Under the pieces are notes generated by a model. That model was not told the origin of the DNA and searched no databases. It saw only the letters and a list, made by a program, of their open reading frames with translations. This document shows, piece by piece, positions 1 through 64,000 of a stretch of 64,000 nt of DNA. Both the position numbers and the translations under genes were made by a program. This DNA is from a virus, in the IMG/VR virus record IMGVR_UViG_3300042519_001698. One strand, 5' to 3'. Every line of letters starts with the position of its first letter. Within the stretch, counting starts at the first letter, position 1.

Positions 1-680
1 AGTTGGGGTCTGAGTCGGCGTTTCGGTTGGGGTCTCAGTATTTGTAGGTGTAGGAGTATTAGTCGGCGTTTCGGTATTGGTTGGAGTTTGAGTTGGTGTT
101 TCAGTTTGTGTAGGCGTAGGTGTCTGAGTCGGCGTTTCAGTATTTGTTGGTGTAGGTGTCTGAGTCGGCGTTTCAGTTGGTGTTTCAGTATTAGTTGGGG
201 TTGGTGTATTGGTTGGAGTTTCAGTATTAGTAGGCGTTTGAGTTGGTGTCTCACTTGGTGTATTAGTAGGCGTTTGGGTCGGTGTTTCAGTATTGGTTGG
301 TGTAACCGTATTAGTAGGCGTTTGAGTTGGTGTCTCGGTATTAGTTGGTGTCTGAGTTGGTGTGTTGGTCGGTGTAATAGTATTGGTCGGCGTTTGTGTA
401 GGTGTACCTGTTGGGGTCCTTGATGGTTCTATCGACTGTACCAAAGTTCCAGTTGGTGTATGGGTTGGTGTAACGGTTGGTGTTTGTGTATTAGTAGGGG
501 TATTCGTTGGTGTTTGTGTATTAGTAGGGGTATTTGTCGGCGTAACTGTATTAGTCGGTGTCTGACTAGGTGTAACAGTCTGAGTTGGAGTCTGAGTTGG
601 TGTGGATGTATTGGTTGGTGTAGGTGTAGGTGTAGCCTCATTTGTTGGAGTCTGAGTTGGTGTTGGAGTTGGAGTTTCAC
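1..680 (-). repeat. Degenerate coding tandem repeat encoding (TPT/TQT/TNT)n
   Basis: The plus strand shows recurring gttgg/ggtgt/gtcgg units; the minus frame reads [10 protein letters not shown]... Confidence 0.9.
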
Positions 681-1308
681 AATTAACTGTCAATACTTTT
701 ACAACTCTATCCGTTGACCATGGTGCAATAAATTGTATTTCAATATTTTGTTCCCCTTGAGTACTAAATTGTTTTGTTACCGAACCATTTGATTCAATTG
801 AATTACTTGTTCCATCTCCCCAATGAATTGTAAATTCAGCATCAGCTAAAACACTAAGAGAACCATAATTTGTTGTGTTATAAACCGTAACAACATCACA
901 CTCCACATCGTAAGCAAAGTTTGCCGTTATTTTATTTTGTCCAACTTGTCCAATTTTACCGTCAAACGCATACATTTGACCCATCTCATAAGCACTAGAC
1001 TCTAAGAATATAGGTAACTGTGTATCATCGTAAATTTGTGAATTAATTTGTGATGTGGTTCCTGTTACACGATACCATGTAGAACCACTATACTTATAAT
1101 AACCTTGAACAAGATTATCTGTTGTTCCCGTTGTTGTATTGTAAACTACAAAACCTTGTGACGGGGTATATCCTGTTGGTAAATAACCTGTGTTATCTGA
1201 CCATGGAATTAAATTACCCTCATTATCATACCATTGTTGCGCAGATAAAGAAACCAATGCTAAATTTGGTATTTCTTTTCTTCGTATTTTATGTATGATT
1301 TTTTTCAC
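1..1308 (-). CDS. Virion-associated protein with a PKD-like segment and a long Pro/Thr (mucin-like) tract; partial, runs off the left edge
   Basis: Not in the ORF track. Manual translation from GTG at 1308 ([16 protein letters not shown]...[10 protein letters not shown]...[17 protein letters not shown]...) stays open in the parts read down to the left edge; TATTTATA lies 4 nt upstream. Confidence 0.85.
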
Positions 1309-1312
1309 TTAC

Positions 1313-1320
1313 TATAAATA
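1313..1320 (-). promoter_or_regulatory. Candidate late promoter TATTTATA
   Basis: 4 nt upstream of the GTG at 1308. Confidence 0.6.
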
Positions 1321-1366
1321 AAGGTGTTTTAATATTCGGTGTTTATTATTTATCATTTGATTTTTA

Positions 1367-2980
1367 TTAATATGGACATGATGGACAGTTATTTTTTGAC
1401 GCATCACTAATTTGAGTATTACCCAATTCGTTAGTGTCGTTTGTAAATGAAACAACTCTATAACAATATCCAGCGCCACTCCATAACTGGTCACTACCAT
1501 CAAGAGTACCGTCAGTTTGTTGATCCCACCAAAAATTTGTTAAATTATTGCCCGCCAAATCACAAGGACCTCCGTTATAATCTCTAATTCTTTCTAATAT
1601 TACATATCTATATTGTGGTGTGATAGAATCATCAAGTATTGTAAATGTAGGTGTGAACGCAACTTCTCCTCCACGTACAGATGTGCTTCCTGTAAATATG
1701 GCCACAGAAAATGTTTGATCACCCTCAGTAGTCTCATCATCAACTGCAACTAAATCAAAAGTATACCCTGTGGGTGATGAAATAGTCGTTGCAGTATTAA
1801 GGTTTTCAAAATCTTCAACATTGGCGGTTCCTGATTTTTTACCCCACCAAATGTGCATACCTTCCGCACTCATATTTGTTGTTACAGTAACCGTTATAAC
1901 ATTACCAGGTGGTTGCTCACCTATTTGTGATTTATCAACCGTTGCAGTAAATGTTAATGAGGTTGGTGGTGTTCCAGAACTACCTGATGAACCACTAGAA
2001 CCTGATGAACCACTAGAACCTGATGAACCACTAGAACCTGATGAACCACTAGAACCTGATGAACCACTAGAACCTGATGAACCACTAGAACCTGATGAAC
2101 CACTAGAACCTGATGAACCACTTGTACCGGCGGATGTTCCGCCCTTTTCGTAGAACTTAACAGCGTTTATTGTTGTACCACTAACAGTACCCACTCTAGT
2201 TCCTTTAGTTATTCCATTGTAATTTGATATCTCGTATGTGTGATTTGTTCTATCAATATCAACTTGGTAATACATATCACTTTCTTCAGTAACCTCATAA
2301 TTTTGAGTGAATCCCGAATTTGTAAAATCAACAATGTTTCCGTTTTTGGCATTGTAAAATTTAGCAGTCATAAAAAATGTGTTTCCTGAAGTTGTACCAC
2401 TTAAGTTGGTTTCAATAAAAACATCTTCTTGTTCAAACCAAAACAAATACATGTTTTCTTTATTTTTATAATTGTTACCATTAAAGACAGGTAGATGTAC
2501 ATAACCACTTAATGTGTTATAAAACATTTTCTCACCCAACGGTAAGGATAAGTTTCTACTAAAAACTAATTTTCGATTTACTCTTGTAGGTGGTTCACAT
2601 GATAAAGTGTTTCCATTAACAACACCAGGAGTTTTATAAAATTCTAATCTAAAAAAACTATCTGTTGATTGTTTTAACATTAATTCATTTTCTCTTGAAC
2701 TAATATCTTGTGGTGTATAATCTTGGACATATGTTGATCCACTTAAAAAATAAAAATAAAACCAAATATCTGATTGTGTTATTGATGATTCACCAAAACT
2801 ATATGGTTTATGAATAAATCTGATAACATCATAATTCTCAATCGGATTTAAAATTTCATCTAACACTTCTCCTTCAAATTGTTGTAAATTTTCCTCTGAC
2901 CCTAAATTTGATAGGAAATCAGTTTCTACATTTAAAACTAAATTGATGTCGTTTGTGGTTTTAATAATTTTCATTAACAA
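1367..2980 (-). CDS. Putative virion structural protein with a (GSS)n linker and a C-terminal Calx-beta-like domain
   Basis: 537-aa ORF; GSSGSS tract; DFE...VDDETTEGDQTFSVAI resembles Calx-beta; lies in the baseplate gene run. Confidence 0.65.
   Translation of the reverse strand: MLMKIIKTTNDINLVLNVETDFLSNLGSEENLQQFEGEVLDEILNPIENYDVIRFIHKPYSFGESSITQSDIWFYFYFLSGSTYVQDYTPQDISSRENELMLKQSTDSFFRLEFYKTPGVVNGNTLSCEPPTRVNRKLVFSRNLSLPLGEKMFYNTLSGYVHLPVFNGNNYKNKENMYLFWFEQEDVFIETNLSGTTSGNTFFMTAKFYNAKNGNIVDFTNSGFTQNYEVTEESDMYYQVDIDRTNHTYEISNYNGITKGTRVGTVSGTTINAVKFYEKGGTSAGTSGSSGSSGSSGSSGSSGSSGSSGSSGSSGSSGSSGSSGSSGSSGSSGSSGTPPTSLTFTATVDKSQIGEQPPGNVITVTVTTNMSAEGMHIWWGKKSGTANVEDFENLNTATTISSPTGYTFDLVAVDDETTEGDQTFSVAIFTGSTSVRGGEVAFTPTFTILDDSITPQYRYVILERIRDYNGGPCDLAGNNLTNFWWDQQTDGTLDGSDQLWSGAGYCYRVVSFTNDTNELGNTQISDASKNNCPSCPY
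1983..2122 (-). repeat. Perfect 18-bp tandem repeat (cctgatgaaccactagaa), 7 full copies plus 14 bp, encoding SSGSSG
   Basis: Read directly; units start at 1983, 2001, 2019, 2037, 2055, 2073, 2091, 2109. Confidence 0.95.
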
Positions 2981-4797
2981 ATACCTTTAGTGTTATTTCT
3001 TGGGTTATTACTATCCAAGAAGTTTATTAGACCATCGGCCTTGTTTGTATAGTATCTTTCATTTCTTAAATAGAAATTAATATCGGCTTTAACATAATGT
3101 TGTCCATTGATAAAAGGAAAATCGGTTCCATTTCCATCAACATCAACATAACCATGGTCATATAAATCACGATATCTCCATAATTTATCTTGACTATCAT
3201 ATATTTTATTTTCAGGTATATTAAAAATATCTTTTGTATCTGAATTTTCAATATAGGGTGAAAGTTGTCTAAGTTTTATTCTATGATGTGGTTGATAATG
3301 TAAACCAAATGGATTATTCACCGTCGCACCCGAAAATCCATCTACATTAATAGTTTGTCCATAATCAAAAATTGTTGTTGGGTTTGTTATTTTTTGAAAC
3401 GCCTCACAAATAATTCTTTCTTTTAATTCTTTTGGGTTGTACTCAACAAAGGCACCAGTTAATACGGTTCCTTTTGATATTGTATTACCACTAGTGAATG
3501 TTATAGAGTCTCTCGTGAATGTAGTACCATTTCCAATTGTACTTTCATTTGATGTTGTACCACTAAAATGATTATCAACCCAACTATTATGAAAATTAAA
3601 TTTGTGTCCTACTTTTGGTGGATAATTAAAATAACCATTTCCATTTCTAAAAATAGTTGTTACATATATTTCTGTTGGTGTGTATCCTAAATTATTTTTT
3701 AATTCTGACGTAAGTTGAAATGGTTCCTTAAAATCAAATAGAACCGATTCAGGTCTATTTCTCTCAACTAACACGTCATTAATTCCCGCACTATTTTCAA
3801 ATATTATCTTTTTTTCATTTTCAAAAATTGGACTTTCAAATCCAACATTGTCCATTATATAATGACTACTATCTGTTAATGTTTTATGTTTATGTACATA
3901 ATACGATGATGTTGTGTTAGTTATATTATTAACATCCAATACCCTTTTACCTGTAAATAAAATTTTATTATCTGTACCAATTGTGATACCACTTTTAAAT
4001 GATGATTTTGATAAATTAATAACATATTTTTCTGAATCGTAGAATTCGTTTCCAACTGAATCAATTTGGTATGTTCTACCTGTTATTGCTCCCGTAAATG
4101 TTACACCTGATAATGTGATATATTCCCCTTGTTTCATCCCATGTTCAATAGGACTCGTTAATTCATAAAAATTACCAACCGTATAAGAAACTCTAAACGG
4201 TATTCCATCTCCTGATTTAAACGTTATTATATTATTACCGACAGTCTTTGTACTACCAGATAACGTATATGTCATTTGGTAATTAGAATCTCCACTATAA
4301 ACATATGATAAATAAAGATTCCAATTATGATATGGTGCCATCATTGTGGAAATCGATGTGTGACCTGTTGGTCCTGTGTAACTTAAATTACTATTAAAAC
4401 CAACTGTCGTTCCACTTACTGGTGTATTAATTTGTCTACGTAAATCTCTTCTTAAAAATGCAAACTCATCATATGGTAAAAATCCAGTAAATCTATTCGC
4501 ACCATCAAGTCCATTTGTTCCATCACCAGCCAAGTATAAATTTTCACTTAAATAATCGTAAGGAGTATCACCACTATACATGTTACGGAAGACCATTTTC
4601 ATCTTACCGTAAATTTTATAATCAATACTATCTTGTCTTTCTTTATTGAATAATTTTTCTAAATCTAAAACAATGTCTCTATCACCAAGTCTCATTAGGG
4701 ACTCGGACGATTCTAAATTAACTTGTAATGTTAAATCTTGTTCCTCGGCTTTCTTGTACCTTTTATTAGGTAATAATATTTCTTTATTCTCTTCCAT
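2974..4797 (-). CDS. Hypothetical protein, probably virion structural (Thr/Gly-rich beta segments)
   Basis: 607-aa ORF overlapping both neighbours by a few bases in the baseplate run. Confidence 0.7.
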   Translation of the reverse strand: MEENKEILLPNKRYKKAEEQDLTLQVNLESSESLMRLGDRDIVLDLEKLFNKERQDSIDYKIYGKMKMVFRNMYSGDTPYDYLSENLYLAGDGTNGLDGANRFTGFLPYDEFAFLRRDLRRQINTPVSGTTVGFNSNLSYTGPTGHTSISTMMAPYHNWNLYLSYVYSGDSNYQMTYTLSGSTKTVGNNIITFKSGDGIPFRVSYTVGNFYELTSPIEHGMKQGEYITLSGVTFTGAITGRTYQIDSVGNEFYDSEKYVINLSKSSFKSGITIGTDNKILFTGKRVLDVNNITNTTSSYYVHKHKTLTDSSHYIMDNVGFESPIFENEKKIIFENSAGINDVLVERNRPESVLFDFKEPFQLTSELKNNLGYTPTEIYVTTIFRNGNGYFNYPPKVGHKFNFHNSWVDNHFSGTTSNESTIGNGTTFTRDSITFTSGNTISKGTVLTGAFVEYNPKELKERIICEAFQKITNPTTIFDYGQTINVDGFSGATVNNPFGLHYQPHHRIKLRQLSPYIENSDTKDIFNIPENKIYDSQDKLWRYRDLYDHGYVDVDGNGTDFPFINGQHYVKADINFYLRNERYYTNKADGLINFLDSNNPRNNTKGIC

Positions 4798-7700
4798 TAT
4801 TCAGCTGGTGGGAACGCTCCCTTCGGACCAAATAGGTCAATAAATTTATCAAGCCCAGTTTTACCGGCTTTCAGTCCAAAATAAAATTGGAACGGTGTAG
4901 AAAGTATTTGTTTACTACCACTATAATAATCTGAAGTTGGTCTAATAATAAAATCGACATTGATTGTCCATGATTGTGTTGACCAACCTGTAGAACCATC
5001 GTTACCAGCGGGACCATTTCTTGTATATAATGTACCTACTGTTGGATTTAATATTGAACCACTTGTAACCGCTAAAACAGTGTATCCTGGATATTGATTA
5101 TTATAATCTTGTAATAATGTTCCAACAGATATTAAACTACCTGATTGTGTTTTACCTGTGATTACATCATCAAATTCAATTTGGTCTGTTGTGTTACCTG
5201 TAATTGTTAATCCGGCAAAATTATATGTGATGGGTAATAACAAATATTTGTCAGATATATCATCATATGTACCCGTATAAGAATAACCATAGGTCATACC
5301 TTGTAATGGTTGTGTTTGTATTGTGGTATAATCCCAAGATTGGTCATCTGAAGTTGCTTCATTTGTACCACCGAATCCTGTTCCCTTTTTATCCCATAAA
5401 TGAAAGGGTACAATTTGTGATGATTCTGTTAATCTTCCCGGTTCATTTAATGATGCCCTAACTCTTTCACCATCATCGTTAAATTCTAATGTAATTGGTG
5501 TTGCTCCGTAATAACCATTTGGTTTAAATACTTGTGGATATAAATCAGGGTCAAGTACTTGATATGAGTAACCCAAATATTTTGGACTTTGTAAATCAAA
5601 TGGTTCTATTCCAGTTTCACAATTTGTTGATATTAATTGTAAAATATCACCATCTAAAACATCACTAAGTTTAATTGATGAAAATCCTGAATTTGTAAAA
5701 AAATCTTTTAGTTCAAATTCACTATTACTAACATCTAATCTATAATTTATTGTTAATCCTAAAATCTCACCAAAGTTTTGATATGAAGTTGCACCAATTG
5801 ACCTTACAACTGAAGAATTAACATCTAAAGTTGGGTCTGTTGTTATTTCTTTTATAAATTCATCTCTTGGTCCTAAATCAACAAATGTGGTTGGAGTTCC
5901 GATTCTTTTATACACACTTGAATTACCGAACGTTTCAACTGATGGAACAAATGTTCCGTTAAATTTAGTTGACCTATAATAAAACCTTCCTTGTGTAACA
6001 ACAAATCTAACAACGTCTCTACAATATTTTGCAGTGTTTTCGTTTGCATTATTCACAGCATCGGACATTTTTTTAGCTTTAAATTGAAAGAAATATAATG
6101 AACCTGATAACCAATTGTCAATAAAAGCATAATTTACAATTCCACCACAAAACATTTTTCCAACTCTTTTTCGTCTTCTATATTCTATAAGGATATCAAA
6201 TAATCTTTTGTTAGATAATGAACCTGGTGTTATATAAAATCCTCCATTTGAAAATTCGCTATAACCTGATTTTGTTATTGGTGAATAAGATTCTCCTTCA
6301 TAATTTGTTGGTAATTTAAAATTAGTGGTATCGGATAATTTTGTTGCCGTTACGTCCAACCCTGGTGTGTATACTGTTGTTTCAGTTCTTCCTGTACCAA
6401 CATAATATATTGCAACTAATGATTCATTATATGGTACATCATAAAGTTCACAACCTGATTCAAGTGTAACTAAATTACTACTTGGGTTAGATGTTGCGTT
6501 TTTATCTTTAATAATTAAAGTATATAGTGATGAGTCTGAGAAAAAACCAGATGTATCATCAAAAAGTATACCTCCACTACCATCATCACTGAATGGTGTG
6601 TCATCTAAACTAATGTTATTACCATAAAATGAAATAACATAATCACTTTGTCTATTAATAAAATCATTAATATCAACTAATGGGCTTGCCGTACCAACAC
6701 AAATACCAACATCAGGAACTGCACTATTAAAATTAGCAGCATTTAAAATTCTATATGATTGATCTCCAGAACCCGTAATTTCTATCGTACCAACTTGACA
6801 ATATTCTGAACTTGTTGATGTACTACCTTGTATACCATATAAATTATTAGCATCATTACACTCTTCACATTCGGGATATGTTATTAGGTACAAAGCTCTT
6901 TGTGATGAATCTTGAATTCTATACGCAAATTTTCTAATAGATCTTGACAATCTTTTAATTGGGAAAAAATCAACAGCATCTGCAAGTCCATGAAATACTT
7001 TAGCAATGGTGTTAAAAAATGTTAATGTAACAACATTTATTAATTGTTCAAAAAACAATAATACGTCGGCAATTAATAATGTAAATGTATAATTCTTAAG
7101 TCCAAAATTCACAGGAGGTGTTAAATGATCACCACAATCTTCTTCTTCATTGGGTACTAATTCTTTAAGACCTATAAATCTATCTTTAGTGAATAGATTA
7201 TCATTATGATATGAACTTTGAAATGATGAAACAGTATAAACTTTATTATAATTAAATCTATAGAAATAATCTTTCGGAAAATACTTTCCATTTTCATTAT
7301 ATAAAATCCCTAATGACCCGTCATTACTAACTGCAGTTGTTGGATAATCAGCCCAATCTAATGACCATGCATACGATTTATCATCTATAGTCCAAGTAGT
7401 ACTATTATATGAACCATACTCTCTAATGTTTGGAATTAAAAAATCAGCGTTTTGTCTAACTCTTGATAAATCATTATCATTTATGTTAATTCTTGCTCGA
7501 TAACATGCGGAAGTCGCAACTCCTTTATTTGGGTCATTTGTTATTTCATTTTCACCAAACTCGTTAGTGTAAATGAAATCCATATTCATTTCCAAAGGAA
7601 TTACAAAACCACCATCATCTGGAACATCTTCATTAAGAATTACCTCCTCTAAGACTGGTTTATTATTTTCATCTTTAACCGGTGTGAATCTAATTAATTC

Positions 7701-8570
7701 TACTTTAGCCGATTTGGCAAGTAAGTCACACTTACGTCCCATCTTAGCCCTTGGTACACAAGTTTTACTTATTGAATTTTTTCCACCGTCAGTGTAAACT
7801 CCTCCGATTAAATATGCTTTAGGTTTTATAGTGACACCTCTTTCTGTCAAATCAAAATCAGTTCTTGTTAAACCAATTTCACAATAATCTTCATTACCCC
7901 AAAATGGATATACTTCAATTGATTTATTATATGAAATAATTTGAGGAAGGGTTATTAAATCTTCTGAAGATTTAAATTTGTATTTGTTTTTAAATTTATC
8001 AACACCAGCACCTTGTCTCATTAAATCATATGGTCTTAATGAAAACGCTCCAATGTCTGATAAATCTACATCGACATGTAATGTTTGGTTACCTAATGGT
8101 ACACCCCAAATCATAAAATCACCAGCCTCATTAGTTTTAACCGTATAAGAATAATAGGTTTCGAAAACCTCCAAAATTTCTTCTCTTGTTAAAATATCGG
8201 TTTGGTCAAAGAACGTACCTGTTGGTTCATGTCCTCCGTGTTGTTGTCTAGATGGTAATAAATTGTATTTGTAACCCGCCTCATTTTTGTCATCAGCCTC
8301 TTTATATGGATATAAAGCTGAAATTACGGGGTCATTTTTGTGTTCGTCTTTTAACGGAACAAATATTGAAACTCTTGCATTTGGTATACCTAAACCATTG
8401 TTAACCGAAATCCTACCACAAACAACACCATAATCTGAGCAAAACGAGGCGTACGCGTCTTTCTGACTGAACTTTAAAGATAGAATTTCTAACAATTCAT
8501 AATCTTGCTTTAGTTCGACGGTAATCTTGTTGTCCTTACCAACGTTGGTTAAAATTCTATGTTTTTGCAT
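4797..8570 (-). CDS. Large putative virion/baseplate protein with an N-terminal carboxypeptidase-regulatory-like (Ig-like) domain
   Basis: 1257-aa ORF; GVVCGRISVNNGLGIPNARVSIF...TNEAGDFMIWGVPLGNQTLHVDVD pattern; follows the gp6-like gene. Confidence 0.6.
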   Translation of the reverse strand: MQKHRILTNVGKDNKITVELKQDYELLEILSLKFSQKDAYASFCSDYGVVCGRISVNNGLGIPNARVSIFVPLKDEHKNDPVISALYPYKEADDKNEAGYKYNLLPSRQQHGGHEPTGTFFDQTDILTREEILEVFETYYSYTVKTNEAGDFMIWGVPLGNQTLHVDVDLSDIGAFSLRPYDLMRQGAGVDKFKNKYKFKSSEDLITLPQIISYNKSIEVYPFWGNEDYCEIGLTRTDFDLTERGVTIKPKAYLIGGVYTDGGKNSISKTCVPRAKMGRKCDLLAKSAKVELIRFTPVKDENNKPVLEEVILNEDVPDDGGFVIPLEMNMDFIYTNEFGENEITNDPNKGVATSACYRARININDNDLSRVRQNADFLIPNIREYGSYNSTTWTIDDKSYAWSLDWADYPTTAVSNDGSLGILYNENGKYFPKDYFYRFNYNKVYTVSSFQSSYHNDNLFTKDRFIGLKELVPNEEEDCGDHLTPPVNFGLKNYTFTLLIADVLLFFEQLINVVTLTFFNTIAKVFHGLADAVDFFPIKRLSRSIRKFAYRIQDSSQRALYLITYPECEECNDANNLYGIQGSTSTSSEYCQVGTIEITGSGDQSYRILNAANFNSAVPDVGICVGTASPLVDINDFINRQSDYVISFYGNNISLDDTPFSDDGSGGILFDDTSGFFSDSSLYTLIIKDKNATSNPSSNLVTLESGCELYDVPYNESLVAIYYVGTGRTETTVYTPGLDVTATKLSDTTNFKLPTNYEGESYSPITKSGYSEFSNGGFYITPGSLSNKRLFDILIEYRRRKRVGKMFCGGIVNYAFIDNWLSGSLYFFQFKAKKMSDAVNNANENTAKYCRDVVRFVVTQGRFYYRSTKFNGTFVPSVETFGNSSVYKRIGTPTTFVDLGPRDEFIKEITTDPTLDVNSSVVRSIGATSYQNFGEILGLTINYRLDVSNSEFELKDFFTNSGFSSIKLSDVLDGDILQLISTNCETGIEPFDLQSPKYLGYSYQVLDPDLYPQVFKPNGYYGATPITLEFNDDGERVRASLNEPGRLTESSQIVPFHLWDKKGTGFGGTNEATSDDQSWDYTTIQTQPLQGMTYGYSYTGTYDDISDKYLLLPITYNFAGLTITGNTTDQIEFDDVITGKTQSGSLISVGTLLQDYNNQYPGYTVLAVTSGSILNPTVGTLYTRNGPAGNDGSTGWSTQSWTINVDFIIRPTSDYYSGSKQILSTPFQFYFGLKAGKTGLDKFIDLFGPKGAFPPAE

Positions 8571-8583
8571 GATTCTTATAATA

Positions 8584-8607
8584 AATAGAAACGATCGGGT
8601 TTTCTAT
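8584..8607 (-). terminator. Hairpin downstream of the gp6-like gene
   Basis: AATAGAAAC-6 nt-GTTTCTATT, a 9-bp stem followed by a U-rich run on the minus strand. Confidence 0.5.
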
Positions 8608-8627
8608 TATTATAACGAAAAAACATT

Positions 8628-10460
8628 TTAATATGTAGTCGTTCCTAATGTTTTAGTTCTAACTTTGATATCGACATTTGGGAATCTAATTTGGTAAATT
8701 TGGTTAGATTTCATAAAAATAGTCATGTCACTCTGTTGTATCTCTTTGGTACTATCATTTACGTATGATTGTGAAACTTCAGCAGATGAATATTGGCCAC
8801 CGATTTTATTGAAAACTCTAACATCAATTACGTTGATTACACCATTTTCTTGACCAACTTGTCTAATCAAATCACCAACAAATAACGGGTCTCCCATCTT
8901 TCTTTTATCAAATGAGAAGAAATCAATCGTATTGTTAATTGTTGTTTTTATGATATCAGAAGGGTTTTCATTTTTATCAATAATCAAATCAATTTCCAAT
9001 CCTAAGTCTATAACCTCACCATTTGCAATATCTATGTAATCATTTATCATTCTATATTCAGATAGATAATTAATGATATTATTTTTTAATGTGTTAGAAA
9101 CTGTGTCAGTTAAATTACCTTTATCATCATATGATAATATTTTGATTTTAACCTTATTATCTTCTTCCATGACGTTTACCTTAGCCGGTGCTCCGAAAGT
9201 CGATGGCATGACCTCTATTAACGATTTATAGTCATTTAATGTAACCGCCCTATCTTGTGCTGCGAAATTATATGAAATCATATTTCTTAATTCCTCAATT
9301 GTTGGTTGGTCAGCACCACCTACCGCAGGTGTGATATTAGTAACTTTTAAAGATTGTATGACTTGAGTGTTTGTTGAACTAACAGGTCCGTTTACATTGA
9401 ATTCGACAGTATCAATACTGTTTACGACGTTTACACCTACGTTTGAATTTTTACCACCACCAATTCTGTATTTTACGAATAATGTTGTATCTGTTTTTGG
9501 TACTGCACCTAATGATAAATTGTTTAAATAACTCGCTAAATTCACTTTTAATTGACCCGTCATGTAATTATCCAAATTATCTAATGGATTAACAGTCCCA
9601 GAACCAAATATCAATGAGAAATATCCTTCAGGTGTATATTCAGTTATAAACTTATTTGTAACGTCTTTGTAGACTCCAGATTTAAAATTATCCTTATCTG
9701 AAACCGCCGTTGAATCGGGTATAAAAACTCTATTTTGTATTAAACTTTTAACTTCATACCACTTATTTGTGGTTGTTAAAAATTCACTTGGTGTTGGGTT
9801 TGCACCAAATGACGTACCCTCTTTATGTATAATTGAAACAACACCTAAAACATTTTGTTCAGGTAAAAATAACTTCAAGAACGGTTTTTGATCTGTTTGA
9901 TTTATAATTTTTCTATATATTTTACTAACACCGTTAACAACCGCATCTCTTTTTGTGATTGTGTAGGAAACTAAAGTGTTATTTGCATTAAAGTTTGGTA
10001 TTTTAAGTCTATTTGGTTCCCCTTTAGTGTTAAATGGACTAGAGAAATCAATATCCTCTAATGTTTCAAAAACTTGTCCACCACCTGAAACTTGAGCTCC
10101 TGTTTTTAAAATACCCAAATATCTTTCATCTTCCTTGTCTCCTCTAACAGGTACATTTATTGAGAAATCACACAAACAAACCGATGGTCTGTTACCGGGT
10201 ATTTTAAGTCCGTAGGTTTTTGCAATGTGATATAACGATTGTCTTTGTTGAGCAAAGTCCAACATAGTTTCTTGCCAAACCCTATCAATGTGATAATGTA
10301 AGTTATCGGTAACAGCCGCGTTTAAATCTAACAATACAGAATATATTGACGCATCATTGGTGTTTTTAACCAAATCAGGATAATATTGTTTAGTTAGGTT
10401 TACTAATTCCTGTCTTAAACCCGCAAAATCACGGGTTGCATATGATATTTTTTTACTCAT
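8628..10460 (-). CDS. gp6: Baseplate wedge protein, T4 gp6-like / baseplate J family
   Basis: N-terminal RDFAGLRQEL; GG AD...IEELR...AQDRAVTLNDY motif; adjacent to the gp25-like gene. Confidence 0.85.
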   Translation of the reverse strand: MSKKISYATRDFAGLRQELVNLTKQYYPDLVKNTNDASIYSVLLDLNAAVTDNLHYHIDRVWQETMLDFAQQRQSLYHIAKTYGLKIPGNRPSVCLCDFSINVPVRGDKEDERYLGILKTGAQVSGGGQVFETLEDIDFSSPFNTKGEPNRLKIPNFNANNTLVSYTITKRDAVVNGVSKIYRKIINQTDQKPFLKLFLPEQNVLGVVSIIHKEGTSFGANPTPSEFLTTTNKWYEVKSLIQNRVFIPDSTAVSDKDNFKSGVYKDVTNKFITEYTPEGYFSLIFGSGTVNPLDNLDNYMTGQLKVNLASYLNNLSLGAVPKTDTTLFVKYRIGGGKNSNVGVNVVNSIDTVEFNVNGPVSSTNTQVIQSLKVTNITPAVGGADQPTIEELRNMISYNFAAQDRAVTLNDYKSLIEVMPSTFGAPAKVNVMEEDNKVKIKILSYDDKGNLTDTVSNTLKNNIINYLSEYRMINDYIDIANGEVIDLGLEIDLIIDKNENPSDIIKTTINNTIDFFSFDKRKMGDPLFVGDLIRQVGQENGVINVIDVRVFNKIGGQYSSAEVSQSYVNDSTKEIQQSDMTIFMKSNQIYQIRFPNVDIKVRTKTLGTTTY

Positions 10461-10461
10461 C

Positions 10462-10911
10462 TTAAATGTTTAATATTACAAAATCTGAAGTTGAAAATGC
10501 TCCATTAGTTACTGTGTATTCAATTTTTACTTTGGCAGTATATGGTTTGGTTGAATGGTCGGAAACCCTGAATAGTCTTTCATCTTCCATCATGTTAAAT
10601 GTGGTTGTTTCATCGGGGTCATCCTCCGCGGACATGACATTAATTGATGTGATATCTAAATTAGGGATATAGGTTTTTACCGTCTCTCTAATCTCACTTT
10701 CAATCAATCCGAATGTTACCATATCGTTTTGGTCGAAGATAAATTGATATAAACGGGTACCAAAATCAGGTAAGAAATATCTACTACCTTTTCTTGTCAG
10801 TAAAAGATGAATTAGGTTTCCTCTAATCTCTCTTTCTGCCTCTCCTGTCATTTTTAAAAACTTTCCTTCTAAACTATCTCGGAAAGGAAAATCTATACCA
10901 TATGTCGCCAT
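10462..10911 (-). CDS. gp25: Baseplate wedge subunit, T4 gp25-like
   Basis: GIDFPF...NLIHLLLTRKGSRYFLPDFGTRL motif typical of the gp25/GPW family. Confidence 0.9.
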   Translation of the reverse strand: MATYGIDFPFRDSLEGKFLKMTGEAEREIRGNLIHLLLTRKGSRYFLPDFGTRLYQFIFDQNDMVTFGLIESEIRETVKTYIPNLDITSINVMSAEDDPDETTTFNMMEDERLFRVSDHSTKPYTAKVKIEYTVTNGAFSTSDFVILNI

Positions 10912-10914
10912 ACC

Positions 10915-10922
10915 TATAAATA
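10915..10922 (-). promoter_or_regulatory. Candidate late promoter TATTTATA
   Basis: 3 nt upstream of the gp25-like start. Confidence 0.6.
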
Positions 10923-10952
10923 TAAACTAATATAAAATGGTAATAAATAAAA

Positions 10953-10974
10953 AAATCCAGCCGAAGCTGGATTT
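10953..10974 (-). terminator. Rho-independent terminator of the replication/nrd operon
   Basis: Minus strand AAATCCAGC-TTCG-GCTGGATTT followed by TTTATTT; cUUCGg tetraloop. Confidence 0.85.
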
Positions 10975-10982
10975 AAATTAGT

Positions 10983-11042
10983 GTCTTAATATTCACCCCC
11001 TATATTCTCAAGACCTGGGAGTACTCTTCAAGGGGTCTCCCA
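10983..11042 (-). ncRNA. Candidate structured RNA element (two hairpins with complementary loops) in the nrdA 3' UTR
   Basis: GC-rich 60-nt island; see findings. No family assigned. Confidence 0.35.
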
Positions 11043-11047
11043 TTATT

Positions 11048-13480
11048 TTAAGAACCACATCCCTCACAATCAAATGGAGAGTCTACTGGTTTTTCCGATG
11101 TCATTACTACCTCAGGTGTTTCTTCACTTATTAAAGAATTATTTTTTGGTACTTCAACATTATTTACTGATGACGTTTGTTCAATTGGTTTTGATGTTGA
11201 CATATCCACACCCAAACCTTTAATTGCATCCACCGCCGCTCTTGTTCTTAAATAATACATACCCGTTTTTAACCCCAATTTCCAACCAAATAAATGTGCG
11301 GCTAATAATTTGGGTTTGGTAGCGTTATCCACAAATAAATTCAATGATTGTGACTGATCAATAAAAACACTTCTATTGGCTGCCATTTGTAAAATTCTCT
11401 TTTGTGACATTTCCCAAACGGTCTTATATACTTCCTTCATTTCTGTAGGAATTTCAGGTATGTTTTGAACTGAACCATTTTCCATGATTAGTTTATTTTT
11501 AATACCTTCATTCCATAAACCAATTTTTATTAAATCATAAACCAAGTGTTTATTAATCATAATAAATTCACCACTTAATGTTCTACGAGAATATAAGTTA
11601 GTTGTAAACGGTTCAAACGCTTCATTATTACCTAAAATTTGTGCAGTCGATGCAGTTGGCATTGGTGCAACTAATAATGAATTTCTAACACCATTTGTTT
11701 TAATTTCTTTTCTTAAAGATTTCCAATCCCAACGACCTGATAAATCTGAATCTTTTTTACCCCACATTTCATATTGTAAAATACCCTTTTCAATTGGTGA
11801 ACCTACAATTGTTTCATATGGACCAAATTCTTTCGCTAAATCTTTTGATGAAGTTAATGCCGCAAAATAAATTGTTTCAAAAATATCTGTTTGTAATTTA
11901 TCAGCCATTTCAGATTCAAAAGGTAAAGCCAATTTACACATTACGTCCGCCAAACCTTGAACACCTAAACCAACAGGACGATGTCTAAAGTTTGAACGTT
12001 TAGTTTCTTCGGTTGGGTAGAAGTTTAAATCAATTACATTGTTTAAGTTCTTAACAACTTGATATGTGTATTCATAAAGTAACTCATGATTGAATTCTCC
12101 ATCAAGGATATATTTTGGTAACGCGATTGATGCTAAATTACAAACTGCTTGTTCAGTTGGTGAACTATATTCAATAATTTCTGTACATAAATTTGAAGAT
12201 TTAATAGTACCTAAATTCTTTTGATTTGATTTATAATTCGCTGGGTCCTTGTATAACATGTAAGGTGTTCCCGTTTCAATTTGTGCAGTTAAGATTGCGT
12301 CCATTAATTTTCTTGCCTTAACTACTTTTCTTGCCTTACCATCCTTTTCATATGATTCATATAAACGAGTGAATGCTTTATCTTCAGGACTGTCGTAAGC
12401 GTCGGATAATCCTGGCGCCTCGTCAGGTGAAAATAGGGACCAATCTCCATCACTTTCAACACGTTGCATAAATAAATCGGGAGTCCACATCGCTAAGAAT
12501 AAATCTCTCGCTCTCATTTCTTCCTTACCATGATTCTTTCTTAAATCAATAAAATCAAAAATATCTGAATGCCAAGGTTCAAGATAAATAGCAAAAGAAC
12601 CTTTACGTTTACCACCTTGATTAATCCATCGAGCAACCTCATTGTATGTTTTTAACATTGGTAACAGACCATCTGAAAGACCTCCTGTTCCTTTTATATA
12701 AGAACCTTTGGCTCTAACATCATGAACGTGTAAACCAATTCCACCAGCCCATTTAGAAATCTTAGCCACATCTTTGATTGTATCAAACAACCCATCAATA
12801 TCATCACCTTTATTTCCAATTAAAAAACAAGATGACATTTGAGCTCGTTTTGTGCCGGCATTAAACAGCGTTGGGGTTGCATGTGTGTAATAATGTTGGG
12901 ATAAGTCATCATAAATACGAATCGCAGTTCCAACATCACCTTTACAAATACCTACCGCGACTCTCATATACATGTATTGTGGTCTTTCAATAATACGTTC
13001 ACCTATCTTTAATAGATATGAACGTTCTAATGTTTTAAAACCAAAATAATCGAAATCCAAATCTCTTTCTTGGTGAATTGAACCGTCAAGTGATTCTTTA
13101 TTGTTCATGACAAACTCATAAACTCCTTCATCAATTAAAGAAGATTCTTTACCTGTTTTTGGTTCAATAAAAGAATATAGTTCTTTAATACATTGTGAAA
13201 ATTTCTTATGAGTTGTTTTATGTAAATTAGAAACGGCAAGTCTTCCTGCTAATTTTGAATAATCAGGATGTGTTGTGGCCATCGCCGCCGCAGTTTCTGC
13301 AGCAAGAACATCTAATTCAGTTGTAGAAATTCCATCATATATTCCTTGTGTAACTTTTAAAGTAACGTAGGTTGGGTCTATGTATTCTAAATTTAAATCA
13401 CTACAAAATACACTTATTCTTCTTGTAATCTTATCGTATCTCATCTCCTCTAAGGAACCGTCTCTTTTTTTTACTTTCAT
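11048..13480 (-). CDS. nrdA: Ribonucleotide reductase class Ia alpha subunit with ATP-cone
   Basis: N-terminal MKVKKRDG ATP-cone; HATPTLFNAGT, SSCFL, SNLCTEI, APMPTASTAQI; C-terminal CEGC. Confidence 0.97.
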   Translation of the reverse strand: MKVKKRDGSLEEMRYDKITRRISVFCSDLNLEYIDPTYVTLKVTQGIYDGISTTELDVLAAETAAAMATTHPDYSKLAGRLAVSNLHKTTHKKFSQCIKELYSFIEPKTGKESSLIDEGVYEFVMNNKESLDGSIHQERDLDFDYFGFKTLERSYLLKIGERIIERPQYMYMRVAVGICKGDVGTAIRIYDDLSQHYYTHATPTLFNAGTKRAQMSSCFLIGNKGDDIDGLFDTIKDVAKISKWAGGIGLHVHDVRAKGSYIKGTGGLSDGLLPMLKTYNEVARWINQGGKRKGSFAIYLEPWHSDIFDFIDLRKNHGKEEMRARDLFLAMWTPDLFMQRVESDGDWSLFSPDEAPGLSDAYDSPEDKAFTRLYESYEKDGKARKVVKARKLMDAILTAQIETGTPYMLYKDPANYKSNQKNLGTIKSSNLCTEIIEYSSPTEQAVCNLASIALPKYILDGEFNHELLYEYTYQVVKNLNNVIDLNFYPTEETKRSNFRHRPVGLGVQGLADVMCKLALPFESEMADKLQTDIFETIYFAALTSSKDLAKEFGPYETIVGSPIEKGILQYEMWGKKDSDLSGRWDWKSLRKEIKTNGVRNSLLVAPMPTASTAQILGNNEAFEPFTTNLYSRRTLSGEFIMINKHLVYDLIKIGLWNEGIKNKLIMENGSVQNIPEIPTEMKEVYKTVWEMSQKRILQMAANRSVFIDQSQSLNLFVDNATKPKLLAAHLFGWKLGLKTGMYYLRTRAAVDAIKGLGVDMSTSKPIEQTSSVNNVEVPKNNSLISEETPEVVMTSEKPVDSPFDCEGCGS

Positions 13481-13495
13481 TTTTATTTTCTAATT

Positions 13496-14473
13496 TTAAA
13501 AATCAACATCACCAAATGCAGAATCTAAATCTTCAGATTCGTTTGTTTTATTCACACCAGCTTTTTGATACTCGGCAACTCTTTTCTCAAAGAAATTTGT
13601 TTTACCTTGTAATGCAATGTTTTGCATAAAATCAAATGGATTCTCTGAGTTATAAACTTTAGATACTCCTAAGGCAATCAATAATCTATCAGTTACAAAT
13701 TCAAGATATTGTGACATTAAATCTGAGTTCATACCGATTAAACGAACTGGTAATGCCTCAAGTATAAATTCTTTTTCAATCTCTAAAGCCCCACATATAA
13801 TTTCTTTAATTCTTTCAGGTTTTACTTTATTTTGAATATGTTGATTATAGATATGACATGCAAAATCACAATGCATACCTTCATCACGAGATATCAATTC
13901 ATTTGAAAATGTAAGTCCGGGTAATAACCCTCTTTTCTTTAACCAAAAAATTGAACAGAATGAACCTGAAAAGAAGATACCTTCAACCGCAGCAAATGCA
14001 ATTAATCTATCAACAAACGACTCTGAATTAATCCATTTTAATGCCCAATCAGCTTTCTTTTTAACAGCAGGAATTGTGTCGATAGCATTGAATAAGAAAT
14101 GTTGTTCATCTTTGTCTTTTACCAAAGTGTCAATTAAAAGTGAATATGTTTCACTATGGATGTTCTCCATCATAATTTGAAATCCGTAGAAAAACTTAGC
14201 TTCAGTATATTGAACTTCGTTTAAGAAGTTTATTGCCAAATTTTCATTTACGATTCCGTCAGATGCTGCGAAAAATGCCAATACATGTTTTACGAAATGT
14301 TGTTCGTCAGCATTTAGTTTATTTTCCCAATCAGAAACATCTTGTCCTAAATCAATTTCTTCAGCTGTCCAAAAAGACGCTTCAGATTGTTTATAGAACT
14401 TCCATAGGTCATGGTGTTCGATAGGGAAAACGACAAATCTCCCTGGATTGTCTTGTAATATTTTTTCAGTCAT
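13496..14473 (-). CDS. nrdB: Ribonucleotide reductase class Ia beta subunit
   Basis: [30 protein letters not shown] (radical Tyr), [15 protein letters not shown]. Confidence 0.97.
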
Positions 14474-14484
14474 TTTGATTTTTT

Positions 14485-15867
14485 TTAATTTTTAACTACT
14501 AAACCTGCCTTTCTTTCTTGTGTCCTTTTGTAGACATCTGCCGCTCTAGTTGCTCTCTCTTGTACTTTTTGTTCTTCAAATCCAAGAAGAGTATTCTGTG
14601 TGTCGGTATCAATAACAAGATATTCATTATTGAACTTACAGTTTTGAAATATAACACCGTCTCTACCAATACGTGATTTAAGTAAAGTTAATGTTGCTAA
14701 GTTATTTTCTTTTTGTTCAAGTGTTTTAGCGATTGAAACAATTACGTGGGCAATTTGTGCTTTCTTAATTGATCCTCCCATTTGGTCACTATTAACAACT
14801 TCAGATGAAATTGATTCTCTATTACCTTGTGTCGCCGTCCATATTGCAATATCGAATTCACCTGTCATTGATTCTAAACTTCTCATAATAGAACCCTCTC
14901 CTTTCCATTCTTCTCCATTTACACTTCTTTCGGGAGATATACAATCAACATAATCAATGAGTAGCAAATCTATTTTAAATCCGTCAGAAATCAATTTTCT
15001 AACTTTATTTTTTATTTCAGATATTGTTACATTATCACTCGCTAATTTTAAAAGTTTAATTCCACCTTTAGATTGTACTTCAGCTTCTTTAACCTTTATT
15101 TTTACCTCTTCAGCGTTTTCTGGTTGATCTTTAGGTGCAACACCTGACCATATGGTATAATGTTTTCTTTTAATATTACCTGGATTATCTTCAAAAAACA
15201 CTTGTAAAACATTATATCCTTGGTTATATGCCGTGTTAGCCATTTTAGTAAGTAAGGTAGTCTTACCAGTACCCGTAGGAGCTAATACAATACCCAATTC
15301 TCCTCTTCCAAGTCCACCCTCTAACAAGTTGTCGATTCCAACAATACCTGTCGCAATTGGAAGTCTATTGTCCTTTTCTAATGCTAAATCAATGTCCTCA
15401 AATACATCCGTTCCGTCATCGTTCATTAAACCGATTTGTAACGCTTTTTGTATGATTTCCTCAATCTTATTATAAGATTCAAATTCACCATTGTCAATAA
15501 TGTTATGTACATCTTTAAGTTTCTTCTTTAAGTTCTGTTGTTTACAGAAATTAAGGGCGGTATCTTGTATGTATTCAGTATTGACTTCTAATTGTTTAAT
15601 AGCTTCAAGAGTATCAACGTGTTTTGTTGAGTCATTACCACCTTCGGCCATTAACTTTTGTGCAACCGTATCGTAGTTTGGTATAGTGTTATACGTTTTG
15701 AATAACTCTTTAACATTTTCCATGATAAATTTAAACGATGTATTATCAAAATATCTACTTTCTAAAACATCAATAATCGTTTCTCCGTACTTCTTGTTTT
15801 CGATTATTGACTTAATAAGTGATTGTTGAAATGAAAATCCTAAATTACCAAAATTCTTCTCTGCCAT
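14485..15867 (-). CDS. dnaB: Replicative DNA helicase, DnaB/gp41-like
   Basis: Walker [10 protein letters not shown], Walker [26 protein letters not shown]. Confidence 0.92.
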
Positions 15868-15881
15868 TTTATATATATATT

Positions 15882-16328
15882 TTATAGTTCATAATTCAAA
15901 TACGTTGTCTCCAATTCATCAGATGATAAAATGTCAGTTAAATCTGTCAAAATTCTCTTAAGTCTTGGTCGAACATCCACCGTGTATCTAACCTTTGGAT
16001 GGTAGTAAAATGCTGGGAATATTCTTTGAATAAATACATCCTCATTCAACTTAATTTCCAATAAAAAGTGTTCTTTATCCTTCTCATTTGAATCTTCCAC
16101 ATAGTCAGAAGACAAGATAAAATTTGCATTCTCACATAGATAATTGGAACTTTTTATTTTTAAATCTTCAGCAATATCATCACAAATATTTTTCACATAG
16201 TAGTGTAAGTCCATTGATCTTCTAGATGGGTCATAGTGGTCTTTAACGTTAAAAAATCTTTGGACAATGATGTTTCCCTCTAATGATAATAGGAATTCGA
16301 ATTTAGTAATGTTTTCTTGATTACTCAT
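15882..16328 (-). CDS. Hypothetical protein in the replication operon
   Basis: 148-aa ORF coupled between the exonuclease and helicase genes. Confidence 0.8.
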   Translation of the reverse strand: MSNQENITKFEFLLSLEGNIIVQRFFNVKDHYDPSRRSMDLHYYVKNICDDIAEDLKIKSSNYLCENANFILSSDYVEDSNEKDKEHFLLEIKLNEDVFIQRIFPAFYYHPKVRYTVDVRPRLKRILTDLTDILSSDELETTYLNYEL

Positions 16329-17340
16329 AGTTTTTAATTTTTATTATTCTTTTATTTTTTTCCTTTCTTGTGAGACGTAAAAATGGGTTTAAAAATTTTA
16401 TCCATGCATCATCCGATTTTGGTAACACATTGAATAATCCATCTTCCATCATCATTTTCATGGTATTTTTATAAGACCTCCCCTCAGGGTCTAAATTTTC
16501 ATTAATTAGTGAATCTATATTTTGTTTTGCCTCATCAGTAAGGAACGGGTCATCCAAACTTACAATACGACTGTTTACATCGAAGAACTCATCTCCAAAA
16601 ACTCCATGCTTAGTTACACCTGTAAGTAGATTAGTTACTAACCTATTTGTCTTATCTTGTTCAAATAAGACGTTACATTTGTCTTTAACTTGTTCAATTG
16701 AAATTTTTTCTGTTTTTAGTTCAGGGAAAAGTGATAAAAATCTCTTAACTCCCATTCCTCTTATACCTGCGATGTTGTCTGAAGAGTCTCCGCACATCAT
16801 TTTAACCAATTTAACATTTTCAATTAAAATTTCTTCGTGGTCGTAAACAATCGTATCGTTTTGTTTGTATATTTTTCCGTGTGACGGGTTGTATATTTGT
16901 GTAGTTTCTGAAACAAGTTGAGTTAAATCTCCATCAGATGAGTAAACTATCTTAGACTCGTTGTTTGATTTTTGTGAATAATATGCAATACAATCGTCAG
17001 TTTCACAATATTCATATTCTCCTTGTCTAACAAAAAGTTCTTCTAAATATTGTTTTACCCTATCCCTTTGATATCCGTATGAGTTAATCTCTTCTTCAGA
17101 ACGAAGTCTAGATTTTCTGTTCTCCTTGTAATGGATATAAATTTTCTTTCTGGTTTGTGAACCGTCAAGTCCATCCCAAAATACCACAATTTTATCTAAA
17201 TGATACGTCTCAAATGCTCTTCTAAGGGTATTAAGAAAATGATATATTCCCCCAATATGTGTCCCTTTATAGAAGTAATTCTTGACACCATAAAAACCAA
17301 TCGTAAGTAAATTGTCACCATCAACAAGTAAAACAGACAT
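16321..17340 (-). CDS. 5'-3' exonuclease / flap endonuclease (T4 RNase H / PolA N-terminal-like)
   Basis: LLVDGDNL, WDG, YKENR, ETDD, SSDGDL, GDSSDNIAGIRGMG. Confidence 0.92.
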   Translation of the reverse strand: MSVLLVDGDNLLTIGFYGVKNYFYKGTHIGGIYHFLNTLRRAFETYHLDKIVVFWDGLDGSQTRKKIYIHYKENRKSRLRSEEEINSYGYQRDRVKQYLEELFVRQGEYEYCETDDCIAYYSQKSNNESKIVYSSDGDLTQLVSETTQIYNPSHGKIYKQNDTIVYDHEEILIENVKLVKMMCGDSSDNIAGIRGMGVKRFLSLFPELKTEKISIEQVKDKCNVLFEQDKTNRLVTNLLTGVTKHGVFGDEFFDVNSRIVSLDDPFLTDEAKQNIDSLINENLDPEGRSYKNTMKMMMEDGLFNVLPKSDDAWIKFLNPFLRLTRKEKNKRIIKIKNYE

Positions 17341-17352
17341 TAATAAATTTTA

Positions 17353-18333
17353 TTATAGATCACTTTCTTCTGTTACAACTTCCACGTCTTCGATGTCTGT
17401 AACATTAACACCTAACATCTTACTGATGTAATCACCACACTCTTTTTTGTACTCTTCGAGAGATTTCTTTTCTTCTCCTTCTTCTCGTCCTGCCATAAAT
17501 CCGTGTGATGTAACCAAGATACGTCCATCTTCATATCCCAAACCATTAATGTGGTTCTTCATAATAGAGATTTTTGTTCTTGTTGCGATTTTAACTTTTC
17601 TCTTATCTTTTGTGATTGAGATTTTAGTTGTACCCGCACCTTTTTGATTACCAAATAAGAATACAATACTCGAGTTTAACCAAATCGCTTCTCCACCTTT
17701 TGCTTTAATCTTAGGTTGTCCGAAAGGATTATCAGGTAATTCTACCCAAGGTTGGTTAACAATGATTAATGTATTCGTATAAGGTTTATCTGTTCTTCTT
17801 GAACCTGAAATACGTTGGTTGATACCCATTCCAATTTTGTCAGCTAATACCGACGCATTGTGTTGTTTACCACCTTTACCATCGTAAGTCATTTTACAAG
17901 GAACTGAACCTACTGAATCCCAAAGAATTAATAAATCGTGAGGTAAATCTCCTTTCTCTTGTGCGTCTAATAATTCATTGATATATTCTGTAATTTGTTC
18001 AATATATTCAAAATCACTATTAAAAAGATAATCTCCATTTCTATCGAAACCCATCAATTCGGCGTGGTCCCAACTCCATTTTTGTTCTGTGATAATAAAC
18101 ACAGGAACAATGTTTTTCTTTTGTGCATCTACCGCTGACTTTACAAGTGCCGTTGTTTTACCCGTATCACTATGTCCTAATAACATATTGATGTGTCCCA
18201 TTGCAGGACCGGGTATACCCGTTGCATCTAAGAAAGCATCACCCAAATCAAAGAAACGGTCTGCTTTATATTCGGCCTCTTTAGAGAATTTCTTCTTAAT
18301 TGCAGAAAAGTCTGTTTTTTTTATACCTGCCAT
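17353..18333 (-). CDS. recA: RecA/UvsX-like recombinase
   Basis: Walker A GHSDTGKTT, WDSVGS, IVNQ, KGGEA. Confidence 0.88.
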   Translation of the reverse strand: MAGIKKTDFSAIKKKFSKEAEYKADRFFDLGDAFLDATGIPGPAMGHINMLLGHSDTGKTTALVKSAVDAQKKNIVPVFIITEQKWSWDHAELMGFDRNGDYLFNSDFEYIEQITEYINELLDAQEKGDLPHDLLILWDSVGSVPCKMTYDGKGGKQHNASVLADKIGMGINQRISGSRRTDKPYTNTLIIVNQPWVELPDNPFGQPKIKAKGGEAIWLNSSIVFLFGNQKGAGTTKISITKDKRKVKIATRTKISIMKNHINGLGYEDGRILVTSHGFMAGREEGEEKKSLEEYKKECGDYISKMLGVNVTDIEDVEVVTEESDL

Positions 18334-18351
18334 GTTGTTGTTTTTTAAAAT

Positions 18352-18381
18352 GATGTTCCCGACATTGGTGTCGGGAACATC
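18352..18381 (-). terminator. Perfect 13-bp hairpin between ssb and recA (terminator, attenuator or processing site)
   Basis: GATGTTCCCGACA-4 nt-TGTCGGGAACATC; only a short U run follows. Confidence 0.6.
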
Positions 18382-18390
18382 TTAAATTAA

Positions 18391-19239
18391 TTAGAATGGT
18401 AATTCACTATCTGTGTCATCATCCGCTTGTGGGTCAACCACAGGTGTAGATGATTTTACATTTCCGATTGTTTCCTCACCAGTTGTGTTGTTACTTGAAA
18501 CCCATTTGTTTTGGTTTGTGTCCCAACGTGGAGCTTCGCCATTTGCAACCATTTCAAGATAATCTTCACCTTTCTTAGAATAAACATCAGACCAAACTGT
18601 CTCATCATCTAACCACGCTTTAGCAACGTCACTATCAGAATGTAATACACTTGAATCGTCATTTAATACTGAATTAATAACTGTGTATTCTTTACCCGTT
18701 CCTGCTTTTGTTAAAGTTAAAGATAAGATTAAGTCACGTCCATTTTCAGGACTTGTAACGTCACCTTTGTTACGGAAGATTGGGAAGATTTTATCAATAA
18801 CACCATCACCTTTGTGATTATGTTTAAATCTCCAAAACTTAACCCCGTCGTTTTCATGGTCGCGGTCGATAACCTTAACAATGTAAAACTTACGAGAGCG
18901 GTAGTTACGTGCTAATTCACGGTCAGACTCAACTCCTGTTTGCATTAAACTGTCATGAACCTCATTTAATGGGGAACGTTTTCCTTCTTGTTTAGGGTCA
19001 TATAATTTAACCCACTTTCCATCCACCTGAACTTCGTGGAAATAAACCTCAACAAATGGTGAACCACCATCTTTTGTAGGTAAAATACGAATACGTCTTT
19101 CTTCTCCCTTAGAACCCTTAGGTAATACGGTAGTGAAATAACGCTTCATTCTGTCCTCTGAGGACATTTTGTTAGAATTGCCACTTGTGGCGTTTTTGTT
19201 TTTCTCGTACTGTGCTAGTACTGCATCAAATGTTGACAT
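18391..19239 (-). CDS. gp32: Single-stranded DNA-binding protein, T4 gp32-like
   Basis: RIRILP...PFVEVYFH, FYIVKVIDR, GRDL, acidic tail ending DDDTDSELPF. Confidence 0.85.
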   Translation of the reverse strand: MSTFDAVLAQYEKNKNATSGNSNKMSSEDRMKRYFTTVLPKGSKGEERRIRILPTKDGGSPFVEVYFHEVQVDGKWVKLYDPKQEGKRSPLNEVHDSLMQTGVESDRELARNYRSRKFYIVKVIDRDHENDGVKFWRFKHNHKGDGVIDKIFPIFRNKGDVTSPENGRDLILSLTLTKAGTGKEYTVINSVLNDDSSVLHSDSDVAKAWLDDETVWSDVYSKKGEDYLEMVANGEAPRWDTNQNKWVSSNNTTGEETIGNVKSSTPVVDPQADDDTDSELPF

Positions 19240-19289
19240 AATTAAGAATTTTTATTTATAAAACTGTTATAGTAAATTATAAATAAAAA

Positions 19290-19313
19290 AACCCGAATTA
19301 CGAAATCCGGGTT
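19290..19313 (-). terminator. Rho-independent terminator downstream of the 19338-19565 gene
   Basis: Minus strand AACCCGGAT-TTCGTA-ATTCGGGTT followed by a T run. Confidence 0.75.
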
Positions 19314-19337
19314 CAAGTTTTTTTAAAAAGTCTTAAA

Positions 19338-19565
19338 TTACCATCTAATAACGTAATCGTTGTTTGTACCCATGAAATTATTTTTGGTACTTACTTTATA
19401 TCCGTAATTATCCAATGTGGTTAAAATTTGTTCGTTAATATATCTAGGGTCTATTGTAATTTGATATAATCCCTGTGCCGTTGCTGAGGTTATTAAACCA
19501 TCTATGTATGATAATGAACCCGTGGCGGTATTTGACGCTGTTCTTGCTGCTGAACCTGATTGCAT
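19338..19565 (-). CDS. Hypothetical protein
   Basis: 75-aa ORF co-oriented in an operon and followed by a terminator. Confidence 0.75.
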   Translation of the reverse strand: MQSGSAARTASNTATGSLSYIDGLITSATAQGLYQITIDPRYINEQILTTLDNYGYKVSTKNNFMGTNNDYVIRW

Positions 19566-19578
19566 ATTATATTTGTTT

Positions 19579-19950
19579 TTATTCTAATGTTAATAAATAT
19601 CCTAGTTTATTAATCAAACCTAAAATCTCATCTCTGATGTTTAATAGGTTTGTGTCTGTTTCGTCAAGTTGTGATGTAAATTGTACTAATGCTTCTCTTA
19701 ATGTGTTTATAAATCCTTTCATATCTAATTCAGATAGATTTACCAATTCAATGGTTTTAGTTTCGTCGTCTAATATAAAACGACCATACTTTCCCATAGC
19801 CTCTTCAACATACCTATCTACCAATTCAAGTAATTCATCAAATGTAGACCCAAAAGCATTATGACGAGCAAACCCTTTGGTTTGCCAATGATTAACCTTA
19901 AGTTGCATTTGTAACCCCAAAAAGAAATTTACATTAGAACTTAAATTCAT
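19579..19950 (-). CDS. Dps/ferritin-like four-helix-bundle protein (DUF5856-like)
   Basis: HWQT...ARHNAF...FDELLELVDRYVE; ends ILGLINKLGYLLTLE. Confidence 0.75.
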   Translation of the reverse strand: MNLSSNVNFFLGLQMQLKVNHWQTKGFARHNAFGSTFDELLELVDRYVEEAMGKYGRFILDDETKTIELVNLSELDMKGFINTLREALVQFTSQLDETDTNLLNIRDEILGLINKLGYLLTLE

Positions 19951-20611
19951 CTTCTTCAGTTTCCGGATTAAATGATTTTCTTATTTGGTCAACGGGGTAG
20001 TTACTTACCTCATCTTTAGTTAAAACATATTCGTTTTTACCACTTGCTCTCATTTCACCTTGTTTGTGAGCAAAGAATTCTTGTGGTTTTTCGTTAAATG
20101 GATATGAATCCAAAGAACGCATTTCCAATTTTTCAACTTCACTTTTAGGTTTTACCTCATCAATTTTAGATCCTAATTGGTCAATTCTTGAAACCAATTG
20201 GTCCATTTGAGCCAATTTAACTTCAAGTTCTCCTAATTTAGAAAAAACGTCATCCATCTTACCAATAAGGTTTCCTTGGTCTTGTTGTTTATCCTCTAAA
20301 TCTTTTTTGATACTTTTGGTCATATCAACTAAGTCTGTAATATCAATTTCTTCTGTTGAGTCTCCTCCCATTGCGTCGGGAGCCGGTGGCATTCCACCGT
20401 CAGCGGGTGGTATACCAGCATCTGGTGCTGGTGGTACATCTCCACCTAATGGTGCGTCCGCCGCCGCTGCGTCTGCTGGAGGTGCCGCTAATGGGTCTTC
20501 AACAGGTGCTTCAGGTGCTGGTGGAACGTCTTGTTCCATTATCATCGTTTTACCATATTTGTTAATGGCTTTATAACGATTTAATTCTTCTTGTAGTTTT
20601 TGCTCTAACAT
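19934..20611 (-). CDS. Hypothetical protein with an N-terminal LQEELNRYK tag, Pro/Ala/Asp-rich linker and coiled coil
   Basis: Start moved from 20653 to the ATG at 20611 so the gene follows 20616-20819 without overlap. Confidence 0.8.
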   Translation of the reverse strand: MLEQKLQEELNRYKAINKYGKTMIMEQDVPPAPEAPVEDPLAAPPADAAAADAPLGGDVPPAPDAGIPPADGGMPPAPDAMGGDSTEEIDITDLVDMTKSIKKDLEDKQQDQGNLIGKMDDVFSKLGELEVKLAQMDQLVSRIDQLGSKIDEVKPKSEVEKLEMRSLDSYPFNEKPQEFFAHKQGEMRASGKNEYVLTKDEVSNYPVDQIRKSFNPETEEDEFKF

Positions 20612-20615
20612 AGTA

Positions 20616-20819
20616 TTAATCTTGTAATAATTGTCTACCATCGTTGGTAACATATTTTTTATTTATTCTTTCAACAATTCCGTCTTTTTCTCTAATTGTG
20701 TAACATTCTCCCGTCATTAAATCACATTCTTCTCTTTCCATACCATCACTTGACGTTCTTTTAGTCTGTTTAGGACTTAAAAATTGGTCCATTGCGTCGT
20801 TTATTTTATTATTTTCCAT
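20616..20819 (-). CDS. Hypothetical protein
   Basis: 67-aa ORF with TATTTATA upstream; first gene of a small operon. Confidence 0.75.
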   Translation of the reverse strand: MENNKINDAMDQFLSPKQTKRTSSDGMEREECDLMTGECYTIREKDGIVERINKKYVTNDGRQLLQD

Positions 20820-20835
20820 AATGTTCTTTTATATG

Positions 20836-20843
20836 TATAAATA
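20836..20843 (-). promoter_or_regulatory. Candidate late promoter TATTTATA
   Basis: Upstream of the 20819 start; gaTATTTATA context. Confidence 0.6.
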
Positions 20844-20866
20844 TCCTAAGTTTTATTAATATTCAT

Positions 20867-23800
20867 TTAAACCAATTTAAAATAAACAAAGTCACCGTTA
20901 TTGATACCTAATTGTTTGAATAATTCATTAGATAATGAAATACCATATGTGTCAGAATCGGGTCCAATGTTAACCGCACCACTTATATTTGTTTTACTTA
21001 TCATTTCAGTATTTGGGGTTGGGTCTATTTTAACTCTAATACCTTTACCGTTATCACCATCTGGATTTAAGAAAACCGTTGTTGCATTAACAATAAAGTC
21101 CGCAACATTCATATTTGATAATTTTTTATTGGTTATATCAAATTTGGTTGAGTAGAATAGATTTTTACTATCCTTAATATCTTCCCATAAAATTTTACCT
21201 GTATTAATTGAAGTAATCATAGAATTGTAATTACCAAGAACTTGTCGATTAACTAATTTATTAATAATCTGCATTTCATTTGAATCTTGTAATACGTTAT
21301 CCTTACTTCCCATTCTGACAGCTTTAGCCTTATAAAAACTTTCACCTTTATATGTAACTTTTTGTATTCCTTTAATATTTTTATACCCGTTAAATGGAAT
21401 ACCATATAAATCTAAATCCTTATCCAATTCTAATTTCTCATCATTGTTTGGTATTGTATTTCCATTATCGATTGTACCCGTACCGTTAGGTGTGGTTATT
21501 GTTTGTTCGGTGGTTGGTTTTGGTGCCGTTTCTTGTTTAAATTTAGTTAAAGCATTCATTGTTATTTTATCAAACAATGATTTATAACTAGATGTGAATG
21601 AATCTTCAAATGTTGGTAATGCTTCTTTAGGGATACGAGTACCTTTAAAATTAGTGGTGATTTTATTACCCTTAACATTATGACTAACTTCAGTTATCCA
21701 ATATGTTCCCTTAAAAATTGGAATATTTTTTAGATAAAAATACATCGTTGGTTGAATCATGACACAACCCATCATTGTAATTTCACAACTATATGATGCT
21801 TGTCTATATACCTCATATAGATTACTATCAATTTGATAAGCCGCGGCACCTGTTGCTGAACGACCCATATTTTCATAAATCTTAAAGGTTTCAGTTGTGT
21901 TCTTAATTGTATCTTGAGATACTTGAACTCCTTTAAAAATTCCCTGATTTTGGTCACCAACACTAATATCAAAAGCGACGACTTTATTTGACCTTGCCAT
22001 ATTTTCAGCTGAGAAAATTTCAGGGTTAGTTAAAATCATAGGGTTGTTAACATTACTACCAATATCATGACTGTCATCATTGAATTTATAATCAGGACTA
22101 ATATCTGATAAATCCGGATTTTTAGAAGTTGTATTAATATATTGAATTATAATTTTAGGTGACGATTCTTCATAGTCAACATCTAAAAATGTTCCGAAAA
22201 CCGAACTTGCAGCCTCTCTAGATGATTTGATTTTTTGTTTGGACCCTGAAAAATTTGTTCCGTAAAAATTAACATATGCAGGCATTGGTTTCATGTCAAA
22301 ACCTTGATTATCACCAATTAACATATTACAAACACTATATAAATCTATAGAACCGTTTTCTGTCATTTCTAAATCTATTAATTTGGTTATATCGATATAT
22401 GCTAAATCACCAATATCTCTATTTGCCCTATCTAAAAATAAAAATTCTTCCAACATTGATTTTTGACCAATTGAGTTACCTGAAGCCCATTTGTCATTGA
22501 ATGATTTAAAATAATTGTATAAATCTAATTTGGTAGCATCGTTATTAAAACCCTTAAGGTCTAAAGCGTTTAGTGGATTTCCTTTACCTTTAAAAGTGAT
22601 ATCATTTAATTTTATTATAAATTGAATCAGGTATGTACCAAAATTAGTCAAATATGGTGTTAACATATTAGTAACCAAGTATTCTTTAAATCCTGTTTTT
22701 GTTGTGAATTTATTAGCTTTAAATCCGCCAGCAAAAATGTAAATTAAAGGTCTAAACCTTTTTATATTTTCTTCACTAAATTCAACATCACAAATTGTAA
22801 AAAATTTCAAATAATTACCATCTAAATCTTCACCCACATATAGTTTAAAGTACTCCGAAGTTCCTGGTGTATATTCTAACGCAACAGTTGTACCTGTTGT
22901 TATTTGTGAAGATTCAAACTTTTCATATGATAATGTTGTATTCGGATTGTTACCACTAAACCCTTCTAATATGTGACTATTCATTTCTCTTGGATTTGCA
23001 ATAGTGATTTTAATCATATTATCAGAACTAAGTAAATCTTTCGTTATACTCTTTAATTTAATTTCTTGTTGTTCTCTAATTGAACCAATGATAACCTCAT
23101 GGTCGGTTTCGTCATTACTAATAATTGGGACAGTAACAATATCTTTTAATAATTCTTGGAAATTTTGATACTTTACTTCATGTCGTTTATTATCTTCTTC
23201 TAAAAGTGTTTCAAACGAGTATGTTTTTACTTCAACATTTTGACTGTCGGAAGCGAATTCTAAAAAATAATTTTCAAATGATTCTAATACCTCATGATTA
23301 AATGTTGCAATTAAATCCATTACCTTACGATATGTTCCACTTAAATAAAAACTATTGTCGGTTAAATTACTTCTTTCTTCAGATGTGTCTAAACTTAAAA
23401 GATATTCATTTGGTCCGTTAAATGTAACACCACTATAATCTTTAGTTATTTTTTCATCTGAATTCCAAATAACTCTAAATGAACTTTGTTCGTCTTTTGA
23501 AAAAACACCATCATAATTTTCTAACGCATTTGATCCGTCAGATGGTAGTAACGTGTAAAAACTTTCAGTTCTTAAACTTAATTCATTATTTTTAATCCAA
23601 TTGGTGTAATATCTTAAATTTTTATTTTTTCTAACCCTACTGTAGTGTCCTTTATTAGGTTGTGTTCTATCATAATATGAAGCAACGTCATTAACATCAT
23701 AAAATGTGTAATCATGAATAATTTGGTGGAATATAGCATCGTAGAATGGGTGAACACCTAATTCGGTTTTTTCACTATGTTTAAGTCCTAAGTAATTGTC

Positions 23801-26743
23801 AAATATTGGGTCGTGAAAAACGTTATCTAATACATCAATACTTAAATCACCAAAAGTATGTCCACTATTATTATCAAAAAATGTACTTCCTGAAATTGGT
23901 GTTGTAATTCCTGATAGAATATCTTCATTTTCAAGTAACTTCTTTTTATATCTGTGATATAATGAGCCCCATTTCAACATCAAGTGATACGGTACATAAT
24001 GTGTTGATGCAACCTCTTTAAACATATCAGAAATTCTAACACTTGTCATTCTTTCATTAAAAATGATGGTGTCTTCTAAATTTTTATATGGTAAAGAATT
24101 TAATAAAAGGTATGCTGACCCCGCATATTTTCCGTATAATTTTCCGTTTGTAAAATCTTTATAAAGTTGTTTATGGAAATATGGTGTATTAAGTACATTT
24201 ACAAATTCACCATCACTAATTTTCAATGTGTAGTTAAACATGTTTTCAAGGTAAGAACCTTTAACCCATGGTGTTGTTTCGTTTGGTGTATTAATGAATC
24301 CTTTTTTTGTTTCAACCCTGAATAAATCAAGATATGTTAAATTAGACCTATCGTATGATGGTTTATTTATGTATGAAAGGTATTCATCAGAATTGAATGG
24401 GTAAACATTTGTTCGGTATTCTTCTGATTTATAGTTTTGTAACTCTTTAGATAATTCAGGATACTCTTTATCGTTATCTACGTTTAGTTTTTCAGTATAG
24501 TTTGCTGTGATGTCAAACGTATTTTGTAAAACATTTTGAATACTCATAGTTGTATCCATATTATCCAAATAATAAAGATATCTATCGTTAGGTGAAAAAG
24601 CTTGGATGTAATCTTTTAACTTTTGAACATCCTGTACTTTCTTTAAAACTTCAATGATGTCATAATCCTCCTCAAATGTATTTTTTATATTATCAAATTC
24701 AATATTAGCTAATTCAATATATGATGTTTTTGTAAATGGATTTATAAAACTGATATATTTTCCTCTTTCATAAATTTCATATAATATAGATGCTAAACTC
24801 TTATCCGTATATGGAATTTTACCAACAATAAGATTTAATAAATCTGAAACTGGTTTAATTTGATTTGAATCCTTATCGTCTTCAAAAATTAAATTTGTTT
24901 TAGTTACTCCACCTTCCTTATCGGCTAACGTATCTTCTTTTTTAGTAATAATACTAATATATGTTTCTAAGAAATCAATCTCAGGCCATAATATTTTATC
25001 GTTTGTCTGTAATATTTCAACTAAATCACTCGAACCAGGATAAGCAAGTTCATTTTGATTGGTTTTAAATGATGGTTTAGTAATTTTAGGCCATGGGTAT
25101 ATTGAATCCCCATCTTTAGCTTCATTACTATATTCTTTTGTTATAAGTTTTTTTCTTTCGGGTCCGATTTCAAAAGCTTTAAAATGGACATCTTTAAGAA
25201 AACGTACATATACCTCGGCATTTGCTAAAACAACCGCAAACACGTTTCTAATGGTTGGGTCAAATCCCAATCCATTAGTTTTATCTTTAACCACTTCATT
25301 CATCTTTCGTTCAATTGTCGTTTGAACTTTGTCTCTTTCTGTGTTAAAGTTTTTTTGTAAATCATACACATCCTTAACTAATGAAGCATAATTTACCGCG
25401 ATATGGTTGGTGTCGGGATTGTCTAGTACTTTATAATAACTCTTTACGTCACTCTTAACATTATTGATTATATCTAATCTGAGTTTTTTTGATATGTCAC
25501 TATTTGTGTCCTTATTTTGTAATCTAATATATGTTATAATTTTTTCAATTTCCTTGTTGTAAAAATTTATCTGATATTCTAATGTTTTAGCCTCCTTAGG
25601 ACCTAAAATATTTATTGTTTCCGTTTTATCTTGACTCGATAATTTAAAATATTTAATACCGTTTTCAACATAAACATCATTACTCAAATATAGAATTGTC
25701 CACGCCTTTATACTATCAACAAAATTTTGTATAACACCTTCTAATTCTTTTAGACCACCAAAAACTTTATAATCTACGGAACTTCCAAATATTTGTTTTT
25801 CTAAAATACTATCTAATCTTTTAGCCTTACTTATTAACTCACGTAAAGTTAAAACGGGAAAATCCTTAGAGATTAATCCTTTGGTTTTATACTCATTGTA
25901 AATTGAAGTTAAAAGAGAATAACCTTTAGATGACTTTGAAATTCTTTTTGTTATTATCTTATCTTTATCGTTTGTTTTTACGTCCACACTTTTTTCAATA
26001 TAATAAAGGTATGGTGCTGCGAGAATACCATTCAAAGGTATTTCAGAAAAGTAAGCGTAGGTTTGTCCAACAAATGTACATGTTATATCAAAATTACCAT
26101 TACCATCATTATACTTTGACGTAAATGATGTCATGTGTAATCTATATCTAATCGCCTTACCGTAATAACCCTTGATTGTTAGGTAAAATATTGGCCACGG
26201 TAAATGAAAAAATGATGCATATGGTGAATTTTGTTCTCCACTCATTAATGTCTTACCTCTAACATCGACAAAATTAATAGACACTTTAGGTAAACCAATT
26301 GCGTTTACTGTCATTGAAATACTATCAATTCCAAAACCTTGTCCGGAACTATCCATATTATTGGGTACGTTAGGAAAAATACCAGTAAGCGCACCGACCA
26401 CTAAATTTATTACTTCATCTTTTTCTGTATATGCTTTTGGGTTAAAATAATCAGTCCAAGAGGTGTCAAAATCTTTACCGTTTTGATTACTCATTAAATT
26501 TAAAGTACCACCAGCAATAGAACTTAATCTACCCTTTCCCTTTTCATCTGAAACGGATAATACTGTTCTTGGTATCAAATCAGCTTCCAAATTTACAAAC
26601 ATAACCAACTTTTCAGGGTTGGTGTGTCTTGGTTCTACTAAATTATCTTCATTAACGACAGAATTTGGGTCTATACAAATTACGTTGTTTTCATCTAATC
26701 TAATATGTAAATTTTCAGTCTCTTGTATTTTATTGTTCCCCAT
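20867..26743 (-). CDS. Very large baseplate hub protein (gp27/gpD-like N- and C-terminal segments)
   Basis: 1958 aa; N-terminal FGIDSISMT...PKVSINFVDVRG; C-terminal SYSCEITMMG...IQPTMYFYLKNIPIFKGTYWITEVSHNV; follows the LysM/gp53-like gene. Confidence 0.65.
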   Translation of the reverse strand: MGNNKIQETENLHIRLDENNVICIDPNSVVNEDNLVEPRHTNPEKLVMFVNLEADLIPRTVLSVSDEKGKGRLSSIAGGTLNLMSNQNGKDFDTSWTDYFNPKAYTEKDEVINLVVGALTGIFPNVPNNMDSSGQGFGIDSISMTVNAIGLPKVSINFVDVRGKTLMSGEQNSPYASFFHLPWPIFYLTIKGYYGKAIRYRLHMTSFTSKYNDGNGNFDITCTFVGQTYAYFSEIPLNGILAAPYLYYIEKSVDVKTNDKDKIITKRISKSSKGYSLLTSIYNEYKTKGLISKDFPVLTLRELISKAKRLDSILEKQIFGSSVDYKVFGGLKELEGVIQNFVDSIKAWTILYLSNDVYVENGIKYFKLSSQDKTETINILGPKEAKTLEYQINFYNKEIEKIITYIRLQNKDTNSDISKKLRLDIINNVKSDVKSYYKVLDNPDTNHIAVNYASLVKDVYDLQKNFNTERDKVQTTIERKMNEVVKDKTNGLGFDPTIRNVFAVVLANAEVYVRFLKDVHFKAFEIGPERKKLITKEYSNEAKDGDSIYPWPKITKPSFKTNQNELAYPGSSDLVEILQTNDKILWPEIDFLETYISIITKKEDTLADKEGGVTKTNLIFEDDKDSNQIKPVSDLLNLIVGKIPYTDKSLASILYEIYERGKYISFINPFTKTSYIELANIEFDNIKNTFEEDYDIIEVLKKVQDVQKLKDYIQAFSPNDRYLYYLDNMDTTMSIQNVLQNTFDITANYTEKLNVDNDKEYPELSKELQNYKSEEYRTNVYPFNSDEYLSYINKPSYDRSNLTYLDLFRVETKKGFINTPNETTPWVKGSYLENMFNYTLKISDGEFVNVLNTPYFHKQLYKDFTNGKLYGKYAGSAYLLLNSLPYKNLEDTIIFNERMTSVRISDMFKEVASTHYVPYHLMLKWGSLYHRYKKKLLENEDILSGITTPISGSTFFDNNSGHTFGDLSIDVLDNVFHDPIFDNYLGLKHSEKTELGVHPFYDAIFHQIIHDYTFYDVNDVASYYDRTQPNKGHYSRVRKNKNLRYYTNWIKNNELSLRTESFYTLLPSDGSNALENYDGVFSKDEQSSFRVIWNSDEKITKDYSGVTFNGPNEYLLSLDTSEERSNLTDNSFYLSGTYRKVMDLIATFNHEVLESFENYFLEFASDSQNVEVKTYSFETLLEEDNKRHEVKYQNFQELLKDIVTVPIISNDETDHEVIIGSIREQQEIKLKSITKDLLSSDNMIKITIANPREMNSHILEGFSGNNPNTTLSYEKFESSQITTGTTVALEYTPGTSEYFKLYVGEDLDGNYLKFFTICDVEFSEENIKRFRPLIYIFAGGFKANKFTTKTGFKEYLVTNMLTPYLTNFGTYLIQFIIKLNDITFKGKGNPLNALDLKGFNNDATKLDLYNYFKSFNDKWASGNSIGQKSMLEEFLFLDRANRDIGDLAYIDITKLIDLEMTENGSIDLYSVCNMLIGDNQGFDMKPMPAYVNFYGTNFSGSKQKIKSSREAASSVFGTFLDVDYEESSPKIIIQYINTTSKNPDLSDISPDYKFNDDSHDIGSNVNNPMILTNPEIFSAENMARSNKVVAFDISVGDQNQGIFKGVQVSQDTIKNTTETFKIYENMGRSATGAAAYQIDSNLYEVYRQASYSCEITMMGCVMIQPTMYFYLKNIPIFKGTYWITEVSHNVKGNKITTNFKGTRIPKEALPTFEDSFTSSYKSLFDKITMNALTKFKQETAPKPTTEQTITTPNGTGTIDNGNTIPNNDEKLELDKDLDLYGIPFNGYKNIKGIQKVTYKGESFYKAKAVRMGSKDNVLQDSNEMQIINKLVNRQVLGNYNSMITSINTGKILWEDIKDSKNLFYSTKFDITNKKLSNMNVADFIVNATTVFLNPDGDNGKGIRVKIDPTPNTEMISKTNISGAVNIGPDSDTYGISLSNELFKQLGINNGDFVYFKLV

Positions 26744-27056
26744 AATATAAGTTATACAATTCTACACCACTTTTATAATCTTGTAAAGAGGTAATTAATG
26801 GAAATGGTATTCTTAAGTATGAATTGTCGGGTATTGTGAATTCTAAACCACCTACTGATGGATTTGCTTGTAAAATTAACCAACCAAATAACGGTGTACC
26901 ATAATATTCTTGTGATACCTTATCTAATCTGTCTTTACCTTTTTTATATTGTAAGTATTTGTCGGTTCCTTTTATTGGTAATTCAATTCCTGGTACAATT
27001 CTAAATCCTCCGTCTTTTAAAAATAGTTGGTATCTATTGAAATATTGTCTACTCAT
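26730..27056 (-). CDS. Baseplate wedge protein, gp53/LysM-like
   Basis: KDRLDKVSQEYYGTPLFGWLILQANP...LRIP, a LysM-like pattern. Confidence 0.8.
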   Translation of the reverse strand: MSRQYFNRYQLFLKDGGFRIVPGIELPIKGTDKYLQYKKGKDRLDKVSQEYYGTPLFGWLILQANPSVGGLEFTIPDNSYLRIPFPLITSLQDYKSGVELYNLYYGEQ

Positions 27057-30000
27057 TTTTTATAATAGTTTAAATTAGATGGGTCTAAGAATGGTTTATT
27101 AACAAAAATCTTGTTTAGAATTTTACCTTCAGCATCATCAAGTAATTCGTCTTGTTCTTCAATTTCATATCTAATTGGTATTTCTTTAGCAAATTTTGGA
27201 GCCGTTAAAATATCATACCCAAATTCTTCATATTGTGGTGTTGTTGTAATTTTTATTACGGTATCAAAATATAACTCTATTTGATCAAAGTATGTTGTTG
27301 AACTTTCTGGTAATTCAACTGAGAATACACCATTATAAGTTTCATTTGACTTATTATATTCATCTAAAAATTTACTCTTTTCGTCTTTAACTAAGTAGTG
27401 AACAATTTCAACTAATTGATCATTTGTTATAATGATATTTTCGGCAATTGAAGTTCCTTCGATTGCTTCAATATTATCTGTGGCCTCTTTAAAGAAGTTC
27501 ACCATTTCATAATATTTTGAATAGAACTCATATGACGATACAAAGTTTTTTAATTTTGCGTACTTATATTTTGCATCAGATATTTGTCCGTCATGTGCAC
27601 CTAATGGGTTACCGTTTGGTAATAAAGTACTTTCTGATGTCATGATAAAATTAAGTTTATCAATAATTTCAATAATTTTATCTCTTTTTTCGGTTAACCC
27701 CTTATCAACATATCCTTCGTCTATAATATTATTTAGTTTAGTTTTTATTAATTCAGGTAAAAAAGATTGTAGTGTTCCTTCTGATGCTTCATTCCATTGA
27801 GGGTCTTTCATTTGATCTAAATAAAAATTAAAAACAACTTCAGTTAAATTAGTATTTTTTAATTTATCAATAAACTTAGGAATAAAAATATTCATTAATG
27901 TAGACCTTTCTTTACCCTTATCAGGAATACCTAAAACTTTTAAATTAATAGTATCTCCACTTGTTGGTCCAGTTTGTACCTTTAGTATGTTATTTTTTCT
28001 ATAGTTATGTGAAAAATATAAATCAATAAAATTTTTACTGTACTGATTGTACTTATTTTGATACTCAATCTTGTATGTAATTAAATAGGATTTCATTTCA
28101 TCATTTAATTCAGATATGATATCGGTATAATCCATAAATTTATCACTTACTCTTCCAATGTATTTACCATCAACAACGTCAATTATACCAGCATTTAAAT
28201 CGTTAATTAATTCAAACTCAGGTTTTTTAGTTAATTTCTCAATAAATTCCTTAGTAAAATCTTCAGCCCTTTTTCCGTTAATAATTGTGTTAGTAGCTTC
28301 AGATCTTTCGTCATATATTTCGGTGTTTGCAAAGAAATTTGACGATAAAGCATTTTGTAATTTATTAACAGGTGTTTCCAATCCTTGTCCACCAATGAAA
28401 CTAAGTTGTAATGTAACACTCGCAATCATTGGTTGCATACCAATTCCTTCGGGATTCATATCCCAAGGACTATCATCATAACTAATATTAATATCTTTTA
28501 TGATAACTTTAGAATGATAAAAATCCCCAATTCTTAAAACACAAATTGGTGGTGGACCAAAAGTTGTATTTCTAGCGGTCTTATCTAATTTATTATTTAT
28601 GATTGGTATTGTATCTCCAGGTCTTAAACATTGTAATAAGAATGTTAATCGACTATTCAATCCCTCGGGTGTTGTTGAGTGGAAAGCCGGATGGAAATAT
28701 TTTAATTTTTCTCTTAGTGATGAAAATTGTAACGGAGAATCTTCTTCCAATTTTTTAAAATAATGACACTCTGATAAAGTTTTCATTATTATTCTTTTCA
28801 TCACATCAATAGTTGGTTTATTTGGTGGTCTACCTCCAACTGTTTTCTTATCAGGACTAACTTTTAATCTAGGAACTTTAACTGTTTGTCCTTCTATTTT
28901 TTTAGTTGTTTTGTTTTTATATTCAATCTGAACTTCAGCACTTCTACAATAAAACGCGATAGGTGCATGGTCTTTTAATCCTGTTTTTGTTTTAATTTCT
29001 TTTTTACAATCAATATTACCAACTCCATTAAAATTTGGTACGTCGGAACTTTCTCCCTCGGTTGCAATTTCAATAATAAATTTACCCTCAATATCGTATC
29101 CTAAATCTTTGAAATTAATTGAAAATATATCTCTTACACCTTTATCGGCTTCGGGTGCTAATTGTTCATCTGTATACCAAGTGATTATCTTTTCATCAAA
29201 TTGGTCTAATCCACTAATCTTATTAAGAAAATCAACAAGAATACTATATGATCTTCTAACACCTAAATAAAAATTATATTTATCGGTTGCAACTTCAGAT
29301 GTTGATGCGTTTATCGTTACTTTAACTTCATTACTAACAGTCTTACCTGAAAGATTATTTTTTAATTCTGTAACAAACGTGGTATAATCTGTGTAACTTT
29401 TTTCTAAAGCGGTAAATCCATCTTCAGCTTGTTTTACAACTTGTTTAGCGTTGTCGATAGTTATTTCCACTCCAGTTTTATTTACCTTATCAAAAATAAC
29501 TTGTTGGTCATGTATTTGATTTTTTGTTGTACCGGTTATTAATCCACTTGTAGTTGTACTACCAGTTAACTCCTCACTTAATTCACTTATAAATTGACTT
29601 TTTTTAGAAATATATTCGGTGTAAATATTACCAAATTGTTCCGCCGTTTTTCCTTGTTGTGATGTTTTTTGTGGTCTATCGTTTTGAAAAAATAGTCTTG
29701 ATGTTAATTTTTTAGGTTCCTCACTTTCTTCAGTTTTTCCAGGGATTTCTTCTGGAACTTGTTCACTTGTAAATGTTAAACTTTCAATAACTTGTGGTTC
29801 AACACCCTTGTCTAAATAAGATTGAATTAATGTAACATCTTCCCTATCTAACGTTGTATATGTTTGAATTAAATCATAAAAATCTAAATCTGTACATCCA
29901 GCAAAAAACGCATTTATATAGTTATCAGCCTCTTCATTAGACATTCCTTTAAAATGTTCTCTTACTAATAAATTTAATATACTTGGATGGTCAACAACAA

Positions 30001-31906
30001 CTTTAAATGATAGTGTACCGTTTCTTTCAGAATCTTGATACGTGTAAATTGGTTCGGGTCTACCAACGAAAGTATTTTTATCCCAGTTTGCACTATTTTG
30101 TTCTGTCACTTTTAAATCATATGGTGGAAACCACATAACCCTTCCTCCGTTATTTCCTCTTTCACAAGCCGGTAAATCGTTAACGGTAAATCCCGCTCTA
30201 TTAGATGTTTTCCATGCTAAGTTTTCAATTGAAAACATATATTTTTTAGCATAAAAATTACTTCCATATGTTGACCCTGAAACTATGTTTGTTGAACCGT
30301 CAAATGATTTTTTACCATTAGACATTGGTGCAATATTTAAATTCCATACTCTACTTGCTCCACCCATTACACTACCTTCAAACTTTCTATACATGGTAGT
30401 TGTTCTCATGGTATCAGAAAGATTCATATAAGAACGGTCTTTAGTCCAAACTCTACAATATTCTACACCAGCTTCTTCTTTGGAAAATTTCTCAATGTAT
30501 TTTATTGCAGAACCTTTTGACATAACCATGTTACCATCTTTAAATAATCTTGTTGATTGGTCAATCGCGTTAGAAACTTGATTTGACTGTTTCAACATAT
30601 CTTGTGTGTAACTTAAAATTGAATTGTCAGTAAACCCACTATATTCACTACTAGTGGAAATTGATTTTTCATATAATGTACTTTCACCACTCCACTCTTT
30701 GTTGTTTGAACCATACTTTGGTTTGTTCTGTCTATCATTTGATATCCATGTTAAATTACCAGCAATATTACCTCCTTCAGATATTGATGTGTTTCTTCTA
30801 AAAACTTCCGCAGCTTTAGGGTCAAAAAATGATGATAAATAAAAACTACTTTGTGTTGGTCTATCAAATTGGTCGTGTAAAATATTTGAAACAGAGTTAC
30901 CTCTATCGTCACCAATATAACCACTAATTTTAGGAGCCTCACTTCCTCCTGTCATTTTCTTAACTAAATTTATACCTTTACTTATTCCATTGAATAATCT
31001 AGATGTATTTTGTGACCTTGCTAATATTGTATAATCAGGACCAAATTTATTAAATGATAAATTATCAAATAATCTATTCTTCTGTCCTGAACCCATGTGT
31101 TCTAATAACAAATCAGATGGTGACCTATCCTTTCTTGGTCTTCTATTAATACCAATCATTGAACCTAAAGTTCCTGTAACATCTTGAAATATTTTACCAA
31201 CTTGAGTTTTAGCTTCAGGTCTTTCTTTTTCTTGTGTTTTATTATCTCTTGGATTTTGTGGTACACTTAAATAATCGCCAGGTATTTGTGAAAATGGTAA
31301 TTGAACTCCACCAACTAACTTTAAAAAATCAACAGCTAAACCTGGAATACTAAGTCCACTTTCGGCTGTAATTTTATAATTCGCTTCAATAAGTGGTTCT
31401 CTACCTGTTATAATATTAATTGCCGTTGTTGCATTCCCATTTAATGCGTCTAAAATTCTTGCTCTACCTGTTGTATTTTTTTCTACATTTTGTGCAATCC
31501 TTGAATAAACAGGTCCTTGTGTATTGTATTTTATATTGTTCGCAGCAAATTTAAATAATTCAGATTCATTAGTATATGTTGAACCTCCTGTTGCAATACC
31601 AACTAAATTATAATTATTACTTATAAAACTCGGATATAAATTTAAACTATTTGTTATTTGAACCGTATTAATATTTTGAATATAATTAATATTTTCTGGT
31701 GCGTATGTGTTTGTAAATGGATTACCATTTAAACTCGGATTTGTTGGTTCAACGCCACCTAACATTTTATTAGATGTTTCGGCAGTATTTTGTACCGTAT
31801 AAGACGCATTAGTAAAACTTTGAGGTCCGTTTGGTTGTTTCAAAGTCTTACCTAAAATATAGTCTCTAAACTTTTTGGTTGAATCAAAATCTAAGTTACT
31901 TGGCAT
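27053..31906 (-). CDS. Large tail-tube initiator/baseplate protein (gp48/gp54-like segments) with an inserted OmpA-like domain
   Basis: 1617 aa; FPPYDLKVTEQNSANWDKNTFVGRPEPIYTYQDSERNGTLSF and PPPICVLRIGD...MIASVTLQLSFIGG flank an OmpA_C-like region. Confidence 0.6.
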   Translation of the reverse strand: MPSNLDFDSTKKFRDYILGKTLKQPNGPQSFTNASYTVQNTAETSNKMLGGVEPTNPSLNGNPFTNTYAPENINYIQNINTVQITNSLNLYPSFISNNYNLVGIATGGSTYTNESELFKFAANNIKYNTQGPVYSRIAQNVEKNTTGRARILDALNGNATTAINIITGREPLIEANYKITAESGLSIPGLAVDFLKLVGGVQLPFSQIPGDYLSVPQNPRDNKTQEKERPEAKTQVGKIFQDVTGTLGSMIGINRRPRKDRSPSDLLLEHMGSGQKNRLFDNLSFNKFGPDYTILARSQNTSRLFNGISKGINLVKKMTGGSEAPKISGYIGDDRGNSVSNILHDQFDRPTQSSFYLSSFFDPKAAEVFRRNTSISEGGNIAGNLTWISNDRQNKPKYGSNNKEWSGESTLYEKSISTSSEYSGFTDNSILSYTQDMLKQSNQVSNAIDQSTRLFKDGNMVMSKGSAIKYIEKFSKEEAGVEYCRVWTKDRSYMNLSDTMRTTTMYRKFEGSVMGGASRVWNLNIAPMSNGKKSFDGSTNIVSGSTYGSNFYAKKYMFSIENLAWKTSNRAGFTVNDLPACERGNNGGRVMWFPPYDLKVTEQNSANWDKNTFVGRPEPIYTYQDSERNGTLSFKVVVDHPSILNLLVREHFKGMSNEEADNYINAFFAGCTDLDFYDLIQTYTTLDREDVTLIQSYLDKGVEPQVIESLTFTSEQVPEEIPGKTEESEEPKKLTSRLFFQNDRPQKTSQQGKTAEQFGNIYTEYISKKSQFISELSEELTGSTTTSGLITGTTKNQIHDQQVIFDKVNKTGVEITIDNAKQVVKQAEDGFTALEKSYTDYTTFVTELKNNLSGKTVSNEVKVTINASTSEVATDKYNFYLGVRRSYSILVDFLNKISGLDQFDEKIITWYTDEQLAPEADKGVRDIFSINFKDLGYDIEGKFIIEIATEGESSDVPNFNGVGNIDCKKEIKTKTGLKDHAPIAFYCRSAEVQIEYKNKTTKKIEGQTVKVPRLKVSPDKKTVGGRPPNKPTIDVMKRIIMKTLSECHYFKKLEEDSPLQFSSLREKLKYFHPAFHSTTPEGLNSRLTFLLQCLRPGDTIPIINNKLDKTARNTTFGPPPICVLRIGDFYHSKVIIKDINISYDDSPWDMNPEGIGMQPMIASVTLQLSFIGGQGLETPVNKLQNALSSNFFANTEIYDERSEATNTIINGKRAEDFTKEFIEKLTKKPEFELINDLNAGIIDVVDGKYIGRVSDKFMDYTDIISELNDEMKSYLITYKIEYQNKYNQYSKNFIDLYFSHNYRKNNILKVQTGPTSGDTINLKVLGIPDKGKERSTLMNIFIPKFIDKLKNTNLTEVVFNFYLDQMKDPQWNEASEGTLQSFLPELIKTKLNNIIDEGYVDKGLTEKRDKIIEIIDKLNFIMTSESTLLPNGNPLGAHDGQISDAKYKYAKLKNFVSSYEFYSKYYEMVNFFKEATDNIEAIEGTSIAENIIITNDQLVEIVHYLVKDEKSKFLDEYNKSNETYNGVFSVELPESSTTYFDQIELYFDTVIKITTTPQYEEFGYDILTAPKFAKEIPIRYEIEEQDELLDDAEGKILNKIFVNKPFLDPSNLNYYKK

Positions 31907-31916
31907 TATTTTTATT

Positions 31917-31924
31917 TATAAATA
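31917..31924 (-). promoter_or_regulatory. Candidate late promoter TATTTATA
   Basis: 10 nt upstream of the 31906 start. Confidence 0.6.
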
Positions 31925-31930
31925 GATATT

Positions 31931-33961
31931 TTAGTTAGTTTTTTTGAGTACTTTCTGTGTACTATCAAAACTTTTTGGTTTGTTATTAATTTTAAGTCCT
32001 ATTAATTCTAAAGATTGTAAATTCTTAGACCAATGTTTTGTCATTGCATCCATAGTTGAATCACTTGCTGTAATTGTATGTGTTATATCAACCTTTTGAG
32101 TTGTACTATCTGAAGTGTTGTTTTTATTTTCAATATTTGCATTAGTAGTGGTACTATTTTTAGCCTCAATTTTAGCGTTCTCACTTTTACTATTTTTCAT
32201 CTCAGTAACTGTTAGTTCATTTGGTGTGACATTTCCATAATATTTACTTAATGTATTTTGAGCTTGCTTTGTTACATCATTTATTAAATCTTGAGTAGAT
32301 TTATTTTTGGATATCTCAATAGTTGACATGTTTTTAGCAAAGTCATTAGCCGCGTCACCCAATGTTTTACCCGGCCCACTTCGTCTAAGTTGATTTTGTT
32401 GTTGGATATACATCGCACTAATTACATTCAGAATTTGAGTGGTTGCGTTGAATTGTCCTCTAGCAATATCTTCAGGTTTCATTGCCTGAATTTTCTTTTG
32501 TTCTTCAATAATTTGATTTCTCTTAGTTACATCAATCTTTGCAAATTCCGCAAATTCAATAAATCCATCTTTTACTTTATCTACTACTCCAAATTTTTCA
32601 GCTACTTCAGCAGGAATACTAATACCTATTTTACCATCTTTCATTGTTGAAAGATTCTTAATAAACTCTTGTTGTTCTTTAGAAGCTTCGGGGAATATTG
32701 AACGTATTTGACTCATGGCTTGAAATTGAACGTTAGCTTTAACCGCTAAACTTGTCAAATCACCCATTGATATACCAAATGTATCTGCCATTGCCTTAGC
32801 TCTTCTTAAATTCGCACCGGTAACTTCAAATCTACCTTGTGCCGAATTAAATGTTGCTAAACTTTTTGATGCGTTAATTAAACTTGTTTGTAAACCCTCA
32901 ACGTTATTTGTCGCATCGTATATCATTCTTAATGGATCACCAAAATCACCAATGGCACCACCAATCATAGATAAATTAGCCGCCATATCTATTGCTTTAT
33001 TTGGATCAAATAAATCGTTGGCAATTTTAAGTGTATTATCCATATTGAAATTAAGGGATTGTGCTTGTTGTGACATTCTTGTTAAACCAGCAACACCTCC
33101 CTGAAATCCAAATTCATTTAATTTACCTATATTTTTAACTAATGTTTCAGTTAATACTTTTGCATTTAATCCTAATTCTAATGTTTTTTGTCCCGCGGTG
33201 GTAATTACCTTTGCCGCATCTTGTAAACCATATCCAACATTTCTAAAAGCTTCATTATTTTCTAATAAAGTAGTGGACGATTTAGTATATGCAATTGACG
33301 CTTTAACACCCTCACTAATGGCTTCTTTACTATATAAAGCCATTCTACCTGAACTAGTTAATAATATTTCAGTAGATTTTAAGAAATCATCAACAGTCAT
33401 TCCGAGTTTAGTTGTTTCAACCATTGCATCATTCAACTCCTCTCTCATATTTCCACCTAAATCACCAACGAACGCACCTGATTTATTGGTTACATCAATT
33501 AATCTAGATTGTGTTTCAGCTAAATCCTTTAGAAACTTTGTCGCTAATGCACCACCCGTACTAAACATTTCGGTAAACAGTCCTGGTATATTTAAACTTG
33601 CAAGGTTTGAAACTCCACCAGCAACACCTCTTAATATTGTTGAAAAAGTATCAACACTAAGTCTATTACTGGAATTACTTAAATTATCATAAAAATTAGC
33701 TAAAGTAACATCAGCCGCGGTCTTCATTCCCGCATTTAATATTTGTTGACCACCTTGTAAATAACCTCCCACACCACCTAAACCAGTACCACTACTCGTA
33801 GTACTACCAGCACTTGCGGTGGATTGACTAGCTAAATTACCTAAAACACTTTGATTACCCCCATTTACAAAAGATTGGGCGTTCGAACGCCCAAGACCAA
33901 ATTGGTTCTGTAATATTCCTTGTAATTGAGTTTGTTGTTGGGGGTTTAATCCATTAGCCAT
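31931..33961 (-). CDS. Tape measure protein
   Basis: 676 aa, Ala/Gly/Leu-rich and helical; canonical position after the tube and chaperone genes. Confidence 0.75.
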   Translation of the reverse strand: MANGLNPQQQTQLQGILQNQFGLGRSNAQSFVNGGNQSVLGNLASQSTASAGSTTSSGTGLGGVGGYLQGGQQILNAGMKTAADVTLANFYDNLSNSSNRLSVDTFSTILRGVAGGVSNLASLNIPGLFTEMFSTGGALATKFLKDLAETQSRLIDVTNKSGAFVGDLGGNMREELNDAMVETTKLGMTVDDFLKSTEILLTSSGRMALYSKEAISEGVKASIAYTKSSTTLLENNEAFRNVGYGLQDAAKVITTAGQKTLELGLNAKVLTETLVKNIGKLNEFGFQGGVAGLTRMSQQAQSLNFNMDNTLKIANDLFDPNKAIDMAANLSMIGGAIGDFGDPLRMIYDATNNVEGLQTSLINASKSLATFNSAQGRFEVTGANLRRAKAMADTFGISMGDLTSLAVKANVQFQAMSQIRSIFPEASKEQQEFIKNLSTMKDGKIGISIPAEVAEKFGVVDKVKDGFIEFAEFAKIDVTKRNQIIEEQKKIQAMKPEDIARGQFNATTQILNVISAMYIQQQNQLRRSGPGKTLGDAANDFAKNMSTIEISKNKSTQDLINDVTKQAQNTLSKYYGNVTPNELTVTEMKNSKSENAKIEAKNSTTTNANIENKNNTSDSTTQKVDITHTITASDSTMDAMTKHWSKNLQSLELIGLKINNKPKSFDSTQKVLKKTN

Positions 33962-33983
33962 TGTGTCGTATTAATATATCATC

Positions 33984-33991
33984 TATAAATA
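33984..33991 (-). promoter_or_regulatory. Candidate late promoter TATTTATA
   Basis: Upstream of the tape measure gene. Confidence 0.6.
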
Positions 33992-33993
33992 GT

Positions 33994-34143
33994 TTATTGG
34001 GAATTTTCTTCATTAATAAACATGATAATATTATTACGCTCGTGTATTGGCATAATGAGAAGATCTCTATAGGTAAATCCTCTATGTACTAAATTGGTAA
34101 TTGCTGATATTTGTTTTTTCTTATACGCCGTAGAAAGGACGAA
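33994..34143 (-). CDS. Unannotated 49-codon ORF in the +1 frame of the chaperone gene (gp51-like / lambda gpT-like extension)
   Basis: FVLSTAYKKKQISAITNLVHRGFTYRDLLIMPIHERNNIIMFINEENSQ*; no ATG start ahead of it (only TTG at 34164); fills the gap before the tape measure gene. Confidence 0.7.
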   Translation of the reverse strand, partial: FVLSTAYKKKQISAITNLVHRGFTYRDLLIMPIHERNNIIMFINEENSQ

Positions 34144-34867
34144 AAAACTCCACCCCGAAGTCAATATAAGCTTTGACTGTGTCTCCTGACGGGGTTTTTA
34201 CATCTACTGACAAATCAATGCCGGGTTTATTATCGTTTGCAAATTTTCTAAATTCTTGAGAATCTCTAATTGGTAAATTTTGAATAAATTGATAAATACC
34301 CATTTGGTCTCTCATACCATCGACCGACTTAATCATCATTTCAAGTCTCTTTGTAGTTACGGGAGCGACAGAGGTCGATGAATTATCTCTTATTTTAATT
34401 AAATCTTTTTCTTGAATGTTATTCAAATACTTAAAAGTAATATTCTTCTTTGAAATATTCATAAAAAATGAATATTCTCCGTTTTCATCGGGTTTTAAGT
34501 TAAAATCTCTCACTTTTAAAATTGATAGGTCTAACGCAAATTTAAATGGTAAATTGGTTTTAGTGTCAATCATCTCCATTTCGTATTCACTACCAAATGC
34601 GGTATTTCTTAAAAATATTAATATTGCTTGTCTATCTTCATCTACTAATTCATCAATATTGAAGTCTTTATCTAATATTTTTCTTTTAAGTAACTCTTCA
34701 ATTACAGTATCACTCTGTAATAAGTTTGGTGCTACCAAGATATTTTCATCGGATGCTGTTAAGTAAGCAACCCTTAAACTTTTTTTATTATTTGCGTAGA
34801 AAATACCTTTACTTGGTAATTCCACTACATCGTAAGAAATTGTTGGGTCTATATTATAATTTTCCAT
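34121..34867 (-). CDS. Tail/baseplate-hub assembly chaperone, T4 gp26-like
   Basis: YDVVELPSKGIFY...LTASDENIL; ends DFGVEFFRPFYGV; located between tube and tape measure. Confidence 0.75.
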   Translation of the reverse strand: MENYNIDPTISYDVVELPSKGIFYANNKKSLRVAYLTASDENILVAPNLLQSDTVIEELLKRKILDKDFNIDELVDEDRQAILIFLRNTAFGSEYEMEMIDTKTNLPFKFALDLSILKVRDFNLKPDENGEYSFFMNISKKNITFKYLNNIQEKDLIKIRDNSSTSVAPVTTKRLEMMIKSVDGMRDQMGIYQFIQNLPIRDSQEFRKFANDNKPGIDLSVDVKTPSGDTVKAYIDFGVEFFRPFYGV

Positions 34868-34918
34868 ATAGTAAGTTTAAACTATAATTATCTAAAAGTA
34901 AAGTTTCTACATAACAAA

Positions 34919-34950
34919 AAACCGATACCCTTAAATAGGAATATCGGTTT
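34919..34950 (-). terminator. Terminator downstream of the tail tube gene
   Basis: AAACCGATA...TATCGGTTT stem followed by a T run on the minus strand. Confidence 0.75.
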
Positions 34951-34971
34951 CGTATGTGTATTCGTTTTATC

Positions 34972-35460
34972 TTAGTAAACTTGGATACATCTATCCATTC
35001 TTAAAGTACATGTGATTGTCGCTAATTCATCTCTTGAGTAATCTAAATCTCCAAAATTTAAGTCTTGGATGAAAGTACCTTGTAAAATCCATTTCTCAAC
35101 CACAACTCCCGTTGGGTCTAACATCTCAAGTTCAATATCTTTCTTATAACCCGCAGCATATCCCATACGACCTGTTACAGACTCCGCATGTAAACGGAAC
35201 CATTCCATCAACGCTTGTGACGCTGAAGGTCCAATTGGGTCTTTAAATGTTACCTGCATCGTTTCCCACTCAAATCTACCAGCAACATAAGTTGAGGTGT
35301 TCAAGAAAGGAATTGCTACTGAGTTAATTTTAGCACTAGGTCTTTTAGCCGATGTTACGTACCATTCATTAATACCCAAAGAAGATGGGAAACGAACAAT
35401 AAATCGGTTTTGTCTTTTCGGTTCATATGGAACCGGCATTTTCATTAATAAATCTGCCAT
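34972..35460 (-). CDS. gp19: Tail tube protein, T4 gp19-like
   Basis: YEPKRQNRF...WETMQVTFKDP...YKKDIELEMLDPTGVVVEKWILQGTF. Confidence 0.9.
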   Translation of the reverse strand: MADLLMKMPVPYEPKRQNRFIVRFPSSLGINEWYVTSAKRPSAKINSVAIPFLNTSTYVAGRFEWETMQVTFKDPIGPSASQALMEWFRLHAESVTGRMGYAAGYKKDIELEMLDPTGVVVEKWILQGTFIQDLNFGDLDYSRDELATITCTLRMDRCIQVY

Positions 35461-35499
35461 TTTGTATTTGTTAAGTTTTTTTTCGTATTATTTACTTCT

Positions 35500-35507
35500 T
35501 ATAAATA
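35500..35507 (-). promoter_or_regulatory. Candidate late promoter TATTTATA
   Basis: Upstream of the tail tube gene. Confidence 0.6.
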
Positions 35508-35687
35508 TATCGGTATTTGAAATAAATTTTTTATTACTATTTGACTTTGTCAATTATTTTTCGTAGTTTTTTACAGGCTCCAGTATTAAGTTCCAGAATA
35601 AACTTCTAACAATAAATATAATAAAAACCAGTTCTAGTATTTTCTAGTATATACTGGGTTTATGAAGTTAAGATTTTCATAAAAATA

Positions 35688-35703
35688 GGTTCCATGTGGA
35701 ACT
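35688..35703. promoter_or_regulatory. parS-like palindrome
   Basis: GGTTCCATGTGGAACT; the core matches GTTCCACGTGGAAC at 13/14 positions; intergenic. Confidence 0.4.
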
Positions 35704-35736
35704 GTCCTAATACTTTTCTTTATTTAAAATGTTCGA

Positions 35737-35744
35737 TATTTATA
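35737..35744 (+). promoter_or_regulatory. Candidate late promoter TATTTATA
   Basis: 4 nt upstream of the L,D-transpeptidase ATG. Confidence 0.6.
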
Positions 35745-35748
35745 AAGT

Positions 35749-36432
35749 ATGAACATTATCATTTCAGAGGAACAAACAAGTAGATTAATCAAATCTATTA
35801 CTGAACAGAGTGACATTCAAAAGGCTTTTAATAGGGTAAAAGGTGCATTTGATTTTACCGAATGTAGTACTAGTGATACAAAAAGGGCTAGTAATTGGCA
35901 AAACCTATATAATATGTTATCAGAAGGTAAATTGATTAACAAAGGTGAACCAATGTTAATTTTATGGGGTCCTTCTCAAACAATGTACTATACAATGAAT
36001 GGAAAGACTTTATCCAAAGAAATGAAAGTTTCAACGGGTGCTTACGGATTTACTAATGCACAAGATAGTGCATCGACAAGTACAGGTCTTATGAAAATAA
36101 GTAATAAAATTAAAGCACCTAGAAAATATCAGGTTTTAGTGGGTAAAAAACCAATAAATTTAGTTTTAGGTCCTGATATGCCAGGAAAAAGAAAAGACCC
36201 TGAAACTGGTGAAATCCACGATGCGGATGTGTTAACAGGTCTTTTGGAATTAGTTGGACTTGAACCATGTAATAAAAATGTTTATTCAAGATCAATTTAT
36301 GTACACGGAACAAATAAAGAAAAACAATTAGGTGGTAAACATTCTAATGGTTGTATTCGAGTTTCAAACGAAAATATATTGTTTTTATTGAATACAATTA
36401 GAATTGGTACTAAATTATATGTTAGACCATAA
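35749..36432 (+). CDS. L,D-transpeptidase (YkuD-family) domain protein
   Basis: C-terminal IYVHGT...LGGKHSNGCIRV catalytic His/Cys motif; VSTG; ends GTKLYV. Confidence 0.88.
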   Translation: MNIIISEEQTSRLIKSITEQSDIQKAFNRVKGAFDFTECSTSDTKRASNWQNLYNMLSEGKLINKGEPMLILWGPSQTMYYTMNGKTLSKEMKVSTGAYGFTNAQDSASTSTGLMKISNKIKAPRKYQVLVGKKPINLVLGPDMPGKRKDPETGEIHDADVLTGLLELVGLEPCNKNVYSRSIYVHGTNKEKQLGGKHSNGCIRVSNENILFLLNTIRIGTKLYVRP

Positions 36433-37124
36433 TGAAAAAGGTAATATTAACAGAATCTCAAGTCAATAAATTAGTCGAGCAAATCATGGCTCCTCAAATG
36501 TTGTTAAATAAAGTTGCGAACTCGTATGCAAACTCCCCATTACACGTATATTGTGCTCTTAGATTTTTAAAAATGTCCAAAGAGACATTAACTGAAAGGG
36601 AGTTAAAAAAAGAAACTTTATCTACGTTATCTAATGTTATATGTGAAAAAGCTAATAGAATGGGTTCTTGTAATCCTGACATGTGGCAAGGTAAGGACCC
36701 AAAAGGTCTTCCAAATAAAAACCAATTAGGTTATCATGATTACACCACATTGTATTCAAAATCACCAAGTTATAAGGGAACTAGTTTCACATATGGTTCA
36801 CAACCTACAAATATTAGTGAATTAATGTTAACGTTAGGTGGTGCTACGATTAGACAAGGTGGTAGTGGTTGGGTGATTTATGATATGTATAATTTTGATA
36901 ATATAATGGAGAAAAAGCCACATTTAAAAACTAACAATTATTTTAAAATGTACTTGAATACTCTTCGTGGTATTGGTGCCACAATAGGTGGATGGCTATT
37001 AGGTAGAAGTCCTGTTAATGGTATTGAAGAGGTGATGTCACAATTACACAATACAGGTTACAAGGGATTCCCCGTACAAATTAATGTTCCATCTAATGGG
37101 TGTAAATGTAAAAGTAAAATTTAG
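36432..37124 (+). CDS. Hypothetical protein with an N-terminal ILTESQVNKLVEQ tag
   Basis: 230-aa ORF coupled to the upstream gene (TAATG overlap). Confidence 0.8.
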   Translation: MKKVILTESQVNKLVEQIMAPQMLLNKVANSYANSPLHVYCALRFLKMSKETLTERELKKETLSTLSNVICEKANRMGSCNPDMWQGKDPKGLPNKNQLGYHDYTTLYSKSPSYKGTSFTYGSQPTNISELMLTLGGATIRQGGSGWVIYDMYNFDNIMEKKPHLKTNNYFKMYLNTLRGIGATIGGWLLGRSPVNGIEEVMSQLHNTGYKGFPVQINVPSNGCKCKSKI

Positions 37125-37576
37125 AGTTTCCATTCCGTGTGGAACATATATGGAGTACATTCAAAAGTGTGTACGATATTGTCAGGAATAGGAATTGGAC
37201 CAAACCAAGTAATCACTTTATTAGTTTTATCAAATTTCATCCATTGAGTGATGATAATCTTATCTTTTCTTTTTTCAATTGTAAACGGGTTAATTGCAAA
37301 TGAAAGTCTCCAATCTTCCCATTGGTGCATACCAACCTTGTGTTTTTCACCTACTTTCATGTGAGCCAAGTGTTTTTTAACAACGGGTGAGTTTTTGATA
37401 TAATCAGGACTAACTTCTAATTGGGACCCGTCACCAAAACAATAATGTCTTAATGCTTGTGAAGCCTCGGGGAAAAACACCGCACCTACCACAATCATAC
37501 CAATTACTACGATTTTCTTGAAGAAAACGACAAATAGAGTTAATATTGAAAGTTTTATCATTAGACTTTTTTTCAT
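37121..37576 (-). CDS. Hypothetical protein with an N-terminal hydrophobic (membrane anchor/signal) region
   Basis: Start moved to the ATG at 37576 because the TTG at 37597 lies inside the -7 promoter box; LSILTLFVVFF and IVVIGMIVVGAVFF are hydrophobic stretches. Confidence 0.8.
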   Translation of the reverse strand: MKKSLMIKLSILTLFVVFFKKIVVIGMIVVGAVFFPEASQALRHYCFGDGSQLEVSPDYIKNSPVVKKHLAHMKVGEKHKVGMHQWEDWRLSFAINPFTIEKRKDKIIITQWMKFDKTNKVITWFGPIPIPDNIVHTFECTPYMFHTEWKL

Positions 37577-37594
37577 ATCTTTATTATTGAGACA

Positions 37595-37626
37595 CAAAGA
37601 TACAACACATATTCGAATATTCCAAA
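37595..37626 (-). promoter_or_regulatory. Bacteroidota-type housekeeping (early) promoter
   Basis: Minus strand TTTG-N20-TATCTTTG, a perfect -33/-7 consensus. Confidence 0.8.
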
Positions 37627-37652
37627 TTTATTTAGTATTTTTAAATAAAAAA

Positions 37653-37674
37653 AGGGTACCATTTCTGATACCCT
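37653..37674 (-). terminator. Terminator downstream of the tail sheath gene
   Basis: Minus strand AGGGTATCA-GAAA-TGGTACCCT followed by TTTTT. Confidence 0.85.
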
Positions 37675-37698
37675 CTTCCTTTTATATCTCCTTTTAGA

Positions 37699-40563
37699 TT
37701 AGATATTGTCAAATGAAGCTCCTGTTGGAGTAATTACGAACTCAACATCAATAAATTCAAGAGAACGAGTTGGTTTGATATATATCTTACCTCTCAATGT
37801 GTTCGCGTCGATATCTTCAGGGTCGTTAGACACACTTACACGGAAATCGTACAAACCTCTTTCTTTTTTGATTGATTCCAAGATAGGGTTTACCAATCTT
37901 AAGAATTCTTGTCTTACTTGGTCATCGTTTTGTTCAAACAATAATCTTACAGCGACTGCAGAAATTAATTTTCTTGCTCTTAATAATAATCTTCTTACGT
38001 TGATTCTATCCAATGCGGATTCTTTAATTTGAAGAGTTTTGTTCCCCCAAATAATGGTACCTGTATCAGAGAAAGTTGCAATTGGGTTAACTCTTGATTT
38101 GTATAACTCATCTCTTTCATCTAAAGTTAATTTTTTAGACGCTCTGATTGCGTTTACAATACCTCTTGAATAACCCGCCACCGCGAACCAAGGATATGAA
38201 ATATTGTCTGTTAAAGCTATATTCTTTAATACCTCACCTGTTGGCGGAACATATAATTGTGTAGCATTATCAGTATCTCTAATTTGAATCCAAGGCCAAT
38301 ATGTTGCAGAATAGTTAGAATCGAAAGCTAAATCGTCAATAGCATTTGCCACTTCGGTTGATGAGTTTAAAACATCAGGACCTGGTGAATTGATAATGTA
38401 AATCGAATCCGCTCTTTCATTTTCAACCATGTCAATTGCTGCGGCGACTAATGACTCGTGATTATACCAGTTAATACCTGCGGTTGAGAATACGTTAATA
38501 TCCACAGCTTCAGGATTTTGGAATGTTTGTATACCTTCTAAGTAAGCGTAATAATCTGAGTTTCCTGCCGCTGTACTGAAAACACCACCATTAGATGTGT
38601 CACCAGTTATGTAGGTATTTTTACCGAATATATATTCGCCACCTAAAGTTCTTACTTTTCTGTATATGTCCCAACCATCAAATCCACCACCTAACGCAAA
38701 TGTGAATTTACGATAATTGATGTTAGTTAATTTATTAGTTGTTGGATTTGTTTGACCTTCTAAATCGTATGTTGTTGTTTGGTAAATTTGGTCACCGCCA
38801 GATGTTAAAATAGAAGATGCATTTGTTGATAGGTGAAAACCATAAGTTGCACCATTTGATTCTGATCCTTTATATTTTAATAAATCTGCGTCGTAAGACG
38901 AACCTTCTTGTGTTGAAAATCCTAAAGTTACCCTTTTAACCTTATCACCACCTGATAAAATTTCAGTACCGTCAGCCTCATAATACATTACATCACCTGA
39001 ATTGTAATATTGAGTTTTGAAAATCACATTACCTAAACTTGAACTACCGAAAGCAGAATTCTTAACAAACCCTTTAAAACCCGCAGGGAATGCGTTTGAC
39101 GGTGCGTTTTCTGACATGTTTAACATGATGTATTTTGAATTCAACGTATATTGACCATCAGATGTACCAACTTTTCTTGCAACATAACCCGCAACATCAG
39201 GGTTCATAGAACATCTTGTGAATTTTTCAAGAACTACTTGATTGTCGTCAGTATCATAGAAATCACGAACTAATATGTCAAATTCACCTGTTTCAGTGTT
39301 AATATTTGAAATTGAAACTTTAACTTCTGTGTTTGCGGACTCACCATCTGAAATTGTTATAACCTCAAATAAATCATCTACTTTATTACCACGAACTTCA
39401 GAAACAACCATAGGAGATATTGGTGTGTCCCATTCTCTTAGAAAATTATTTCCTTCTGCATTTGTAGATAATGTTAAACTTAAACCTCTAATATACCCCT
39501 TTTCAAAGGCGGATTTTAAGAAGTTAGGATATTGTTCATACACGTAAATTGGGAAATCGGTGTTATTTTTATCATAAACATCGGTACCTAATACTTTAGT
39601 GATATATTTTTTAGATGTTGAATCTAAAGAACAATCAAACGATTTAACTCCACTAGTGACACCTGTTACATTTAATGTAAAATCAGCAAGTGGATTATTT
39701 TCTAATCCAACACTCACAATTGAAACTTTGTTTGTTGCTTCAACTTCTAAATTTAGTGTTTGTCCTGAATAGACACCTCTACTCCTTAATGCTGCAACAA
39801 CAAAATTGTCATAATCAGTATTTTTAGTGGCATCATATGTGTATTTTGTTACATCAAAAACGGTTGTACCACTGTTGTACTCAAATAAGTAACCGTAAAT
39901 TTCATCTGTTCCGTTTGTTAATGAATTATACCATTCTTTATTGTTACTATTGTCTGCATTAAATTTTCCCGTTAAAGGCGAAACCTTTTCTGTTCCCGAT
40001 GGATCTGAATCATCAATCATACCTAAAACAAACCAATCACCATCATTTGAAGCGGTATTACCACTAAAATTTTTGAATATGTAATCGGTAATTGTTGTTC
40101 CATCTACTGATGTTTTACCTGATAATTCTGAATATATTGTACTACCAGTTAATGAAGAAAATGGGGATGGGTCTAATGTTGTACCAGTAGTACTTGTAGG
40201 TGTTGAACTTGATAGTTGCATTCCACCAATGGTTTTAATACCATAAGTCATACTTGGTTTATATCCCGTTTTTCCAAGAATCCTTGATACAAATAATTGA
40301 TTTGATTCTTGTAGATAAGATTTTGCAAGATAAGGTAACTCATATTTTGGTTGACCCGCTCCATCTTTTTCAGGGGATGTTGTTCCGAAATAAGTTCTAT
40401 ACTCATCGAAATTTGAAACTAAAATCGGTTCGAAGGCTGGACCTTTTAATGTCTCACCAACTAAACCTAATGTTGTAACCCCCACGCTTTGGGCCACGAA
40501 TGTAAGATCCTTCTCTGATGTATAGACACCTGGAGACACGAATACTCTGTTTGAATTTGCCAT
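37699..40563 (-). CDS. gp18: Tail sheath protein, T4 gp18-like
   Basis: FVSPGVYTSEKDL; C-terminal YWPW, PWFAVAGYSRG, INVRRLL, FEQND, IYIKPTRSLEFIDVEF. Confidence 0.95.
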   Translation of the reverse strand: MANSNRVFVSPGVYTSEKDLTFVAQSVGVTTLGLVGETLKGPAFEPILVSNFDEYRTYFGTTSPEKDGAGQPKYELPYLAKSYLQESNQLFVSRILGKTGYKPSMTYGIKTIGGMQLSSSTPTSTTGTTLDPSPFSSLTGSTIYSELSGKTSVDGTTITDYIFKNFSGNTASNDGDWFVLGMIDDSDPSGTEKVSPLTGKFNADNSNNKEWYNSLTNGTDEIYGYLFEYNSGTTVFDVTKYTYDATKNTDYDNFVVAALRSRGVYSGQTLNLEVEATNKVSIVSVGLENNPLADFTLNVTGVTSGVKSFDCSLDSTSKKYITKVLGTDVYDKNNTDFPIYVYEQYPNFLKSAFEKGYIRGLSLTLSTNAEGNNFLREWDTPISPMVVSEVRGNKVDDLFEVITISDGESANTEVKVSISNINTETGEFDILVRDFYDTDDNQVVLEKFTRCSMNPDVAGYVARKVGTSDGQYTLNSKYIMLNMSENAPSNAFPAGFKGFVKNSAFGSSSLGNVIFKTQYYNSGDVMYYEADGTEILSGGDKVKRVTLGFSTQEGSSYDADLLKYKGSESNGATYGFHLSTNASSILTSGGDQIYQTTTYDLEGQTNPTTNKLTNINYRKFTFALGGGFDGWDIYRKVRTLGGEYIFGKNTYITGDTSNGGVFSTAAGNSDYYAYLEGIQTFQNPEAVDINVFSTAGINWYNHESLVAAAIDMVENERADSIYIINSPGPDVLNSSTEVANAIDDLAFDSNYSATYWPWIQIRDTDNATQLYVPPTGEVLKNIALTDNISYPWFAVAGYSRGIVNAIRASKKLTLDERDELYKSRVNPIATFSDTGTIIWGNKTLQIKESALDRINVRRLLLRARKLISAVAVRLLFEQNDDQVRQEFLRLVNPILESIKKERGLYDFRVSVSNDPEDIDANTLRGKIYIKPTRSLEFIDVEFVITPTGASFDNI

Positions 40564-40595
40564 TGATAATTATTTGATTAATTTTTTTTATTACT

Positions 40596-40684
40596 TATCT
40601 ATAAATATCTTTGTTTTTATCAAAGATTTCCGTACTTTTTTTTAAAAGATAGTAATTTATCTTTTTTTATCTTTATTTATCTTT
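40596..40684. promoter_or_regulatory. Phased TATCTTT repeats (candidate operator)
   Basis: Direct copies at 40658, 40668, 40678 (10-bp period) and 40606; inverted copy at 40645; partial copy at 40596. Confidence 0.5.
40600..40607 (-). promoter_or_regulatory. Candidate late promoter TATTTATA
   Basis: Upstream of the tail sheath gene. Confidence 0.6.
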
Positions 40685-40688
40685 ACAT

Positions 40689-40847
40689 ATGGAAAACAAA
40701 TCAAAAAACGTAAAAATCAGTGAAAAGCATCATGAAATGTTAAAAGTCCATTGTGAAAAAAACGGACTCAAAATCTATAAAATTTTAGAAAAATGGATAG
40801 AGGACTATTGTAAACCTAAAAAGAAAGATATGTACGGTGATGATTAA
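40689..40847 (+). CDS. Small ribbon-helix-helix-like DNA-binding protein (52 aa, below the ORF-track cutoff)
   Basis: MENKSKNVKISEKHHEMLKVHCEKNGLKIYKILEKWIEDYCKPKKKDMYGDD: alternating strand KNVKI followed by two helices with a conserved Gly. Confidence 0.75.
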   Translation: MENKSKNVKISEKHHEMLKVHCEKNGLKIYKILEKWIEDYCKPKKKDMYGDD

Positions 40848-41359
40848 AAAAAGTAACTAATACTAATTTTAGAACCAATAACTGGATTGTATAAGTATTG
40901 GATTTGTTTATCACTATAAATAATAAAACCTCCATCATCCCCCTCTTCCACAAGTTCTTCTTCCGCCAAACCGTTGGTTTCAACAGTCATCAAACTATTA
41001 ATAGATTGTGATAAGTTAAATAAGGTTGAACCCGTGTAAACAAACTCTTCTTTTCTGAATTGAATTAACTTACCTGTATTATCTAACATAACACTATTAA
41101 TACCCTTATAGTATTGTATGGTTATAATTGAATTTGGATATAAAGTTTGAAGAAATGTAATTTTAGAAGTAAATTGAGTGTGTGTAAAATCTGTATTTTG
41201 TATTTGAGCAATACCATTTATTGCAACCGAAAATAACGTTCCGATATTCTCACCAACACTAAATTGAGTTTCATTACCGTTTGATACAAATGATGTGGTA
41301 GCAATATTGACCGCTCTATTAATTTGGTTTGGGTAAGTCTCTTTTATATATTCGTACAT
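40844..41359 (-). CDS. Putative virion protein paralogous to the C-terminal extension of the neighbouring gp15-like protein
   Basis: FSVGENIGTLFSVAINGIAQ versus FSVGESIGVLFDVLVNGVVQ; shared TSKI.F, YYKG and SKISI.Y. Confidence 0.75.
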   Translation of the reverse strand: MYEYIKETYPNQINRAVNIATTSFVSNGNETQFSVGENIGTLFSVAINGIAQIQNTDFTHTQFTSKITFLQTLYPNSIITIQYYKGINSVMLDNTGKLIQFRKEEFVYTGSTLFNLSQSINSLMTVETNGLAEEELVEEGDDGGFIIYSDKQIQYLYNPVIGSKISISYFF

Positions 41360-41372
41360 AATATATTATTTT

Positions 41373-42671
41373 TTAATATAAATAACCTATAGATATTTTT
41401 GAATTTATTGCTGGTAAACCTAATAATTTAATAGACTTCACTACAATATCATTTATGGTTACATCATAAATTTCATAACCAATATTTTCTCTTTCCGATA
41501 AACCATTAATCTCCACTGTAATTATTTCTGTAAATTCATAACTTGTAGTGTAAATTGGATTATTATCTAAACCTACAGGTTCATCTCCTGTGTAATTAAA
41601 TTCATCTCTCGTAAATTGTAAAATTTTACCGTTATCACCCGCAATTTTATTACTTTTACCTTTATAATAAAGAATTGTTACGGTGTCACCTTCATTCGGA
41701 AAAATAGGTTGTCCTGAAGTTTGAATAAATTCAATTTTGGAAGTGTAGGCAATGTGTAAATAATCTACATTTTTAGTTTGAACCACACCATTTACTAAAA
41801 CATCAAATAATACACCAATACTTTCACCCACACTGAATATTTTTTGTAATCCATCTGCAACCGATGTTGATTTTTGAACCACATTATCTTTATTAAAGCT
41901 TTTTTTACTTTTTAAATTAGTATCTACCACAAATTCAAACATGGTGAATAGTCTATTTATCGCTGGCTTAACTTCAAACTCATCACTATCAATTAAATAA
42001 CCCAACATGGTAAATGAATAGTTCTGCATATAGAATCTTCTACCTTCTAATGTGTCCATAGGGGTGTTATCTTCTACTTTATCTAAAATAATTGGGATGT
42101 AATGTCCTTTTATCGTTGTGTAATCTTGTCTTGACGCGAAATTTTGTAATACCTTTCTGTTGAATTTGTTTATATCCCTAAACTTATTACAAATAATAAT
42201 AACATCATAAGATATGTCCACAGGTATTGGTTGTGGAATGGTATAAATGTCAGCACCTAAAGCAGCTCCATCCCAAGTGGGTACGGACGCATAATATATT
42301 TGGTGTCTATCAGGTATTGTTCTTTGTACTGATGGATTTGTACCTAATTGAACTTCAGGTCTCCTAATGATAGCAATAAATGGTAATTCCATATTCCCGT
42401 CCTTATCGGAAAATTCCCAATTGTTGGCAAACTCACCCCATCTTTGTATTGTTAATATTTTATCAATAACAGGAATACGATGACCTTCGGATTCAACAAT
42501 AAATGTTTCATTTACATAATCTAACATACCTCTATCTAAATCATCATGTAATATTGAGTCGGGAAGAAACGTGTCGGACTTAGTTATTTTATCCAATAAC
42601 TCTTGTCTTCTTTTGGTTAATTCCTGACCCTTGTAAACCGATAAATTCGTCTTCCTTTTTGGTAATGGCAT
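41373..42671 (-). CDS. Tail completion/terminator protein (gp15-like) with a C-terminal extension
   Basis: DDLDRGMLDYV, RW.EF, LPFIAIIR, PVDISY; start moved to the ATG at 42671 after the upstream gene. Confidence 0.6.
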   Translation of the reverse strand: MPLPKRKTNLSVYKGQELTKRRQELLDKITKSDTFLPDSILHDDLDRGMLDYVNETFIVESEGHRIPVIDKILTIQRWGEFANNWEFSDKDGNMELPFIAIIRRPEVQLGTNPSVQRTIPDRHQIYYASVPTWDGAALGADIYTIPQPIPVDISYDVIIICNKFRDINKFNRKVLQNFASRQDYTTIKGHYIPIILDKVEDNTPMDTLEGRRFYMQNYSFTMLGYLIDSDEFEVKPAINRLFTMFEFVVDTNLKSKKSFNKDNVVQKSTSVADGLQKIFSVGESIGVLFDVLVNGVVQTKNVDYLHIAYTSKIEFIQTSGQPIFPNEGDTVTILYYKGKSNKIAGDNGKILQFTRDEFNYTGDEPVGLDNNPIYTTSYEFTEIITVEINGLSERENIGYEIYDVTINDIVVKSIKLLGLPAINSKISIGYLY

Positions 42672-42672
42672 A

Positions 42673-43185
42673 TTATACTCCTCTAAATGATTTGTCTTGT
42701 ACAGGTGCACAAGTTATTGTTCTATAATGTGGTTTATAACCCCACATACTATGTTTATTATCCGAAGTAACTTTACCGTCATTGGTTACTGTATAGTATC
42801 TTGTTCTTGTTTCAGATTCAGGATATCCAACATAGTCACCATATCTAATATCTACCCCCAATTCACTTAAATGTTTAATATAAACAGATAGTATCATATT
42901 ACCTGGTTCATTATAATGTAATAAACCATTTTTATATGTTGAATTTTTTGGTTCTTCAATTTTAACTAAGGCGTTAAACTCCATAGGTGGGAAATATTTA
43001 ATCTCATCCATCCCAACCTCAGCATATACGTCATCTATAGTCGTTTTCTGTCTATCCACACGATATAACACTAATTTAAAGTTAATGTCACCATGTAGAT
43101 ACTCTTGTCCCATCTGTATATTGATGTCAAAATCGTCTTGGGATATGAATTTAGATAATCTTGTAATTGGTAGTTTATTGTCCAT
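42673..43185 (-). CDS. Neck/head-closure protein (gp14-like)
   Basis: VLYRVD...DDVYAE, GDYVGY, YYTV; upstream of the gp15-like gene. Confidence 0.6.
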   Translation of the reverse strand: MDNKLPITRLSKFISQDDFDINIQMGQEYLHGDINFKLVLYRVDRQKTTIDDVYAEVGMDEIKYFPPMEFNALVKIEEPKNSTYKNGLLHYNEPGNMILSVYIKHLSELGVDIRYGDYVGYPESETRTRYYTVTNDGKVTSDNKHSMWGYKPHYRTITCAPVQDKSFRGV

Positions 43186-43199
43186 ACCCTAATAAATAG

Positions 43200-43230
43200 T
43201 TTAATCTTCCATTCTATTTATGTATATTTT
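43200..43230 (+). promoter_or_regulatory. Near-consensus Bacteroidota-type promoter of the SNF2 gene
   Basis: TTTA-N19-TATATTTT, 5 nt before the ATG. Confidence 0.5.
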
Positions 43231-43235
43231 AAAAG

Positions 43236-44987
43236 ATGTCAAAAATGATTCCAGAAATAGAAGCGAGAGAAGTACTATCAACATACGAAGGTTCCAACAA
43301 TCAATTGTTAGATTGGAAGAAAAAGTTTGTCGATGTTAAGAATTTTAAATTAACAAGACCACAATCTGAGTATGTTTTAAAGTATAAAGACGTGGTACCA
43401 AAAGTGGCGAGAAAGTATATTAATATAGTTTCAACATTTGGTGAAAAAATAATGGAAGATAGATTACTTCCAAAACCACCTGAAAAAATTTGGTGTGAAA
43501 AACTATTGTGTGATTCTGAAAAGGCGTTTCATATTTGGGGTAAAATTATAGATAGTGAACAAAATCACGCAATGTGGTTACCTAAAGCAGCAATCGTTCA
43601 AGAAGAGAAAAAATTAGACAGAATTATAGATTACTCAAAGTATGATAGTCGTCCTCCCATGGAACACCAAAAGGTCGCCATTGAAAAATTATTGGCTAAT
43701 GATAAGTTTATATTAGCCGATGATATGGGTCTCGGAAAAACTACCGCTGCGGTTATTGCATCAATGGAGTGTGATGTAAAGAAAGTTTTAATAGTTTGTC
43801 CAGCATCCCTTAAAATAAATTGGGAAAGAGAGATTAAAAATTACACAGATAAAAAAGTTTTAATAGTGGAAGGTCGTAAGTGGGGATCTACTTTTGATTA
43901 CTATATTATCAACTACGATATATTAAAGAATTATCATACAACAGAAAAAAGTGAAGATAGTGATGATTATAAATTATTGGTAAATGAAAAGTTTGATTTG
44001 GCAATTGTGGATGAGGCACATTATGTTTCAAACACAACCGCCAACAGAACTCGTTTATTAAATGACGTATTGGAAACCATACCAAGGGTTTGGTTATTAA
44101 CGGGTACACCCATGACATCTCGTCCAATAAATTATTTTAATCTTCTTAAAATTGTTGATTCACCATTAGCATTAAATTGGCAATCGTATGTTCGTAGATA
44201 CTGTAAAGGTTATCAATTTTCGGTTGGGAATAGAAAAGTGTGGAATACAAGTGGAGCTAGTAATTTAGATGAATTACGTGAACGTACTAAATCATATGTT
44301 CTCCGTAGGATGAAAATTGATATCCTTGATTTACCCGAAAAAATTGTTACTCCTGTTTTTGTGGAACTTACAAGTAAAATGTATGATGAGGAGTTAGAAG
44401 AGTTTACAAGAATTAGTAATGATAAGAAGGATAACGAAACTATTAGTGTTACCTTAAATCGTTTGATGAAAATTAGACAACTTATTGCTTATGAAAAAGT
44501 TCCATACACTTGTGAGATTATAGATAAATGTTTAGACCAAGGAAAAAAAGTAATTGTATTTACTAACTTTACAATGTCATTAGATATGTTACATGAAAAA
44601 TACAAAAAGAATTCTGTAATACTAAATGGTAGTATGTCTAAGGAAAAGAAACAAGAGAGTGTTGATAGATTTCAAAATGAAGATAAGATAAAAATATTCA
44701 TATCAAATATTGTCGCTGGTGGTGTTGGTATTACATTAACGGCGGGTGAGGTTGTTGTTATGAATGACTTATCATTTGTACCCGCACATCATAGTCAAGC
44801 GGAAGATAGAGCTTATAGGTACGGACAAAAAAATAGTGTTCTCGTATACTATCCTGTATTTGAGAACACCGTTGAAAAGATTATCTATAATATATTACAA
44901 AAAAAGAAAGGTGTTATTGACCAAGTAATGGGAGACGGTGAATATTCGGAATCTTTCAGTAAAGATTTACTTAAGAGCCTCTTTTAA
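43236..44987 (+). CDS. SNF2-family (SMARCAL1/HARP-like) helicase
   Basis: ADDMGLGKT, VCPASLKINW, DEAH, LTGTP, GVGITLT, QAEDRAYRYGQ. Confidence 0.93.
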   Translation: MSKMIPEIEAREVLSTYEGSNNQLLDWKKKFVDVKNFKLTRPQSEYVLKYKDVVPKVARKYINIVSTFGEKIMEDRLLPKPPEKIWCEKLLCDSEKAFHIWGKIIDSEQNHAMWLPKAAIVQEEKKLDRIIDYSKYDSRPPMEHQKVAIEKLLANDKFILADDMGLGKTTAAVIASMECDVKKVLIVCPASLKINWEREIKNYTDKKVLIVEGRKWGSTFDYYIINYDILKNYHTTEKSEDSDDYKLLVNEKFDLAIVDEAHYVSNTTANRTRLLNDVLETIPRVWLLTGTPMTSRPINYFNLLKIVDSPLALNWQSYVRRYCKGYQFSVGNRKVWNTSGASNLDELRERTKSYVLRRMKIDILDLPEKIVTPVFVELTSKMYDEELEEFTRISNDKKDNETISVTLNRLMKIRQLIAYEKVPYTCEIIDKCLDQGKKVIVFTNFTMSLDMLHEKYKKNSVILNGSMSKEKKQESVDRFQNEDKIKIFISNIVAGGVGITLTAGEVVVMNDLSFVPAHHSQAEDRAYRYGQKNSVLVYYPVFENTVEKIIYNILQKKKGVIDQVMGDGEYSESFSKDLLKSLF

Positions 44988-45167
44988 TTCTAAAATCTTT
45001 TTATCTAATAAATTATCAAATTCCTTATCCTTATCATTCGGTATATTGATAAGGAATTTTTTTTCTTCTTTATTATACTCAACACTATTTGTTTCACCTT
45101 CTTTAGTGATTCTAAATTTTATGTCGTTTATTCCACATAGTTGTACTAATTCATTAAATTTATTCAT
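44967..45167 (-). CDS. Hypothetical protein
   Basis: 66-aa ORF coupled to the upstream minus-strand gene. Confidence 0.6.
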   Translation of the reverse strand: MNKFNELVQLCGINDIKFRITKEGETNSVEYNKEEKKFLINIPNDKDKEFDNLLDKKILELKEALK

Positions 45168-46098
45168 TGTAAAAAATATCTTTGTGTTTTAATTCCTCAT
45201 CAAAAAAAATATATCCTGTTCCATCAAAAAATTTCATTTTAGTATAGTCTTTTCTTAACACTAAAATTCTTTTTTCACCAACAACAAAAACAAAATAATC
45301 ACATCTTGATGTTCTACTTACCGACGGTGCTTTTATTTTATATCCCCCCTCTACTTTTATTATTGTACCAACTCCTTTTACTTGATGTGTTTTTTTCTGA
45401 AATGAAATATTATCAATTGAATGTGTTGTCCACACATCAACCCCCTCGTCCATATCGGCAGAATCCCCCCTACCCGATGATGATTTTAATTCAACAATAT
45501 CATTAAAAAAGTCTTTTATATTGTCAACATAAAATTTTTGTCTTTCATCACCCTTATTCATTGATGAATCACACGCCCCCTCTAATAGATTATACATTTC
45601 ACTACCACTTATAAAAATTTGATTTTTATAATGTTTTAACAATACCAATATTTTTGTAATTTTATCATTCGTAGTTTGAATTGATTCATTACTACTAAAT
45701 TGAAATTGATTTTGATATGAAAACATAACCCCATCAATAGTAAAACTTTCTTTTTTTCGTAATCTATAATAATCTAATAATATTTTATTACATCTATTAA
45801 TTAAAATGACATGACACGTGTAATTGGTATTGATTTGATTTAAGAAACTCCATGGATTTGATTGACCTTCAAAAACAACACCAAATTGACCAATCCTTGC
45901 GTTTTCAGTTGGGTTTTGCAACCATTTACCCAAAGGTTCGTATATTTCTTTTAAAATTAAATTTATCTCATCACTGAGTGGAAATTTAATTAAATTCTGA
46001 TTTTGCCACGATGAAACAACATCAAAATCAACTAAAACTAACAAAGGGTCTTTTTTTGGTAACGACTTTAATTTATCTCTTAATTCTATTTGGTTCAT
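45160..46098 (-). CDS. Hypothetical protein with a C-terminal PD-(D/E)xK-like (D-x-G-V-D...Q-V-K) nuclease motif
   Basis: DMDEGVDVW...THQVKG...CDYFVFV; start moved to the ATG at 46098, directly after a perfect host promoter. Confidence 0.55.
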   Translation of the reverse strand: MNQIELRDKLKSLPKKDPLLVLVDFDVVSSWQNQNLIKFPLSDEINLILKEIYEPLGKWLQNPTENARIGQFGVVFEGQSNPWSFLNQINTNYTCHVILINRCNKILLDYYRLRKKESFTIDGVMFSYQNQFQFSSNESIQTTNDKITKILVLLKHYKNQIFISGSEMYNLLEGACDSSMNKGDERQKFYVDNIKDFFNDIVELKSSSGRGDSADMDEGVDVWTTHSIDNISFQKKTHQVKGVGTIIKVEGGYKIKAPSVSRTSRCDYFVFVVGEKRILVLRKDYTKMKFFDGTGYIFFDEELKHKDIFYNE

Positions 46099-46104
46099 AA
46101 TACA

Positions 46105-46135
46105 CAAATATACGATATTTATAGGAATATACAAA
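46105..46135 (-). promoter_or_regulatory. Bacteroidota-type housekeeping (early) promoter
   Basis: Minus strand TTTG-N19-TATATTTG, 6 nt before the ATG at 46098. Confidence 0.8.
46116..46123 (+). promoter_or_regulatory. Candidate late promoter TATTTATA
   Basis: Upstream of the neck gene at 46139. Confidence 0.6.
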
Positions 46136-46138
46136 ATT

Positions 46139-47254
46139 ATGGCGACAATTATCACACCGGAAGAAAAAGAAAAATTATATACACAGGTTTTCCACCTATT
46201 AGGTATGCCAGTTCGTGGTATAGAGTTAACTCAAGAACAAATGGATACCTTTTTGGAGTTATCCATATCAGAATACGAACAATACGTTAGTGATTGGTTA
46301 ATTGAGTCCCAATGGTCATCATTATTGGGTCTTAATTTAGACACTCAATCATTAAGTAGGGCCTTTACCACAAGAAGTGTGGATTATGAAACTCAGTTTA
46401 CTTACGCCTACTCTAAAATCGTTGGTTTACAGGCTGGTGGTGAATCCGAATTAAAAAAGGACTACTTTGAGTTAGTTGCTGGTCAACAGATGTATGAAAT
46501 ACCTGCAGGTCGTGAAATAAATGAATTATTATGGTTTAGTAGAGCAACACTTACAGATTCTATTGTTGATCCGTTTATTGGTGGTTTTGGTGGTCTTGGT
46601 GGGGTGGGATTTGGTGGATTTGGAGGGATGGCTCAAATGGGTAATGCGGGTTCATACTTTATGATGCCGGCTTTCGATATGTTACTTAGAATGGGGGATA
46701 GAAGTATTAAGAATCGTTTAATTGGTGGTGACTTGACATACAGAATCACTGCGGGCCCTGAAGGTAAGAAATACATACACTTATATAATGTACCGGGAGG
46801 AAAATATGACTTTGGTGCAATTCAAAAGGGTAATTACCAAGTTTGGTATTGGTTTTATGATACTATGGATAGAGATACTTGTTTAGAAAAAAATAGAGAT
46901 ATTGTAAAACTTCCCTCTGATGTTATGACCGAACAATTAACATGGGATAAATTAAATAAACCTTCTCAGAACTGGGTTAGAAAATATCTAATTGCATATT
47001 CTAAAGAAGGTTTAGGTAGAATTTGGGGTAAATTTTCAGGTGACTTACAAGTTCCTGATAGTACTATTAAATTGGATTATTCTTCATTAATTACGGAAGG
47101 TAAAGATGAGAAACAAAAATTAATTGAAGAATTAATGCAACGTCTTGAAAGATTACGACCAGACAAGATGATTGAAAGAAAGGCAAACGAAGCTGAAAAT
47201 CTGAACAAGTCACTTAAATTCAGAGCGATGCCTTCCCCAATCAATGTTATCTAA
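46139..47254 (+). CDS. Neck/head-to-tail adaptor protein (gp13-like)
   Basis: LGMPVRGIELTQEQMDTFLE; WVRKYLIAYSKE.LG.IWGKF; TATTTATA upstream. Confidence 0.7.
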   Translation: MATIITPEEKEKLYTQVFHLLGMPVRGIELTQEQMDTFLELSISEYEQYVSDWLIESQWSSLLGLNLDTQSLSRAFTTRSVDYETQFTYAYSKIVGLQAGGESELKKDYFELVAGQQMYEIPAGREINELLWFSRATLTDSIVDPFIGGFGGLGGVGFGGFGGMAQMGNAGSYFMMPAFDMLLRMGDRSIKNRLIGGDLTYRITAGPEGKKYIHLYNVPGGKYDFGAIQKGNYQVWYWFYDTMDRDTCLEKNRDIVKLPSDVMTEQLTWDKLNKPSQNWVRKYLIAYSKEGLGRIWGKFSGDLQVPDSTIKLDYSSLITEGKDEKQKLIEELMQRLERLRPDKMIERKANEAENLNKSLKFRAMPSPINVI

Positions 47255-50148
47255 ACCTCAATAGCATGAAATGCATAATCGTGACCATTTGTTTCGATTA
47301 TTTCATCCTCATTACTAATTGTACTATTTTCTTGTAAGGAAACAACCTTTCTATTGTAATCAACCCAATATGGGTCTACTAATTTTATACTATCCTCAAC
47401 ATACATGAAGAAAGGGTCTCTACCAACTCGATTCCAAAATAAGACTTCACTATCGGATAATGTCATAACCTCATCAAACTTATCTTGACCTTCTTCTTTA
47501 AGTGGAAATCCATTTACCAATTCACATTGACCTTTAGTAAAGTATTGTCTGTCTTTAGGATCCTCAATTAAAATATCATCTCTAATCTCAGGTTTAAACA
47601 CACATAACAAAGGTTCCATTCTTTTATTGAAATTACTTAAGTAACGAGCAACATTATAATCACCCGTTAAATTTGGATTGTCAGTAATTTCTTTTTCGGG
47701 AATCATGTAACAATTCACTTCTATAAAATTATTAGGCATCGGGTAACCATTTTTTTCGGTGAATTCTTCTTGTTGTCTCTTAGTTGGTTTTGTGATTTTT
47801 GTCACATCACCCGAAGATTTCTTCACACCATTATTCACGTAAAATATCGTATCACCTAAACCAGCGGGGTGGTCATTTTGAATAATCAATTCCATATGTG
47901 CTTGACGTGACATTAGTGAACCCGCTTTTGTTGTTTTTTGAATATATTTTTTATAATCATTAACAGATTGTTTAACACGTGCTTTATTTGCAATTTTAGC
48001 TAATGGTATTTCTTTATTGTAAATTTTATTTACATAATTGTAATATAACTCAACAAATGAATGTCCATCACCATTTAACAAATACTTTAAACCTTCATCT
48101 AAAAATTCAACTATATATGTTTGTAATTTTTTTGATTTAATTGTATTACCTGTTAATTTAATTTTCTCCTTACCTTTCTTCATCATTTTAATGATGTAAT
48201 TTTTACGAGATACATTAATACAAGATGGTGCAACATAGTCAATATCTAATCCCATTTCATTTCTCATAAAGATGTCATTAAACTCAGCAGTGTCCGCCTC
48301 AATACCTTTATATTCTTTTCCTAACGTAACCATTTCATTTAATCCTTTACCTACATATATTGTATCATCAATATTCAATGGAGTTTCAAAGTTCACACCA
48401 TCCGTATCCATTACAAGAGGTTTATATCCTTTCTTCATGTAGAACATAATCATCATTCTTAAACACTGGCGACCAACACAAGTAATAGTTTCACCCATAT
48501 TCATATCACCCCAAGGAAACACGTGTGGTGCAGATAAACTACCAAAATAAGCGTTAATAAAAATCTTAATTGGTAATTGTTTTCTATCATACATCTCCGC
48601 CTGAACAGGATCTGTTTTTGCTAACGTACCAGCAAGTAATTTATATTTGATACGAATGTCTCTAAAATATTTTAACATTGACTTTTGTACTCCCATTACA
48701 TCACATTCAGGAAATACATCATATACAAGTTGAATAGATGGGTAAAGTGATGCGTAGTCAAACTTAACTATGTTTTTTGAATAACCAACGTTCAATAATC
48801 TTGATAAACCCCCCGTGATTGCACGTTTCTCATCTTTTGCTGGAATTGCTAAATTATTTTCATAACTCCATGCTAACATGATAATCTTCCACAATGTTGC
48901 GGTACCCATTGTTGCAATACGTTCATATGTTGTAGGTACCAATTTAGAAAGTAAGAATGTTGATTGAGAGAATGAATCATCTACAATCATTGTTTCATAC
49001 AAGTCATCGTCAAGATATTGTTCTACAATTTTTCTACCTGGCCATATTTCAAATTTACCAGGAAATTTTTTTAACAAATCTTCAGTGCCGGGTTCACCAA
49101 TCTTTTTATAACCACCCGTCTTTGGATTTACATAATAACTTTCATTATCAAGATATATTTTAGAAATTTTCCCACCATCAACGTAAACCCGATTAGGTTT
49201 ATCTTTTTCCAAATATGTTGTGATGTATTTCAAACCCCAAGATTTAATTTCGGAGTTGATTGCCTGAGCACGTCTTACTGAATGTGCAATATCAATAATA
49301 TTAAACCCCCAAATAACATGTTGTTTATATGGTTCAACCTCATTTGCAAGTTTTAACATTCCTTCTTTCTCTTTCATACCTTGCGATGTGAAGATTTGTG
49401 TTAAACCATCAACATCAACACCAAGTATCTCTGCCCGTTTTAATATAAACGGCCAGTCAAAAAATGCTGAGTTATAACCCGCAACAATTGTTGGTTTTAA
49501 ATCTTTTATGTATTTGAAAAATCTCTCAATACATTTCTTTTCACCATCTTCACCAAATGCGGGGATTGTTTCATTTAAACCACGGTTATCTTTAACCCCA
49601 ATTAATATAATAACACAAGTTTCGGGGTCAAGACCTGTGGTTTCAATATCGAATACAAATCTATTAACTCCTGAATATTCATCAACACCCTTAAACAATC
49701 TTTTTTTCTTTTGAATTAGGTATTGTTCTACGGGATTCAATACTGTAAAATATTGTCGGTATTTTTCATCCCATGGATTCAATCCACCCATTCTAAAAAA
49801 TGAAATTAAATCTGTATATGACTTAATACTTTTAACAAGGTGAGTCATACCATTTTCCAATCGTTCATTACCTTGGGTTTCTAATTTTTCAATTAAAATC
49901 CCAAATTCCCCCATTCTTCTCTTTTGAACTGATTTAGACCCACCATAAAAATTTAAACCCGACAAGTCACCAACCCAAATAAATGGTGTGAATGTGTCTG
50001 TTTTAATGATTTTACCCTGAATTGGGTCTTGGATGATTTTGTAAATTGTGTTGGATGGATAATCGTATTCTACACCTACGATAAACTCTTCAGGGTCACC
50101 CCCATTAAGGAAGCTTTCAATAACTTCCTGTGAAATTACTTCTTTCAT
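47251..50148 (-). CDS. polB: DNA polymerase family B with 3'-5' exonuclease domain
   Basis: FDIETTG, YNSAFFD, FDYASLYPS, KIFINAYFG, MDTDG. Confidence 0.95.
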   Translation of the reverse strand: MKEVISQEVIESFLNGGDPEEFIVGVEYDYPSNTIYKIIQDPIQGKIIKTDTFTPFIWVGDLSGLNFYGGSKSVQKRRMGEFGILIEKLETQGNERLENGMTHLVKSIKSYTDLISFFRMGGLNPWDEKYRQYFTVLNPVEQYLIQKKKRLFKGVDEYSGVNRFVFDIETTGLDPETCVIILIGVKDNRGLNETIPAFGEDGEKKCIERFFKYIKDLKPTIVAGYNSAFFDWPFILKRAEILGVDVDGLTQIFTSQGMKEKEGMLKLANEVEPYKQHVIWGFNIIDIAHSVRRAQAINSEIKSWGLKYITTYLEKDKPNRVYVDGGKISKIYLDNESYYVNPKTGGYKKIGEPGTEDLLKKFPGKFEIWPGRKIVEQYLDDDLYETMIVDDSFSQSTFLLSKLVPTTYERIATMGTATLWKIIMLAWSYENNLAIPAKDEKRAITGGLSRLLNVGYSKNIVKFDYASLYPSIQLVYDVFPECDVMGVQKSMLKYFRDIRIKYKLLAGTLAKTDPVQAEMYDRKQLPIKIFINAYFGSLSAPHVFPWGDMNMGETITCVGRQCLRMMIMFYMKKGYKPLVMDTDGVNFETPLNIDDTIYVGKGLNEMVTLGKEYKGIEADTAEFNDIFMRNEMGLDIDYVAPSCINVSRKNYIIKMMKKGKEKIKLTGNTIKSKKLQTYIVEFLDEGLKYLLNGDGHSFVELYYNYVNKIYNKEIPLAKIANKARVKQSVNDYKKYIQKTTKAGSLMSRQAHMELIIQNDHPAGLGDTIFYVNNGVKKSSGDVTKITKPTKRQQEEFTEKNGYPMPNNFIEVNCYMIPEKEITDNPNLTGDYNVARYLSNFNKRMEPLLCVFKPEIRDDILIEDPKDRQYFTKGQCELVNGFPLKEEGQDKFDEVMTLSDSEVLFWNRVGRDPFFMYVEDSIKLVDPYWVDYNRKVVSLQENSTISNEDEIIETNGHDYAFHAIEV

Positions 50149-50272
50149 TATGATTTTTTTTAATTTGACGTATTAGCTTGTGGATAATCCACAGTTTGCC
50201 TTGATTACTTATAAATAATAAGAAAAAAAGTCCGTATTAAAAAATGTGTAAACTATTTATAAAAAAAAGGTT

Positions 50273-50932
50273 ATGTCAAAATACGATAGTCTATTTGAAA
50301 AGGGGTATTATTTCGGAGATTTAAGTGAAATGTCATTTGACATGGATGAATATAATAAAAAATGTAAGGAAGTAATGGCATTTGCTGACGATAAGGAAAA
50401 ATATTTTGAATATTTTAATATTGCACGTGATTATTTACCCCATAGAATACCATATAGTGAAAGACAAGAAAGACTTAATTATCTAAAAAATAACCCAAAT
50501 ATTGACCCATTTAATTCCTCTAATAATTTAAAATATAATAATGAAACCATACCATATTTAAATTATTTTACAGACCTTGTTTATGATTTTATACCTAATG
50601 TATATCCACATTTAACTAAAGATATGTTAGGTATTAGCCCTGGAATTCAAATGTACCAAGACGGAGATTATCAACAATCACATTTTGATGGTCATATAGA
50701 CCTATGTGTTTTTCTTTTGTATTTTTCTGACCCATCAACATATAACTATACTGGTAGATTACAAATAGTAGAAGGAAAAAGTCCTGAAAAAATAATTGAT
50801 ATGGTGGACCCGATAAATGGTAAATTTGCAATGTTTGACACCGTAAATCATAATCCCGAACATAGGGTTGAAAAGGTTACGGGTGATTTTAAAAGATTCT
50901 CTTTTTTAGGACAACTTTCTGTACTTAAATAA
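50273..50932 (+). CDS. 2OG-Fe(II) oxygenase (prolyl-hydroxylase-like)
   Basis: H-x-D (HFD), distal HRV and the 2OG-binding RFS. Confidence 0.8.
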   Translation: MSKYDSLFEKGYYFGDLSEMSFDMDEYNKKCKEVMAFADDKEKYFEYFNIARDYLPHRIPYSERQERLNYLKNNPNIDPFNSSNNLKYNNETIPYLNYFTDLVYDFIPNVYPHLTKDMLGISPGIQMYQDGDYQQSHFDGHIDLCVFLLYFSDPSTYNYTGRLQIVEGKSPEKIIDMVDPINGKFAMFDTVNHNPEHRVEKVTGDFKRFSFLGQLSVLK

Positions 50933-51293
50933 TATTAATATAAAGTTTTTCTTTAACGGGTAATATTAATTTACCCAATTGCGTACATAACCCGTCTGTA
51001 AACTGTATGTTAATTCTCCCTTCATATTTCCCAACTTCTGATGTTTGTCCCTCTGTAAATCTATATATGATGTAATATTCGTCAGTTGTTTGATTATATA
51101 ATTTTGTTCTTGTTGAAACATTACATGTTTCACCCAACAAAACAGGTTCCCCTGTTATAACATCAAACATATCAAATGTTATTATGGCGGTTTCTAAATC
51201 ATCATTAAATGATGTTTTATCATTTTTACCGTCATCTAATAACCTTAATTTTAATATTGGATCTGACGACCCTTTCCTTATATGGAATTCCAT
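50925..51293 (-). CDS. Putative virion adaptor protein (BppU N-terminal-like Ig fold)
   Basis: F.IRKG...P.LKL.L; Y.F..G.T...G.Y.G...I.F pattern. Confidence 0.5.
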   Translation of the reverse strand: MEFHIRKGSSDPILKLRLLDDGKNDKTSFNDDLETAIITFDMFDVITGEPVLLGETCNVSTRTKLYNQTTDEYYIIYRFTEGQTSEVGKYEGRINIQFTDGLCTQLGKLILPVKEKLYINII

Positions 51294-51535
51294 TACTTAA
51301 TTGTTAAAATAAATTCGTTACCTGATAAAAATGGTGCATTATCTTCATTTTTTAATTCATTTGACTTACAGTAAAATTCTTCTTTTACTATTTCAAATGG
51401 AAATCCCATTTCATCTTTAATAACACCTTTAATATGTTCAACCGTTAATGGTTCATTAGTGTTAAAAGTTTTTTGAAACCTTTTAATTTTTTGTTTGTTT
51501 TTGATGATTTTAACATCAATATCTAATATTTTCAT
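51293..51535 (-). CDS. Hypothetical protein
   Basis: 80-aa ORF coupled in an operon. Confidence 0.7.
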   Translation of the reverse strand: MKILDIDVKIIKNKQKIKRFQKTFNTNEPLTVEHIKGVIKDEMGFPFEIVKEEFYCKSNELKNEDNAPFLSGNEFILTIK

Positions 51536-51554
51536 AATCTATTTTTTTTAATTT

Positions 51555-53657
51555 TTAGTCATTTTGATAAATCCAATCATTCGTAGATTCTTCACTACTA
51601 TAATCTTGAGTTGTTACTGATGTAATAGTATCTTCACTAACTAAATAAACTTCAACCGTATCATCCCCATTATAGTTCATAACAACAAATCTATCTTTAA
51701 CACCATATGTATTATCCCAACCATTAGTCCAAGTTGTTGTTTCACTGTTTAATAATGTTCCAGAAAAATTATACAATCTTATTTTAGTTACACCACCGTT
51801 AGTTTCATTATATACAAACATAAACTTGCTCTCACCAACTGAAATATCAAAACTATTATACTCAGGGAAACTAAACTCACTAGTTATTCCGGTTGATGTT
51901 AATACTCTAAAATCTATTTGGTCGGTGTTAAATAAAACCGTTGCACCATTGTACTTGTCTGTGCCTGAGAAATGGGAATCTGTGTAATTAAAATTATTAT
52001 AATAATCTGTTGAGGTAAATCCTGTACTACCACTATATACATAAAATCCAAGATCACCCTCCGTTCTGATTGTAAGATAGGCGGTTTCACCAAAAGAATA
52101 CATAGTTGAACTATAAGCTGAGATTAAACCGTAATCGTTTATTTCATCAATTACAACACCTAATTCGTTAATTAATTTGTAAGTTACATTGTTATTACTA
52201 TTAGTAAAAATCTGTACAGCCGTTCTATTACCCAATGAATTCCAGTTCAAATTAGTAACACCAGATACACTAACATTCATACTTTCTATACGAGTACTAC
52301 CAGACATAATGGTTAACGTAGATACAATACCATCACCATTTACACACGGTGTTCTATAAATGTCACTTAATTGACCGTATGGTTGAATTGTTTTTGATTC
52401 ATCGTTTGCGAATGTATATGTACTAAAAGATGTTTGATTATTGAACATATACATAATGTCACAGTATGTAACATCCACACCAAAAGTATTCCAATTATAA
52501 GTGTCATAAAAATTTATTACAACACCACCATCATTTCCCTCACTATCTGGATATAAACCAGAATCTCCATCTATATCGCTTTCAGTATATCCTGTACCTC
52601 TAGCGTGTGATGTTTCAATTAAGTTTGATGTGTTACCATTATAACTTATTATTTTATATGGTGTTTCTACGTTATTATCATCCCATAGTAATATGGTATA
52701 TTTGTTTGTTCCGTGAAATTGGTCATTATAATCGCTATATGTGGCACCAGTTAATGAAACCGTCTCTAAAATGGTTCCACTTGTGTTATATATTTCAAAA
52801 TTTGTGAATGTACCTGAGGTACCTTGAGCTTCAGTTAAAACAGCAATAAAATCAGATGAATTTGTCATTTTATGTCTAATGTATGTTCCATCTGTCCAAG
52901 TTTTAAATAAAGTTGTTGTACCGTCAGTTGGATTAACTATGTGTGATGTACCTGGTCCATTGTATGTCCATCCACTTAAAGGTGGAACTTCCCATTTTTC
53001 GATAATCATTGTACCATCAGACGTGACTGCATTAAAATTCCACTCAATATCAATACTATATAATGCTGGGTTCCAAGTGTATGTGTATACTGACACACCA
53101 TCTGAGTAAGTAAACACACCATTATCCACATCTTCAAATGTAACCCACTTACCATCTAAATCGTTACCACTATAACCATTAGTTGTACCACTATATCTTC
53201 CAATTTCTTCGTGAATGGCATTTGTGAATATCACTAATCTATCATCACCATCGTCAACACCTGTGAAATAGTGCATATAACCTGAATTATCTAACACATA
53301 TATATTCTGATTATTCCATACATTAGTATCAACACCTAAGTCAATAATTTCTGCGGTTAAAACATCAAAATTTAAAAACGCAGCACCGTAGTTGTCAGAA
53401 CCAACCATTCTATTTTGATAAACAAACGATTGAACAGAGGCATCTGGTTCAGGTATATTAAACGTGTATGTGTAATCATACTCAGCAAAGTAAAGGTTAT
53501 AGTCACCATACGGGTGTGTATTGATGTTATTGAAAGGGATTGTCTTGGTTCCAAGGTTTTCCGTGGTTCCAGATGTTAATCCTGTATATGGGGTAAACGT
53601 TACTGTTGCCGTTTTACCACTTAGATTGTTACTTGTTATTCTTGCTCCTACTGCCAT
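51555..53657 (-). CDS. Putative virion appendage protein, beta-rich (possible propeller)
   Basis: 700 aa rich in Thr/Ser/Gly/Tyr/Asn; TATTTATA upstream. Confidence 0.6.
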   Translation of the reverse strand: MAVGARITSNNLSGKTATVTFTPYTGLTSGTTENLGTKTIPFNNINTHPYGDYNLYFAEYDYTYTFNIPEPDASVQSFVYQNRMVGSDNYGAAFLNFDVLTAEIIDLGVDTNVWNNQNIYVLDNSGYMHYFTGVDDGDDRLVIFTNAIHEEIGRYSGTTNGYSGNDLDGKWVTFEDVDNGVFTYSDGVSVYTYTWNPALYSIDIEWNFNAVTSDGTMIIEKWEVPPLSGWTYNGPGTSHIVNPTDGTTTLFKTWTDGTYIRHKMTNSSDFIAVLTEAQGTSGTFTNFEIYNTSGTILETVSLTGATYSDYNDQFHGTNKYTILLWDDNNVETPYKIISYNGNTSNLIETSHARGTGYTESDIDGDSGLYPDSEGNDGGVVINFYDTYNWNTFGVDVTYCDIMYMFNNQTSFSTYTFANDESKTIQPYGQLSDIYRTPCVNGDGIVSTLTIMSGSTRIESMNVSVSGVTNLNWNSLGNRTAVQIFTNSNNNVTYKLINELGVVIDEINDYGLISAYSSTMYSFGETAYLTIRTEGDLGFYVYSGSTGFTSTDYYNNFNYTDSHFSGTDKYNGATVLFNTDQIDFRVLTSTGITSEFSFPEYNSFDISVGESKFMFVYNETNGGVTKIRLYNFSGTLLNSETTTWTNGWDNTYGVKDRFVVMNYNGDDTVEVYLVSEDTITSVTTQDYSSEESTNDWIYQND

Positions 53658-53678
53658 GGTTTGTTAATTTTTGTCTAT

Positions 53679-53686
53679 TATAAATA
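53679..53686 (-). promoter_or_regulatory. Candidate late promoter TATTTATA
   Basis: Upstream of the 53657 start. Confidence 0.6.
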
Positions 53687-53728
53687 CTTTATTTTGATGT
53701 ATCTTTTATTATTTGTTCTTTTTTATTT

Positions 53729-56653
53729 TTAGGAACCGATTTGTAATCTTATCGAATCACTTCCCCAATCATACAGATAAGTACCAAGAGTTAATCCCAT
53801 ACTTGATATTGTTTTGTTCGCAAATGTTGCGGTTCCACTTAATGGACTACCCGAAGTATAACCTATCGGTAAAATTATATCTTTACCTAGTGACCCATCC
53901 TGAATACCAAATGTTTGTCCTGAGTATGATGTTGGTGCTGTATATCCTGAACCGAAACTATTTGGGTAAACATTTAGATTATTTCCAAAAAATTTCCTAG
54001 CAAAAAATAGATTAGATTGACCAATTACCCAATAACCCAACGTACCGTTAATACCTCCGGCTGTTTGTACTGAACCTTCAATTAATCCTGTTAGGTTAAG
54101 AGAACCGGAACCTGACATTATAACGTCAGAACCAACCTCTAAAATTGTTACCACAAGACCTGATGTAGGTGTTGGAGTAGGTGTACTCGTAGGAGTTGGG
54201 GTATTTGTTGATGTTGGAGTAGGTGTATTTGTTTCCGTCGGAGTTGGTGTTGGTGTTGGTGTCTCTGTCGCCGTAGGTGTTGGTGTAGGTGTTTCTGTTG
54301 GCGTTTGCGTAGGGGTCTCTGTTGGTGTAACAGTATTCGTTGGCGTTGGCGTCGGTGTGGGTGTACTAGTTGGAGTTGGTGTAGGACAAATCCAAGTGGT
54401 TACTGAATCATTATAGTTTTGTAAAACATCTGAAGATGAAATTGCACCATCCCATATTTCTAATCTACCAAATTTAAGTGCGGAATATGTTCCATCATCT
54501 AAGTTCGTACTATCTGTAGCACCTATTGCATAATATAAACCATTACTACTTTGGTACGGTGCCTCTCTAACAACTGTTGATGAACCAGCACTTTGACCAT
54601 TTACGTATGCGGTTAAAGTTGTGTTGTTGTATACAAATCCAATATAATACCAATTATTAAGGGGTGTTGATATTGATGATGTTATTTCACTACCATATGG
54701 CCATACACTAAACTTTAATGTTCCACTAACCATTTCAATTTGTGAATCGTGCCAACCAATGTTTAAAACAGCACTACCTTGTTCACTCAATATTACACCA
54801 TTATCTGTTAAATAAACCCAAAGAAATATAGATGTATCTGTAGAATCATAAAGTGTATTAATTGAGGTGTTGGTTAAAATATATTGACTGGTACCGTTCA
54901 ACACTATTGACGAAGTACATCCATCATTTTGATATGATGGTGAACCAATTATACTTGCATTTGTGTTACCCAAAATGTCCGTAACCGTTGTTCCACTTCC
55001 AGAATATGATATTGAATCATTTATGTTTAAGTCAACAATTTTGTTATATGGTACCATTGTTGGTGTTGGTGTCGGTGTTGGTGTACTCGTTGCAGTTGGA
55101 GTTGGTGTTTGGGTTGGTGTTTCAGTATTTGTAGGGGTTTGAGTTGGTGTAACAGTATTTGTTGGTGTTGGACTTGGTGATGGTTGTAATAATGAATAAC
55201 TTAAATCATTATTTGGTATTAATGTGTATGTAGAATCTGCATTAGGAATTAATGTATAGTTAATATCATTGTTAGGTAATAAAACATATATTAAATTATC
55301 AGGTATTAATGTATGGGTTAAATCATTTGTTGGGATTAACGTATATGTTAAATCATCATTTGGTATTAACAAATAAACTAAATCATCATTTGGAATAATA
55401 ACATAGGTAAAATCATTTTCAGGTACAGGTGTAACAGTTGGTGTAGGTGTAACAGTTGGTGTAGGTGTAACAGTATTTGTTGGAGTTGGTGTAACAGTAT
55501 TTGTTGGTGTAACACTTGGAGTTGGTGTAACAGTATTTGTTGGTGTAACACTTGGAGTTGGTGTAACAGTATTGGTTGGTGTTGGGGTTGGTGTTGGGGT
55601 TAATAAAACACTATTACAATCGTAAATTGAATAATTTACTTTATTTAACGTTAAATAAAGGTGTTTTACATGAACAAAATTTAACGGCTCTTCATAGTAT
55701 TGAAATTTTCTTATTATATAGTCCGTCAAATTATTACCAACAATTTGAACCATTCGAGTAACCGATTTTCTTAATGATGGAATAACTTCTTCCCAATTCT
55801 CAATTTTATAAATTGGTTTACCATTAAGGTAAATTTTTAATCTACCAAGTCTCCTATGTTGTTCTCCCGCCCATTTTTTATTTAATTCCTCAATAAACTC
55901 ATATTCAGGTGTTGATCCCGATACTATTATATCATATGAGTTCGTAATCGTATAACCTGTTGCAATTTGATTTGCTGTCGATGCAGATAAAGGAGATGTA
56001 TATGGTACTGCATGAGGACCTAATATTAAATCATTATAACCCCCATAATTTTCAATCTCACATTCTCTATCAAAATACACATATCTTTCAAAAGTTACGG
56101 TAATATTATAATTTCCCGATATGATATATAATGGTATTTGTCTGGTTTGACCTGTTGATAGGTAATAACTTTCCGTATAACCCGAATCTGCTGAACAATT
56201 TCCCGAATATCTATACGCCTCCCATTTTATCCTATTATCCGATGTAAATGAAAAAGATAAATTATTATCAGCATAATTGTGAGTTAAAATATCATTTTTA
56301 ATACCTAAATAATAAAATCTTGATTCAACGGGTGCACCACTAAATACAAAATCCAAGGTCCAACCCTTTTCTGTTCTTCTTCTAATTAGATAGTTACAAC
56401 TTTGAGTTAATCCAGTGTATTGTTGATTAACATTATTTTCCCAAGGATATGTTGGATTAAAACAATCCGAATCAAGAACTAAACTGTCATAATCAATAGG
56501 AGTGTTGAAATCTAGAACCTCACAATCATAATCATATTGTATTTTTGATAGTTCATAGTCATATAACTCTGAGTAATCTACCTTTAAATCAAGTTTGGAA
56601 CCGTAAAATGTTAAAATATTCTGACTAGCCATACATTCATAAATATCTTTCAT
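53729..56653 (-). CDS. Adhesin-like virion protein: lectin-like N-terminus, three Pro/Thr tracts, 10-aa repeats, a LamG/ConA-like domain and a C-terminal beta domain
   Basis: 974 aa; LamG-like SIFLWV...[21 protein letters not shown]...[12 protein letters not shown]; PT tracts at 54164-54385, about 55057-55183 and 55424-55600. Confidence 0.75.
55187..55423 (-). repeat. Eight degenerate 10-aa coding repeats, consensus [10 protein letters not shown]
   Basis: [79 protein letters not shown]. Confidence 0.9.
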
Positions 56654-56662
56654 AACATTTGA

Positions 56663-56670
56663 TATTTATA
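56663..56670 (+). promoter_or_regulatory. Candidate late promoter TATTTATA
   Basis: Upstream of the 56686 operon. Confidence 0.6.
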
Positions 56671-56685
56671 TAAAAGTCCATTTAG

Positions 56686-57462
56686 ATGAATAATTTTATA
56701 AAACAGGTAATTGAGGAGAAATTTGCGTCAAAAGCACAACAAAGATTCTTCTTCGCTAAGGCGAATGAAAAGGGTAAACCTATGAAAGAAAAGAAAAAAT
56801 GGGGTAAATGGGCGAAAGAATTTTCCGATAAAACTAATTTTGAAGAAATTCCCGATAAGAAAGAAAAGGAGGTTGATGAAATTGTTGACGCTTCGGGTAA
56901 TATTGAAAGAGGTACCAAGCCAGGAAACCCTAAAGCATTTGTAACTCAAGATAGAACAACTGATGAGGTGGTTAAAGCGACACGACCACAACAAGGTAAT
57001 TACGGTACTAAAATTTCTAATTTTGTTAGATACCCAATTGAAGAAGAAGTACTAACCAAAGAACAAGTAATGGAAATTGCAATGAAAGATTCATTGGGTT
57101 ACCAAGAAACCTTAGGTGCGGACGCTGATTACGATGAAGCTGAAGAATATTTTGAAAAAGAATTAGAATTACCTGATGAAGAAGTAAAAGACAGAATGGG
57201 TAAAATGGGATATGATGAAGATTTACCTGAAGATATGGTAAGACTTGTTGAAAACCCTAAAAAATTCATGGAGGAATATATTGAAAGTGTTCTTTCTAAA
57301 AGAAAAATGGATGATGAGATAGTTACAAGAGAAGGTGAACAAACCGAAGAGAAAGAAATAAACCCAATAGTTTTAAAACAATTAAAATCGTTAAAAAGTA
57401 GTCTTGAAAGTAATAAACTTACTGTAAATGACATTTTGAAACATTTAAAAGATAATGAATAA
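56686..57462 (+). CDS. Hypothetical acidic protein
   Basis: 258 aa; first gene after TATTTATA at 56663; N-terminal VIEEKFASKAQQRFFFAK. Confidence 0.85.
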   Translation: MNNFIKQVIEEKFASKAQQRFFFAKANEKGKPMKEKKKWGKWAKEFSDKTNFEEIPDKKEKEVDEIVDASGNIERGTKPGNPKAFVTQDRTTDEVVKATRPQQGNYGTKISNFVRYPIEEEVLTKEQVMEIAMKDSLGYQETLGADADYDEAEEYFEKELELPDEEVKDRMGKMGYDEDLPEDMVRLVENPKKFMEEYIESVLSKRKMDDEIVTREGEQTEEKEINPIVLKQLKSLKSSLESNKLTVNDILKHLKDNE

Positions 57463-57949
57463 AGATTTAAAAGATAGGGTTTTTGATTTACCTCAGAATA
57501 TTCTTGACAAAATAAACCACACAATAAATGGTTTAAACGGTCAGCATTTTCATGGTTTAAATAGAGCTCAGAAATTATTAAATGATAAACAAGTAAAATA
57601 CGGACAACTTAAAAGAATTATACATGACTTTCAAAATGTTGATAAGATTAGTGATAGAATTAGGTATGACTTGTATGGTGGTGAGTTAATGGAGAGATGG
57701 GCTAAACAATTTTTACAAGGAGAAAGGGATTTAATTAGTAATCAAAAAGATAGTAGAAAAAGGGCGGACGATATTGGTGCAATTACAGGAGAAAGAAAAA
57801 ATTCTCATTTAAAATCACATAGTAAGAAGGCCAGTTGGTTACCCCCACTTAATTTAGTTAAAAGTAACTCACATAAAAATTCAATAACATCTCTTAAAAT
57901 GGGTAAATTATTTGAAGAAGTTGAAAGAATAAAAAAATTAATGTTATAA
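57455..57949 (+). CDS. Hypothetical basic protein with a C-terminal LFEEVERIKKLML tag
   Basis: 164-aa ORF coupled in an operon. Confidence 0.85.
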   Translation: MNKDLKDRVFDLPQNILDKINHTINGLNGQHFHGLNRAQKLLNDKQVKYGQLKRIIHDFQNVDKISDRIRYDLYGGELMERWAKQFLQGERDLISNQKDSRKRADDIGAITGERKNSHLKSHSKKASWLPPLNLVKSNSHKNSITSLKMGKLFEEVERIKKLML

Positions 57950-57950
57950 T

Positions 57951-58484
57951 ATGGCAAAGACACAATTAGAAATAATAGGAGAACAAATTAGAATTCAAGG
58001 ACTTGCAATAAACACATATACAGGTAATAATGGATATGGTGTTACAAATCCTAATGCTATTTCTGATGGAGACGAAAAAGGTAAAGGGGAGAATCAAAAT
58101 GGAGAAATTGGTTCCGATACCGACATTCAAACAAGAATACAAATTTTAGGTTCCAATAGATATGATAAAAATAATGGTTATGGTCTTACAAATGCTAATG
58201 CCATTTCTGATGGAGACGAAAGAGGTAAAGGTCAAAATCCAAACGGACAAGTCGGTTCCCAAACAGATATTTTAACAAGGAACGAGGTTATGGGTAGAAA
58301 CAAATATGGAAATAATAATTCATATGGATTAAATAACCCCGACGCAATATCTGATGGAGATGAATTCGGTAAAGGACAAAAAGGTGATAATGGTACTGTA
58401 GGTTCATTAAGTGACATTAATAATAGAAAAGATAATCTCGGAAGAAATAAATTTAATTTTGAAAAGGGATACCCTGATTTTTAA
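57951..58484 (+). CDS. Hypothetical protein built from three 48-aa repeats (AISDGDExGKG)
   Basis: ISDGDE codons start at 58059, 58203 and 58347, an exact 144-bp period. Confidence 0.85.
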   Translation: MAKTQLEIIGEQIRIQGLAINTYTGNNGYGVTNPNAISDGDEKGKGENQNGEIGSDTDIQTRIQILGSNRYDKNNGYGLTNANAISDGDERGKGQNPNGQVGSQTDILTRNEVMGRNKYGNNNSYGLNNPDAISDGDEFGKGQKGDNGTVGSLSDINNRKDNLGRNKFNFEKGYPDF

Positions 58485-58487
58485 TAT

Positions 58488-59429
58488 ATGATTTTTAATA
58501 AAATGTTCTTTGAGTTACTTCAAGAACAAAACATACTTAAGACTTCAAAAACACAACCGTTAGTGGATGCAATTAGACAAAGGCACCCAATAACGTTTTA
58601 CTACACAGGTCCTCAAAAACCTGAGAAGGAAAGAGTATTGCCAGGTACAAGACAAAGTGGAGAACCTGTTGCACTCGGATTAAGTAAAAGGGGTAATTTA
58701 ATTATTAGAGTATTTGTACCGTCACCAAACGTTTCTAAAAAAGGTTTAGATAAAACCCAATGGAGAACGTTTATGGTTTCAAGAATGAGTAATGTTAAAA
58801 TTGATGATGAAGTTAAGTTTGACGAAAAAAGACCGCAATATAAAGAAGGTGACGATGATTCCATGTCAGTTACATATGTAACATCGGATTGGACACATAC
58901 ACCCGAACCCCAAGCAGAACCAACCCCACAAGAAGAACCACAAGGACAACCTGAACCACAGGATGAACCTACACCTCAAGTTGAACCACAAGGACAACCT
59001 GAACCACAGGATGAACCTACACCTCAAGTTGAACCACAAGGACAACCTGAACCTGTTGCGGTTGAACCTACAACACAAACTCAACCTACACCCGAACCTC
59101 AGACGGAACCAACACCAACTGAATTACCTCAACCAAAACCAGAAGTTAAACCAAGTAAAGAACCGGTACAAACTGGTATCGTTACCCCACAAAATACAGA
59201 CCAAGAGTATCAAAATAAATTGAAACAACAATATGATACTTTAAATCGTAGTTGGGTTGAAAAACAAAAAGAGGTCGGTGGTAATATAAAGGCCGGTGAA
59301 GGAACAAGAGCAAGATTTAAAAAAGAAGCTGAAAAGATTTTAAATAATCCACAACCAAACGAGAATCCTGAAGAATTAAATAAATTACAAGAATCCATTA
59401 ATCGAATTAAGACTTTAATGTTCTCGTAA
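58488..59429 (+). CDS. Stand-alone WYL-like domain protein with a Pro/Gln/Glu repeat linker
   Basis: AIRQRHPITFYY...GTRQSGEPVALG...NLIIRVF...WRTFMVSRMSNV; no HTH domain visible. Confidence 0.65.
   Translation: MIFNKMFFELLQEQNILKTSKTQPLVDAIRQRHPITFYYTGPQKPEKERVLPGTRQSGEPVALGLSKRGNLIIRVFVPSPNVSKKGLDKTQWRTFMVSRMSNVKIDDEVKFDEKRPQYKEGDDDSMSVTYVTSDWTHTPEPQAEPTPQEEPQGQPEPQDEPTPQVEPQGQPEPQDEPTPQVEPQGQPEPVAVEPTTQTQPTPEPQTEPTPTELPQPKPEVKPSKEPVQTGIVTPQNTDQEYQNKLKQQYDTLNRSWVEKQKEVGGNIKAGEGTRARFKKEAEKILNNPQPNENPEELNKLQESINRIKTLMFS
58935..59053 (+). repeat. 48-bp tandem repeat (EPQGQPEPQDEPTPQV), two full copies plus a partial copy
   Basis: Units start at 58935, 58983 and 59031. Confidence 0.9.
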
Positions 59430-59460
59430 AAAATTTTAAATTAGAAAAAATACAATAGAT

Positions 59461-60042
59461 ATGTCACAAACACACGGATCAATATCACAGAACGATTTAA
59501 TGATGAAATTAGTTCAAGCAAAAAAAGTAATGAATAAAGTTGACGGTGGTAACTACACAAAGGGTAATATAAATGAAAATATACTTAGAAGTGCTCCCGA
59601 AGACATCGATATGTCTGAATATCAATCAACTACGGTATCTAAACCAGTTAGTGGACCTGTTAACGTAAATAAAATACAAAATTCTAAATTACCCGACGCA
59701 ATTAAACAAGCAATGATTAATCACCCTATTGAACAAATGCCATCCATTTCTTTAAATGAGACATTGGATATGGATTTTATTAAAGGAGCGAAACGTTTAA
59801 TGGAACAAGAGGGAGTATCAACAAGACCATCGGCTCAAACAAAACAAACCATTGTTAATAACAATATTGATATGAATGCAATTGCAGTTCTTATCGAGAA
59901 TACAGTTCGTAAAGTAATGGATGAGAAATTAAATCAAATTTTGACCGCATCTACCACATCTACAATTAATGAAAACTTAGTACTCAAAGTGGGTGATTCA
60001 ATCTTTAAAGGTAAAATTACTGGTGTAAATAAAGCAAAGTAA
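59461..60042 (+). CDS. Hypothetical protein
   Basis: 193-aa ORF with multiple I/L-x-E sites. Confidence 0.85.
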   Translation: MSQTHGSISQNDLMMKLVQAKKVMNKVDGGNYTKGNINENILRSAPEDIDMSEYQSTTVSKPVSGPVNVNKIQNSKLPDAIKQAMINHPIEQMPSISLNETLDMDFIKGAKRLMEQEGVSTRPSAQTKQTIVNNNIDMNAIAVLIENTVRKVMDEKLNQILTASTTSTINENLVLKVGDSIFKGKITGVNKAK

Positions 60043-60093
60043 CATTTTGTTTTATCGTTTTTTTTCTCTATAATTTAGACATATAGTATTATT

Positions 60094-61320
60094 ATGTCGA
60101 AAATTAAAATTTTAGCAATTGCTTCAGATAAACACGGTGTCGGTAAGTTCAGAATTATGGACCCATATAAATTTATTGGTGAAAATTTCACTGATGATGT
60201 ACATGTGGATTTTTCATTTAACGCCGAAGATAACGATGAGTTTTTTTTAAATTACAATATTGTTGTATTTCACACGTTTATTCATCAAACAACTCACGAA
60301 CATAATGTAAAGAGAATTATTTGGTTACAAAAACAAGGTATTAAAGTAATCATGGACATTGACGATTTATGGTTTGTCGACCAACGTCATCCAATGTATC
60401 ACCAAATTAAACATTCTAAGATAGGTGAAATGAAAGTTGAAATGATGAGACTTTCAGATTATGTTACAACCACTACTCCAATTTTCTCGAAGACAATTAA
60501 AGATAGGTTAAAAATAAAAAATGTTTTAGTATTTCCAAATGCCGTTAATGAACAAGAACCACAGTTTCAACCAAAACCAACAAAATCAAATAAAGTAAGA
60601 TTTGGTTGGTTAGGTGGGTCATCACATTTACATGATATCGATTTAATGGCTCAAGGTATTTCAACCACACACAATTCATATAAAGACAAGGTTCAATTTG
60701 TACTATGTGGATTTGATACAAGAGGAAAAGTTACCGAAATTGATAGTAACACTGGTCAACAAAGACAAAGAGATATTCAACCATTAGAGACGGTTTGGTA
60801 TAAATATGAAAGTATATTTACAGATAAATTTACCGTTTTAAATCCTGAACATAAAGCATATCTATCAACCTTTACTAATGGTGTGTATAATGATGAGAAT
60901 GAACCATATAGAAGAAGATGGACTCAAGACATTACCACATATGCTAATAACTACAACATGTTTGACGTATCATTAGCACCATTAGTGGTGTCTGATTTTA
61001 ACATTAATAAATCACAATTAAAAGTTATCGAAGCTGGTTTCCATAAAAAAGCGGTAATTGCAAGTGAAACTGACCCATATCTTTTAGACTTAGTAAATGC
61101 GGTTGATAATGGGGTTTTCAACAAGAATGGTAATGCTTTATTAGTCAATCCAAAAAGAAATCATAAAGATTGGGCTAAACAAATGAAACGTTTAATCGAC
61201 AACCCTAATATGATTGAAGATTTAGGTAATAGATTATATGAAACAGTTAAAGACACATATTCATTAAAAAAAGTGTGTAACGATAGAGTAGAATTTTTCA
61301 AATCAATTATAAATAAATAA
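60094..61320 (+). CDS. Glycosyltransferase (GT-B fold)
   Basis: MDIDDLW, VTTTT, VFPNA, FGWLGGSSHLHD, FDVSLAPL...FN..KSQLKVIEAG. Confidence 0.85.
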   Translation: MSKIKILAIASDKHGVGKFRIMDPYKFIGENFTDDVHVDFSFNAEDNDEFFLNYNIVVFHTFIHQTTHEHNVKRIIWLQKQGIKVIMDIDDLWFVDQRHPMYHQIKHSKIGEMKVEMMRLSDYVTTTTPIFSKTIKDRLKIKNVLVFPNAVNEQEPQFQPKPTKSNKVRFGWLGGSSHLHDIDLMAQGISTTHNSYKDKVQFVLCGFDTRGKVTEIDSNTGQQRQRDIQPLETVWYKYESIFTDKFTVLNPEHKAYLSTFTNGVYNDENEPYRRRWTQDITTYANNYNMFDVSLAPLVVSDFNINKSQLKVIEAGFHKKAVIASETDPYLLDLVNAVDNGVFNKNGNALLVNPKRNHKDWAKQMKRLIDNPNMIEDLGNRLYETVKDTYSLKKVCNDRVEFFKSIINK

Positions 61321-61331
61321 AACAAAAACAA

Positions 61332-61568
61332 ATGCACTACTTAGTAACTATCGGTTATGAAACCGACCAACAGGACAGAGCTGGTAATCCTCGTCTTCAA
61401 AAATTAAAGTATATTATTGAAGCAGAAACAGTGGAAGAGGCGACTATTGTTGCTTCAAAGTATAGAGCGGGAGACGTTCGTGGAAGTGAAAGCATTTCAG
61501 TCGCTAAAATGGCAATTGAATGTATTATCGACCAAAAGAATACTCCTGAATATTACAAAATTAAATAA
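61332..61568 (+). CDS. Hypothetical protein
   Basis: 78-aa ORF in an operon. Confidence 0.8.
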   Translation: MHYLVTIGYETDQQDRAGNPRLQKLKYIIEAETVEEATIVASKYRAGDVRGSESISVAKMAIECIIDQKNTPEYYKIK

Positions 61569-61589
61569 CAATTTAAAACACCAACTGAT

Positions 61590-61802
61590 ATGGATTTCTA
61601 TAGTCGTGAAATACAAATTATGCGTCAATCGCAAAGTAAAATGGCATTAGAGTACGTAACATCAGTTGGTGTTTCGGTTACTTTAGAGGAGTTGATACGT
61701 ATAACCGATTTATTCGTGGAAATATGTTTAAGACCTCAAGATGATGACCTTAAAAAAAGAATTAAGGCATTAGATAAATGGTTGGAAGAAAAGAAAAAGT
61801 AA
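61590..61802 (+). CDS. Hypothetical protein
   Basis: 70-aa ORF in an operon. Confidence 0.75.
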   Translation: MDFYSREIQIMRQSQSKMALEYVTSVGVSVTLEELIRITDLFVEICLRPQDDDLKKRIKALDKWLEEKKK

Positions 61803-61804
61803 AA

Positions 61805-62428
61805 ATGGAAAAAGAAGAATTGGAAGGTTATGTAAATAAATTAAAAGAAATGGAATTATCACTAATGAGTGATGAAACATTTGACGTTAATTTCATACAA
61901 GAATTGGACGATGTTTTAGGTAAATTAGCGAGTGATGTTGAAAAACAAGTTACACCTAAGATGCCTAATTTTCCCACAAATTTTGGTACCATGAGTGAGG
62001 GTGTTATGGTTAAAGTTAAAAAACTACATCCAAACGCGGTGATTCCATCATATTCTAAAGTTGGAGATGCTGGTATGGATTTAACAATAACAAAAGAAAT
62101 TGAAAACACATCATTTAGTGTTTCTTATGGTTTTGGGATTGCAATGGAGATACCTAAAGGACATGTTGGTTTAGTGTTCCCTCGTTCATCCGTTCGTAAT
62201 CAAGATTTGATTTTATCTAATTGTGTTGGTGTAATTGATAGTGGTTATAGAGGTGAACTTCAAGCAACATTCAAAAAAACACAAGGTTTAGATTCTATAA
62301 AATATAATGTTGGTGATAGAGGAGCTCAAATAATCATATTACCATATCCACAGGTATTTATGACTGAAGTACCCGAATTATCCGAATCTGATAGAGGTCA
62401 AGGTGGGTTTGGAAGTACTGGAAAATAA
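61805..62428 (+). CDS. dut: dUTPase (trimeric type) with an acidic N-terminal extension
   Basis: AGMDL, PRSS, GVIDSGYRG, AQ, RGQGGFGSTG; start moved to the ATG at 61805. Confidence 0.93.
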   Translation: MEKEELEGYVNKLKEMELSLMSDETFDVNFIQELDDVLGKLASDVEKQVTPKMPNFPTNFGTMSEGVMVKVKKLHPNAVIPSYSKVGDAGMDLTITKEIENTSFSVSYGFGIAMEIPKGHVGLVFPRSSVRNQDLILSNCVGVIDSGYRGELQATFKKTQGLDSIKYNVGDRGAQIIILPYPQVFMTEVPELSESDRGQGGFGSTGK

Positions 62429-62470
62429 GATATTTATAAATAATAAAAGTAGAATTTAAAAAAAGATATT

Positions 62471-63199
62471 TTGGCATTAAAACCTAAAATCAGTAAAAAC
62501 CAACCAACCGTCCTAATCGAAGAAAAGAAAACATCACATAAAGATAAGATTAGACAAATTATCAAAAAACCCAAAGAAAAGTTTTTAACCAAAAACCAAG
62601 AAACTTATTGGAATGTTCTTGGGGAAAATCAAATCACATTATGTTTCGGTCCTGCGGGTGTGGGTAAGTCCTATATAGCGATGAAACGTGCGGTAGACCT
62701 ATTACACGACGATTCTAACAAGTATGAGAAGATTATTATAGTTAGACCCGCAGTTGAGGCTGAGGAGAAATTAGGGTCACTTCCAGGTGGTTTAGAAGAG
62801 AAATTAGATCCATACATATATCCATCATATTATCTTTTAAATAAGATTATTGGTAAAGAGGCTCGTGAAACTTTAAAAGATATGGGTTATATTGAAGTTG
62901 CTGCTCTTGCTTACATGAGAGGATGGAACGTCGATAATACAATATTAGTTTTTGAAGAAGCACAAAACGCTACACCGTCCCAAATTAAGTTATTACTTAC
63001 TCGTATTGGTTATAACTCAAAATTCTTTATTTCAGGAGATTTAGAACAATCTGACAAATATAAAGATAAAACCAAATCAGGACTTTACGACGCTAAAAAA
63101 AGATTACACGATGTTAAAGGAATTGGAATCTTTGAATTTGGAATGGAAGACATCGTAAGAAACCCAATCATAGGTGAAATATTGAATAGATACGATTAG
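62471..63199 (+). CDS. phoH: PhoH-family ATPase
   Basis: GPAGVGKS, RPAVEA, LGSLPG, YMRG, EEAQN, GDLEQSD, VRNP; TTG start. Confidence 0.93.
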   Translation: MALKPKISKNQPTVLIEEKKTSHKDKIRQIIKKPKEKFLTKNQETYWNVLGENQITLCFGPAGVGKSYIAMKRAVDLLHDDSNKYEKIIIVRPAVEAEEKLGSLPGGLEEKLDPYIYPSYYLLNKIIGKEARETLKDMGYIEVAALAYMRGWNVDNTILVFEEAQNATPSQIKLLLTRIGYNSKFFISGDLEQSDKYKDKTKSGLYDAKKRLHDVKGIGIFEFGMEDIVRNPIIGEILNRYD

Positions 63200-63201
63200 G
63201 G

Positions 63202-63232
63202 TTTACTTATATCCCTAATCGTTCTATATTTT
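63202..63232 (+). promoter_or_regulatory. Near-consensus Bacteroidota-type promoter
   Basis: TTTA-N19-TATATTTT, 3 nt before the ATG at 63236. Confidence 0.45.
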
Positions 63233-63235
63233 ACT

Positions 63236-63883
63236 ATGGAAATATTTTTAAGTATTGATGGTGTATTGAGAAACACTATTCAAAAATTTGACTACCATTA
63301 TAAAGACGCATATCTCGATTCTGAAACTGACGATACGTTTGAGTATAATGTAATTGAGCCAATTCATAATAATAACATTTTAGATTCATACAAATTCCAA
63401 TCACAGGAAGAGTATGAATATTTTACATTTATAGAATATCCAATCGAGATATTTGGTCACGCTGGTCTAAGCTATTCAACAACATTTAGTGATTTGAATA
63501 GAATGATACATGAAAATCCAGAACACACTTTCACATTAGTCGGTCTTGATGAACTTGGTAAATCGAAACCAGCCACTTTATTCTTTTTATCTAAGAATGG
63601 ATTTCTTGGTAATAACATAACGTTTATTAAAAGCCAAGACATTGAAAATATGTGGTCCAAATGTGATGTTTGGATTACGGATTGTGAAAAAATATTAGAA
63701 AAATGTCTTGATGAAAAAATAGGAATTAAATTCAATACGACTTATAATCAATACTTTACTTATAAAAAAGAAATAACTAAATTAACTGAAATACAAGAAC
63801 CATGGTTGAACTATTTGGAAAAACCTACTACATTGACCTTGACGGAATCACAGCCAAATGTGGAACCGGAAAAAACATTGTAG
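63236..63883 (+). CDS. HAD-superfamily 5'(3')-deoxyribonucleotidase-like protein
   Basis: N-terminal SIDGVLR (degenerate DxD motif), ATLFFL, CDVWITD; next to dut and phoH. Confidence 0.6.
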   Translation: MEIFLSIDGVLRNTIQKFDYHYKDAYLDSETDDTFEYNVIEPIHNNNILDSYKFQSQEEYEYFTFIEYPIEIFGHAGLSYSTTFSDLNRMIHENPEHTFTLVGLDELGKSKPATLFFLSKNGFLGNNITFIKSQDIENMWSKCDVWITDCEKILEKCLDEKIGIKFNTTYNQYFTYKKEITKLTEIQEPWLNYLEKPTTLTLTESQPNVEPEKTL

Positions 63884-64000
63884 AAGAAGACGAAGTCGAG
63901 GGAGAGACACTTGAAATTAACATATTCAAGTATGAAATAATAAAAATGTGTTTAGAAAGGATTCTATCTGAATATGAGGAAGTTGACGATACGTTAGGTG
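63802..64000 (+). CDS. Hypothetical protein, partial at the right edge
   Basis: Manual translation MVELFGKTYYIDLDGITAKC...KYEIIKMCLERILSEYEEVDDTLG, open to the edge; overlaps the previous ORF by 82 nt. Confidence 0.6.
   Translation, partial: MVELFGKTYYIDLDGITAKCGTGKNIVEEDEVEGETLEINIFKYEIIKMCLERILSEYEEVDDTLG

Follow-up and report, generated by a model that had tools for sequence, protein, structure and literature searches.

A gene of the gp26/gp51 (PF12322) family is very likely recoded into the +1 frame at a conserved UUU-UUU-C run close to its 3' end. The mechanism is probably a +1 slip of the P-site tRNA on the ribosome, its direction and ribosomal nature being suggested by the variant sites of related phages. 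The gene lies on the minus strand of the window, i.e., the whole stretch of 64,000 nucleotides that was analyzed (IMG/VR record IMGVR_UViG_3300042519_001698), and its features are collected in Table 1.

Table 1. Features around the proposed shift site, with positions counted from the first letter of the window
Feature	Position	Strand	Basis
Tail tube gene (gp19-like), upstream	34972..35460	(-)	phrog_4542, E 4e-28; PF06841, 27.4 bits, just below the cut-off of 28.2
gp26-like gene, frame 0, 248 aa, short form	34121..34867	(-)	ORF; PF12322; phrog_150
Candidate RNA structure: outer stem ACCCCG (34195-34190) with CGGGGU (34157-34152), inner hairpin 34178-34173 with 34164-34159	34152..34195	(-)	RNAalifold
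+1 ORF as listed, 56 aa, from TTG	33994-34164	(-)	ORF list
Proposed shift site UUU UUU C	34141..34147	(-)	T6 at 34142-34147 and C at 34141, with which the CGU codon begins
+1-frame extension, 48 codons from GUC at 34140, plus stop at 33994-33996	33994..34140	(-)	Conserved protein-coding frame
Putative tape-measure promoter TATTTATA	33984-33991		
676-aa gene, downstream, candidate tape measure	31931..33961	(-)	Gene position

The locus and the proposed shift site

On the minus strand the tail tube gene is followed by the 248-aa ORF and then by ORFs of 676 and 1617 aa. Gene order alone makes the 676-aa gene a candidate tape measure: it occupies the position of the annotated tape measure in Flavobacterium phage immuto, with one extra gene lying between in HTVC008M, and family profile and similarity searches returned neither a family match nor a significant similarity for it. 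NCBIfam gave no match for any of the four proteins searched, no tRNA gene was found in the window, and a DNA search of the phage collection did not retrieve a close sequenced relative.

The gp26-like gene ends with the codons GAG (34150-34148), TTT (34147-34145), TTT (34144-34142), CGT, CCT, TTC, TAC, GGC and GTA, followed by the stop TAA (34123-34121). The original prediction had placed a run of six U here, and the letters read as it stated; likewise, the +1 frame is open across the run as far as its stop, with the peptide that had been given for it, and the TTG at 34164 is the sole upstream initiator of the +1 ORF in the window according to the ORF list. Reading TTTC as one step, in a single event at F242, yields a fusion of 290 aa, in agreement with the length of about 290 aa that had been claimed. 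The T6 run alone means little, since the window has a G+C content of 31.7% and contains 183 runs of T6/A6 or longer. It is the comparison with relatives, in which T6-C is kept and the +1 frame stays open, that takes the site far beyond chance.

Conservation of the run and of the surrounding codons

The comparison set comprised 80 related metagenomic IMG/VR loci with 59-94% protein identity, from which 69 unique genes were used for codon counts, 60 unique contexts for start codons and 53 unique +1 peptides for alignment. The 248-aa protein has 3263 homologs, almost all of them 246-249 aa long with the C-terminus EFFRPFYG-x. T6-C was kept in 79 of the 80 loci, the exception being L023, which carries UUC-UUU-C together with a newly gained U5 run six bases downstream. 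The predicted conservation of the U-run, reading F-F-[R/W]-P in frame 0 and F-F-x-L in the +1 frame, was borne out in the 80 loci as well as in the distant relatives described below. A sequencing indel that fuses the two frames, which would have been a trivial cause of the arrangement, was ruled out by the same loci, as 80 independent assemblies show it alike.

Codon usage around the run departs from that in the rest of the gene. F241 was encoded by TTT in 68 and F242 in all of the 69 unique genes. R243 was encoded by CGN in 68/68 cases, compared with 5.6% of the Arg codons elsewhere in these genes; AGA, the usual Arg codon (497/636), was never used at this position. Further downstream, P244 was encoded by CCY only, F245 by TTC (69/69) and G247 mostly by GGA (63/69). 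This freezing of synonymous sites in P244, F245 and G247 keeps the residues L/P-S-T-D/E in the +1 frame, which indicates that reading in the +1 frame has begun before the frame-0 stop is reached.

The extension is a coding frame without a start codon of its own

In nearly all of the 80 loci the +1 frame was open for 48-52 codons, two loci ending before the stop of the ORF, whereas the -1 frame closed after 12-30 codons with no conservation of length. The 53 unique +1 peptides could be aligned without indels at 38-92% identity. Past the frame-0 stop the entropy by codon position was 0.88/0.54/1.31, and the other two frames contained about 3.4-3.5 stops per 36 codons. On the grounds of this codon-position entropy and of the stops in the other frames, the +1 ORF is, as judged from sequence, a protein-coding frame.

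The original prediction held that this downstream ORF should lack a conserved start, and no start codon position was common to all 60 unique contexts. In 16 of them no ATG, GTG or TTG was present in the open +1 frame upstream of the two Phe codons, and in 11 none was found upstream or as far as codon 12 downstream. In the 16 contexts without an upstream start, the run is immediately preceded by a +1-frame stop; these stops on the 5' side and the frozen synonymous sites on the 3' side bracket the entry to the +1 frame to the run itself. TTG codons at -8, -6, -4 or -2 occurred in up to 33 of the 60 contexts and are by-products of the frame-0 codons.

A search of 1.84 billion representatives with the extension profile returned 97 proteins, almost all of them short ORFs with ad hoc starts, and no in-frame fusion of about 300 aa was present among these representatives. 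A single fused fragment (P0125) was joined by an indel upstream of the run. With tblastn, a distant extension ORF retrieved two phage records only. We infer that the extension is a helix-loop-helix domain resembling the C-terminus of gp51, which would be made only within the 290-aa long form.

Variant sites in distant relatives

More distant relatives, either 25-32% identical or known only via the extension-domain profile, extend the comparison to other forms of the site. Two phages with 25-32% identity, Microcystis phage Mel-JY01 and Flavobacterium phage immuto, have the order sheath, tube, gp26-like gene, small ORF and tape measure. The same domain follows in the +1 frame behind UUU-UUU-UGG in Mel-JY01 and behind UUU-CUU-UGG in immuto. 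Of three more distant contigs, L096 and L097 have UUU-UUU-UGG and L098 has UUU-CUU-UAC. Every +1 site consists of a YUU codon followed by U or C, and a single rule, namely that the P-site tRNA slips from YUU to UUY, would fit them all.

The cyanophages P-SSM2, S-PM2 and Syn9 (Kyanoviridae) and the pelagiphage HTVC008M possess the same two modules in the same order, with a T-run at the same Phe-Phe. Here, the short 'gp51' after gp26 is encoded in the -1 frame downstream of U-UUU-UUC or U8, the frame-0 stop follows the run after 0-1 codons, and a small gene of its own is annotated in the records. The conserved part has no ATG ahead of it in Syn9 and HTVC008M, whose annotated small genes are truncated; in P-SSM2 and S-PM2 an ATG is located 3 nt after the gp26 stop.

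Relationship to gp26 and gp51 of phage T4

The proposed gp26-like nature of the gene was supported at the levels of family and fold. The window protein scored 26.3 bits against PF12322 ('T4_baseplate'; cut-off 24.5) and matched phrog_150 ('baseplate hub') with an E-value of 3.4e-10 over residues 14-243. The AF2 model of the 248-aa form (pLDDT 84) gave 62 BFVD matches at E <= 0.001, described as 'baseplate hub subunit / assembly protein', with TM values up to 0.81. Foldseek returned no match in the PDB, and neither did sequence searches of the PDB with both profiles. Leiman et al. (2010, PMC3004832) count gp26 and gp51 among the hub assembly chaperones; of gp51 they state that it is essential, that its function is unknown and that the particle does not contain it. 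A requirement for hub assembly together with absence from the virion is known for T4 only.

PF12322 is matched by both T4 proteins, gp26 (208 aa; E 9e-64) and gp51 (249 aa; E 4e-52). Their mutual alignment starts at the N-terminus (E 2e-6) and leaves gp51 with about 45 extra C-terminal residues; in terms of sequence the two are paralogs that differ by a C-terminal domain. On the 282 positions of phrog_150, gp26 covers 14-235 and the short form of the window 16-233, while gp51 covers 13-280 and the fusion 16-280. The fusion gains only 0.1 bit over the short form in this comparison. In the AF2 models, the short form ends with a beta-hairpin and a helix at EFF, and gp51 (pLDDT 92) shows the same elements followed by three more helices.

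The 49-aa extension had been proposed for comparison with T4 gp51, and it proved related to the C-terminus of that protein with moderate scores. Eleven of the 57 members of the extension family matched phrog_634 ('baseplate hub assembly catalyst'; best E 9.8e-8), to which residues 147-246 of gp51 belong. Moreover, hhalign of the extension profile with the gp51 alignment was colinear with gp51 residues 218-249 (E 5e-4, probability 31%). The link is visible at the profile level only: single-sequence hhalign of the extension with T4 gp51 was weak (probability 0.7%), and BLASTP of the fusion against T4 gp51 gave no match, the identity to T4 being too low. With moderate confidence, the extension appears to belong to the same family as the C-terminal domain of gp51.

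Since the T4 paralogs differ by the very domain found in the extension, the short form would correspond to gp26 and the shifted 290-aa form to gp51. The original prediction, of which each proposed computational test gave the expected outcome, stands with one correction to its gp26-like and gp26-gp51-like products: the short product is gp26-like and the long one gp51-like, but gene 51 of T4 is a full-length paralog and not a small downstream gene.

A candidate RNA structure 5' of the run

A candidate RNA structure lies directly upstream of the run. The outer stem has the consensus RCCCCR with YGGGGU; 99% of the cells in its alignment are paired, one pair occurring as AU (21), GC (21), GU (8) and other (2). 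Gly238 is encoded by GGG in 69/69 unique genes, as compared to about 10% elsewhere. The folding energy ranges from -12 to -16 kcal/mol with z-scores of -0.6 to -2.5, and a tree-aware covariation test of the stem was not significant (p >= 0.125, four independent pairs on supported branches). Rfam contains no family at this site, and none of the known 3' frameshift stimulators is present. The conserved GGGG is separated from the P-site codon by 8 nt. The stem may play a role in the shift.

Proposed mechanism of entry into the +1 frame

We propose that most ribosomes would translate frame 0 as far as UAA and release the 248-aa short form, equivalent to T4 gp26, and that at GAG-UUU-UUU-CGU a fraction would change frame. 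While an infrequent CGN codon occupies the A site, the peptidyl-tRNA-Phe (anticodon GAA) paired with the second UUU would slip one base forward from UUU to UUC, a G-U wobble pair thereby being replaced by G-C. Translation in the +1 frame would then add 48 more codons and give the 290-aa long form with the junction E-F-F-V-L-S-T. We infer a partial shift and a shared function, in which short and long forms would jointly chaperone the assembly of the baseplate hub, the tape measure and the tail tube. The slowness of the A-site codon carries less weight in this scheme: two relatives encode tRNA-Arg(ACG), which reads CGU, CGC and CGA, so that the codon may not be slow during infection and the 'hungry codon' argument is weakened.

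In the window clade, where the T6 is uninterrupted, loss of one U or a -2 shift gives nearly the same product as the +1 shift. A +1 ribosomal shift is preferred mainly because the interrupted site UUU-CUU-U is ill-suited to homopolymer slippage by RNA polymerase and to a -2 shift. Transcriptional slippage, in which RNA polymerase would drop one U on the U6, maybe aided by the stem, is an unlikely origin of the long form, even though the uninterrupted T6 of the window clade would allow it and the conserved G+C stem ends only 4-5 nt upstream, on the 5' side where known slippage stimulators lie, with its invariant GGG (69/69) and one covarying pair. Stem-loop-dependent transcriptional slippage in a similar arrangement was reportedly described by Penno et al. 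in 2015. Furthermore, the U-runs of relatives lead into the domain in either the +1 or the -1 frame, which the loss or the gain of a single U would permit. However, homopolymer slippage cannot operate on the UUU-CUU-U that two independent distant lineages have at this place, the z-scores of the stem are modest, its tree-aware covariation is not significant, and T6 is short for efficient slippage by a bacterial RNA polymerase. In four lake-water RNA libraries from one study, contigs about 95% identical across 33700-34900 likewise keep the T6 without an indel, although such contigs represent a consensus, may derive from DNA carry-over and are silent on rare slipped transcripts. More doubtful still is a -2 ribosomal shift within U6, for which the P-site tRNA-Phe would re-pair two bases back and insert three Phe (EFFFVLST). 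The U6 permits perfect re-pairing of this kind and the tail chaperone genes of phage Mu use a -2 shift, but -2 shifts are rare in bacteria, and in L023 (UUC-UUU-C) and the UUU-CUU-U relatives the re-pairing would be poor or would need a first-position wobble, whereas a +1 slip works in all of them.

The existence of two separate genes, with translation of the small ORF starting at the TTG at 34164, starting at a non-standard codon or re-initiating behind the frame-0 stop, appears highly improbable. Gene callers do predict short ORFs here, TTG codons are frequent just upstream of the run, and the ATG behind the gp26 stop of P-SSM2 and S-PM2 would permit a separate start in these phages. Yet no start position is shared by all contexts and 16 of the 60 lack an upstream start altogether, selection on the +1 residues begins right at the U-run, and in T4 gp51 the domain is joined to a body of the gp26 type. 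It is scarcely conceivable that UUUC is decoded as a single Phe by a specialized tRNA whose anticodon has four bases. Among related giant phages, two (310 and 251 kb) do have 34 and 23 tRNA genes, including tRNA-Phe(GAA) and tRNA-Arg(ACG), but all tRNAs that ARAGORN detected in the scanned tRNA regions of these relatives, tRNA-Phe(GAA) among them, have three-base anticodons, and the window itself has no tRNA gene.

Comparison with known recoding systems

The +1 slip of the P-site tRNA has counterparts in E. coli prfB and in influenza A PA-X, in which this tRNA likewise moves forward by one base as the A site holds a slow codon. The prfB site (CUU-UGA-C) is matched in this re-pairing, and the CUU-U of the distant relatives resembles it; unlike the site described here, prfB has a stop codon in the A site. 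A prfB-like Shine-Dalgarno element was also considered and ruled out by spacing, the G-run lying 8 nt from the P-site codon here and 3 nt in prfB. The UUU-CGU of PA-X (UCC-UUU-CGU) is the same as in the window, PA-X being a eukaryotic site.

Few features of long-tailed phages are as well conserved as the programmed frameshifting of tail chaperones. Xu, Hendrix and Duda are said to have described in 2004 a conserved tail-assembly-chaperone frameshift of these phages. The arrangement in the window resembles gpG/gpGT of phage lambda: a conserved slippery run would give rise to two products of different length, the second ORF lacks a start of its own, and the gene lies between the tail tube and the presumed tape measure, the latter being assigned by position only. 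In contrast to lambda, the shift would be +1 and not -1, the protein family is PF12322, and there is no extension reached by a -1 shift at X-XXY-YYZ. VIA-align placed YqbN (3klu, Z 5.1) and the HK97 chaperone (2ob9, Z 4.9) at ranks 2 and 3 of 48,161 chains, both with Z < 8, short of what the tool itself regards as reliable, and over residues 128-215; these matches were not repeated with the gp51 model, for which the list was filled by the helical tail, with generic helix-loop-helix matches over residues 205-250.

With T4 gp26/gp51 the window gene shares the family and the fold; the short form stops at the same point as gp26, and the helix-loop-helix domain that the long form would gain is akin to the C-terminus of gp51. 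The difference lies in the origin of the two forms, which in T4 are separate, divergently transcribed paralogs without recoding, whereas here one gene is proposed to make both.

Significance for T4-related phages

No paper linking gp26 or gp51 to a frameshift was found in our literature searches. Probably new here is a tail-chaperone frameshift in a different protein family (PF12322) and in the +1 direction. As a tentative extension, which we would not yet favor over its negation, the recoded short/long pair may be ancestral to the gp26/gp51 family of T4-related phages, with genes 26 and 51 of T4 as a derived resolution. Depending on the lineage, the same Phe-Phe U-run would then serve either a +1 or a -1 shift, and in the window clade, the host of which apparently does without Shine-Dalgarno sequences, the 5' stem would act as stimulator.

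On this ancestral reading, T4, long the exception to the conserved frameshift of tail chaperones, would gain counterparts of gpG and gpGT. If the recoding of the gene holds true, gp26 and gp51 would be two forms of one chaperone, which would provide a concrete hypothesis for the roles of these proteins in the assembly of the hub and the tape measure. Moreover, thousands of metagenomic and several cultured phage genomes would have a mis-annotated or missing product at this position. The sites would include a widespread natural +1 site (UUU-UUU-C/U and UUU-CUU-U) and a -1 site at the same position of the protein, i.e., a natural system for the question of what sets the direction of a shift.

With regard to the host, a Shine-Dalgarno motif precedes the start of 2 of the 44 phage genes, and such rare use would fit a host of the Bacteroidota type. 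The source of the window is an uncultured giant phage from lake water.

Possible frameshifting and predicted fold of gp26-like proteins

In the T4-like cyanophages Syn9, P-SSM2 and S-PM2 and in the pelagiphage HTVC008M, the last codons of gp26 read S-F-F-x-stop over a U-UUU-UUC or U8 sequence, and a short 'gp51' occupies the -1 frame. The gp51 start annotated in Syn9 and HTVC008M is an internal ATG situated 3' of conserved residues, and this, together with the position of gp51 in the -1 frame, suggests that an unannotated -1 frameshift operates in these phages. Among the database proteins, the fragment P0125 (158 aa) carries the gp26-like body and the extension in one frame; the indel that joins them lies about 10 codons 5' of the run. 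This fragment may be erroneous, or it may be a naturally fused variant. P0030 (303 aa), which combines a lysine-rich N-terminus with a gp26-like C-terminal part and stems from a 1.1-kb contig, is probably a chimera.

The predicted structure of the gp26-like short form (model m27fdbaa1dd81) apparently comprises two small alpha/beta domains in tandem. The first (residues 3-100) is closest to 3fgx (Z 6.2); for the second (residues 128-215), the closest structures are YqbN and the tail assembly chaperone of HK97, each with a Z of about 5. The tandem arrangement and these nearest structures hint at a duplicated chaperone-like fold.

Candidate expression signals and tRNA genes

Immediately 3' of the tail tube stop lies a G+C-poor hairpin which, with the T6 following it, looks like a candidate intrinsic terminator at the boundary between the tube and chaperone genes; if it is one, chaperone expression would drop relative to the tube protein. 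A TATTTATA box stands 11-40 nt 5' of the start of three genes, those for the tail tube, the 676-aa protein and the 1617-aa protein, and no such box was found 5' of the chaperone gene in the window. The whole-window count of 22, as compared to 15.3 ± 3.7 expected, represents only marginal enrichment.

Positions of the features

Feature	Location	Strand	Remark
Hairpin (AACCGATA ... TATCGGTT), then T6	window 34925-34960	-	
TATTTATA	window 31917-31924	-	upstream of 1617-aa gene
TATTTATA	window 33984-33991	-	upstream of 676-aa gene
TATTTATA	window 35500-35507	-	upstream of tail tube gene
TATTTATA	window 40600-40607	-	fourth copy
gp26/short 'gp51' region	L092:2700-2891		P-SSM2
gp26/short 'gp51' region	L093:2670-2864		S-PM2
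gp26/short 'gp51' region	L094:1601-1792		Syn9
gp26/short 'gp51' region	L095:1567-1760		HTVC008M
tRNA gene clusters	G001 299-310 kb and 246-249 kb		contig of L031
tRNA gene cluster	G002 44-52 kb		contig of L013

The clustered tRNA genes of two related giant phages, G001 (310 kb, terminal repeats, 34 tRNA genes) and G002 (251 kb, 23 tRNA genes), cover almost every amino acid and include tRNA-Phe(GAA) and tRNA-Arg(ACG), the decoders of both shift-site codons. With regard to initiation, a Shine-Dalgarno-like motif was present within 20 nt upstream of only two of the 44 long ORFs of the window; the sequence 5' of their starts is rich in A and T, and A is over-represented at position -3 and at positions -11 to -13, a pattern like that of Bacteroidota-type translation initiation.
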